NCBI RefSeq assembly: GCF_000143415.4
Contig: NW_003314330.1
Span: 836,089 to 900,088, forward strand
Source: Selaginella moellendorffii
Taxonomy: Eukaryota; Plantae; Lycopodiophyta
Direction of reading: 5' to 3'
Length of the DNA stretch: 64,000 nucleotides
A program made the position numbers and the translations under genes. This document shows positions 1-64,000 of the stretch, in pieces. Each line of letters opens with the position of its first letter. Position 1 is the first letter of the stretch. Under the pieces are notes generated by a model, which worked only from the letters and a program-made list of their open reading frames with translations, had not been told where the DNA came from and did not search any database.

Positions 1-226
1 CATATGGCGCAAACTAAAAATCCTGGGACTGGATAAGGAAGCTCAACTTTGGACAGACACAATGGATGCCTTCTTGGAAGAGGACTAAGAACCCACATGC
101 ATGTAGGCGCACAAGCAAGGAGCTCAACAACAAAAAGAGAACACGCCTAGGCTTGGACTTGGGGCAAAGTCAGAGTCAACAACTAGGCAGAGTCCCGTCA
201 AAGAGGCAGATTAGGCACAAACCCTG

Positions 227-1960
227 GTGGAAGGAAATGGCAATAACATGGAGAGCCTAGAGCCCAGCCAAGTGGTGACGCTAGATTCCATGGTGGGGAA
301 CAAGAAGGTAGCTAGAGATGACAAAGAAGCCCATACAAAAACAAAAGGAGCAGTCCAATTGGTTAAGTTGGCAGTGACAATGCAAAAGGTGGTGGCAGAG
401 AGAGAAGAAGAGCTCCATAGGAAGGCTTTGATCACAATCTTTAGAGGCAGGTTTCCCACGAAACACATGGCAAATGACTGGATCAATACTACATTGGGAT
501 AGGGGATCCTCATTAAAAACATACTTCCATAGGGGAAGGAATACTACATGATTGTGTTTGACACAAAAGAAGCTTGGATCCAGGTTGAAGCCATGCATGG
601 ATTTATTGACAAGAATTGGGTGTGTCATTCTAGCCCTGGATCCCAAGGTTCACTGCGGAGGACTAGGCTCGTCTTAAGGGTGTGACTTTTCCTATAAACA
701 TTGCCTTGTGGGACGCCCCTATAGAGATGCAAGTTAGAATGGTGGTGAAAGAGTTGGTTGATAGTAGTATAGGCCAAGTCACTGTTGGTTTGGAGACAGT
801 GGATGTAGATGGTGTTCTTGGCCCCATTTGCCTCAAAGTGTTCATCTAGGCCCCGTTGGAGATCTTGATGGAAATAACAGTCCTGGGACAATAGATCAGG
901 ATCCAAACAAAGAGTTCATAACCAAGATGTAGCTTCTGCCAGAGGCTAGGACATTGGGAGGAGGCATGTTCAGTTAAGAGAGACAGGTTGGTTATGTAGC
1001 ATCCATTTGAACTCCTAGAGAACCAGGAAAAGGTGCTGCCACCTAATTGGGCACCTCATATAAGGTTCCTCGTGGCCCCACCTCTCTCGAGACTAGCCAC
1101 TTAGTCTAAACTTTTTGAAGGACTGATCATGGGGGCTGATAGTGACGATTTTTAGCTGGTCCTCCCCCGTACCATTGGTATGGCAGTCAGATGGATCCCG
1201 CCTAAGCAGGAACTCAGTTCCATAGAAGATGGAGATTGGATGATGTGCTGAGGAACATCATTTTCCTGGACGTTATCACCCTTGGAGACTATCAAACACA
1301 CATGAAGAGTGCCATCATTGAATGGATAGGATTCACAAATTACACCATGTGTGGATTTTAATAGGCAAAGTATAAAGGGAAGATGATTGTAGTGTGGACA
1401 ATTTCTATAGAATGGAGGGCTAGACCTTGCAACACCATATTTTCCTGGAAGTATGTGTTTGAATGATGACACTCATAGTCATCACTCATCACATGGAAAT
1501 GTTGAGGACTCAGCTTGATAGATAGCAAGATCAACAAGCATGTACAACTCAGATCCCATGTCTGGGAGCTTGGAATGGAAGGGAAGATTGACATTTTGTG
1601 CCTACAAGAGCACAAAATGATGGAGGCCCTAGACTTCAATCTGGGAATGCAAGGGAGGCTCTAGTGGATAGTTCAGGTAGTCATTAGGCTAAGAGGTGGC
1701 ACAGCATTCATTGTGTCAACACGATGGTCGGCTCAAGTGGGGAACCATGTCATCCTGGTTCTTGGTAAAGCACAATTGCTAGTGCTACACCTTCACTTTG
1801 GACGTGTGGGGATAATCAATTTTTATGCATTGATGAGGAAGAAAAACTAGGCCAAATTCTTGACGAACATCTTGCAGTCGGCCCAAGGACAAGTGGATGA
1901 ATGGCTGGTCCTAGGAGACTTCAACATGGTTGAGGATGTGTGCAACCACAGGGGAATGTA
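227..1960 (+). mobile_element. Degenerate L1-like LINE (ORF1 zinc knuckle + start of ORF2 AP-endonuclease)
   Basis: 928-969 translates CSFCQRLGHWEEAC (CX2CX4HX4C knuckle); ~1581-1619 gives GKIDILCLQEHKM and ~1902-1931 gives WLVLGDFNMV (APE motifs); many stops and frameshifts. Confidence 0.8.
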
Positions 1961-3270
1961 GGAAACCATTCAAGGTTGAGAGAACAAACGTTAAATCTCA
2001 CAGCAGATGCCTCTGCCAACAGTAGCAAGTGCGGGGAGATTGCACACTCTCCCTTATGCACTCTTCTCCTTCTGGCCATGCCTTTGATCATGGCAGCCAT
2101 GGCATTGGATGCTGCACTCCTCCTTATCCTAAGACGCCAATCATTTTTTTTTAGGTCCTAGTGCTTGGGTTTGAGTCCCAACCCACTAAGGCGTAGTGAT
2201 GGTTTGGAATATGAAGACATTTCAATGGTTATGAACTCTCAATAAAAAAGTTGGCTTGGGCACACCACCAAGTGGGGGATGCCCCGAAGTCGTGATGCAT
2301 GGTTAGTATCTTGAGTGTGCATGTTCAACATATCTAACTTAAACACTCTAGTGCAAGTGGCACCAAGGACATAGTGAGATAGGGATACCCAATCTCGAAC
2401 CTTTGGCTAGAAAGGCTAACTTGGGTACACTACTAAGTGTGAACAATGCCCTTAGGGTTGTGAATTTAAAGGGTAAGTAAATCTAGTATTTATTGATAAA
2501 CCTATTAAGATGTTTATATGGGATCACTAGATGATTTTATATTTAGCTAATCAAGGATAAGTTCCTAGTTGAGTTAAGGAACAAAGTTCCTAGATCAAAA
2601 TAGTGATTTGAACAAGTGGTATAATGTAACTTAGTCAAAAGGACCAAATGGGAAAAATACCTAGATAAAATGATATGTGACAATATAATGGTATTGTGAG
2701 TCTAATAAAGTAGTCTCCAAATAAAAATTTATAAGAGGGTCATAAGATTAAGCTATAGATAGTGCTTATAGCAGAAAATGTTGGTGAGATTTACTAAGGG
2801 TGAATCTCATGAACTTAGCAAAATAGAGCCTTTGCTATGAAACAAAAAAATACCTCAAAGATAGAATAGTGATCCTAAGTTGCTCAATACAACAATCAAA
2901 AAATATGAGAAAGGCTAAAAAAGGGGCCTTGGAAATTACTTGAGGGAATCTAACTAATATGGTTGGAGAATTGGGTGGTTTCGGACTACCAATGAGACAA
3001 AGGCAAATAAATATAGCCTTAGCATAATATGTTAAGATATTGGTAATACCTTTGGATGTTTAAATTGAGATTGAACACATGGAGCACTTGGACTAAATGT
3101 GAAGCCAGTATTGTCTTAAAATCATATATGGAGGTAAGTAAGTACCCTAAGGCGGATGAGAACTTATAAAGGTTGTGAGTGAGACTCCTCCAAGATGTCA
3201 AAGATATGACTAAAGTAAAATAAAAAATTTAATCACTTATACCAGAATAAAAATTTTACTTAGTTTTAGT

Positions 3271-3840
3271 TGTAAGCTACTAAAGAAAACAATCCATAAG
3301 GGTTTAAATACAAAGGGAAAAGACTTATGAACAATAATGCACTCTTTTTTCCAATTAGTTAAGAGTTTTGGGATATTTAGGGTTAAGTGTCCTTAGGTTT
3401 GGATAGTATTTGGGTTAGATGAGTCCAAACTTAAAAATTTATATTTAGTATTAGAGTGGTCTCAAGTTCGACTATGTTAATTGGTTAAGGGAATCATACT
3501 ATATATTAAAATTAACATCTAGCAGATTCAATTTACTTCTGTTAGACTCAACCTAAAGAGTAAGGTGTTAAGAGAGTGGGGCTCTAAAAAAAGATGTGGT
3601 TTTCAACTTCCATTCCGAGGGTGTGAACTTGCAAAAAAGCATAATAAATTGTAGGCAACTAAAAAGAATAACTTAAAATACAATCTATAAAGATTCAAAT
3701 ATAAAGGGAAAAGCCCTATGAATAAAATGCACCTCATTTTCCAATTGATTAAATATTTTGGGATATTTAAAGTTAAATGTCCTTGGGTTTTAATACTAAG
3801 TTGGGTGACCTCCCAAAAAGTCTAAATTGAGAAGTTTACA
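3271..3840 (+). mobile_element. Degenerate Cassandra-like TRIM (two LTRs with 5S rRNA-like segment)
   Basis: Direct repeats ~3271-3443 and ~3650-3840; second contains gttaaatgtccttgggttt...ttgggtgacctcccaaaaagtc (5S-like); decayed PBS tagtattagag after the first repeat; internal part collinear with 52946-53140. Confidence 0.7.
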
Positions 3841-4288
3841 TTACCTCATTTAGGAGATTGAATGGTTAATACATCCAAATATGGTGTAAACAACTAAAAA
3901 TAATTTAAAAGCAATGACTTTTTGGTGTATAATGATCATTTCTAGAAATTTCCCTATGATTTATAGATGTTCTGAAGTGCTTTAGAGTGCTAGGTGCAGA
4001 GATCTCTCGCAGGCCATAGATGCCTACACTAGAAATATCTAAAATACAGAGCTAGTAACTGGAGCAATAATTCAAAGAGCAAACAAAAAGTGTAGAGCAA
4101 TGAAGTAAAGGGAGAGTTTTTGAGGAAGTTGCTAATTGGCAACACAAAGCCCTATAAGGACAAGTTTGACTATTGCTTTGTTGTATAGCATATACCAAGC
4201 ATTAGAAATAGAAGCAAGCAAGATGTAATTAACCATCTTGATAGTTAGTTTGGCTTTAACAACATATAAAATATTATATTCTTCTTAG

Positions 4289-5234
4289 TTTTTGAATTGT
4301 TGCATCCATCATCTCAATTCACAATGTCCTAGTGGTTATAAATGTAAGAAATATGTTTGCAAAAGAACATGCTTTCCAGGTAAGTTTTTATTTTTATCTT
4401 AAATTTAAGTAATTTTTCAACAGGTGATGCAGTATTACAACTTTATAATGGAAATAAAAAACAAATGAGAAATATCTCTATAGGAGATAAGGTTTTCACT
4501 TAAAATCATTTTCATCTTTTTGTATATAATATTAAATTTTAAGTTCTTTTATAGGTTGCAGTTCGAACTAAAAATGGTGAAGTACATTATTCTGATATAT
4601 ATGCTTTTGGGCATCAAGATTATGATACTTATGAGAATTTTATTCATATTGATATTGAAAATAATAAAAGTATTGAATTATCCCCTTTTCATTTTATACC
4701 AATAGTATCAAAAACAGGTAAATGTGATGTAAATAAAATTTTAAATTACTCAATTAAATTTTAGGCTCAATCATCTATAAGTATGCTGATGATATTACTA
4801 AAAATGATTTATTACTATCTTTAGATGAAATTTTGGGAAAAGTTCTAACTTATAATATAACTGGTAAGTAATATAAGTAAGTATTTTAACTCAATATTTT
4901 TACTTTTATAGGTTTTTATACTTTAAAAAAGCATGGACTTTATAACCCATTTACACTATTTGGGGATTTAATTGTTAATGATATTATTGTATCACCTCAT
5001 AGTGATTGGTTTTTAGATGATTTATTTAATTTTTTTAAGCTAAGTTACATATTACCTTATGTATATCATATTATCTTATTTCCTATTCAAGTTTTATACA
5101 TGAATTTAAATTATAAAGTTTATCTTTATTTGTATAAATATTTTACAAGGAACACATTAATGATTAACCATATAATTGAAGTGGGAATATTATGGACATT
5201 TATCTATAAAATAAAACATTTCATTAAAGAATAA
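4289..5234 (+). pseudogene. Hog (Hint + SRR-like) gene copy A; exons 2-5 open, exon 1 lacks in-frame ATG
   Basis: Exons ?-4379, 4424-4491, 4555-4717, 4765-4863, 4912-5234 with GT-AG introns; translates ..NSQCPSGYKCKKYVCKRT|CFPGDAVLQLYNGNKKQMRNISIGDKV..ELSPFHF..GLYNPFTLFGDLIVNDIIVSPHS..; in-frame TAG at 4286-4288. Confidence 0.8.
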
Positions 5235-5427
5235 TATTTTGGCATTGTGAGTGCTTTGAACAGCATAAGAATACTCAAAATTATATAAATAAATTTGACT
5301 ATAATAAAAATTTATTACTTTGAATAAAACAAATAATTAAAAGTCAATATTTTAAAACTTAATCTATATTTTTAGGGCAAAAGCCTCTATTAAAAATGTA
5401 GTTATCTAACTAACCATTTTGTTGGAG

Positions 5428-6766
5428 ATGGTGTTGCCGGCTGCAATCGTGTGCCTATTCTTCGTGGTCCTTGTGCTTGCCATTTGCAACCAACAAGGAC
5501 ACCCAGTGCTCTTCCCGGTTGTAGCCAACACAAGAGCAGCGAGCTCGGTAAGAAAAGCAGCACTTCCAAGAGATCAACACACCGGTAGTGATTTGGATCA
5601 ACAAGCTCACCTAGAAGACGACTTCTTCTCACTTGCCCCGGACATCAGTGAGAAGAATCACACTCACTTCCCAGCAGTAGCAGGCAAGAACGTTGATCGT
5701 GAGCGTCAGGATCGAGTGACACCATCACCAGCAGCAACACCATTAACAGCACCACCATCTCCAATGCTAGCAGTAACACCATCGCCACTGCTATCGCCAG
5801 CGTGGGAAGGAAACGATCACATTAGCAACTTCTCCTGGAAGCAAGACAATGACGATGGCGACAATCAGACATCTCTCGAGTCCACCCTCATGTCGGCATC
5901 CGTGGAGAACAAGACCATCCTCATCACCGAGCTCAACAAAGCATGGGCCGTGGGGGGAATGTTCGACTTGTTTTTGCGCAGCTTCCACACCGGCGAAGGA
6001 ATCCTCCACCTCTTGGATCACCTCCTCGTTGCCACGCTCGACCGGGAGGCATCCGCCGTGTGCAAATCCAAGCGCCTTCATTGCTTCCGCCTGAAAACCC
6101 CCGGGCTGGATCTCTCCACGGAGAGCAATTACAACACCCCAAACTATCTCGAGACCAACAAGCTCAAGATCCAGTTCCTGGGCGATGTTCTCAAGCTTGG
6201 ATACAACTTCCTCTACACAGTAAGAGAGAGATATTCTTCGATCTTTGATCCACCACCTTTCTCCTTGACGTGCACAGGACGCTGATATACTCTGGTTTCG
6301 CGCTCCATTCCAGCACTTCTCGCGAGAATCCGACCTCGACGTCTCTTGCAACCACGATTTCAATGGAAACTCGTCCGACATTGCAAACCACATCAACACG
6401 GGCATCCTCCATGTTCGATCAAACCAGCGGACCATCAAGCTCTTCGACCTGTGGTTCGAGCAGCAGGGAACTTCCCCGGACAAGAACGACCAGGACGTGT
6501 TCGAGGCCATGAAAGAGACGCCTGATTTTGCGAGCATTGGATTGAAGCTCAAGTACATCCCAACCGAGTACTTGAGCGGCTACTGCCACATGAACACCGA
6601 CTTTGAGAAGATTTGCGCCATTCACGCCATCTGCTGCATTAGTCAAGAAGTAAAGCTCGCCGCTCTCAAGCAATCTCTAGAAGATTGGCTCCTGTACAAA
6701 ACCATCACTCCCCAGGAGAGTAGAGAGATTGATTTCCAATTTACCGTCCCAGAGTGCTCGATGTAG
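5428..6766 (+). CDS. Nucleotide-diphospho-sugar transferase family (GT77-like) type II membrane protein, 2 exons
   Basis: N-terminal TM, Pro/Ser stem, NKTILITELNKAW..MFDLFLRSF; exons 5428-6219 and 6278-6766 join to YTDADILWFR (DxD motif); HAICC near C-terminus. Confidence 0.85.
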
Positions 6767-7058
6767 ATAGCAGCTGTGATGAAAAAAAGAGAGAGAGAAG
6801 ACAACACACTGTTCTCGATCTAAATTTACGAAAAACACTCACCTGTGTAGCCTTTCGTGATTGCAAACCAAAAGCAAAAGGTTTACCTCAAACCTCCGGC
6901 ATGGCAACAGTCAAAACTGTCTCGTTTATATAAAAAAAAAACTGTAGCATGCAGTTGGCATTTCTTTCGCAAGATATCCTGCCAAACAGAACAATTCAGT
7001 CAAGGTTTCAAAGCAAAGAACGCAATGAATTCGTGGGAGAAGAAATCCACCTTGAGAC

Positions 7059-8090
7059 TTATTTGTTGCAAAACTCCCGACTAGAAACGTTGGTGCCATC
7101 TACGAGAGGAACGCGTTGATCCGGACGTAGAATGCTCCAGTTGGGAGAAGCTGCCGCACGAAGCCACCGGAAGTCGTCCACTTTCTCCCACAATCCAGTC
7201 TCCTCGGCCAAGTTCGCTGCCTTGAGATGATCCTCAATCCCTTGGTAGTGGAAAGCGTAGGGAGCAAACCGGACTCCACTAACATGCTCCACGATCGGGC
7301 GACTCCGGACCCGGAGATAAAAATCCGTGTTGGTGGTGGAGTGGATTCTAATCTGGTGGGACGCGAGCATGAAAATGCAGCTGTCGATCTCCTCCAGAAG
7401 AATGGATCCCGTGACTGCGCTCACGTAGACATGGCAGTTCTTGAGCTTGTGGAAGAACATGGCGCGGAAGATCCCCCTCAAGAACACCGTGCAGTGCGTC
7501 AAGTTGGAGAGCGTCACCTCTGTCTCGCTGGATTCACCCGAGTCGTGGACGATGGTGGAGTTCTTGGCGTCGCGAATGGAGTGGAGGTTGGCAGCTCGAT
7601 CAGGCATGAACGATGGAGTCTCATCTTCTTCTTCCTCGTTTTTCACCGCTGGTGGCGTTACCGTTTCTTTCGGTGACGAGGAAGTGTTCTTGGCCCGGAA
7701 GGAGAATTTCTTCTTGGGGATGACCTCCGCGATGGCGCTCTCGAGCGATTGCTTGAGCCTGTCCACCACCGATCGAGAGCTCTGGACGTCGTAAGGCGGG
7801 AGGAAGTAGCTCGCATCCGACACCATCTTGTCCATGGCCGCGAGCTGGATCGCGACGGCATCCATGTCGGCCTTGCCGGATGCGCTGCCGGACTGGCGGA
7901 TGCGACTGAGCGATTCCTCCACGATCTTGCGCTGCTCGTCGAAGGCGCCCTGGAACGCACCTGTGGATTCCAGTGGATTCGCGGATGCCGCTGCGTCGTG
8001 GCGCCGGGCCTCCGCCTGGCGCGCCCGCTCGCTGTCCAGTGCCGCCAATCTCTCCAGCATTGCGGCATAGCGCCCATCCTTGGCCTCCAT
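7059..8090 (-). CDS. TBCC: Tubulin-folding cofactor C
   Basis: 343-aa single ORF; LPPYD..PKKKFSF N-domain and C-CAP domain with ASHQIRIH..SRPIVE..VDDFRWL..SPNW. Confidence 0.92.
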   Translation of the reverse strand: MEAKDGRYAAMLERLAALDSERARQAEARRHDAAASANPLESTGAFQGAFDEQRKIVEESLSRIRQSGSASGKADMDAVAIQLAAMDKMVSDASYFLPPYDVQSSRSVVDRLKQSLESAIAEVIPKKKFSFRAKNTSSSPKETVTPPAVKNEEEEDETPSFMPDRAANLHSIRDAKNSTIVHDSGESSETEVTLSNLTHCTVFLRGIFRAMFFHKLKNCHVYVSAVTGSILLEEIDSCIFMLASHQIRIHSTTNTDFYLRVRSRPIVEHVSGVRFAPYAFHYQGIEDHLKAANLAEETGLWEKVDDFRWLRAAASPNWSILRPDQRVPLVDGTNVSSREFCNK

Positions 8091-8226
8091 CGCTAGGGTA
8101 TTTGCTAGTTTGCAAGAGGCCTAGGAGATGGATTGGAATTCCAGGGCCATCGAGGAGATGGATCGGGATTCCAGGTATTGCGTGAAATCCAGCTACTAGA
8201 CAGCGAGCTAGAATGCGTCGCCAAGA

Positions 8227-10359
8227 ATGGCCGGGGTGGGAAGAACAGGAAATTCATCCAAGAACAGGGAGATAGTTGTGAGATTCCAAGACGCTGGATC
8301 CAAGCCCAGCGTGGCGCTCATCCTCGCGGCTCTCAAGGCATGCAGCAAATCCAGGAATGAGAAACTGGGTAGAGAGATCCACGCCGCGGCTCGCGAGAGT
8401 GGATTCATGGCGAATTCTTTCGTGGTGAGCTCTCTCATCGACATGTACGCCAAGTGTGGGAGGATGGCCGACGCGAGCACTGTCTTCCACGGGATGGAGA
8501 TACACAGCATTGTCTCGTGGAATTCCCTCATCCTTGGCTACGCCGAGAATCACCAGCCAGAGAGAGCGCTCCAGCTCTACGATCGAATGCTGCGAGAGGA
8601 AAGCTTGGCTCCAAATCACGTCACGGATCTCGCTGCTCTCAAGGCCTGCGTGGTTCTCGCCAGGGAAGAAGACCCGCAGATCATCCATGGCCAGCCAGTG
8701 AGGATGAAAACTCTGGAGATAGTGATGAGGATCCACTCTCGAGCTGCTAGAGCTGGATCAAGCGGGCAAGAAGAACTCCACATCTTCCTCGCCAACTTTT
8801 TGGTGGACGTTTACTCGAGGTGTGGCAGCGCGGGTGATTCTCGACGAGTTTTCGATCGGATCCAACACCGCAGCGTGGTTTCCTGGACCTCGATGATTCT
8901 CGGCTATGCTGACAACCATCGCGGAGAGCTGGGCTTGGAGCTCTTCGAAGAGATGTGTCGCGCCGGCTGCTCGCAAAACCAAGTAACTTTCATCGCTGCG
9001 TTGAAAGCCTGCTCGAGCATGGCGGAGAGAGATCCCGGCGCGCTCGTCCACGGCAAGCTTGTCAAGCTCCAGGCCTTGGAAACTGGGATGAGTCTCCACT
9101 CTCGAGCCGAAGCAGCGGGACTTTCCGAGGACTCGGTGGTGGCCAACACTTTGATCGACATGTACGCGAAGTGTGGAAGCATGGAGGATTCACGCAGAGT
9201 TTTCGACGCCACGCCGAGGAAGTGTGTCATCTCCTGGACCGGGACGATCATGGGGTATGCTCTAAACGGTGACGGCGAGGTAGCTCTCGAGTTCTTCCGG
9301 CAAATGGACGATCATCAGTGCCAGCCGAATTACGTCACAGTTCTCGCTGCGATCAAGGCCTGTGTGTCTTTGGCGGAGAATGAGGCCGGGACGATGATCT
9401 TGGGCAGGATGGTGAAGACGAGTTCGTTGGAGATCGGACGAACTCTACACCGGCAAGCTCGAGAAAACGGTCACGAGAAAGAGATCTTCGTCGTCAACGC
9501 TCTCATCGACATGTACTCCAAGTGTGGCAGCCTCGAGGACGCGTTTACGATGTTTTGGAGCATCCATAGGCGAGATTCGGTATCTTGGAGCTCGATCATC
9601 CAGGCCTGTGCTGACAATGGCGAGGACGAGCAAGCGCTCCATCTCTTCTCGACGATCCAGCGAGAGAAGAAAGTTGTGAGCCCCGCGATCTTTGTGGCGG
9701 CTCTAAAGTCCTGTGGAAATCTGGGAGCTCTCGAGCGCGGAAGAGCTCTCGAGCTAGAAATAACAAACGCGGGCCTCGCGAGAAATCTCATGGTGGCAAA
9801 CTCTCTCGTTGGGGTGTACGGTCGGTGTGGCAGTACGGCCGACGCCCAGCGCGTGTTCGATTCCCTTCCGCCCCACTGCCGCGACCTGGTGACGTGGAAT
9901 GCTCTCGTGGACGCGTACGGCCGCCACGGCGACACGGCCCAAGTAATGTCCATGTTTCACGCGATGCAGCACAGCCACGACCGTACGCTGTGGCCAAATT
10001 CCGTAACCTTCTTGCTTGCCTTGAGCGCTTGCTGCCATGCTGGCCTTGTGGACGAGGGCAAGACGCTCCTGGCCGCGATGATTCAAGAGAATCGAGTGAT
10101 TCCGTCGATCAAGCACTATACCTGCGTAATCGACCTGCTGGGCCGAGCTAATCGCCTGGACGAGGCCGTGGAATTGGTGGAGCGATTGCCCTTCGAGGCG
10201 GATGCGGTGATTTGGACGAGTTTGATGGATGCCGCGCACAAATTTGGGGACGATCGCGTTGGAAGGAAAGCATTCGATGCCGTGGCGAAGCTGGAGGCGC
10301 GATCGGCAGCGTACGTGATGATGTCCAACATCGTAGGAGCGGCAGCGCAAGAGCCCTAA
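8227..10359 (+). CDS. PLS-class PPR protein with E domain
   Basis: 710-aa ORF; repeated SLIDMYAKCG/VSWNSLI motifs; ends KHYTCVIDLLGRA..LPFEADAVIW..AAYVMMSNI; no DYW domain. Confidence 0.9.
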   Translation: MAGVGRTGNSSKNREIVVRFQDAGSKPSVALILAALKACSKSRNEKLGREIHAAARESGFMANSFVVSSLIDMYAKCGRMADASTVFHGMEIHSIVSWNSLILGYAENHQPERALQLYDRMLREESLAPNHVTDLAALKACVVLAREEDPQIIHGQPVRMKTLEIVMRIHSRAARAGSSGQEELHIFLANFLVDVYSRCGSAGDSRRVFDRIQHRSVVSWTSMILGYADNHRGELGLELFEEMCRAGCSQNQVTFIAALKACSSMAERDPGALVHGKLVKLQALETGMSLHSRAEAAGLSEDSVVANTLIDMYAKCGSMEDSRRVFDATPRKCVISWTGTIMGYALNGDGEVALEFFRQMDDHQCQPNYVTVLAAIKACVSLAENEAGTMILGRMVKTSSLEIGRTLHRQARENGHEKEIFVVNALIDMYSKCGSLEDAFTMFWSIHRRDSVSWSSIIQACADNGEDEQALHLFSTIQREKKVVSPAIFVAALKSCGNLGALERGRALELEITNAGLARNLMVANSLVGVYGRCGSTADAQRVFDSLPPHCRDLVTWNALVDAYGRHGDTAQVMSMFHAMQHSHDRTLWPNSVTFLLALSACCHAGLVDEGKTLLAAMIQENRVIPSIKHYTCVIDLLGRANRLDEAVELVERLPFEADAVIWTSLMDAAHKFGDDRVGRKAFDAVAKLEARSAAYVMMSNIVGAAAQEP

Positions 10360-10473
10360 ACAAGCTCTGTTTTCCCGCTCGGGTTTGAATTTTAGGGTGG
10401 ATATTCTGGCCGTTAGATTGGCGGGGATCCAAGGGTGATAACATCCCAGGGTTTTAGAAGCGTCTAGAGAGAA

Positions 10474-11664
10474 ATGGCTGCAGCTATGGCGCCCTCGTCG
10501 TTGATCGCCGCGAGGTCTTCCGCAATTCAGCTCAATGCGCCTTCCACGTCCACAAAAGTAAGCATTTTTATTGATTTATCGCTCTTTGGCTTCTGGAGCA
10601 TTCATAGATCTGCTTTTCTTGATTTTACTGAGCTACATTCTACAAACTATGCTAGAAATCAAAATTTTGTTCGCTTTCTTTGCTAGTTCTTAGAGTTTTT
10701 CTTTTCGTATTTTTTCAGCTTGTCTCGAGGAACTGGACAGGCCTTCGCATGGAAGCCGGAAGTTCGTTGTCTGTGAAAATTTCATCGTCCCAAGCTACGA
10801 GGATTAGGAGTGGTTCTGTGCAAGTTAGAGCAGGAGTTACTGCAACAGCACCATCAAAGGTGAGAGAATTTTGTCAAAACTTCCTCTTTTTTAAAATACC
10901 TTTGGGTTTTTGCAGTTCAAGACTCTAAAACCTCTTGGAGATCGAGTGCTCGTCAAGATCCAAAAAGCAAATGAAACAACACCGGGTGGAATTTTACTGC
11001 CAGTGACATCACAAACCAAGCCTCAGGGTGGAGAAGTTGTAGCAGTCGGATCGGGCAAGACCATTGCCGACAAGAAAATCGATCCTTGTGTCTCGGTAAA
11101 ATGTTTTCGTTCGTGTTGCTGGTTTGTAACTGTGATCACAGATTGGTGACATGGTTGTCTACTCCAAGTACGCTGGAACCGAGGTCCAATTCGATGATGC
11201 CGAGCACGTCTTGCTCAAGGAGGACGACCTCATTGGTTTCTTGTCGACCGACGATATCAAAGACTTGAAGCCACTCAACGAGAGAGTCTTGATCAAGGTA
11301 TGGAAGAACTTTTGGTATTTAAACCGCTAGAGCCTTTTTCTGTTCCTTCTTTACAGATAGCTGAGGCCGAGGACAAGACGTCCGGAGGTATCATCCTCAC
11401 CGAAAATGCCAAAGAGAAGCCCGTCACTGGCACGGTACCAAACTGTCGTTTATCTTCTAGCTGGGGATTGATGCGAGCTTGTGTGTTTAGGCTGTCGCCG
11501 TTGGATCTGGAGCTTTCGGAGAGGATGGGGTGAAAAAGCCGCTAGATATTGCTCCAGGGAACTCGGTCATGTATTCCAAGTATGCTGGAAACGAGTTTAA
11601 GAGCAAAGACGGGAGCCAGTATGTTGTGATCCGTGCATCGGACATTCTCGCAGTTTTGCCATAG
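10474..11664 (+). CDS. CPN20: Chloroplast co-chaperonin CPN20 (two GroES domains), ~6 exons
   Basis: Transit peptide; [23 protein letters not shown] and a second [16 protein letters not shown]; ends [14 protein letters not shown]. Confidence 0.92.
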
Positions 11665-11828
11665 TTTGCTCCAAGGATTGAAACAAAAACCAATCAATTT
11701 TATTCTCGGAAAAAAAACAACTAGAATCAAGAGGTAAAAGTCTTGTTCCATTTACAAGAATGCTAGATCTTCGTCTACGTAAATACACCCGAAACAGTAG
11801 CAAAATAGGAATATATCGATGGCTTCCA

Positions 11829-12663
11829 TCACGCGTACTCATCAGCTTGTGCTTGAAGAAGATTTGCTCGTTCCGAAGGCACAGATCTTCTGCCTGGAGA
11901 AATGTTTTAGATCGATCACCAAAAACCAAAAGAAAAAAACGAATCAAAGCATACCACAGAAGGCAATTGTGGCGATGAAGAGCATGGAAAGCCCCGAGAC
12001 GAGAAGATCCGCGCCAAAGATCACTCCCAGGAGAACCAGCCCAAACTTGGGAGCTAGAATCAAAATGGCAAACGCCAGAATCACCGAAAGAATCCCACTG
12101 GCGAGAACAGCGGGCCACGATGTCATGTTTCGGACTTGACAAGCCATCAACGATTTCAACAGTCCCTGTGATAGAACAAAGAAAAAAAAAATGTAGTTTG
12201 GCTAGAGTAAAGCTCGAGTTGGATCACTTACATGAACTAGAAACCATCCAGAGAGAACGTAGACGAGTGCCATGCCACCTTCAATCGGCTTGATCAGCAT
12301 CAAAAGTCCAATTCCCAGGTGTAGAATCCCCAGCAGCAAAAACGATGTAGTTCCTGGAGCTCCACACACGGCGATGAACTGGACGATCGAGAAAACGCCG
12401 CCCAGGATGAGCAGCCATGCAATGAGCTGCTCCACCGCCAGAGCAAACACCAGAGGGAAAAGAATTCCTATTATGCCAGCGATGATGAAGAGGATGGCAT
12501 AGATCCCCAGGTACAGGGATAGCTTGCTCAGGTGCTCCTCTGGAACAAAATCTGTGAGCGTTCGCACCGGGAGAGTGATGAAGTACGTGCGATCTCGCTC
12601 TTGCGGAGGGGGTTGATCACTGGCATGATAATCTCCACTGTCGTTGCGCCCATTCTCCGCCAT
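11829..12663 (-). CDS. HdeD/DUF308-like polytopic membrane protein, 3 exons
   Basis: Repeated helical hairpins (GIIGILFP..LIAWLLILGGVFSIV; GILHLGIGLLMLIKP; GVIFGADLLVSG); putative last exon RRSVPSERANLLQAQADEYA*. Confidence 0.7.
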
Positions 12664-13099
12664 TGCGACTGAAACCCTGGATCGATCGATCGAAAAGCCC
12701 TAAACAGGTAAAGAACACTATGATAGCGCACTGCCCTAAAAGCACAGCACGTGTCCACACACTTGTCCCCAGCTTTCTTTTCCACGATCCTCCAAAGATG
12801 TTTTAAGCTACCTTCCCGCCACATGGTTAATGATCCTTGAAAGTGTATGGGTGGGCATGAAGGTGGCAGTCAATCTGGATGGCATTATATTCTGGACCGT
12901 TGTACCACCAATGTAATAGTGTATTCTGATGCATGTATCCAGCCTGGATGTGATTGGCCATTTTGATTGCTATATGGCTACTACAGTCCAAGACTCATTG
13001 TTGTATATTCAGATGTAAAGTATTATATGGAGTTCTAGAGTTAAAGGGAAACCACATGGGAAAACTTGACAAAAGAATTTAAATTAACCATATCAAAAT

Positions 13100-14320
13100 G
13101 TACTGTAAATTCATAATTTTGTAGTTTGAAAAGTGGTATGAAAAGCTGTTTCCCAAATAATTTCTAAATCTCGTTTTAAATTTAAATACTTTTTCTAAGC
13201 GTGTGATGTAGTATTACAGCTGTATAATGGTGATAAAAAACAAATAAGTTCAAGTTTTATATGCTCTTATATAAATTATATACTATTTAATATTTCCAGT
13301 AGGTTGTACTTATGTACACTAATAGGTTGTACTTCAAACTAAAAATAGTGAAGCTCATTACTATGATATATATACTTTGGGTATTAAGATCCTAATGTTT
13401 ATGATAAGGTAAAACAAGTAAAAGTTTCAATTGAATTTTTTATTTGGCAGATATTCACAGAATATTATTATTATTTTATGGTGGGGATTTTGGCTTAAAA
13501 TCATTTTATAGTGTTTATAAACAAATACAACACCACATTCAATGGGGGCAGGGGGGAGGCCTAACAGCTCATCTAAATGAAAATGTGGTAAATCTAGTTG
13601 CTATAAACCTGGGCCAGGGCATTGAGATGGAGCAGCTGTTTGCAGGGAATAAATGCATGCTATGCACCTTTGTATTATGTAGGTGAATTTGAGTGCTTGA
13701 TTGTCAGATGGTACAGGATAGTGGGAAGAAGAATAGAATGAATATTGGGATAAGGGATCCTTGTCCTCGCAGCAGATGCTCAATTGAGCAAAAATTGGAT
13801 GCCAGTGGATCCATCATGCAAATGGTGCTGTCTCTCTAGCACATGATGAGAGGTATGTGGATTATATTGAGCAGCTCCTGGGTCAAAAATCTAAAGGGTT
13901 GTTGCTATGCTGTCCAGGAAAGAACCAGTTTTGACAAAGAATGGTTTGGGCATAACTTGTTGAAGAAAAATCCAATTATCACTAGTATATGTGCTCCTTT
14001 TTGTTGTTGAGAGGCAGCAATGATTCAACATTGCCAACTTGACACAAGAGGAAAGATGATGGGCATCTAGTTGGTGGGGAAGGGACTACAGGGGTGGAGG
14101 TCAGACTTAAAATTCTATATTATTTATAAATTAATTCTAAAATTTAAAAAAAATTCAAAAATATTAATTTAGAACTTTATAAATGATGTTTTGCTATTTT
14201 TACTGGGAAAATTTTTGCTTATAATATAACAGGCAAAAATGGACTTTTTTAATACTTCTTTTGTGTTAAACTTTGAATTGTATGTATTTACATTTTACAA
14301 AAGCTTGAACTTAACAACCT
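13100..14320 (+). pseudogene. Hog gene copy B, decayed and interrupted by a LINE-like fragment
   Basis: CTVNS* then KSCFP (13141-13155), DVVLQLYNGDKKQI, VVLQTKNSEAHYYDIY; exon 4/5 remnants at ~14180-14320. Confidence 0.7.
13540..14100 (+). mobile_element. Probable LINE 3' fragment (zf-RVT-like) inside Hog copy B
   Basis: GC-richer insert; ~13755-13830 translates ILVLAADAQLSKNWMPVDPSCKWCC, resembling the LINE ORF2 C-terminal zinc finger. Confidence 0.4.
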
Positions 14321-14328
14321 TCTTAAAC

Positions 14329-14770
14329 AGGTGATGCAATAATGGCAATAAAGGAAATAAAAAGAAAATAATATCAAAGATAAGGTTTATTAACTTTTTT
14401 GGGTATATTAGAACTTAATCTCTTATAGTAGTTGCAATTTGAAATTCAAATACTACAAGGTCAAATAGATTATTCTGATATATATGATTTCAGACATCAT
14501 AGATATTTTATTTATATTAACATTGAAAGTATAAAAGTGTTATTTTCATTTTATAATTTCATAAACATGTAAATTTCTTATTTAATTTTTATATAAAATC
14601 ATCTATAAATATGCTATTGATATTACTATGATGTATTAGTTTTTTTAGAATCAGGAAAAGTTTTATCCTATAATGTAACTGGTAAGAAAATATTTAATCT
14701 ATCAATTTCAACAAAAACATAGACTTTATAGCCCATTGACATTTAATTGTTAATGATATTGTTGAATCTG
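14329..14770 (+). pseudogene. Hog gene copy C, decayed (exons 2-5 remnants)
   Basis: cag|gtgatgcaat..gataag|gttt, tattctgatatatatg, atctataaatatgctattgatattac, ttaattgttaatgatattgtt are collinear with the intact copy; deletions and frameshifts. Confidence 0.75.
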
Positions 14771-15270
14771 CTTTCATCTTTACTTTTGTATATTTTTCTC
14801 CTTCAATCAAACTTCCAGCATGTAAAGTAAATAATAAAAGTATTATCTTTACAATAAACCAACTCAAACACTGAAATACCACAGAGATCTTTGGACCCGC
14901 AGTTTACAATAAATTGTCAACCTGGAGGTGGCGTTGAAGCGAACCGTACAGCATTGAAGCGAACAAAAGGAGCGCTGTTACAGCATAACAAACGGCCCCG
15001 GCAACAACATATGTGAGGGAGACACCGGAGAGCCAGCTGAGGAGCAGCACCGGCGGAGGACAATCAGCACAATGAGGCAGCAGCAAAGAGGGCATCACAG
15101 CGACCGCGCGGAGGAGGAAATGGTGGCCAAGATCAAGCATTTTTTAACCCATCTGTCACAAACAGAATAGAACTAAAGTTTTGACCTGAGGATCTCTCTG
15201 ATTTTTTGTTTAAACCATTAAATTTGAAACTTACAACGGTACAACAAATATGCTTGTGGAGGGTTTAGCT

Positions 15271-16322
15271 ATGGTGTCTTATGAGGAGGAACGACGGCGA
15301 CGGGTAGAGGAGAACAAGAAGCGATTGAAGGTAAGCCACTTTCCTAGCTTGGCCATGGACCAAGCCATAAAAGAAAATCCTCTTTCACTGCTGCTTGCAG
15401 GAACTGGGTATAGCGGAGATCAGCAAGGAGATCGCCCAGCAGACCACACAAAGGGCTTCCAAGAACCAAGTAAGCTTCACAAAACTCGCTGCTTCTAGGC
15501 CATTTCCCACATCGATTGATCCAGGCGAGGAAACGTTGCTCAAGGTCAGCTGAGAAATCCGTCTTGTTTGTACGGAGGTCTTCTCGAGTCTCATCGAATC
15601 CTCGTCCAAACTACAAACTGGTAGAATAGTATCTCTCGTCTTCCTTTCCAAGATAATCTGTTGTTCTTGGATCACAGGATGACGAGCCCCGTCTGCCTCG
15701 AAGAAGGTATGTCTCCCACGAGCTCTAGAAATTTTCTAAGACGTTTCTCGCAGTTCTGGGCGATCGTCTCGAATATCTCCAACCAGCTTTTGCTCACAGG
15801 AGGACAGAATGGCAGCGATTGAGGCCGCGGAAAAGATCCAGCAAAGTTTAGATCGTCCTTCCACCGTCAAGACGATGCTCCAGTCCCACGTCTCTGGAGG
15901 ATTCTGGCTGGTAAATCTCCTGTTTGAGCATGCTAGCGAAAGATTAACAAGAAAGAGATCTTCTTGCAGAGCTTACCACTCTCATTTGCGAAGAAACACT
16001 TGCCAAAGAAGGACACGATGATCACCCTCGAAGACAGCGACGGGCAGGAGTCCGAGTCCTTTTATTTGGCGTACAAGAACGGACTTAGCGGCGGATGGCG
16101 TGGTTTCTCCATTGATCACAAGCTGCAAGACGGCGATGCTCTCGTCTTCGAGCTCATGGAACCTACACGTCTCAAGGTCAGTTCATAGAAGGCGAAATGA
16201 GAAAACTTCTTACAGTGGCTTTGTCTACACAGGTTCACATTTTTCGAGCTGCCGACTACCAAAGGATTCAAGGCAAAAGCATCACAGATAAGGCACAGCT
16301 TGCAAAAAGGAGCCGCAGGTAG
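15271..16322 (+). CDS. REM-type B3 DNA-binding domain protein, multi-exon
   Basis: MVSYEEERRRRVEENKKRLKELGI; KTMLQSHVSGGFWLSLP..GLSGGWRGFSIDHKLQDGDALVFEL..VHIFR. Confidence 0.88.
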
Positions 16323-16525
16323 ACTAGAAAGATGACAATGTTTGCTCTTTACAGCTAGTTCTTGTCATTACATCTATCAATGCAAAGAAAAGGAAATCAA
16401 GCACAAAATCAATGCAATACATAAAAAGCTAGCAGAAAAATCATTATATTTAAGAAACAAAGAGAAATTATTTTTGTTTATTACGAACAGAATATTATTC
16501 TTTTAATATTTATAGTTTTATATTT

Positions 16526-17545
16526 TTAGTTTAATACTTTTGTTTTCCAAATGAGTTTCCACAATATTCCAGCTCCAATAATATAGTTAATTATTATTTC
16601 ATTACTATTAAGAAAATGATATAACTGTAGGTAAGATTTAGTATTTAGAGTCTTATATAAAACTCGAATAGGATATAAAATAATTTGATATACATAAGGT
16701 AATAAAGAGCTTAATTTGAAAAACTTAAATATATTATCTAAAAACCAATCACTATGTGGTGATACAATAATATCATTAACAATTAAATCTCCAAATAATG
16801 TAAATGGGTTATAAAGTCCATGCTTTTGTATAATGTAAATACCTAAAATTTACAAATAAATCAAAATAAACTTATTCCAATTTAATTACTTACTTGTTAT
16901 ATTATAAGTTAAAACTTTTCCTAATTTTTCATTTAAAGATAACAATATATCATTTGTGGTAATGTCAATTGCATATTTATAGATTATTGAACCTACACAA
17001 GAATTGAATAGAAATAAATTTCTATTTTAAACACTTTTACCTTTTTTGGATACAATTGGAATAAAGTGTAAAGGGGACAATTCAATACTTTTATTATTTT
17101 CAATATTAATATGAATAAAGTCTTCATAAGCATTGGGATCTTGATGGCCAAAAGCATATATATCAGAAAAGTCTATTTCACCATTTTTAGTTTGAATTGC
17201 AACCTGTTAGAAAAAGCTAATGTCAATTTTCATACACATAGAAAAAGTATAAATATATAAAACTGTAAACCTTATCTCCAATAGCTATATCTTGAATTTT
17301 CTTTTTATTCCCATTAATAAGTGTTAATATTGCATCACCTGTTAGCAAAGAAAGATTAATTTAAGTTAACAACAAGATTAATAGAACAACATTAAGAAAT
17401 TACCTGGAAAACACTTCTTTGATTTTTTGCAAATTTGATTTACACATTTATAACCGCTAAGACATTGTGAATTTATAAGACATGAATAAATTTGATTTGG
17501 TAAAACATAAAGCACAAACAAAATATAAAATATAAAACTTTTCAT
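16526..17545 (-). CDS. Secreted Hedgehog-like Hog precursor: signal peptide + 4-Cys micro-peptide + Hint + SRR-like tail (262 aa, 5 exons)
   Basis: Exons 17545-17404, 17338-17271, 17203-17041, 16992-16894, 16842-16526 (789 nt, all GT-AG, no internal stop). MKSFIFYILFVLYVLPNQIYS-CLINSQCLSGYKCVNQICKKSKK|CFPGDAILTLINGNKKKIQDIAIGDKV..SDIYAFGHQD..IELSPLHFI..YAIDITTND..GLYNPFTLFGDLIVNDIIVSPHS..LLPYVYQIILYPIRVLY. Confidence 0.88.
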
Positions 17546-17571
17546 TTTGAAGATATGTTATTAGGAAATAA

Positions 17572-18412
17572 AGATGTCAAGCTCTTTAAATTTAAGCCAC
17601 TCATGTGCACCAATCCAAACGTGACAACAAAAATATAATGCCATATGGCCAAACCATGTACTCCTAAAATATAAAACATTAAAGATAAGGGTTTAACAGC
17701 TATTATCTCTTTGTCTACTTTGATAAGTGAGCCACTTTATGTCTCTATTATAACTAGAATCCATAACTGTGTTATAGGACAAAGCAGCTTATGCTTCCAT
17801 CAATAGGTTAAAAACTCCAGTAAATATAACTAGAATCCATAGGTGTATTAGACGATGTCAAGGATTGAACTCCAGTAAAGTCAGGCTCTTTAAATTTAAA
17901 CCACCTATGTGCACCAATCCAAACGTTAGAACAAGAATGTAGTGTCATATAGCCAAACCATGTACCTATAAGACACAAAAAATAAAGGCTTAACAAATAC
18001 TATGTCTTATCTACTTAGAATCCACAAGAATGTAGTCTTAATGTGGCCAAACCATGTACTCCTAAAATATAAGACACAAAAGCTCAAGGCTTATGTCAAG
18101 GATTTAACTCTAGTTAAGTCAGGCTCTTTAAATTTAAGTCACCTATATGCACCAATTCAAACGTTATAACAAGAATGTAATGTTATATGCCAAACCATGT
18201 ACTCCTAAAATACAAGACACAAAAAATAAGGGCTTAACAGCTACTATTTCTTGTTTACTTTGATAGGTGAGCCACTTTATGTCTTTATTATAACTAGAAT
18301 CCACAAAAATATAGTGTCATGTGGCCAAACTATATACTCCTGAAATATACAACACAAAATATAAAGGCTTAACTTTAATAGGTGAGCCATTTTATATCCC
18401 TATTATAACTAA
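17572..18412. repeat. Complex tandem repeat array upstream of the Hog gene
   Basis: gctctttaaatttaa..gcaccaat.caaacg at ~17581, 17885 and 18123; ccaaac.at.ta..c.taa subunit at ~17649, 17953, 18047, 18189 and 18324. Confidence 0.8.
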
Positions 18413-19057
18413 AAAAACTAGGGCACATTAAAAACTCTCTTGAATTTAGATTTCACAAGGCTAACATGGATGCATTTGCAATCTTGAAGACATGGATCCT
18501 CCTGCCTTACGCACCAAGAACTCTTGATCATGGATAGGCTCATGAAAGCAGTTGCTAGAGAGAAATGTAATTCCCATCCTTCTGGACTAGAAACTCTTCC
18601 TTGTCACCAAAGAAAACGGTAGCACCAATAGATGAGAAATCCTGCCAACCTCCACTCCATCGACCCATTCTTCTGGATGAGATCAATTTTGATGCTGGCT
18701 TTCCACCAGATTAGAATCCACTCCACCACCAACATGAATTATTATCTCCTGTTCTGGAGGTGGTAGTCCACACGGACATTTTAAAAGTAGAATTTGAAAT
18801 TATCCACTTCATTTTCTATTAGAATTTATATGCCTTTCTATTACTGAACTTGATTTAATTCAATTTTTTCCTATAAATTGTAGATGCCGAGGGGCTGTTG
18901 GGAACTTGCATCCTTTAGGAATTTGAGAAGCCGTGGCTGAACTTGCTTTCCCATGGCCATAGCCATTTGACGTTGGACAAGGCCAGCCTGCGGCACCTTA
19001 GAAACAATGGAAAATCCACAGGAGAGCTCGGGTGCCAGTGCCCGGACAAATGCCGAA

Positions 19058-19543
19058 GGGACAAGACCGAGTAACTGCCCTTTCTACTTGAAGATGGGTG
19101 CCTGTTGACATGGGACCGATGCTCGAGAGCACCTAAGCAGAGCTGCACTTTGCTGCTCAACAATTTGTATCAAAGCCCAGAGATCAACCCCGGTCAGGCA
19201 TACAGAAACACTGCCATCCCCAAGGAAGAGCTCCAGAAGGACTTGGATGCGTTCTACCTACAAGGACGTGTTTAAGGAGGTGAGCAAGCACAGCAAGGTG
19301 GACGCACTCAAGATCTCCAACAACTTCGGCAACCATCTGGCTGGGAATGTTTACGTCCAGTTTTGGCATACGGTTGCAGCTATGGCGGCGCTGAACGGGA
19401 GATTTTACTCCGGGCGACGATCGCGGCCTAGTTCTCCCCCGTGACAGATTTTCGCGAGGCATCTTGCCGGCAGGGGTGCAGCCGGGGTGGATGCTGCAAC
19501 TTCTTGCACCTTTATCATCCTAGCAAAGCTCTGATGAGGGAGC
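19058..19543 (+). pseudogene. U2AF small subunit (U2AF35) pseudogene, left arm of an inverted pair
   Basis: Frameshifted CPFYLKMG-type zinc finger, [42 protein letters not shown]. Confidence 0.85.
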
Positions 19544-19946
19544 GTGAATTTGACTTTCGCACAACCAGTTGAACTAGAAAAAGATACGAGGCAATGGATG
19601 GGTGGCTGCAGGCACAACGCAAATTGATTGGAGGACATCTCATTCCGTTGATTCCTCTGACACACGCTGCTACCATCGCCATCGCCGCCGTCCTTTGTTG
19701 ACTGGGAGTTGCCGGCTCCATCAAGTCGAGCGATCTCCGGAGGGGGCATTGGCCGGTGATCATGCATCACGAACCAGTCTGGACGTTTGCTCGTCAAGCT
19801 TCCGGACGAGGATTAAACCATCCGGAGACGCAATCATTACAGACTCCCTCATGTAGTTCCAGCACTCGGACGGGGTATGCTCCACGGCACTCGGAGACAC
19901 CCTGCGCCTCTGCGTCCTAAGGCTCTTCGAATCGAAAGAACCTTCA

Positions 19947-20395
19947 GCTCCCTCATCAGAGCTCTGCTAGGATGATAAAGGTGCAAGAAGTTGCAGCATC
20001 TGCCGCGGCTGCACCCTCCTTGCTCCTCCTGCCGGCAAGACGCCTCGCGAAAATCCGTCACGGGGGAGAGCTCGGCCGCGATCGAGCGCCGGAGTAAAAC
20101 CTCCCGTTCAGCTGCTCCTCCGAAACTGGACGTCGAAGTTGTTGCAGATCTTGACCTTGCCGTCCTCACCTCCTTAAACACGTCCTTGTGGGTAGAACGC
20201 ATCCAAGTCCTCTAGAGCTCTTCCTTGGGGATGGCAGTGTTTCTGCATGCTTGACCGGGGGTGACATTGATACATGTTGTTGAGCAGCAAAGTGCAGCTC
20301 TGTTTAGGCTTTACGTGCGCTCTCGAGCATCGATGCCTATGTCGACAGGCGCCCATCTTGAGGTAGAAAGGGCAGGTCACTCGGTCTTGTCCTTC
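19947..20395 (-). pseudogene. U2AF35 pseudogene, right arm
   Basis: [30 protein letters not shown]; [31 protein letters not shown]; internal deletions. Confidence 0.85.
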
Positions 20396-20893
20396 CTAAG
20401 TCTCAAGAGGAGCTCTTACTCGGGTGATTCATTTCGTTCTTTGTTTTGAAACCTTGACTGAATTTTTCTGTTTGGCCGGATAGAAACATAAATGGCGAGT
20501 TTTGACTGTTTACATGTTTAGCCGTGTTCCAGAGGATCTAAATCTAACAAGAGAACCCAGTGGGACCGAGGGGAAAGCAAAAGCCTTTTGCACTGGAAGT
20601 AAGCACGCTTTTGCACTTTCTTTCCCCTTCTAAATGATTTTTAATCTTCTTCCAGAGACTGGGGAGAGGGCACACTGCACTGATCTTCAAGGTAAGCATT
20701 CCTAGCAATCGATTTGTCGCTGAGAAGATTAACTGGTAGGTGAGTGTTGCTTCCTTACAGCCATGGCTTCCTTGCTTTTTCATGCAAGCCAGATCGCTGA
20801 GAAGCAAAGAAGCAGCAGCCGCTCAAGTGCATTTAAGGAGGACAGCGGCTGGGTAGTGTCATTGAGGTCTTCCTGTTGGTGACAATTGTAGCC

Positions 20894-22405
20894 ATGGCTG
20901 GAGGGGATGAGGTTCCGGAAATGGGATTCGTGGAGAGAAGCGGATGCCAGTTTACGATCAACGGAGAACCATTCTACTTCAACGGATGGAACTCGTATTG
21001 GCTCATGGCGAGATCTGTGGACGAAGCCAACAGGATCAATGTCCAAGACATGCTCAAGGAAGCCGCTGGACTCGGCCTCACGGTGTGCAGGACTTGGGCC
21101 TTCAACGACGCTGGCTACGAGGCATTGCAGCTTTCCCCTGGCAAGTATGACGAGAAAGTCTTCCAGGTTGGTGCTTTTTGTAAAAGTTGTGTGGTTTTAA
21201 ACATGCTGTTGAGATGCCAGGCCTTGGACTATGCGATCGAGCAAGCAAAGCAGTATGGAATACGACTGCTGCTCGTTTTTGTAAACAACTGGGACGACTA
21301 TGGTGGAAAGTCACAATACTGCAAGTGGGCTCGAGAGGCGGGTGTGGACGTTGATACTTCCACCACAGATAGTTTCTTCTCGAGCCCCTCCACGAAAGAT
21401 TTCTACAAAGCGCATATCAAGGTACAAAAGCTGTCATTTCTGCGCAGCACTTAAAACTTGGCTTGTTTGGGAGCTGCAGGCGATTGTGACAAGAGTTAAC
21501 AGCATCAGCGGGATTCCATACTCGGAAGATCCCACCATTTTTGGATGGGAGCTTATGAACGAGCCGAGGTGCCTTGCCGACAAAACTGGAGATCTGCTTC
21601 AGGCATGCTTTGAAAATGCAGAGAAACTCTTATCTGCTAAACTTTTACTCTTTCCTGGCAGCACTGGATCGAAGAAATGGCGGACTATGTAAAATCGCTC
21701 GACTCCAAGCATCTCCTTACAGTAGGACTAGAAGGTTTCTACGGAAAGTCCAGCCCCGAGAGCCTCGTTGCAAATCCTCAGGATTGGTGCCAGTACCTTG
21801 GCTGCGATTTCGTGAGAAACCACTTGGTGCCGAGCATTGACTTTGCGACAATACATGCGTACCCCGATGCATGGTAAGTAGAAAGAATGGAAACTTTTCT
21901 CATGTTTTCCTGGTTTTGTTCCAGGAGATCGGACTTGGACATTACTGGACTGATGAAACAGTTCAAGCGATGGGTGAGAATGCACGCGCAGGACACTGAG
22001 GAAAAGCTCCAAATGCCGCTCGTCATCGCGGAGTTCGGCCTCTCGAATCGATTTGGAGTGCGATGCCAGCGACACATGTTTAAGTCCCTCTTCGACGTCG
22101 TCTACGAGTCCTCCATCCTGGGAGGAGCAGCGGCTGGAACAATGATCTGGCAGCTCCTTCCGGAAGGTATGGATGGATTCAAGGACTCATACGCGATCGT
22201 TGCTTCGCAGGAGCCAGTGATCTCCAAGCTCCTGGCTTTGCAGTCGCAGCGCTTGAAGCTCGCGATCGAGCTCCATCGCACGAATCAGTGCCTTCTCGTG
22301 GAAGACGAAGTGGAAGGAAAAGAAGAAGAGAAAGAAGAAAGCTGGCTCTTTGGTCTCAAGAAGCTCTCCATATGCGGAGCTGGTCATAACAAGTACTCCA
22401 TTTAA
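20894..22405 (+). CDS. MAN: GH5 endo-beta-1,4-mannanase, 5 exons
   Basis: FNGWNSYWLM, TVCRTWAFND, NNWDDYGG, catalytic WELMNEP and IAEFG, IHAYPD. Confidence 0.92.
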
Positions 22406-22688
22406 ATTGGCACAACTCGCAACCGAGAAATGAATATTCCGCTATCGTTAATAAGACTTGACGGCATTCACTTCACTCTTTGTCCACTAGGGTTTAGATC
22501 TGCCGCTTGGGAGGGCCAAGCGAGGCGAGAGATCCGGCGCTCCTCACCAGATCGGAGCTACGCGCGGCTCTCGGCGTGAGCTCCTCCTTTGGATCTGCGG
22601 GAGCATTGGTTTGATCTCTTGTATTTCCTTCCGCAGGAGCTGGGCAGCTGCGAGCCGGATTTGAGGCGCTTAGGCTGCGCGGGGCAAC

Positions 22689-25600
22689 ATGGCGGCCGCG
22701 AGCGCTCCCATCACTATGAAAGAGGCCCTGGTGGTGCGTATTTTGGTTTTGGATTTATTTGCTAGAAATCAGCATTGGATTGTCTAATTTTGTTCTTGGC
22801 AGCTCACGAGCTTGGGCATCAATCCCCAATGCATCACTTTCAACCATGTCACGATGGAATCCGAGAAGTACATATGCGTGAGAGAGACCACGCCGCAGAA
22901 CAGCGTGGTTATCATCGACATGAACTTGCCTCTGCAGCCTCTTCGCCGACCCATTACTGCCGATTCCTCGCTGATGAATCCCATCACTAAAATTCTGGCT
23001 CTAAAAGGTATGACATTTCATTTTCGCGTGATCCGGAGGATACAACTTAACTGGTTTGCTCGTACGCAGCTCAAATTCCTGGCACGAGCCAGGATCATCT
23101 CCAGATTTTTAACATAGAAATGAAGGCTAAGATGAAATCTCATCAAATGTCGGAACAGGTAATCGGGTGATTTCACTGGCTGTTTGGTGTGACGTCTTCT
23201 TTTCCGCTTGGAAGGTGGTTTTCTGGAAATGGATAACTTCAAAGATGCTTGGGCTTGTCACGCAGCAAGCCGTCTATCACTGGTCTATAGAAGGTATTTT
23301 TAAGAATTTGCTTACATCAACTGATTACAGCTACGACTAGGTGATTCTGAGCCGGTCAAGGTGTTTGATAGAACGGCTAACCTGTCGGGAAATCAAATTA
23401 TTAACTACCGCTGTGATCCTTCTGAGAAGTGGCTAGTTCTGATAGGCATTGCTCCAGGCTCTCCCGAGGTATCCATTTCTTGAAAAGTTTCTTGTAGCTA
23501 ACAAAGAAACTCTTTTAGCGTCCACAACTGGTGAAAGGAAACATGCAACTCTTTTCAGTCGATCAGCAGCGAAGTCAAGCTTTGGAAGCTCATGCTGCAT
23601 CTTTCGCTACATTCAAGGTTAAGTTAACGGAAACATATGCACGTGATCATCTGTTAATCGTCGGTACTTGCAGGTCTCCGGAAACGAAGCTCCTTCCACT
23701 CTGATATCGTTCGCAACGAAGTCAGTTACGTCTGGCACGCTAGTATCAAAGTTGCATGTTATCGAACTTGGTGCCCAGCCAGGTCTGTTGTCTGTTTCCT
23801 TTTAGCGTGATTCTTATACCTAAAGTTCATCAGGGAAGGCAGCGTTTACAAAGAAACAAGCAGACTTGTTCTTCCCTCCCGACTTTGCAGACGACTTCCC
23901 CGTCTCGATGCAGGTAAAGTGTGTTGGAGGTTATACGCATTGATAACATTCCTTCCCGCAGATCTCACAAAAGTATAGCCTTATCTATGTTATTACGAAA
24001 CTCGGTCTTCTTTTTGTATATGATCTGGAGACTGCAACGGCTGTCTATAGGAATCGTATTAGTCCAGATCCCATTTTCCTGACATCCGATTCCCCGTCAA
24101 CTGGGGGATTTTATGCAGTTAATCGTCGAGGGCAAGTTCTATTGGCTACTGTTAACGAGGCAACTGTCGTTCCCTTCGTCAGCGGTCAGGTACTAGTGTT
24201 CATCCGTACTGCTACTGTCCTAACAACTTTCTTTTTGTTTATTTTGAAGCTTAACAATTTAGAGCTTGCGGTCAACCTTGCTAAGCGTGGCAACCTTCCT
24301 GGAGCCGAGAACCTGGTAACCCTTTTATCTTCGATGATCTTTCTCTTTGCTACCTCTTACTGTATCGTTCTATGTGAGTAGGTTGTGCAACGGTTTCAGG
24401 AGTTATTCCAACAAATGAAGTACAAAGAAGCTGCGGAGCTTGCAGCTGAGTCCCCTCAAGGAATCCTTCGCACGCATGACACTATTACGAAGTTCCAGGT
24501 CAGATGCTTATTGTCATTTTCTTAATTCATTTTTTAAACGTTGTTTCTTTTCGAGTAGAGTGTTCCTGTGCAACCTGGACAGACGTCACCTCTGCTTCAG
24601 TATTTTGGTACATTGCTTACAAAGGGGAAACTCAACGCTTTTGAGTCTCTGGAGCTTTCACGTCTCGTTGTCACTCAAAACAAGAAAAACCTTTTGGAAA
24701 ATTGGTTGGCTGATGATAAACTCGAGTGCAGTGAAGAACTTGGTGATCTTGTCAAGGTCTGAACAACATCGTTCTTAGTTACCTACTCCTGACCGTTTTT
24801 TGTTGCAGTCGGTTGATAATGATATGGCCTTAAAAATCTTCATCAAAGCAAGGGTTACACCAAAAGTGGTCGCGGCATTTGCAGAACGTGGAGAGTTCGA
24901 TAAAATTCTCATTTATTCTAAGCAAGTACGATTTTCGTGTTTTTTATGTTCAATTTTCCTGGCTAATATCTTTGTCCTAGGTTGGTTATACTCCAGATTA
25001 TCCCTTCCTTCTGCAATCTATATTGCGAACGGATCCTCAGGTATAGTTCGTTGTCTTACTCATGGTTTTCCCGTATTGATCCTCTGTGCAGGCGGCCGTA
25101 AATTTTGCTCTCATGATGGCTCAAATGGAAGGCGGATGTCCAATGGACTACAACGTTATTACCGATCTTTTTCTGCAGGTACTTCTTTCACGTATAAGTT
25201 TGTATGAAATCGGCTGATAACGTTTATTTCTGTCATGCTTAGCGAAACCTGATACGTGAAGCAACATCCTTTTTACTGGATGTTTTGAAGCCGAACCTTC
25301 CCGAGCATGCGATGTTGCAGACAAAGGTTTTATTCGTTAACTTAAATTTTGTTTGGTATTTTATCCCGTCTTCAGGTTCTAGAGATAAATCTAGTGACAT
25401 TCCCGAACGTAGCGGATGCAATTTTGGCCAACGGAATGTTTAGTCACTACGATAGGCCTCGGATTGGGCAGCTTTGCGAGAAGGCTGGCCTATACACGAG
25501 AGCATTGCAGGTATATTTTTGTCGGCATGATGCCATTCTCTTTAACAGTACTTGCTTTCAGCACTATACGGACCTGAATGACATCAAGCGTGTGATTATC

Positions 25601-28600
25601 AACACACACGCTATTGAACCCCAGGTGAGACTTCCTTTTGTTACATTTCAAACGTTATCTAACTGTTTAAAAACAGGCTTTAGTGGAATTTTTTGGAACC
25701 CTCTCGCGTGACTGGGCTATGGATTGTATGAAGGAATTGTTGCTGGTTAATATGCGAGGAAATCTGCAAATAGTTGTGCAGGTAATTCTAGACTTAAAAA
25801 ACGGATTTAAACTATTGTCTGGTTCTTCCAGGTTGCCAAAGAATACTCAGAACAGCTAGGCATTGGAGCCTGTGTGAAGCTTTTTGAGCAGTTTAAATCA
25901 TACGAAGGTTTATACTTCTTTTTGGGATCCTTTTTGAGCTCGAGGTATATCCGTGGTTTTAAAATTGCATGTAATCAAGTGTCTTGTGCAGCGAGGACCC
26001 GGATATTCACTTCAAATATATTGAAGCAGCAGCTAAAACGGGCCAACTGAAAGAGGTAGAGCGTGTCACCAGGGAATCGAATTTCTATGATGCAGAGAAG
26101 ACCAAGAACTTTCTGATGGAAGCTCGTCTTCCTGACGCTCGTCCTCTCATCAACGTGTGTGATAGATTCGGTTACGTTCCTGATTTGACACACTACTTGT
26201 ATTCGAACAACATGCTTCGGTATATTGAAGGCTACGTCCAAAAGGTACGGATTCAATGCATTTGTTGCTCTATAATCGTTTTGAAATTTTCAGGTCAATC
26301 CTGCAAACGCACATCTGGTCGTGGGCCAACTTTTAGATGATGAATGTCCTGAGGATTTTATTAAAAATCTCATCCTCTCTGTTCGATCGTTACTACCGGT
26401 TGAGCCTCTTGTTGAGCAATGCGAGAAACGGTCTGTTTCGTTTTTTCATGTATCTCATTATTGAGCTTAATTTTCTTTTCCAGTAATCGGCTGAGACTTC
26501 TCACTCAGTTTTTGGAGCACCTGGTTAGCGAAGGTAGCCAAGACGTGCATGTGCACAATGCGCTCGGAAAAATTATCATCGATACGAACAACAATCCCGA
26601 GCACTTCTTGACTACAAATCCGTACTATGACTCGAAAGTTGTCGGGAAGTATTGTGAGAAGCGGGATCCCACCCTGGCAGTGGTTGCTTACCGTCGTGGT
26701 CAGTGCGACACAGAGCTTATTAATGTTACGAATAAGAATTCCCTGTTTAAGCTTCAATCACGGTGAGTAGAGAACAATATTCATTTCTGGTTTCTAGGAT
26801 TATCATATATTGTTTTCTGCAGCTATGTTGTGGAACGAATGGATGCGGATCTTTGGGCTCTAGTATTGAATCCCGAGAACCCCTACAGACGCCAACTTAT
26901 TGACCAAGTAGTATCTACCGCCTTACCAGAGAGCAAGAGTCCCGATCAAGTTTCAGCAACAGTTAAAGCATTCATGACTGCTGACTTGCCTCACGAGCTT
27001 ATTGAGTTGCTGGAAAAGATCGTCCTCCAAAATTCAGCATTCAGTGGCAACCCGAACTTGCAAAATCTTCTGATATTGACTGCCATCAAGGCTGACAAGT
27101 CGCGGGTCATGGATTACGTCAACCGACTAGACAACTTCGATGGTCCTGCCGTTGGAGAGATTGCTGTTGGTGCGGAGCTGTTTGAGGAAGCGTTTGCTAT
27201 CTTCAAAAAGTTCAACTTGAACGTGCATGCTGTCAACGTGCTTCTTGACAACATCCGTAGTATCGATCGTGCTGTGGAGTTTGCTTCGCGAGTTGAGGAG
27301 GACGAGGTCTGGAGCCAAGTAGGAAAGGCTCAGCTGAAGGAAGGCCTGGTCAGCGATGCCATCGAGTCGTTTATTCGAGCAGACGATGCAACGCAGTTCA
27401 ACGACGTCATACTGGCAGCAAACCAGGCTAGAGTTTTTGAGGATCTCGTCAAGTACTTGCATATGGTGCGGAGGAAAGTTAAGGAGCCCAAGGTGGACTC
27501 TGAGCTCATTTATGCGTACGCACGGATTGAGAAGCTCGGGGAGATCGAGGAGTTTATTCTGCAGCCTAATGTGGCCAACCTGCAAAATGTTGGCGACCGT
27601 CTCTTTGACGAGACGCTTTACGAAGCTGCGAAGATTATCTTCACTCATATCTCCAACTGGGGTCGTCTTGCAAGTACTCTCGTCAAGCTCCACCAATTCC
27701 AAGGTGCAGTTGACGCTGCCAGGAAGGCCAACAGTGCGAAGACGTGGAAAGAAGTTTGCTTCGCTTGTGTTGACGCGGAAGAGTTCAGGCTCGCACAAAT
27801 ATGTGGTCTCAACGTCATTGTCCAGGTAAGGCTATAGTTTCTGGTTATACTCTATCTTTGGTTGGTCTAATCTGTTATTAAATCCAGGTGGATGATTTGG
27901 AGGAAGTGAGTGACTACTACCAGAATAGGGGACGATTCGATGAACTGATTTCTCTAATGGAAAGTGGTCTTGGACTCGACCGCGCACACATGGGTATATT
28001 TACAGAGCTCGGAATATTATATGCCAAGTATCGGTCCGAGAAGCTTATGGAACACTTGAAGCTTTTCTCAACCCGAATCAACATTCCAAGGCTCATTCGC
28101 GTTTGCAACGAACAAAAGCACTGGAAAGAACTCACGTATCTGCACATTCAGTACGACGAGTATGACAATGCCGCTGCAACTATTATGAACCACTCTCCCG
28201 ATGCCTGGGATCACATGCAGTTCAAGGATGTCTGCGTTAAGGTTGCCAACGTGGAGCTGTACTACAAAGCTGCCCACTTCTATCTTCAAGAGCATCCCGA
28301 CCTCTTGAACGATCTGTTAATGGTCTTAGCTCCCCGTGTCGATCACACTCGTGTGGTAGACATAATGCGCAAGGTTTGTGTTTTGATTCTCTTGCCGCGT
28401 TTGTGACACCTTTGTCTGCAGGCTAGAAACCTTCATCTCGTGAAGCCTTACATGGTGGCTGTGCAAAGTGCAAATGTGGCCGCTGTGAATGAGGCTCTGA
28501 ACGAGCTTTACGTCGAAGAAGAAGATTACGACCGTCTCAGAGAATCCATCGATCTTCACGACAATTTTGATCAAATTTCTTTGGCACAAAAGGTTTGAGG

Positions 28601-29397
28601 ATCCTTGCTTTTTCTTGAGATCTTTTAACATGGAAGACACTGTTTTGCAGCTTGAAAAGCACGAGCTTATCGAATTGCGCCGCGTCTCTGCCTACATTTA
28701 CAAGAAAGCAGGAAGATGGCGCCAGTCTGTTGCGCTGTCCAAGAAGGACAATCTCTACAAGGACGCGATGGAAACTGCATCGCAATCTGGAGATCGTGAT
28801 CTTGCCGAAGAACTGCTGTCGTTCTTTATTGAACAGGTAACTTCAACTAGCGGAAAACGTTTTACTAATTATTGGATCGCAATTGTGTGTTTCAGCAAAA
28901 GAAGGAATGCTTCGCGTCCTGCCTGTTTACATGTTACGATTTGATCCGGCCCGACGTAGCATTGGAGCTTGCCTGGATAAACAACATGATCGACTTCTCC
29001 TTCCCTTACCTGTTACAAGTAAGACCTTGGAGTTCTTCCTCATGACTTCTGACACTTTGCTATCGACTCTAGTTCATCCGCGAGTACACCAGCAAGGTGG
29101 ACGATCTGATCAAAGACAAGCTAGCAGCCGACCAGGAGGTCAAGAGCAAGGAGAAGGAAGAGAAGGATCTAGTGGCTCAACAGGTTTGTCTCCTCACCCC
29201 ATTTGCTGCAACTATAGACTGAATTCGATCTGGATATGCAACTCTTGCAGAACATGTACGCTCAGCTCCTTCCTCTGGCTCTGCCCGCTCCTCCGATGCC
29301 CGGCATGGGAGGCGGTCCTCCAGGATTCAACCCGGGAATGCCACCTCCATTTGGTGGAATGCCTGGCTACGGCATGCCTCCCATGGGCGGATATTAG
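22689..29397 (+). CDS. CHC: Clathrin heavy chain, ~30 exons
   Basis: [38 protein letters not shown]; CHCR repeats; Pro/Gly/Met-rich tail ending PPMGGY*. Confidence 0.97.
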
Positions 29398-29568
29398 AGG
29401 TAGGAAGATTATCTTTTGTTTTCAATCACGAAAGACTACACAGGTGAAGGGTCTAGCAGAGATTTTTTGTAAATTTAGATCGAGAATAATATATGGTCTT
29501 GTATTTTTCTTTCTTTTTATCAGCGTGGAAGTCACTCACCTTGCAAATAAAATGCAGATACCAAAGTA

Positions 29569-29650
29569 AGAAGTTGTCTTGTCCTGCTGGCTCTTCTGCA
29601 ACTTCTTGATAGAAGTTGTCTTGTGCTGCTGGCTCTTCTGCAACTTCTTG
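29569..29650. repeat. Short tandem duplication (~40 bp x2)
   Basis: agaagttgtcttgt(c/g)ctgctggctcttctgcaacttcttg present twice. Confidence 0.85.
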
Positions 29651-30060
29651 TTTCGTAGTTTGATAGAAATCGTCTTGAAGCAGCAGACTCGGCTAAAACT
29701 GTGAGAGGACCACCAAGCTAAAAGGTAAAAGCACTTTCGCGTACGGTGGAAGCATCAGGATCATAAGATAGGCCTCTCACTCGTAAGCTTCTCTCGTATA
29801 AATTCAGCTGCTTTTATGAATAACCTTTGTTCTTTCTTTCGTTCACATGGGTTGATGCAATCCGTATGGGGATCTCGTAGCTTATTGTGACCATTGACTA
29901 GTCAAAAGGCCCTCAGCCGACGCCTTCTTTCTGGCGAGAATGCGGTAATACACGATCACACAGACTCAGGGAGTAGAAATCTCTCGCTCGCTCGCTCGTA
30001 GACTGGCAGCTACGAGGATGTTGCTGAAGACACCAAGTCGATCAATCGGCTGGCTTTTGC

Positions 30061-31060
30061 TCCTTGAACGATCTGTTAATCCCCGTTGTTGATCACACTC
30101 GTGTGGTTGACATAACGCTCAAGGTTTGTATTTTGATTCTCTTGCCGGACACCTTTCTGCAGGCTAGAAACCTTCAAGCCATACATGGCTGTGCAAAGCG
30201 CAAATGTGGCCGCTGTGAACGAGGTACGTTGAAGAAGAAGATTGAGATCGCCTAAGAGAATCCATTGATCTTCAAATTTCTTTGGCGCAAAAGGTTTGAA
30301 CTTGCCAAAGACACTGTTTTGCAGCTTGAAAAACACGAGCTTATCGCCTACATTTACAAGAAAGCAGGAAGATGGAGCCAATCTGTTGCGCTATCCAAGA
30401 AGGACAATCTTTGTACAAGAAACGGCATCGCAATCTGGAGATCATGATCTTGCTGAAGAACTGCTGTCGTTCTTTATTGAACAGGTAACTTGGATAACAA
30501 TTAACTAATGATTGGATCGCAATCATTAGTGTGATCAGCAAAGAAGGAATGCTTTATGTCTTGCCTGTTTACATGTTACGATTTGATACGGCCCGACGTA
30601 GCATTAATCCAAATATCTGGATAAACAACATGATTGACTGAACCTTACCTATTACAAGTAAGACCTTAGAGTTCTGACTTCTGACTCTTTGCTATTGACT
30701 CTGCGAGTACACCAGCAAGGTGGACGATCTGATCAAATACAAACTAGCGCAGACTAGAGGTCAAGAGCAAGGAGAAGGAAGAGAAGGATTTAATACATAT
30801 TTCCTCACATATAAACTGATTATTTATTTGGATATGCAACTCTTGCAGAACATGTATGCTTAGCTCCTTCCTCTGCCAGAATTCAACCAAGGAATGCCAC
30901 CCCCGTTTGGAGGAATGCCTAGCTACAGCATGCCTCCATATACTAGAGGTAGAGAGAGCTTCATTTTCTCTTTTGTTTTCAATCATGAAAGACTACACAA
31001 GTGAGGGATCTAGCAGAGATTTTTTTGTAAGTTTTGATCGAGAATAATATATTGTCTTGT
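30061..31060 (+). pseudogene. Partial tandem duplicate of the CHC 3' end (introns and 3'UTR retained)
   Basis: Collinear with ~28303-29500, with many deletions and frameshifts. Confidence 0.9.
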
Positions 31061-31118
31061 ATAGCTGCTATCTTTGCTGGTGGAAAAAAGAAAGCTACTT
31101 CATTTGAAAAACTTTAAA

Positions 31119-31190
31119 CGCCGTTGCCGGGGATCGAACCCGGGTCGTCCGCGTGACAGGCGGAAATACTTACCACTATACTACAACGAC
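31119..31190 (-). tRNA. tRNA-Asp(GTC)
   Basis: RC GTCGTTGTAGTATAGTGGTAAGTATTTCCGCCTGTCACGCGGACGACCCGGGTTCGATCCCCGGCAACGGCG. Confidence 0.93.
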
Positions 31191-31684
31191 CTCGTGTTAG
31201 AAGCTTTTGAACATTGAAGAATATATTTACAAACTCCTAGCATGATTGTGCTAGCTAGAAAGATGATGGTCGATTATCAACCATAAAGCCGCTCCAAGGA
31301 TATCTCCGAGACTCTCGCCTCCCCGGGACGGATCCAATCTCGGCAAAGTAGATGTCGTTGTAGCCGAATACAGACGCCCCAAGATCACATTGATGACTTT
31401 CTTGCTCAAGAGTGAAGATTTCCCAGCATTGGGAGCTCCAATTATAAAAGAAGACGAAGAGGTACAAGAACATCTACTCGAAGTCCGAATCTGAGGGAGC
31501 CTGGAGGGAGCTGGATGAGGTGATTGTGGGGAAGTTATCCAGCTTTTCCTTCGCAGCTGCATCTATAAAATGAGCAATTTGCAAGCAAGATTTCCATATT
31601 AGCATTAAATGTACTCTACTTCCTATAGCTAAGCCCATGTGCTTTTTCATTGTCTTGTTTTATGTCGCTTACTGGAGATTGTAA

Positions 31685-31766
31685 GTCAGTATGTCCGAGT
31701 GGTTAAGGAGACAGACTTGAAATCTGTTGGGTTTCACCCTCGCAGGTTCGAATCCTGCTGCTGGCG
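31685..31766 (+). tRNA. tRNA-Ser(TGA)
   Basis: GTCAGTATGTCCGAGTGGTTAAGGAGACAGACTTGAAATCTGT..GCAGGTTCGAATCCTGCTGCTGGCG; long variable arm. Confidence 0.92.
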
Positions 31767-31818
31767 TCTGTGTCCTTGTCCTGTTTAAGATTTGAGAAAA
31801 AAAGTTTTTTAACTAAGC

Positions 31819-32099
31819 ATGATTGCAATACTCATTGTTTGTTTGAATTTTCCTGATTCCACTCTTGCATAAGGTAGATCCCATTGTCGAGGTGAAACTC
31901 AAGCTGTGCACTGTGGGCAAATTCGGCCTAAGCGCAACTGCAAGTATCAGCAGCGCGTGTGCAAAGGTGGCGAGAGTTCAGCATCGCTTGGAACATCAAA
32001 CCCCTCAGGCTCCATTTCTGCAACTCTGCGGGCGATTTTGAAGAATGCTTACTCAAAACAAAGTGGCATGAAGCTGACTTCGACTGCCAGATGGGTTGA
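31819..32099 (+). pseudogene. Disrupted paralog of the secreted Cys-rich ORF at 32756
   Basis: CRGETQAVHCGQIRPKRNCKYQQRVCKGGE..GDFEECLLKTKWHEADFDCQMG* with deletion, early stop and frameshift. Confidence 0.65.
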
Positions 32100-32570
32100 G
32101 TCCGGTGATTTCAATACTCCTGTTACAATTTGTTCCGGTGTCATAATATTATCCGTTTTACTTTTTCAACACATACTGTGTCCGCACGAATTCAGTGCAG
32201 TTCAAGTCGTAAACTCGGTTCACAGTCCAACTAAATTGTTGGCTGTGGCATGGAGAACCAGCCAGTACGAAATTGATTTCCAAGGCTGCAAGATAGAAGA
32301 GAGTAAAGCCTGGAACGCGAAGCTGGCGAGCTAAGTGGGACCCTGGAGCGAGGACTGAGCATGGAGTGGGCGTGAAGATGGAGGGAGCTAGAAGACCACA
32401 AAACAAACTTGAAAATTTATTTGCGCAGTCTCATTCCTCTTGCTGGACTCCCAAAACAGAATATATAGGAAGCAGATCCATGGACAGGGCAAATGCGGAG
32501 AGCAGTTCAATCAGGAGGAGATCTTGCACTTGTAAGGAACTTAAAGGGGTCCATGGCACAATGGCACTAG

Positions 32571-32648
32571 ATCAGAAATGCCGCGTGGTTAAGGAGACAG
32601 ACTTGAAATCTGTTTTCGCCCTCGTAGGTTCGAATCCTGCTGCTGACG
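32571..32648 (+). pseudogene. tRNA-Ser(TGA) degenerate copy
   Basis: Anticodon and T arms retained; altered 5' acceptor/D arm and shortened variable arm. Confidence 0.75.
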
Positions 32649-32755
32649 TTCATTGAGCTTTGAGAAAAATTGTGTAAGCTTTGAGAATATGCTAAGGTGG
32701 CCTCATATTTATAATGCACCCAGCCATCCTTAAAGCAACGCTTCCATAGGCAAGC

Positions 32756-33136
32756 ATGATTTATAGCGCTGCAATACTCGTTGCTTGTTTGCTTTTCCTG
32801 CAGAAGGTAGATGCGGGCTGGGTTTTGTTTTCGAATGGGGAGGTAGGGGCTGGCTGTGGAACAAATGCATGTTCTATTCCGAATTGCGCCCTGCTTGTTG
32901 AGCGCGTCCATGGCTGCACTGGGGGCGAAACTCAAGCTGTGCATTGTGGGCAAATCCGGGCCAAGGGCAACCGCAAGTATCAGCAGTGGAAGAGCGTGTG
33001 CAGAGGTGGCGAGTTCAGCATCGATTGGAACATCAAACCCCTCAGGCTCCAGTTCCGCAACTCTGCAGGCAACTTTGAAGAATGCCTGTTCAAAACAAAC
33101 TGGCGTGGAGCCGAATTCGGCTGTCAGATGGGTTGA
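32756..33136 (+). CDS. Putative small secreted cysteine-rich protein (126 aa), family unknown
   Basis: Signal-like MIYSAAILVACLLFLQKVDA; 8 Cys in the mature part; TATA-like tatttataat ~45 bp upstream; many differences from the paralog are synonymous in this frame and the stop codon is shared. Confidence 0.6.
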   Translation: MIYSAAILVACLLFLQKVDAGWVLFSNGEVGAGCGTNACSIPNCALLVERVHGCTGGETQAVHCGQIRAKGNRKYQQWKSVCRGGEFSIDWNIKPLRLQFRNSAGNFEECLFKTNWRGAEFGCQMG

Positions 33137-33736
33137 CTTTGTAGTCGTGTTTTCTAATCAATTATGTTGGTGATGAACATGCATCATTGTGTTTGAATTA
33201 TTATTATTATTATTCCATAGTTTTCGGGTCTGGCATGTGCCACAACATGAATTTGGAGATATGAAACCATTGCCAGAGCTGACAATAAGCTGCACAGCCG
33301 TAGAGCACATGAAATACATCTGTGATGCGAACAGGGTGTGTTCTTGTTGGTCTGCCTCGTACTGAGAGCTATACAAGATGATAGATCCACACACATGTGT
33401 CGAAGGTGCTTCTCCAAATGGCAGCTAATCAGTCCTTACAAAGTGTTCAATTTGTAAACATGATTTCCATACTAATCTACCATGCACTCTACTTTCTTTG
33501 GCTATAAAGAAAATGAGGCTTTTTTGGGTCCACAATAACAGGCAGCAGAGTTTTGCTCAACCATCACTGTCTGATTGTGATGAAGCGTAGACCTTTTTTC
33601 CTTGAAATTATTGTGCACAAAGCATGAGCTTTCCTGGATGAACGACGAGAGCTCATCCAAATTGGTTGTAAGAAACTCAGGCTGGGCGTTTGGTCACAAA
33701 ACATGCTTCTCTTTGTCTTGTATTTTGGAAAATTTT

Positions 33737-33797
33737 TTCAGTATGTCCGAGTCAGACTCGAAATCTCACCCTCGCAGGTTCGAATCCTGCTGCTGAT
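33737..33797 (+). pseudogene. tRNA-Ser pseudogene (internally deleted)
   Basis: tcagtatgtccgagt..cagactcgaaatct..ctcgcaggttcgaatcctgctgctga. Confidence 0.75.
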
Positions 33798-33869
33798 ACC
33801 ATCTCCTATGCAATGTGCGTTCACATTTTTGTTCAGCTTTTCCAGAAATGTGTGTAAGAATTCCAAGAG

Positions 33870-47202: not shown

Positions 47203-49326
47203 ATGAACGCTCCCGGCGTGGATGACTTTGCCCGCCTCGCTCGGTCGTGTGCAAGGAGCAAATCGCTTGAGGATGCACGGGAGCTGGATTGGAAGATCGC
47301 CCAGAGCGCGCACTCCGGCAACAGGTTCCTGGCGAATCTCGTCGTGGACATGTACGGCAAGTGTGGCAGCTTGCAAGACGCGAGGAATGCGTTTGCTCGG
47401 ATCAAAGATCCAAACGTTTACTCGTGGAACATCGTAATCGCAGCACATACCCAGAACGGGCAGCTGGATCACGCCCGTTTGCTGTTCGATCAGATGCCTC
47501 ACAAGGATATAGTCTCGTTCAACTGTATCATCGCTGCATATGCGAGAAAGGGCGACTTGCGGGAGGCGAGAAAGATCTTTGAGAAGATGACCGATCGAGA
47601 CACCGTGACTTGGAACACGATGCTTGCTGCTCATGCCCAAGGGGGGCATTTGCATGAGGCGAAGCTTTTGTTCGATCTTATGCCTTCCAAGAATGTGGTG
47701 TCTTGGAACGCGATGATCGGAGCTTACGCCGCGGCGGGACTGCTTGCCGAGGCGCGGCTCGTCTTCGATCGGATGCCCACCCGCGATGTGGTTTCGGGGA
47801 ACGCAATGATCGCCGCCTATGTCCACGGCAGCCAGATCCATGAAGCGCGACGGATCTTCGACTCCATGCCAGAGAGAAATGTGGTGGCCTGGACCGCGAT
47901 CATGGCTGGCTATGCCAATGCTGGCTACCTCGATTTCGCGAGGATCATCTTTGACAAGATACCCAACAAGAACATCGTCTCTTGGAACGCGATCATCGCC
48001 GCGTACATCCAGCACCACCGCTTGCTCGAAGCTCTTGCGATGTTCGACGGTATGCCACAGCGGGATGTTGCGTCGTGGAACACGATGATCGCGGGGCTTG
48101 CGCAGGCCGGGCGGATCGATCATGCGCGCCGGCTTTTCGATTCCATGCCCAAGCGTGATCTTGTGTCATGGAACACGATGGTGAGTGGCTATGCGGCGTT
48201 GGGCTTCTTGGGCGAAGCTAGAGCGATCTTTGAAAAGATGGTAGACAAGGACGTTGTGTCGTGGAACACGTTAATTGCGGCATATTCCCACAATGGTAAT
48301 GTACGTGAGGCAAAGATTCTCTTTGACAGAATGCCCGAGAGGGATAATCCGTCGTGGAATGCCATGCTTTCAGCATATGCCGGGTCTGGGCATCTGGAAG
48401 ATGCTAAGCGTTTGTTTGACAAGATGCCGGACAAGAATGTGGTATCTTACACGTCCATGGTAGCGGCTTACGGGAGCAATGGCTGCTTGAACGAAGCAAA
48501 GGAGATGTTTGATTCGATGGTGGAGAGAAACGTTGTGTCGTGGAATGCGATGATCGCGGCATTTAATCAAAATGGTGGTGCTCGAGAGGGGATCGCGCTG
48601 TTCAAGGTGATGGATCTCGAGGGGGTGGAGATGGACAAGATCTCCATAGTTTGTGCTCTTGAGGCTTGCGCCTTGGCCGTGTCGCTCGTCGATGGTGCTC
48701 GCGTCCACTCCAGCATTCTCGGAGGCAAGCTCGCCAGGGACTACGTCGTGCAGACCGCGCTCGTGAACATGTACGGCAAGTGTGGCAACCTGGTCGAAGC
48801 TCGAAGGATCTTCGACTCGATGAGCTTCAACTTCCAGGACTCGGTGCCTTGGAACTCCCTCATTGTGGCCTACAGCCAAAACGGCGAGGGCGACAAGGCT
48901 CTGGATCTGTTTGGAACGATGGTGCTGGATGGGATGATCCCGGACGAGATCACCTTCATGGGAGTCCTCAGCGTTTGCAGCCACGCGGGGCTTCTCGAGG
49001 AGGGTCTGCAATACTTCCGGACTCTGGGCGATCACGGGATCGTCCCGACTGTGGATCACTACAAGTGCGTGGTTGATCTGCTGGGACGCGCTGCGAAGCT
49101 GGAGGAAGCGTCGGGTCTCGTGGAAGCAATGCCGTATGAGCCCGACGAAGTTGCATGGATGACTCTCCTCAGCGCTTGCAAAGTTTACGACGATGACAAG
49201 ATTGGGATGCGAGCGGCGGAGGGGCTCGTGGAGATTGATCCAGAGACGGCGGCACCGTATGTGTTGCTGTCCAACATATACGTAGAAAGGAACAAAGGCC
49301 CGGTAGTCGGAGCAAAGAAAGGATGA
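47203..49326 (+). CDS. PLS-class PPR protein with SS-rich array and E domain
   Basis: 707-aa ORF; ends HYKCVVDLLGRA..MPYEPDEVAW..AAPYVLLSNIY; no DYW. Confidence 0.92.
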   Translation: MNAPGVDDFARLARSCARSKSLEDARELDWKIAQSAHSGNRFLANLVVDMYGKCGSLQDARNAFARIKDPNVYSWNIVIAAHTQNGQLDHARLLFDQMPHKDIVSFNCIIAAYARKGDLREARKIFEKMTDRDTVTWNTMLAAHAQGGHLHEAKLLFDLMPSKNVVSWNAMIGAYAAAGLLAEARLVFDRMPTRDVVSGNAMIAAYVHGSQIHEARRIFDSMPERNVVAWTAIMAGYANAGYLDFARIIFDKIPNKNIVSWNAIIAAYIQHHRLLEALAMFDGMPQRDVASWNTMIAGLAQAGRIDHARRLFDSMPKRDLVSWNTMVSGYAALGFLGEARAIFEKMVDKDVVSWNTLIAAYSHNGNVREAKILFDRMPERDNPSWNAMLSAYAGSGHLEDAKRLFDKMPDKNVVSYTSMVAAYGSNGCLNEAKEMFDSMVERNVVSWNAMIAAFNQNGGAREGIALFKVMDLEGVEMDKISIVCALEACALAVSLVDGARVHSSILGGKLARDYVVQTALVNMYGKCGNLVEARRIFDSMSFNFQDSVPWNSLIVAYSQNGEGDKALDLFGTMVLDGMIPDEITFMGVLSVCSHAGLLEEGLQYFRTLGDHGIVPTVDHYKCVVDLLGRAAKLEEASGLVEAMPYEPDEVAWMTLLSACKVYDDDKIGMRAAEGLVEIDPETAAPYVLLSNIYVERNKGPVVGAKKG

Positions 49327-49647
49327 GATATTTGGGAAATCGTGAAGGATGCTGCGAGGAAGATACACTGGTAGTATACGCGACAAAGACCACTCCCATA
49401 TGGATCCATTGTTCGAGAAATTTTGTTTGATGCTATCTTCTCGGAGCTCTCTCACAAAACGTCTTCTTCGCATCGATCGGCTTCTCCAGTTTTGAGACCG
49501 CGAAGCTCTCGAGAAGCATCACCAGGGATCAGGGATCATTCAAACGAAAGTGGGAATTGTCATCAAATCCTTGGAAAAGTTCACAGAAGTCTCTGTGACT
49601 TCACAGATGGAACAAAAACAAAGTCTCCTTGAGTTCACGCACCGTTT

Positions 49648-51181
49648 TCATTGCACTCCAGACATTCTCGCCCAGTCCACGAACTGCATGCCTCCGTAGA
49701 CGTTGTTCGCGAATCTTACGCCCACGGTGAACGCCATCGCCACCAGCGGGACTCTCTTGGCCACCGGGCTAGCCTCCACTACACGCTCCAAACCATTGAT
49801 GACTTGGTACCTCGTGTTGGAAGAAACACCCATGAACACGGCCCAGAGGAGAGCCGACTTGACGAGGGGTGGAACAGGGACGTCGGCGTGGCCCGGTTTT
49901 CCCATTTTCCTGTAAGACATCGGGGCTAAGCTCATACCGTCGAGAGAAAAAAGCATGTAAAGGTACCTCTTGAGAACCATGATCGAATTTGCAACCCCTT
50001 GACCAACCAATCCACAAACAAACCCCACAACTCCATATTGAAGAGCCTGTGTAAAGGAGAGAGCGTCAGGCAATACAATCCGTTTGAAGTTTCTTTCCAC
50101 CTTGAAGAAAAATGCGCCTAGTCGTTGTTGTACACTAAACTTCCGTCCTGGTCTCTCGGCTTCAAAAATGCTGGCAAAGAAAAAGCATGGCTTAAATATG
50201 TGCAAGTTTAAGGCGGACAGTACCTGCTTGGCAGAGCTTTGATCGTTCTGGACAAGCGTCCAGCCGACGCAGGAGCGGCTCCAAATTGGACAAACGGAGC
50301 CAGCATCGTCACAAGCGCAACGTCCATGACGATGCCCACCAGCAAATCCGACATGTAGAGCTCAAACTCGTTCCAAAAGTCCTTGCCACGCTTGTTGACC
50401 TCTGCAAACGTTGCACAGCCGGAATCAATAGCCACCTGTAGTACACAATATAAAAACAACCTTGAAACCAAAGCGAGAAGAAAATCATGCATGTACCTCG
50501 GTGAGAACTTTGAAAAGAAAGCTTGGATCCGCAAGCATCCGGTTGCGTAGAATCGGACTACTTCTCACCGCTGGACCAAGAGGCCAAGGAGCAGCCTGAT
50601 CGAAAGAGTCAAGTAGAGCAAGCAAAGAAGAAAATGATCACCTGAAAATCCAAGTAGCGTGTGAGGATGAGCTCTCGAAGCCCACTAGTTTTCGCAGCCT
50701 CGGCCAGATCCGCGGGAAGAACAGCCCCTCTCGCTTTAACCTGCCTTTCAACCTCCTCGGCGCTCAACAGGGATCCAAATTCCTTTTCTGCCCGATCGGA
50801 TCCACCGTCGTCGCCATCACCATCGCCACTTCCATCGTCCCCTCCTCCCCCTCCTCCCCCCTTCCCTCCTCCACTGCCATCGCCAAAATCCTCTTCTCGA
50901 TGCTGATGATCCTGGGCGATATTCAGCACATCCACGCCGGATCCGGGCGCCGAGCAGCGTATTGGAAAGATTTGTCGCTTCTTGGCGAGAAAAAAGCCCC
51001 ACCTGACACGGTCGATCTTGATTCTGGCGGCTCCCACGGCCACGATGCTCCGGAAACGCGCAGCATTTGCATGATCGGCGATGGAGGCGGCAGTGGTGGC
51101 GCTAGAGCAGCGCTCTACCGCCAGCATTCTCACCTCTTTCCCCTTAAACCCTAAACCCGTCCTGGAAGGACCAAACTTCAT
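49648..51181 (-). CDS. RETICULATA-related (DUF3411) plastid envelope protein
   Basis: Transit peptide, Gly-rich linker, AIDSGCATFAEVNKRGKDFWNEFELY, SNTRYQVINGLE, RFANNVYGGMQFVDWAR; start may be 51127. Confidence 0.9.
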
Positions 51182-52751
51182 GGATTATTTTAGTGAGCCT
51201 TTCGTTTCCTAACAGGATTCGAACCCGAGTATAAACTTATACAGAATTTAGTAAAATGAATTAGTTTTAATCTTTAATAATTTATTAGAATACTTCTAAA
51301 TTAATTGCATTGCCTTTAAACCCAAAAAGTCTAATTCATTTTTTGGATTTTTTAAATATTATAGCTTTGTGAGGTTCACATGTACAATTACAATGCCATA
51401 TACTAATATTAGTATAGTGGGATTTTAGTAGCCATTGATTGGTCTCAATCTAGATTATTCACTCTTATATATAAATTAAATTTTTTGGCTAATTAATATG
51501 TGTATTTTTGTATTTTATTTTTATTCCATGTAGTCATATTGGTGGAGATGAAGGGCAATTTTAATTGTCCTTGAGGAGTGCTTGGATTTGGGATCCTATT
51601 TTAGATTTAACTTTTGCATTGTCTAAATTTCCCTTTTTTATTTATATAGTTTTTCTAAACTTCTTTTCTTTTGCTTTTTTCTTTTTGTTAATTTTCATGG
51701 CAGAGCAACAACCTCTTCCTCTTTTGACTTTGGAGCAACAATTAATACAATTACTCAATGCTATATGGTTGCAGTTGAACAATTAGATTCTATTGATAAC
51801 AACATTTAGGATATATATTATAGTTCCTATTGCTTTGCTATAAATCTTTGAGTTCGGCTAGAGTTATTCCACAGGAATTTTAGAGATGATGTGTACCATT
51901 GATTTGATCATTTCACAGTGATTGCCACATATAATTCTTGGGATGATGCTTGGTGTTTGCGTGAATTTCTCACGTGTCTCCAAAAGACAACATTGCAATA
52001 GTTTAAGCATAGCCACTCATAAGGATTGGAGTATTCTTTCATACGTTTTCAAACTTGCACATGTTAACAATTGTGATGATGCTTTCTAATAATTGCATTG
52101 TATTTGTCAAGGGCCATTTGAGTCCATAATGCAATTTAGCGTTCAATTCCAAAGCCTTTTACTTCATGTGAAGCCAAATATGTTGAAATGGATCAAGTTA
52201 AGAATGTTGTGGTCAGCACTTCATCAAGATTTTGTAAAACTTATGTATACATTTGCTCCAGCTACCTTTGATAATGTTTTTCACTTGGCACAACATTATA
52301 AAATGTCACTTCTTCCACTTCATATCCTTTAGCTCCACTTCCTATAAGAGATGGTTCTATCCAATGAAGGTTGATGTTGCTACTACCTGGGTTCAAGGAC
52401 AAGGGCAAGGACATGGTCGTGGCCATGATGTCCACTATTAGGCGTATGATGAAATTGGTTATACTTATTGGCACTATTGGCATTTTTCAGATTTGTGATT
52501 TTTATTTCCTGGGTGGAGACTTTGGCTTCAACAACGTTTTATTGGTGTTGTTGTAGTAGAAGGTCTGGACACCAAGATGCTTTCTGGAAACAAGGAGTCG
52601 TGCGATTAACAAAGGGTACTTGCATGAATAAGTCGGTGACCCCTCCATATTTTTTTTGAGAGTATCATTAAAGTCACTTGGCACCAATTCATCTAACATT
52701 TACTTTCCATGCTTGTTTTTATAACAAGAGATTTCCTATTATTCTCTTCAT

Positions 52752-53214
52752 TATAAGCAACTAAGGGAACAATTCAAAAGACAATTGATAAGGGTTCAAA
52801 TATAGAGGGAAAGGGCCTATGAATAAGAGTGCACACCCTTTTTTAATCGGTTAAGGGTCTTGGGATACTTGGGGTTAAGCGTTTTTGGGTTTGAATAGTA
52901 CTGGGTTGGATGACCTCCCGGGAAGTCCAAAGTCAAGAGTTAACATTTGGTATCAAAGGGGTCTCAGGTTCAACTCTGTTGGTTGGTTAGGGGAATCACA
53001 CTATATATTGATTGACATTTGGCAAGTCCAATTTGCTCCGGTTAAGCTCGAATTGAGGGGTAGGGTGTCAAGAGAGCGGGGCTCTCGGGAGAGCTACAGC
53101 TTTTAGCTTCCGTTCACAAAGGCGTAAAACTTGTTGCAGCTCTCATCAGCATCCTTGGGTTTGAATAATATTGGGTTGGGTGACCCCTAGGAAGTCCAAA
53201 TTCAAGAGCTTACA
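52752..53214 (+). mobile_element. Cassandra-like TRIM with 5S rRNA-derived LTR segment
   Basis: LTR 52752-52945 ending ACA; 5S box A-IE-box C-like segment 52874-52928; PBS TGGTATCAAAG 52948-52958 (tRNA-Met-i type); truncated second LTR ~53151-53214. Confidence 0.8.
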
Positions 53215-53631
53215 TTTATGTTAGTTGATATAAACTCGAGTTTATCTTTTATTGCTCAATTTGTTACTATATGTTATTATTTACATTTATATCGTGTGGT
53301 AAAGCCATTTTTCATTTTGTATAGCAACGGTTGTGCACACACATATAGACAGGATGAGGTGAACCTAGTTATGTGTGTGGGCAATGTCAAGCTTAACTTG
53401 CAATCATTGCCTGATGAGCTTGTTGTTTTAGCATCTGTGGATTTTCAGACAAGGATTCTGTGCCATCGACAGTTGCTATACTTAATGTTCAGTATCCATA
53501 AGATGTAGAGCAAGATTTACTTTTTCTTGACAAAGTGTGGATTCAAAAGCTTTGCCATGGGTTTGAAAATCCTAAATCACTTACTGATGATTTGCCATTT
53601 CAATGGCACTACAATTCCCATTATCGTCCAC

Positions 53632-56600
53632 TGTCAGGAAAAATACATGACAACAAAAAAAGATAGGAAAGACTCAGGGCTTGTATTTTAGCAGTAACTA
53701 CAAATCACTCATACTGAGTGTGTTGGGCCTACAGTAACTCCTCTATGATCACGGTGATGGGATCTTGACAGCCTACGGGAGGTCCCACCATCTTTGAGCA
53801 GAAAGAACTCAAGAACCAAAGAGAGAAAACAAAAACTGTAAAATTACTAAATGGCCGTACTTAATTTTCAAACTACCAAAAATTTAAACACCACCAACAG
53901 TTGAGATTCTTCCAGCTAATAACTCTTCATCCACAACTTTGATTGACTTGATTTCACCACCAAAGAATTTCCCTTGACAAGATCTTCAACTTTATAGAAT
54001 ACAACTTCTTCAAATTCTCACTTCTGAAATCCATCACTTTTTCTCTCTCTAGTCAGAATATTCCCAAGAAACTTCTTCAGTGAGCTTCTTCATTTTTCAC
54101 CTTTTTCTAGCTCAAAAATACATCAATACTCACAAAAACAACCTCAAGTGTGAAAATACGACCATATATATAGTTGATACTCGCGCCGCCCTCGGCACGC
54201 TGACTGCCATTAACCACTGACTTCTTGACTAGCTTGAACCCAACTCTGCTACACTTTCCTCGGACACCACTCCATTTGACTTCTCACATGGCGACACTTC
54301 GCCTCTTTCAACTCTCTTCTCCTACACTATTGCTGAGCTCGCCTCCACCGACATCTATAGCCTCCAAAAATAAATCCTCCTGGCGCTCCACACCTGAACT
54401 CATAAAATCTCCCCCTTCAGCTCCTCCTCTCAAGGATGTGCAGCCAACTCTACCTGCATCTTCTACACTTGTTCTTAAATGAAAACACCAACATACCTCC
54501 ATTCGATTCTGGAACTTCCCATTCAGCTTACAGCCACAGCTCTCAGCTGGCCTCAGCTTTAGTCATCCTCGACTCTGATTTGGATGGCTCCAACACATTG
54601 GACTCTCGCTCAGCTCTGGCTGTTTCAACATTTGAACGTGGATAGTACTTCTTCAATCAAAAACCATTGATCCACATTGGCAACAGGTTCCCACTCAAAT
54701 CTGCCATCTGCACCGAGCCATTGTCGTTGACATTCACCACCACGTAAGGGCCCAGCCACCGTATCTTGAGTTTTCCTGGCCACTTCCAAAACTTGCTGTC
54801 ATACAACAGCACCAAATCCCCTATTGCAAACTTTCGCTCTCGAATATGATCATCATGCCATTTCTTCCTCCGCTTCTGCAGTGCCTCTCTAGCTTGAAAT
54901 GCCAGCAGCCTCATCTCATCCAATCGTTCTAGCTCGTTCAACCTCTGCTGTATGGCACCGTCCCAGTCCATAGCATGCTCCACACCCATCCTCAAGGCTG
55001 GAACTTCAAGCTCCACCGGCAATAGTGCTACCTGCCCATAAACCAACTGAAAAGGTGAGAACTGAGTGGTCACCTAAAAAGCAACCTGATACGCCCAGAC
55101 TGCATCCAACAGGCGCTTATCCCAATCCATCCGAGAAGCTGAGCAGGTTTTAGTAACAATCTGGCAAAGAGTTCCATTTGTACACTCCACTTGACCATTG
55201 CAATGCGGGTAGTAAGGAGTAGACTTCGAGTGATAAACTCCATAAGTTTCTGTCAATGCTGCCACTGCCTCGTTCAAGAAGTGTGTACCCCGATCACTCA
55301 CCAGTTCAAGGGGAACTCCAAACCGTGTAATTATCTGCTCATAAAAAAACTCCGCCACCTTCTTACCAGTATCCTCCCATAGAACCTTCACCTCAGACCA
55401 TTTTGTAACGTAATCAGTGCAGACTAGTACATACTTATAACCTGTCCGTCGAGCTGGAGGAAACGGTCCGCAAAAATCAATTCCCCATTTTTCAAACGGC
55501 ATCACCGGCAACAGTGGATGAAGAGGCTGGTAGTCAGCTTATCAGGCTTCCCTGCTTGCTGATAGGGGTCACAGGTTTTGACGTAGTACATAACCTCCTT
55601 CCTCAATGTTGGCCACCAATATCCAGCTCTACAAATAATCTCCACTGGCACTTCTGTTCCAAAGTGGCCTCCATATGCCGAGTCATGGCATGCCACTATC
55701 ACCTTAGTCGTCTCATGTGGTAGCAAACACCGCCTCAATACGTTATCTCGTCCAATCCAGTACAATACACCACCAACCATTGTGTAGAGTCGGCTCTGCA
55801 ACAAAAGCTGTCGCTGCTGCTGGTTATTCAACCCTGCCGGATACTCGCCATTGCCAAGAAACTTAACCATCTTGGCATACCAGTCCGACACCGTTTCAAA
55901 TTGGAAGATAGGTGCGTCTAGCAAATCATCCTCTACGCCTACCTCCTCATCACTGTCCTGTGGTGGCAGCCTCGATAAGTGATCCGGCATCTGATGGCTG
56001 CTTCCAGGTTTCAACACAATCTGGAACTGAAATTCCTAGAGCAGCAACAGCCAACGTGTGATTCTTCCCATCTTGCATGGCTTCCCTATTAAATACTTCA
56101 GTGCCTGATGATCGAGGAAAAACACGAACTCCTTGCCGAGTAGATAATGCCAGTATTGCTAGATCGCATAGATCATGCCGAGTCCTTCCCTCTCAGTTTC
56201 TGAATAGCTCTTCTCAGCCGTCGAAAGTTGACGGCTGCTATAACATATTGGATGATCTGCTCGTCCATCTGAGCGTTGACATAGCACCACACCAATTGCC
56301 ACAACTGATGCATCCACATGAACGTGGAAATCCAGTTCCAATTTGGCATCTTCAGAATCGGCGTGTTCGCCAGTGCCAGTTTCAAGCGTTGGAAGGCTGC
56401 CTCACATGCAACTGTCCACTCATATTTAGCCCCCTTCTTCAACAGACTAGTCAAAGGTAGAGCTTTCTCAGCGAAGTTCCTCATGAAACAGCGGTGATAT
56501 CCCAAATGCCTAGGAAATGCCTGCAGTTGCTTCACAGTCTCTGGTGACACTAGCTACATGATCACCTATGTCTTGGCTGGATTGACAGCTAAACCTTCTC

Positions 56601-59600
56601 TTGACACTATCCAACCCAACAACACTCCATGCGTTACCAAGAACTGACACTTGAACGGGTTGAGAGAAATCCCAAATGCTATTTATGGAAAGTGTCTAGA
56701 TTGCAAATTTGGACACGGGACGAACACCATTGTGTTCAGGCCGATCTCTACATTCCGTAGATATGCCAAATGAGCAAATCTAGACACTTTCCATAAATAG
56801 CATTTGGGACCGAAATGAGACTAACACAAAGGGCATGATAGCAAGGGTGTTTGGCAGACACGGTAAGCTATCATTTAGCGATATTGAAGGACTAGTCTCA
56901 ATACGCGAGGGTTTTTGCCAAGCTAGTGCAAGACAGAGCAAAAGAGAACTAAAAAGCTGTGCCAAGTATGCTTGGCCAAATAGACACTTAGGAATTCCGT
57001 CCTTATGCTCATCCGGCCAAGTACAGATGTTAAGTCCAATTTACTAACACTTGGACAAGAGGGGCCAATAAAGGGAACCAGTAGTACCGACCTCCTGCCG
57101 TCATGGCAGTAAGGAAAGAGTGCCTGTAAGGACTGGTCGACAAGTATCTTTTGATACCCGAAGTCATATTCGCGACACTTAGTGCTGGCAGCGCTCAAAA
57201 CACTTCTCGAGTAGGCCTTCATGCGCCAACTCGCTCCCATAGACACTGAAGTTGTCAAGGAATACTTCCATAAACTCTTGCATGTACGGCTGGAAAGCTG
57301 CTGTGACGACCCGCTGAAAGGTAGCAAGTGCATTACACAGGCCGAAAGGCATAACTTTGTAGGCGTAGCAGCCCCACTCAGTCACAAACGTGGTTTTGAG
57401 CTGATCCTCTTCTGCTATCTGCACTTGGTTATAGCCGCTGAATCCGTCAAGGAAGGAATAAAGCTCGTGTCCCACCACAGCATCAAGTACCATGTCAGTG
57501 AAGGGCAGAGGGAAGCCGTCCTTCTCAGTCACCTCGTTCAGCTTCCAGTAATCCACACAAACTCACAGCTGACCATTCTTTTTCGGCACCACCACAATCG
57601 GAGACAGCCATTGGCTTGTTTCCACCTCGTAAATAAACCCAGCTTGCAGCAACTTCTCCAGCTCCTCTCGAACAGTCTTGGAGTAATTCGGGTTCATCCT
57701 ATACGGCCACTGCTGAATAGGCACTGCTCCTGGCTTGAGAATGATCCGGTGCTGAGCCAGCTTCACATCCACACCTCGCATGTCTCTATAAGACCATGCA
57801 AACACGTCGAGGTACCTGTAAAAAAGGCGCCTCAACCTCTCCTTAACTTGGACAGGCAAGTTAGCTCCGACCTTCACCACCTTTTCCTCCTCGGCTGATC
57901 TGAGGTTCATCTCTTCGACAATCGGCTAAGCTGTGTATCGGCTACTACCTCGTCCTCCAGGCTGGATCGCTGGCTCTTCATCAATCTTCAGAACGGAACC
58001 ATCTATAACTTCGGAATAAAAATGGTGGGGAAACTGCTGCAGTTGTTCCTGCTCCACTACTGGCTCCAAGGCCTCAACCTGAACCATTCCACAGCTCACA
58101 TCACCACCAAACAACCAATGCTTGAGTCGATCGCTCACTGTTCCATCTTCAAAAGGTGACAGCAGCAGGGCATTGTAGCCAGAGTAGGGCTCCACAGCTG
58201 CAGCCTCCATTGAACTCTCATCATTCGACTGACTTTGCTCCGAACACACCTCACTCATACGCTCTCCTTTTTCTGACCCAGTCGTGGTATCACTGCTGTC
58301 ATCGATCCCATCCACTATCAGCTCACACGCCACTGGAGTCCAGGCTGGCCTCCTCCTCGTCTGAACTTGGATAGTGCGCAACTCGTTTCCATCTCCAATC
58401 GTAATAGTCCTCTTCAGCCAACTCTGATCTACCCAGGCCTGTAACAGCCACGGTCTTCCCAAAAGAATTGGATAATCCAGCTCGTGTCCAACCATCCTCA
58501 GCACCACGTAATCAACATAAAAGATAAAACTGGCAATCTCCGTCTTCACTCCAGTAAGTACACCAACCAGTCTCGAGTGAGAATGGTTTGCCATGCGGAC
58601 ACGAAAATGAACTGGAGACAGCTGCTCCAAACCAAGTTTCGACACCATCTACTCAGGCATTACGTTGATGGCAGCACCTCCGTCAATCACGCACCCCTTC
58701 AAGTGCTGACCTGAAATCTCTGCATCTATAATCAGATTCTCTGCTTCAATCATCGGCCATGCTGCGTTCACTACCACCTCTCGATGGGCCTTGACTGCTG
58801 TGGCCACCACTTTCCTTAGACTTGGTGCCAGCTGCAGTAATTGTGTGAATGTGATACTCGGCTTCTGATTCTCCAAGTCCTTGAGCACGTCGTAGGGCTG
58901 AGTTTCTAGATTCAGCACTTGCTTATACCGGCGAGATCTCTGCTGGCCCATCTTCAATGGCTCGCCCCCACAATGTTCCTTGAATACCTTTGCCAGCCGC
59001 TGCAGCATCAAGATGCCCACCTTCCTCATAACCTCTTGCGGATCCATTCCACCACTCATCTGGTTCGTGTCCATTTCCTTGCCGTCATTAGGGCACTGAA
59101 TAGTCCCCGTGATATTCTTTGTGAGATCTCCGCCATCAGCTATCAGCACATCCTGAATGCCGCCTCCTTCCATGCCCACCTTTTCCTTGTGGCACTGCTC
59201 CTTCCTGTTTCGGCGAGCTATCATCTCTAGATCCCCCCAAGTATGCATCCGCTCATATCCCTGTTCATCCCTTGTTCCCGGCTCATCTCGGATGTACAAC
59301 CCGCGGTCCCTCTGCTGCAACTATGCTTGTGTGTTGACATTCCACACAGGTGTGTCCGCTTGTAACTCTTCAGAATTCACGAAAATGGCTTTAGTGTCCA
59401 CCACCTCTTTTCCCTTGTCCTGATTCTGACGCTGATTCGGCACTTGCAAGCGGTAGGGGCAATCCTCCTGCCGATGAAGCCCCTGTGTTTGGCATATCCC
59501 ATAGATTGGCTGATACTCTTCAGACTTCTATGCATTCAGACAGTTTGGCGCGATATGTCCAGGTTCCCCACCCCCAGTAGCACACTATTGGACCTCGGCC

Positions 59601-61662
59601 TTGGCCTCCGCCTCTGCCTCCGAACATTCCCATCCGGCCGCCACCTCGGCCTCCACTGACAGTCTGCTGCAGCATTGGCCCCGAGTTCTGTACGGCCCCT
59701 GAAGCTCCTACGTTAAAAACCAGGTACATCTTATACTGCTGTGGAAATTGTTGTTGAACCTGCTGCTGTGGAAATTGTTGTTGATGGTGAAATTGTGGTT
59801 GAACATAATAGCTTGCGACTACAGGTTGCTGCTGGAACTTGGGCGTCACACGAGTTGGATGAAAAAAGCACTTCTTAGGCTTGTGGCCGAACTTCCCACA
59901 ATACGAACAAGGAGCTTTTGCCAGAACCAGATTCGGACACTCACTAGGATAGTGGCCATATCCTTGACACTTAATGCACCAGATCTCAGCTCTCTCATGC
60001 ACTGGCCGAGTTGGAGCTCCCAAACCCTGAACCAGACTCACTTGGAGTTCCGCCATCTTCTTGGTAAGTGTCTCCACCACATCTTCTTTCACTTTCGTGA
60101 GTTGGCTCTCAAATCCAGTCGTGTTTACTGCAAGTAACTGGAGAACTGATGGTTGGACTGGAATCAAAGGTGGAGCTGCTACTGCTCCAAGCACACCAAT
60201 CTGGTACTATGCAATATTCGGTGAGAACAAGTTACCATATGTTGCTGCTGGAGCTGCAGCTGCAACATTCCGTGACGCCATCCAGGCCTGTTCCCATGTT
60301 GCTGCATGCTCCATTGCTGCGTTCAAATCTGCCGGTCTCTGCACCTTCACATGGAACCCAATCTCAAATGGCAACCCATTCAAGAACCAGCAGACTTGGT
60401 CATCAGCAGTAGGCTGTGGATCTTTCCTTGCGAGCAGCCTCTTGTAGCGAAGAACGTAATTTTGCAATGTCTCTCCAGGTAACAATTGAATTGAATTTAG
60501 CTCGTCACTGATACGCTGCTTGAATCCCATAGGATGGAAAGCATTGAGAAATGCCGTTTTGATGTCTGCCCAGGCTGCAAAAGCTGTTGCTGCATTCACC
60601 TGACCATACCACTCTGTTGTTGCTCCCAGCAACATTGCTGGAAACAAACAGACTCTCACAACATCTCCTTGCTCCTGATTTGCTGTGCTGATATTTTCGA
60701 AAGTAGTTACGTGAGCATCTGGATCGTCAGTCTGTGTAAACGTTAGATACTTCATCCTTGCGTTGGCAGGCTGTGCCATTTGAGGATTTACTGCTTGAGG
60801 TGTGGGCAAGGCTGGTTCAAATGGCCCCCACTCCTCCCAATTCAAACTTGAGTCCAAAGTCCTCGGACTAGTTTCAGGACTAGTTTCAAGCGAGTTCTGT
60901 AACAGTCTCCTCACTGCTCATTCAGAACAGCCTCGATTCTGCTCTACCCTCCTAGTAGAAAAATATAGAAAATTATCCCAGTTCGAGGATTTATCTGCCA
61001 GACCGAGAACCAACTGCGGCAAGGATGCTTACTACAGATGCCCGCAGATGACTGGCCTTTTCCTCAGGCCCAGTTTACTACACAGTTACTGCGACTAAGC
61101 CCTCTCAGCTAACGCACCAAAACATGTCAGGAAAAATACATGACAACAAAGAAAGACAGGAAAGACTCAAGGCTTGTATTTTAGCAGTAACTACAAATCA
61201 CTCATACTAAGTGTGTTGGGCTTGCAGTAACTCCTCTATGATCATGGTGATGGGATCTTGACGGCCTATGAGAGGTCCCACCATCTTCGAGCAGAAAGAA
61301 CTCAAGAACCAAAGAGAGAAAACAAGAATTGTAAAATAATTGAATGGCGGTACCTAATTTTCAAACTACCAAAAATTTAAACACCACCAACGTCTGAGAT
61401 TTTTCCAGCTAATCCACAACTTTGATCGACTTGATTTCACCACCAAAGAACTTCCCTTGATAAGATTTTCAACTTCATAAAAAACAACTTCTTCAAATTC
61501 TCACTTCTGAAATCCATCATTTTTTCTCTCTCTAGTCAGAATATTCCCAAGAAACTTCTTCAGCGAGCTTCTTCATTTTTCACCTTTTTCTAGCTCAAAA
61601 ATACATCAGTACTTACAAAAATAACCTCAAGTGTGAAAATACAACCATATATATAGTTAACA
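53632..61662 (-). mobile_element. Full-length decayed Ty3/gypsy LTR retrotransposon (no chromodomain seen)
   Basis: LTRs 53632-54179 and 61125-61662; perfect 5-bp TSD TCCAC; PBS-like tggtgcgttag; gag with CCHC knuckles, protease (IDGGA), RT (MPFGLCNA..FLDNF), RNase H (VDAS), integrase (WGIDF..SDRG..GQVE) in gypsy order; many stops. Confidence 0.95.
56670..57178. mobile_element. ~500-bp insertion interrupting RT, with a terminal 33-bp inverted repeat
   Basis: RT reads CFERCQH (57179 side) and resumes GISLNPFKCQF (56673 side); IR arms 56670-56702 and 56777-56809. Confidence 0.65.
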
Positions 61663-62534
61663 TCCACCTATAGAGTATAAAGTGGATGACTTAGTGTTAG
61701 TTTGTTTTCTCAATCTTATGATACATAGTTTATCTAAGAGGATCTTTGCTCAATGGAAAAGATTGTATTGGGTGTTGTGGCAAGTGGGATTGCAAGTTTA
61801 TGAGGTTTAGCATGACATCTAACAAATTGATCCTTTACAAATTGTACATGTGTAACAATTAAAACACTTCATACAAAGAAATAATAAATAACTAGCACTA
61901 CTTATAAATTCACTAATACCTTTTCTTGATATTCCTTTAGATCCCAACCTATCAACAAGAGAACTTTAACAATCTTCCATTATTCCAAAAGGATGGGATG
62001 ATATGAAGTCCAAGTGTATGGCTACAATACCATATCCTAATATTAACATAGTGGGATTTTGATAATTGTTATATTGGTTTAAATCTAGACTACTTGCTCT
62101 TGTATATAAATTAAGGTTTTTAGGCTAATTAATATATAAATTTTTGTATTTCATTTCTATATTCCATGTACTCATAGTTTTAATTTATTTCAGATTGATA
62201 TTAAGAAATAAAAATAAAAATTTCAATAGAATAAATATTTTTCCAGATTTATAGTGTAAGCTAAGAAATTCTTGAGTTGTTAATTCTACATGAATCACTA
62301 GTTAAAAGATGAAATCTTTAGTAAGTTTATTATTATGCAGTGATAGATAAAAGTAGAAAAAATAAACTTTTGTAATATAAAAATAATGCATTATAATAAA
62401 AATTTATTTAAAGGTGCTATTTCAACTATGAAGCATTAAAAAATTTATTATTGATGGTTTTGGTAATAAAGATGATGAAAAAATTATAAATAGCTTTACA
62501 TAAATCTCATTTTGAATAATAGAAAAGTAGCATA

Positions 62535-62540
<6 letters not shown>

Positions 62541-62589
<49 letters not shown>
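62541..62589. repeat. (AT)n microsatellite
   Basis: ~24 AT units. Confidence 0.98.
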
Positions 62590-62594
<5 letters not shown>

Positions 62595-64000
62595 CATTGC
62601 ATGACAATTTTTGAAATATATAAATATTTGTTTTTTTTAATAACTTAAAAATTAGTGGTATTTTTACCCAAAAATTAAATAAAATACAAAGAGTAATGCA
62701 TTTTTTATTTAATATAACACAAAAATAGTTTATTAATTACTCATTCATATTTAGCATAATATGAATATTGGTTTTCTACTACTACTAACAATAAGAAATA
62801 AACTATACAGTTATTATTGATGCGATTGATACATGGTTTTGTGTCAAGCATAACCTTGATATTTATTTCTTTCACTTTTAATAATTTATTGCATTACTAA
62901 AACTATTATATTCTTTTTATCTTTTCCCTAGAGTATTCTATTTTAGTGTTTTTCTGAAAAAAATCATGGCATTTTCTCCTTTTTCCAAATGATGAAAATA
63001 CTTAAAATTTTAATAATTAAATAAATAAATTTACTGCAATTAAGAAATTAAATTCCTGAAAAAATTAATAAAAAAGCTTGAACATTGAGATCACAACTAA
63101 ATTAAACTTTGAGGAATTAGAATGTTAAGAGAATGCTTACTAGAAACAAAAGTTTTCAACAAAATCTTAAAATTATTCTCAAAAACTCGATAAGAGTTGT
63201 TTTGCAAACAATAACAAAGCAGGAAAGAGAAGCACAAATAAAAACTTGCTTCATTCTTTCTAAACCTATTAACAGAAAATATCTCAAAAACAATTGGAAT
63301 TGACCAACAATTAGTTCCTATAGTTCTTCCAACTTGAATGTTGAGATCTATGCTACAACTGAATCAAACTTGAGAAATCAGAACGTTAAGAGAATGCTTC
63401 CAGAAACACAAGTGCAAGCTGTGACTGGATGATTCGTCTGAGCAAGTGTCAAAGCTCTACAAAACTTTAATAAGGTGGAAAGTATCCACAAGCACTTTAA
63501 TTGCGAGCGATCAGAGGACACCACAGTTTAGTGATAATACAAACGCTTTAATGCTTTTTCCGATTCTTAACGGAGTGTTGCGACAGGCGCTTCATGGCAC
63601 CTAAAGAAATCTGTGTGTCTCTGGATAGAGAAAAATAAAAAGAAATAACACGAAACTTTTCCTTTCAAGAATCAGCACTGAGAGTGCGTACCTTCTGTAG
63701 ATGTAAAGCCCAGTGTAGAATAACAGCACAATCAAGACAGTGAAGAAGCAAGCTGCGTAGTAAACAGGTTGATTTCCCCTGTGCTGAAGAACCGAAAAAA
63801 CCCAACTTTTAGACAAGGAGATATCAAAACTTTTGTGGCTTACTCCACTTCCTCGAGGAAAGTAGCTCCTCTTCCCTGGCTTGCAGCTGTGAGCGTCGCA
63901 AAATTGTCGTAGGAAAAAATCTGGGAACAAGCTTGCGGATGAGGAATGAATTTATGAAAGAAGCGTTAGATGGACAGACCATTGAGGCGCGTTGCCTGTG

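Follow-up and report, generated by a model that had tools for sequence, protein, structure and literature searches.

In the window analyzed here, a 64,000-nucleotide stretch of the Selaginella moellendorffii genome, a five-exon gene encoding a Hog-domain protein of 262 amino acids (copy A) occupies positions 16526 to 17545 of the minus strand, with its ATG at 17545 and its stop codon at 16528-16526. Exon 1 (17404-17545, 142 nt) encodes the leader, a four-cysteine peptide, the residues CFP, and the first base of the ensuing Gly codon. Exon 2 (17271-17338, 68 nt) carries Hint block A (GDAILTL...IGDK), and exon 3 (17041-17203, 163 nt) contributes H90, which occupies the position of D46 in the animal Hedgehog domain Hh-C, together with the TxxH motif in the form S113-P-L-H116. 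The variable middle of the Hint module is encoded by exon 4 (16894-16992, 99 nt), and exon 5 (16526-16842, 317 nt) encodes the C-terminal Hint blocks GLYNPFTLFGDLIVND and VSPHSDWFLD, a conserved helical tail region (LPYVYQIILYPIRVLY), and the hydrophobic C terminus (IIGAGILWKLIW), after which comes the stop. The introns measure 65, 67, 48, and 51 nt, all four of them bounded by GT and AG, and an in-frame TAA was found five codons before the ATG in the reverse complement of 16450-17620. This model, rebuilt from the sequence, was identical in coordinates and protein to that put forward in a preliminary description of the locus, which had also remarked that the ORF track misses the gene; the largest piece of it lying within a single ORF amounts to 55 amino acids.

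The first 21 residues of the product (MKSFIFYILFVLYVLPNQIYS, encoded at 17483-17545 on the minus strand) form a predicted signal peptide, as indicated by their hydropathy (mean Kyte-Doolittle value of 2.1 over residues 1 to 15), a small residue at position -1, and the alignment of the leader with the leaders of paralogs. They are followed by a cationic peptide of 23 amino acids (residues 22 to 44; 17414-17482, minus strand), CLINSQCLSGYKCVNQICKKSKK, with four cysteines spaced C-x5-C-x5-C-x4-C, five lysines, and no acidic residues, which is the predicted released product. The next codon (17411-17413, minus strand) specifies C45, the catalytic cysteine equivalent to C1 of Hh-C, and cleavage is predicted to fall between K44 and C45. 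The motifs CFPGDA (residues 45 to 50), SPLH (113 to 116), GLYNP (166 to 170), and YPIRVLY (214 to 220) are embedded in a protein in which I, L, K, N, Y, and F together account for 58% of the residues. The hydrophobic leader, the cationic four-cysteine peptide, the CFPGDA beginning at C45, and the SPLH motif had all been listed in the preliminary description, and each was recovered here.

At the base composition of copy A, a random codon is a stop about 9% of the time, and the chance of a random 262-codon frame staying open in such DNA is ~2e-11, a figure that is weakened by the freedom available in choosing splice sites. It is therefore the homology extending across the exon junctions, and not the open-frame probability alone, that places the gene beyond chance.

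Several other Hog-related features were found in the same window. A sister paralog, copy B (4289-5234, plus strand), has internal exons of 68, 163, and 99 nt, identical to those of copy A, and the two copies share 74% amino acid identity in the Hog region. The leader region of copy B (approximately 4223-4288) contains two stop codons, suggesting that this copy is likely a pseudogene. Two degraded Hog fragments, both with broken frames and both on the plus strand, were located at 13130-13430 (equivalents of exons 2 and 3) and at 14200-14770 (equivalents of exons 2 to 5, with inverted-repeat arms matching copy A). Immediately upstream of copy A lies a direct-repeat array with units of 56-107 nt (17576-18421). 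The neighbor of copy A at 15200-16407 on the plus strand is an expressed B3-domain gene (E value of 4e-13 for the B3 domain), convergent with copy A, and genes for PPR, TBCC, and clathrin proteins also lie around the Hog copies. Recognizable ORFs were absent from the remaining AT-rich islands (37.2-38.2 kb and 61.8-63.4 kb), and a tblastn search of five loci revealed no extra AT-rich copies beside the annotated paralogs.

Homology and the Hint domain

When queried against the Pfam Hint profile PF01079, exon 3 aligned with profile positions 42-89 (E value of 8.2e-5, 22.7 bits) and exon 5 with positions 134-162 (E value of 1.2e-3, 18.9 bits); each score alone falls below the cut-off of 29.7 bits, but their rough sum lies above it and their order is collinear. 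The spliced protein aligned collinearly with database Hint proteins over residues 37-238, crossing all of the exon junctions and scoring up to 178 bits, the highest value being that with the plant Hint protein P0001 in a script comparison with HMMER-retrieved proteins. Scores with Selaginella paralogs ranged from 143 to 167 bits, and those paralogs themselves score 93-95 bits on PF01079. An HMMER search of 1.84 billion representatives with exon 5 returned 334 proteins at E<1e-3, the closest of them about 50-57% identical, with named relatives from S. moellendorffii, Diphasiastrum, Ceratodon, and Adiantum. Every relative scanned passed PF01079, with 76-115 bits, which together with the ordered matches of exons 3 and 5 upholds the Hint domain call made in the preliminary description. 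Among PDB sequences, exon 5 gave zero matches at E<=10.

A family profile built from 46 relatives and the exon pieces of copy A matched Drosophila Hh-C with an E value of 1.5e-31, human Shh with 1.4e-22, and inteins with 4e-5. For the comparison of folds, the AF2 model of the paralog P0151 (pLDDT of 84, and >90 through the Hint core) served as a proxy standing for the copy A family. This model superposed on Hh-C (6TYY and 1AT0) with a TM score of 0.85 and an rmsd of 2.3 Å, these being the best matches, ahead of BIL domains and inteins. Exon 3 of copy A itself aligned without gaps to residues 30-76 of 6TYY. All 17 of the near-invariant family residues are kept in copy A, and from the post-Hint motifs J and K (HSxWFLD, LPxxYQ, and PxR) it has H187-S188, D193, P206, Y209, P215, and R217. 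The four-cysteine peptide gave nothing but sub-threshold matches in Pfam, to the EB module (E value of 0.004) and to Dumpy; its four cysteines were also present in copy B, P0151, and P0014. Judged by its sequence, copy A is a member of the Hog family of land plants.

Hog genes had been reported in S. moellendorffii, S. lepidophylla, and Physcomitrella by Bürglin (2008, PMC2362128), consistent with the statement in the preliminary description that such genes exist outside animals. That study noted a convincing signal peptide in the plant Hog proteins and conservation of the region upstream, and motifs J and K were present with the motif-J cysteine replaced (PMC2362128). About 12 or more S. moellendorffii paralogs are annotated, under the names "warthog protein 4/6" in NCBI and "Hint domain-containing protein" in UniProt. 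One of these, P0151, has a signal peptide and a 31-residue four-cysteine stretch (C-x5-C-x9-C-x4-C) with a Gly end, followed by CFPGDA, and another, P0014 (SELMODRAFT_446381), which lies on the same genomic scaffold as copy A, has a 36-residue cysteine peptide. The suggestion that the system was undescribed in plants must therefore be withdrawn in view of the 2008 report (PMC2362128) and of the four-cysteine peptides in P0151 and P0014. The domain finding is not news in itself; copy A is a new, unannotated addition of one gene to a family that was already published in 2008 and annotated.

Origin, selection, and apparent silence of copy A

The coding sequence of copy A has a GC content of 23.6%, compared with 42-57% for most of the window. 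Its GC3 is 14% and its CpG o/e is 0.19 (0.08 in copy B), whereas the TBCC and PPR neighbors have GC3 values of 69-74% and a CpG o/e of ~1.1; P0151 is intermediate, with a GC3 of 45% and a CpG o/e of 0.49. Long-term cytosine methylation and deamination, as expected of silenced DNA, would produce the pattern observed in copy A.

A coding sequence of 24% GC inside a window of ~45% GC might alternatively be foreign DNA, arising as a contaminant, as an assembly chimera, or through gene transfer whose donor was an AT-rich organism or a giant virus. The phylogeny lends this some support, since in a tree of 60 Hog domains copies A and B came together with full support at the end of a long stem (0.9) and did not group with the GC-normal Selaginella clade. 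The pair was nevertheless placed within the land-plant clade, weakly beside Diphasiastrum, with its exact sister group left uncertain by the quick tree method and by composition bias. Introns 1, 2, and 4 of copy A (three of the four) match the host paralog P0151 in both position and phase, the introns at the P0151 locus lying at CFPG|GDA, at GDK|V, and at the codon after ..IT; the intron preceding exon 4 (17040-16993) is not found in P0151. The sizes of the introns also fit those of the host: reads over the B3 neighbor define eight joints with gaps of 47-133 nt, of which seven are GT..AG, and its constitutive introns measure 47-75 nt, indicating that the tiny introns of copy A are normal for this genome. 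Furthermore, the Hog copies sit among ordinary plant genes (B3, PPR, TBCC, and clathrin), and the annotated paralogs are already partly CpG depleted, so that there is a gradient of composition and no break. We consider a foreign origin exceedingly improbable, and the three intron positions in common with P0151, together with the tree, indicate that copy A is an old, divergent native paralog and not an import. As specific donors, a Dictyostelium-like, fungal, or giant-virus source, brought to mind by the 24% GC and the 48-67-nt introns, was rejected on the basis of the introns of the neighbor, the intron positions of P0151, and the tree.

The selection acting on copy A was assessed by comparison with copy B, from which it is separated by a synonymous divergence of 0.5-0.8. 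The dN/dS between the two copies was 0.22-0.33. With ten outgroups as reference, 25 derived residues were assigned to copy B and 12 to copy A (p 0.047), the changes in copy B including the replacement of Arg by Gln within P-x-R, and in the Hog-domain tree the tip branch of copy A measured 0.027 compared with 0.23 for copy B. As many as 99 of the 262 codons of copy A are one step from a stop, and in a neutral simulation 4.8% of trials retained an open frame when divergence had reached 5%, compared with 0.3% at 10%. The low dN/dS, the smaller number of derived residues, and the improbability of the frame surviving under neutrality indicate that copy A has been under purifying selection, at least until recently.

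No RNA reads were found on copy A in three RNA-seq runs, ~12% of each of which was read, whereas the B3 gene, a positive control ~120 bp away, was covered to a depth of 20-38. When the reads of these runs and one contig set were aligned to 14800-18800, the spliced transcript implied by the proposed gene model was likewise not seen over the copy A junctions. Copy A words were absent from 19 further RNA contig sets, and the sole set in which they occurred, X1, contained a contig of 364 nt that is unspliced and whose library type is not specified. HMMER and word-indexed searches with exon 5 found no copy A-like protein among 15 billion predicted proteins. Copy A appears to be transcriptionally silent in the RNA data examined, so any activity would be stage or stress specific.

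These observations could also be explained if copy A were a silenced relic in methylated, AT-decaying chromatin, its disabling mutation still to come and its dN/dS a record of past selection. Such an account would accommodate the lack of RNA reads and spliced contigs, the lack of a matching predicted protein in the databases searched, the CpG o/e of 0.19 and GC3 of 14%, the direct-repeat array upstream, and the fact that copy B and two nearby Hog fragments are already broken. We nonetheless regard it as unlikely, given that with 99 of 262 codons one step from a stop the frame had a survival probability of 0.048 at 5% neutral divergence, that all eight splice-site dinucleotides are intact, and that 17 of 17 invariant residues are retained. 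The 12 derived residues against 25 in copy B (p 0.047) and the tip branch of 0.027 against 0.23 point in the same direction, although a very recent loss of constraint would still be compatible with them. Our preferred reading, to which we assign a probability of about 60%, is that copy A is a native, intact, unannotated Hog paralog of the kind found in non-seed land plants, lying in a small, AT-rich, CpG-depleted Hog cluster, and that it is a candidate peptide-releasing protein. Copy A is notable mainly for being intact yet silenced looking: an intact and constrained frame at such a GC3 and CpG o/e, unseen by gene finders and by RNA-seq, is odd, and it may point to a hidden gene class in the AT-rich islands of the S. 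moellendorffii genome.

Catalytic residues and proposed fate of the four-cysteine peptide

C45, S113, and H116 of copy A correspond to C1, T69, and H72 of Hh-C, with spacings of +68 and +71 that are identical to those of Drosophila Hh-C. The first of these positions is Cys, the second Thr or Ser, and the third His in all 46 relatives. In Hedgehog, the N-to-S acyl shift is the work of these residues; the H329A mutant is inactive and the T326A mutant is much reduced in both DTT- and cholesterol-driven reactions (PMC9163320). At position -1 copy A has Lys, an uncommon residue in a family where Gly or Ser mostly occurs at this site. The position of D46, the base that activates cholesterol in Hedgehog, is occupied by His in 46 of 46 relatives and by H90 in copy A. 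An engineered D46H form of Hh-C is active and accepts a wider range of sterols (Zhao 2019, as reviewed in PMC9163320), and since activity is retained in that mutant, H90 is compatible with transfer to a hydroxyl. The position of C143, which is reported to be required for Hedgehog autoprocessing and to form a branched intermediate (PMC12054796), is Pro186 in copy A and Cys in only 7 of the 46 relatives.

The stretch of approximately 50 residues that follows the Hint core ranks with the best conserved parts of the family (HSxWFLD, LPxxYQ, and PxR), and in the AF2 model of P0151 this tail is predicted to be helical with a terminal hydrophobic helix. Copies A and B are without 12 tail residues that are present in other members. 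The preliminary description had matched copy A both to the Hint blocks of Hedgehog and to its sterol-recognition region (SRR). The Hint part was borne out by PF01079 and the family profile, but the sterol-recognition part was not: when the profile was aligned with full-length Hh and Shh, the match extended no further than Hh-C residue ~143, and the resemblance of the copy A tail to the Hedgehog SRR is limited to position, helicity, and the P-x-R motif.

If translated, the copy A protein would enter the ER through its leader, and the peptide, on this route to secretion, would be expected to form disulfides. Next, through an N-to-S acyl shift assisted by S113 and H116, the Hint module would turn the peptide bond between K44 and C45 into a thioester, and resolution of the thioester would free the 23-residue cationic four-cysteine peptide from a Hog domain bearing a hydrophobic C-terminal helix. 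Given expression, self-cleavage at K44|C45 is quite likely; the prediction is grounded in the match of C45, S113, and H116 to the catalytic residues of Hh-C, with the Lys at -1 as an unusual element. As to how the thioester would be resolved, water or some other route is the reasonably likely answer. Resolution by a lipid or sterol hydroxyl is a speculative and tentative proposal, suggested by the invariant His at the general-base position and by the strongly conserved helical tail.

It is quite possible that an active copy A gene uses its Hog domain as a release module only, with the thioester hydrolyzed or otherwise resolved and the peptide left with a free C terminus and no lipid. Conservation extends to the residues that carry out the first step but not to the Hedgehog-specific C143, which is reported to be needed in Hedgehog itself (PMC12054796); no similarity to the Hedgehog SRR was detected; and BIL domains and other Hint relatives are among the fold matches. 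Plain hydrolysis would, however, make it hard to explain the ~50 highly conserved post-Hint residues, and the predicted helical tail with its terminal hydrophobic helix also speaks against mere release, as does the invariant general-base His, given that D46H Hh-C performs sterol transfer (PMC9163320). An extended form of the lipid proposal, which we consider improbable, is that Hog domains of non-seed land plants join the C terminus of small secreted cargo to a lipid of the membrane, which might be a phytosterol, and that copy A belongs to a hidden, AT-rich, normally silenced subfamily. The cargo would include cationic peptides with four cysteines as well as Pro-rich stretches and modules of the hevein and lectin types, and selection would keep the copy A subfamily intact, its expression being confined to one particular stage or to times of attack. 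If this were true, Hog lipidation would parallel Hedgehog cholesterolysis in plants and provide a second option besides GPI anchoring, and a broader range of sterols would be in keeping with the His that naturally occupies the general-base position.

With its invariant His, its loss of Cys143, and its conserved tail, the plant Hog family, still biochemically uncharacterized, is a natural system in which to ask on which elements of Hedgehog chemistry lipid transfer depends, and a cargo of 23 amino acids is of an ideal size for mass spectrometry. The expressed paralogs P0151 or P0014 would be a better entry point for such work than the silent copy A.

Comparison with known systems

The small cysteine-rich plant peptides of the NCR or late-nodulin type resemble copy A in that a signal peptide, a predicted one in copy A, is followed by a short cationic four-cysteine peptide. 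They are released by signal peptidase alone, without a Hint fusion, and have no significant homology to copy A; the match of P0151 to Pfam Nodulin_late is sub-threshold, with an E value of 0.0019 and 18.9 bits against a cut-off of 30.4. Inteins and BIL domains share with the copy A family the fold of the Hint superfamily and the first chemical step. The match of the family profile to inteins is far weaker than that to Hh-C (E value of 4e-5 versus 1.5e-31), and copy A, unlike an intein, has no C-extein to ligate, the protein ending after its helical tail.

In the nematode warthog, groundhog, and quahog proteins, as predicted for copy A, the Hog domain is fused to small secreted cysteine-containing N-terminal modules that are unrelated to Hedge. 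The adduct of the nematode Hedgehog-related proteins is unknown, and their corresponding region has been termed the "ARR" (PMC2362128). The "warthog" label of the Selaginella proteins reflects Hint similarity alone, as Pfam shows nothing but Hint in them. With animal Hedgehog (Hh-C, 1AT0 and 6TYY), the copy A family has in common the Hint fold, the catalytic Cys, and the equally spaced T/SxxH, and passage of the precursor through the secretory pathway and cleavage before the Cys would be expected in copy A as well. In contrast to Hedgehog, copy A has no Hedge signaling domain, its cargo being 23 residues long; the position of Asp46 is naturally taken by the His that was engineered into D46H; and Pro186 stands where the SCYA motif has Cys143. 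The copy A family also has an extra terminal hydrophobic helix and no detectable SRR similarity.

The plant proteins pSm Hog, pSl Hog, and pPp Hog and the annotated Selaginella paralogs are built like copy A, with a signal peptide, a predicted one in copy A, and a short upstream module. Copy A differs from the annotated paralogs in several respects: identity is just about 40-50%, the GC content of the coding sequence is 24% versus 45%, the CpG o/e is 0.19 versus 0.49, and copy A has one more intron, a 12-residue deletion in the tail, and Lys at -1. What copy A and these paralogs have in common is the CFPGDA start, the His at the D46 position, T/SxxH, and GLYNP, followed by HSxWFLD, LPxxYQ, PxR, and a hydrophobic C terminus.

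Base composition and sequence coverage of the Hog copies

Both Hog copies in the window, copy A (the unannotated five-exon gene at 16526-17545, minus strand) and copy B (its sister paralog and likely pseudogene at 4289-5234, plus strand), are AT-rich and extremely depleted in CpG, with observed/expected ratios of 0.19 for copy A (region 16400-17600) and 0.08 for copy B (region 4250-5300). The GC3 of copy A is 14%. The genes adjoining the Hog copies have a GC3 of ~70% and a CpG ratio of ~1.1, and the composition of P0151, an annotated S. moellendorffii Hog paralog with a four-Cys peptide, lies between these neighbors and copies A and B. The combination of CpG depletion and AT richness looks like methylation-driven decay of a gene whose frame is still kept.

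The only public contig containing part of copy A came from a single sequencing run, X1 (depth of 2, 17039-17402), and was colinear with the genome across introns 1 and 2. The two contig ends lie 1 to 2 nt within introns 1 and 3, which is probably a coincidence in a low-coverage DNA run.

Leader, four-Cys peptide and cargo

The leader and four-Cys peptide of copy A (17405-17545, minus strand) resembled the EB module with an E value of 0.004, and the corresponding region of P0151 (aa 4 to 50) resembled the Late nodulin/NCR peptides with an E value of 0.0019. Both matches scored below the cut-off for significance, and these sequence resemblances are leads only. In six relatives encoded outside the window (P0016, P0040, P0079, P0082, P0020 and P0155), the cargo ahead of the plant-type Hog domain was very varied, comprising a hevein chitin-binding module, a B-lectin, a ConA-like domain, an M35 aspzincin peptidase, Pro-rich repeats or no cargo at all. 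This diversity suggests that the plant-type Hog domain is a general module to release or anchor extracellular proteins.

Genomic surroundings and paralog loci

Immediately upstream of copy A is a direct-repeat array (17576-18421; units of 56 to 107 nt, three to five copies each, 67 to 93% alike), which may be a satellite or a decayed small element. The B3-domain gene at 15200-16407 (plus strand) is expressed, with eight joints supported by reads; among these is an alternative splice at 15449/15469-15525 that adds 17 nucleotides. SNPs in this gene, present in 20 to 50% of reads, would fit either two haplotypes or a different accession. The 64-kb window also contains three long, intronless PPR genes on the plus strand (8227-10359, 33870-36767 and 47203-49326), one of which has an E motif.

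Annotated Hog paralogs occur in tandem at L001 (two), L003 (three) and L004 (two). Intron 2 of P0151, at L001, has an apparent GC donor. The tandem pair at L001 (S. moellendorffii GL377597.1) adjoins a PPR gene, an arrangement also seen in the window.
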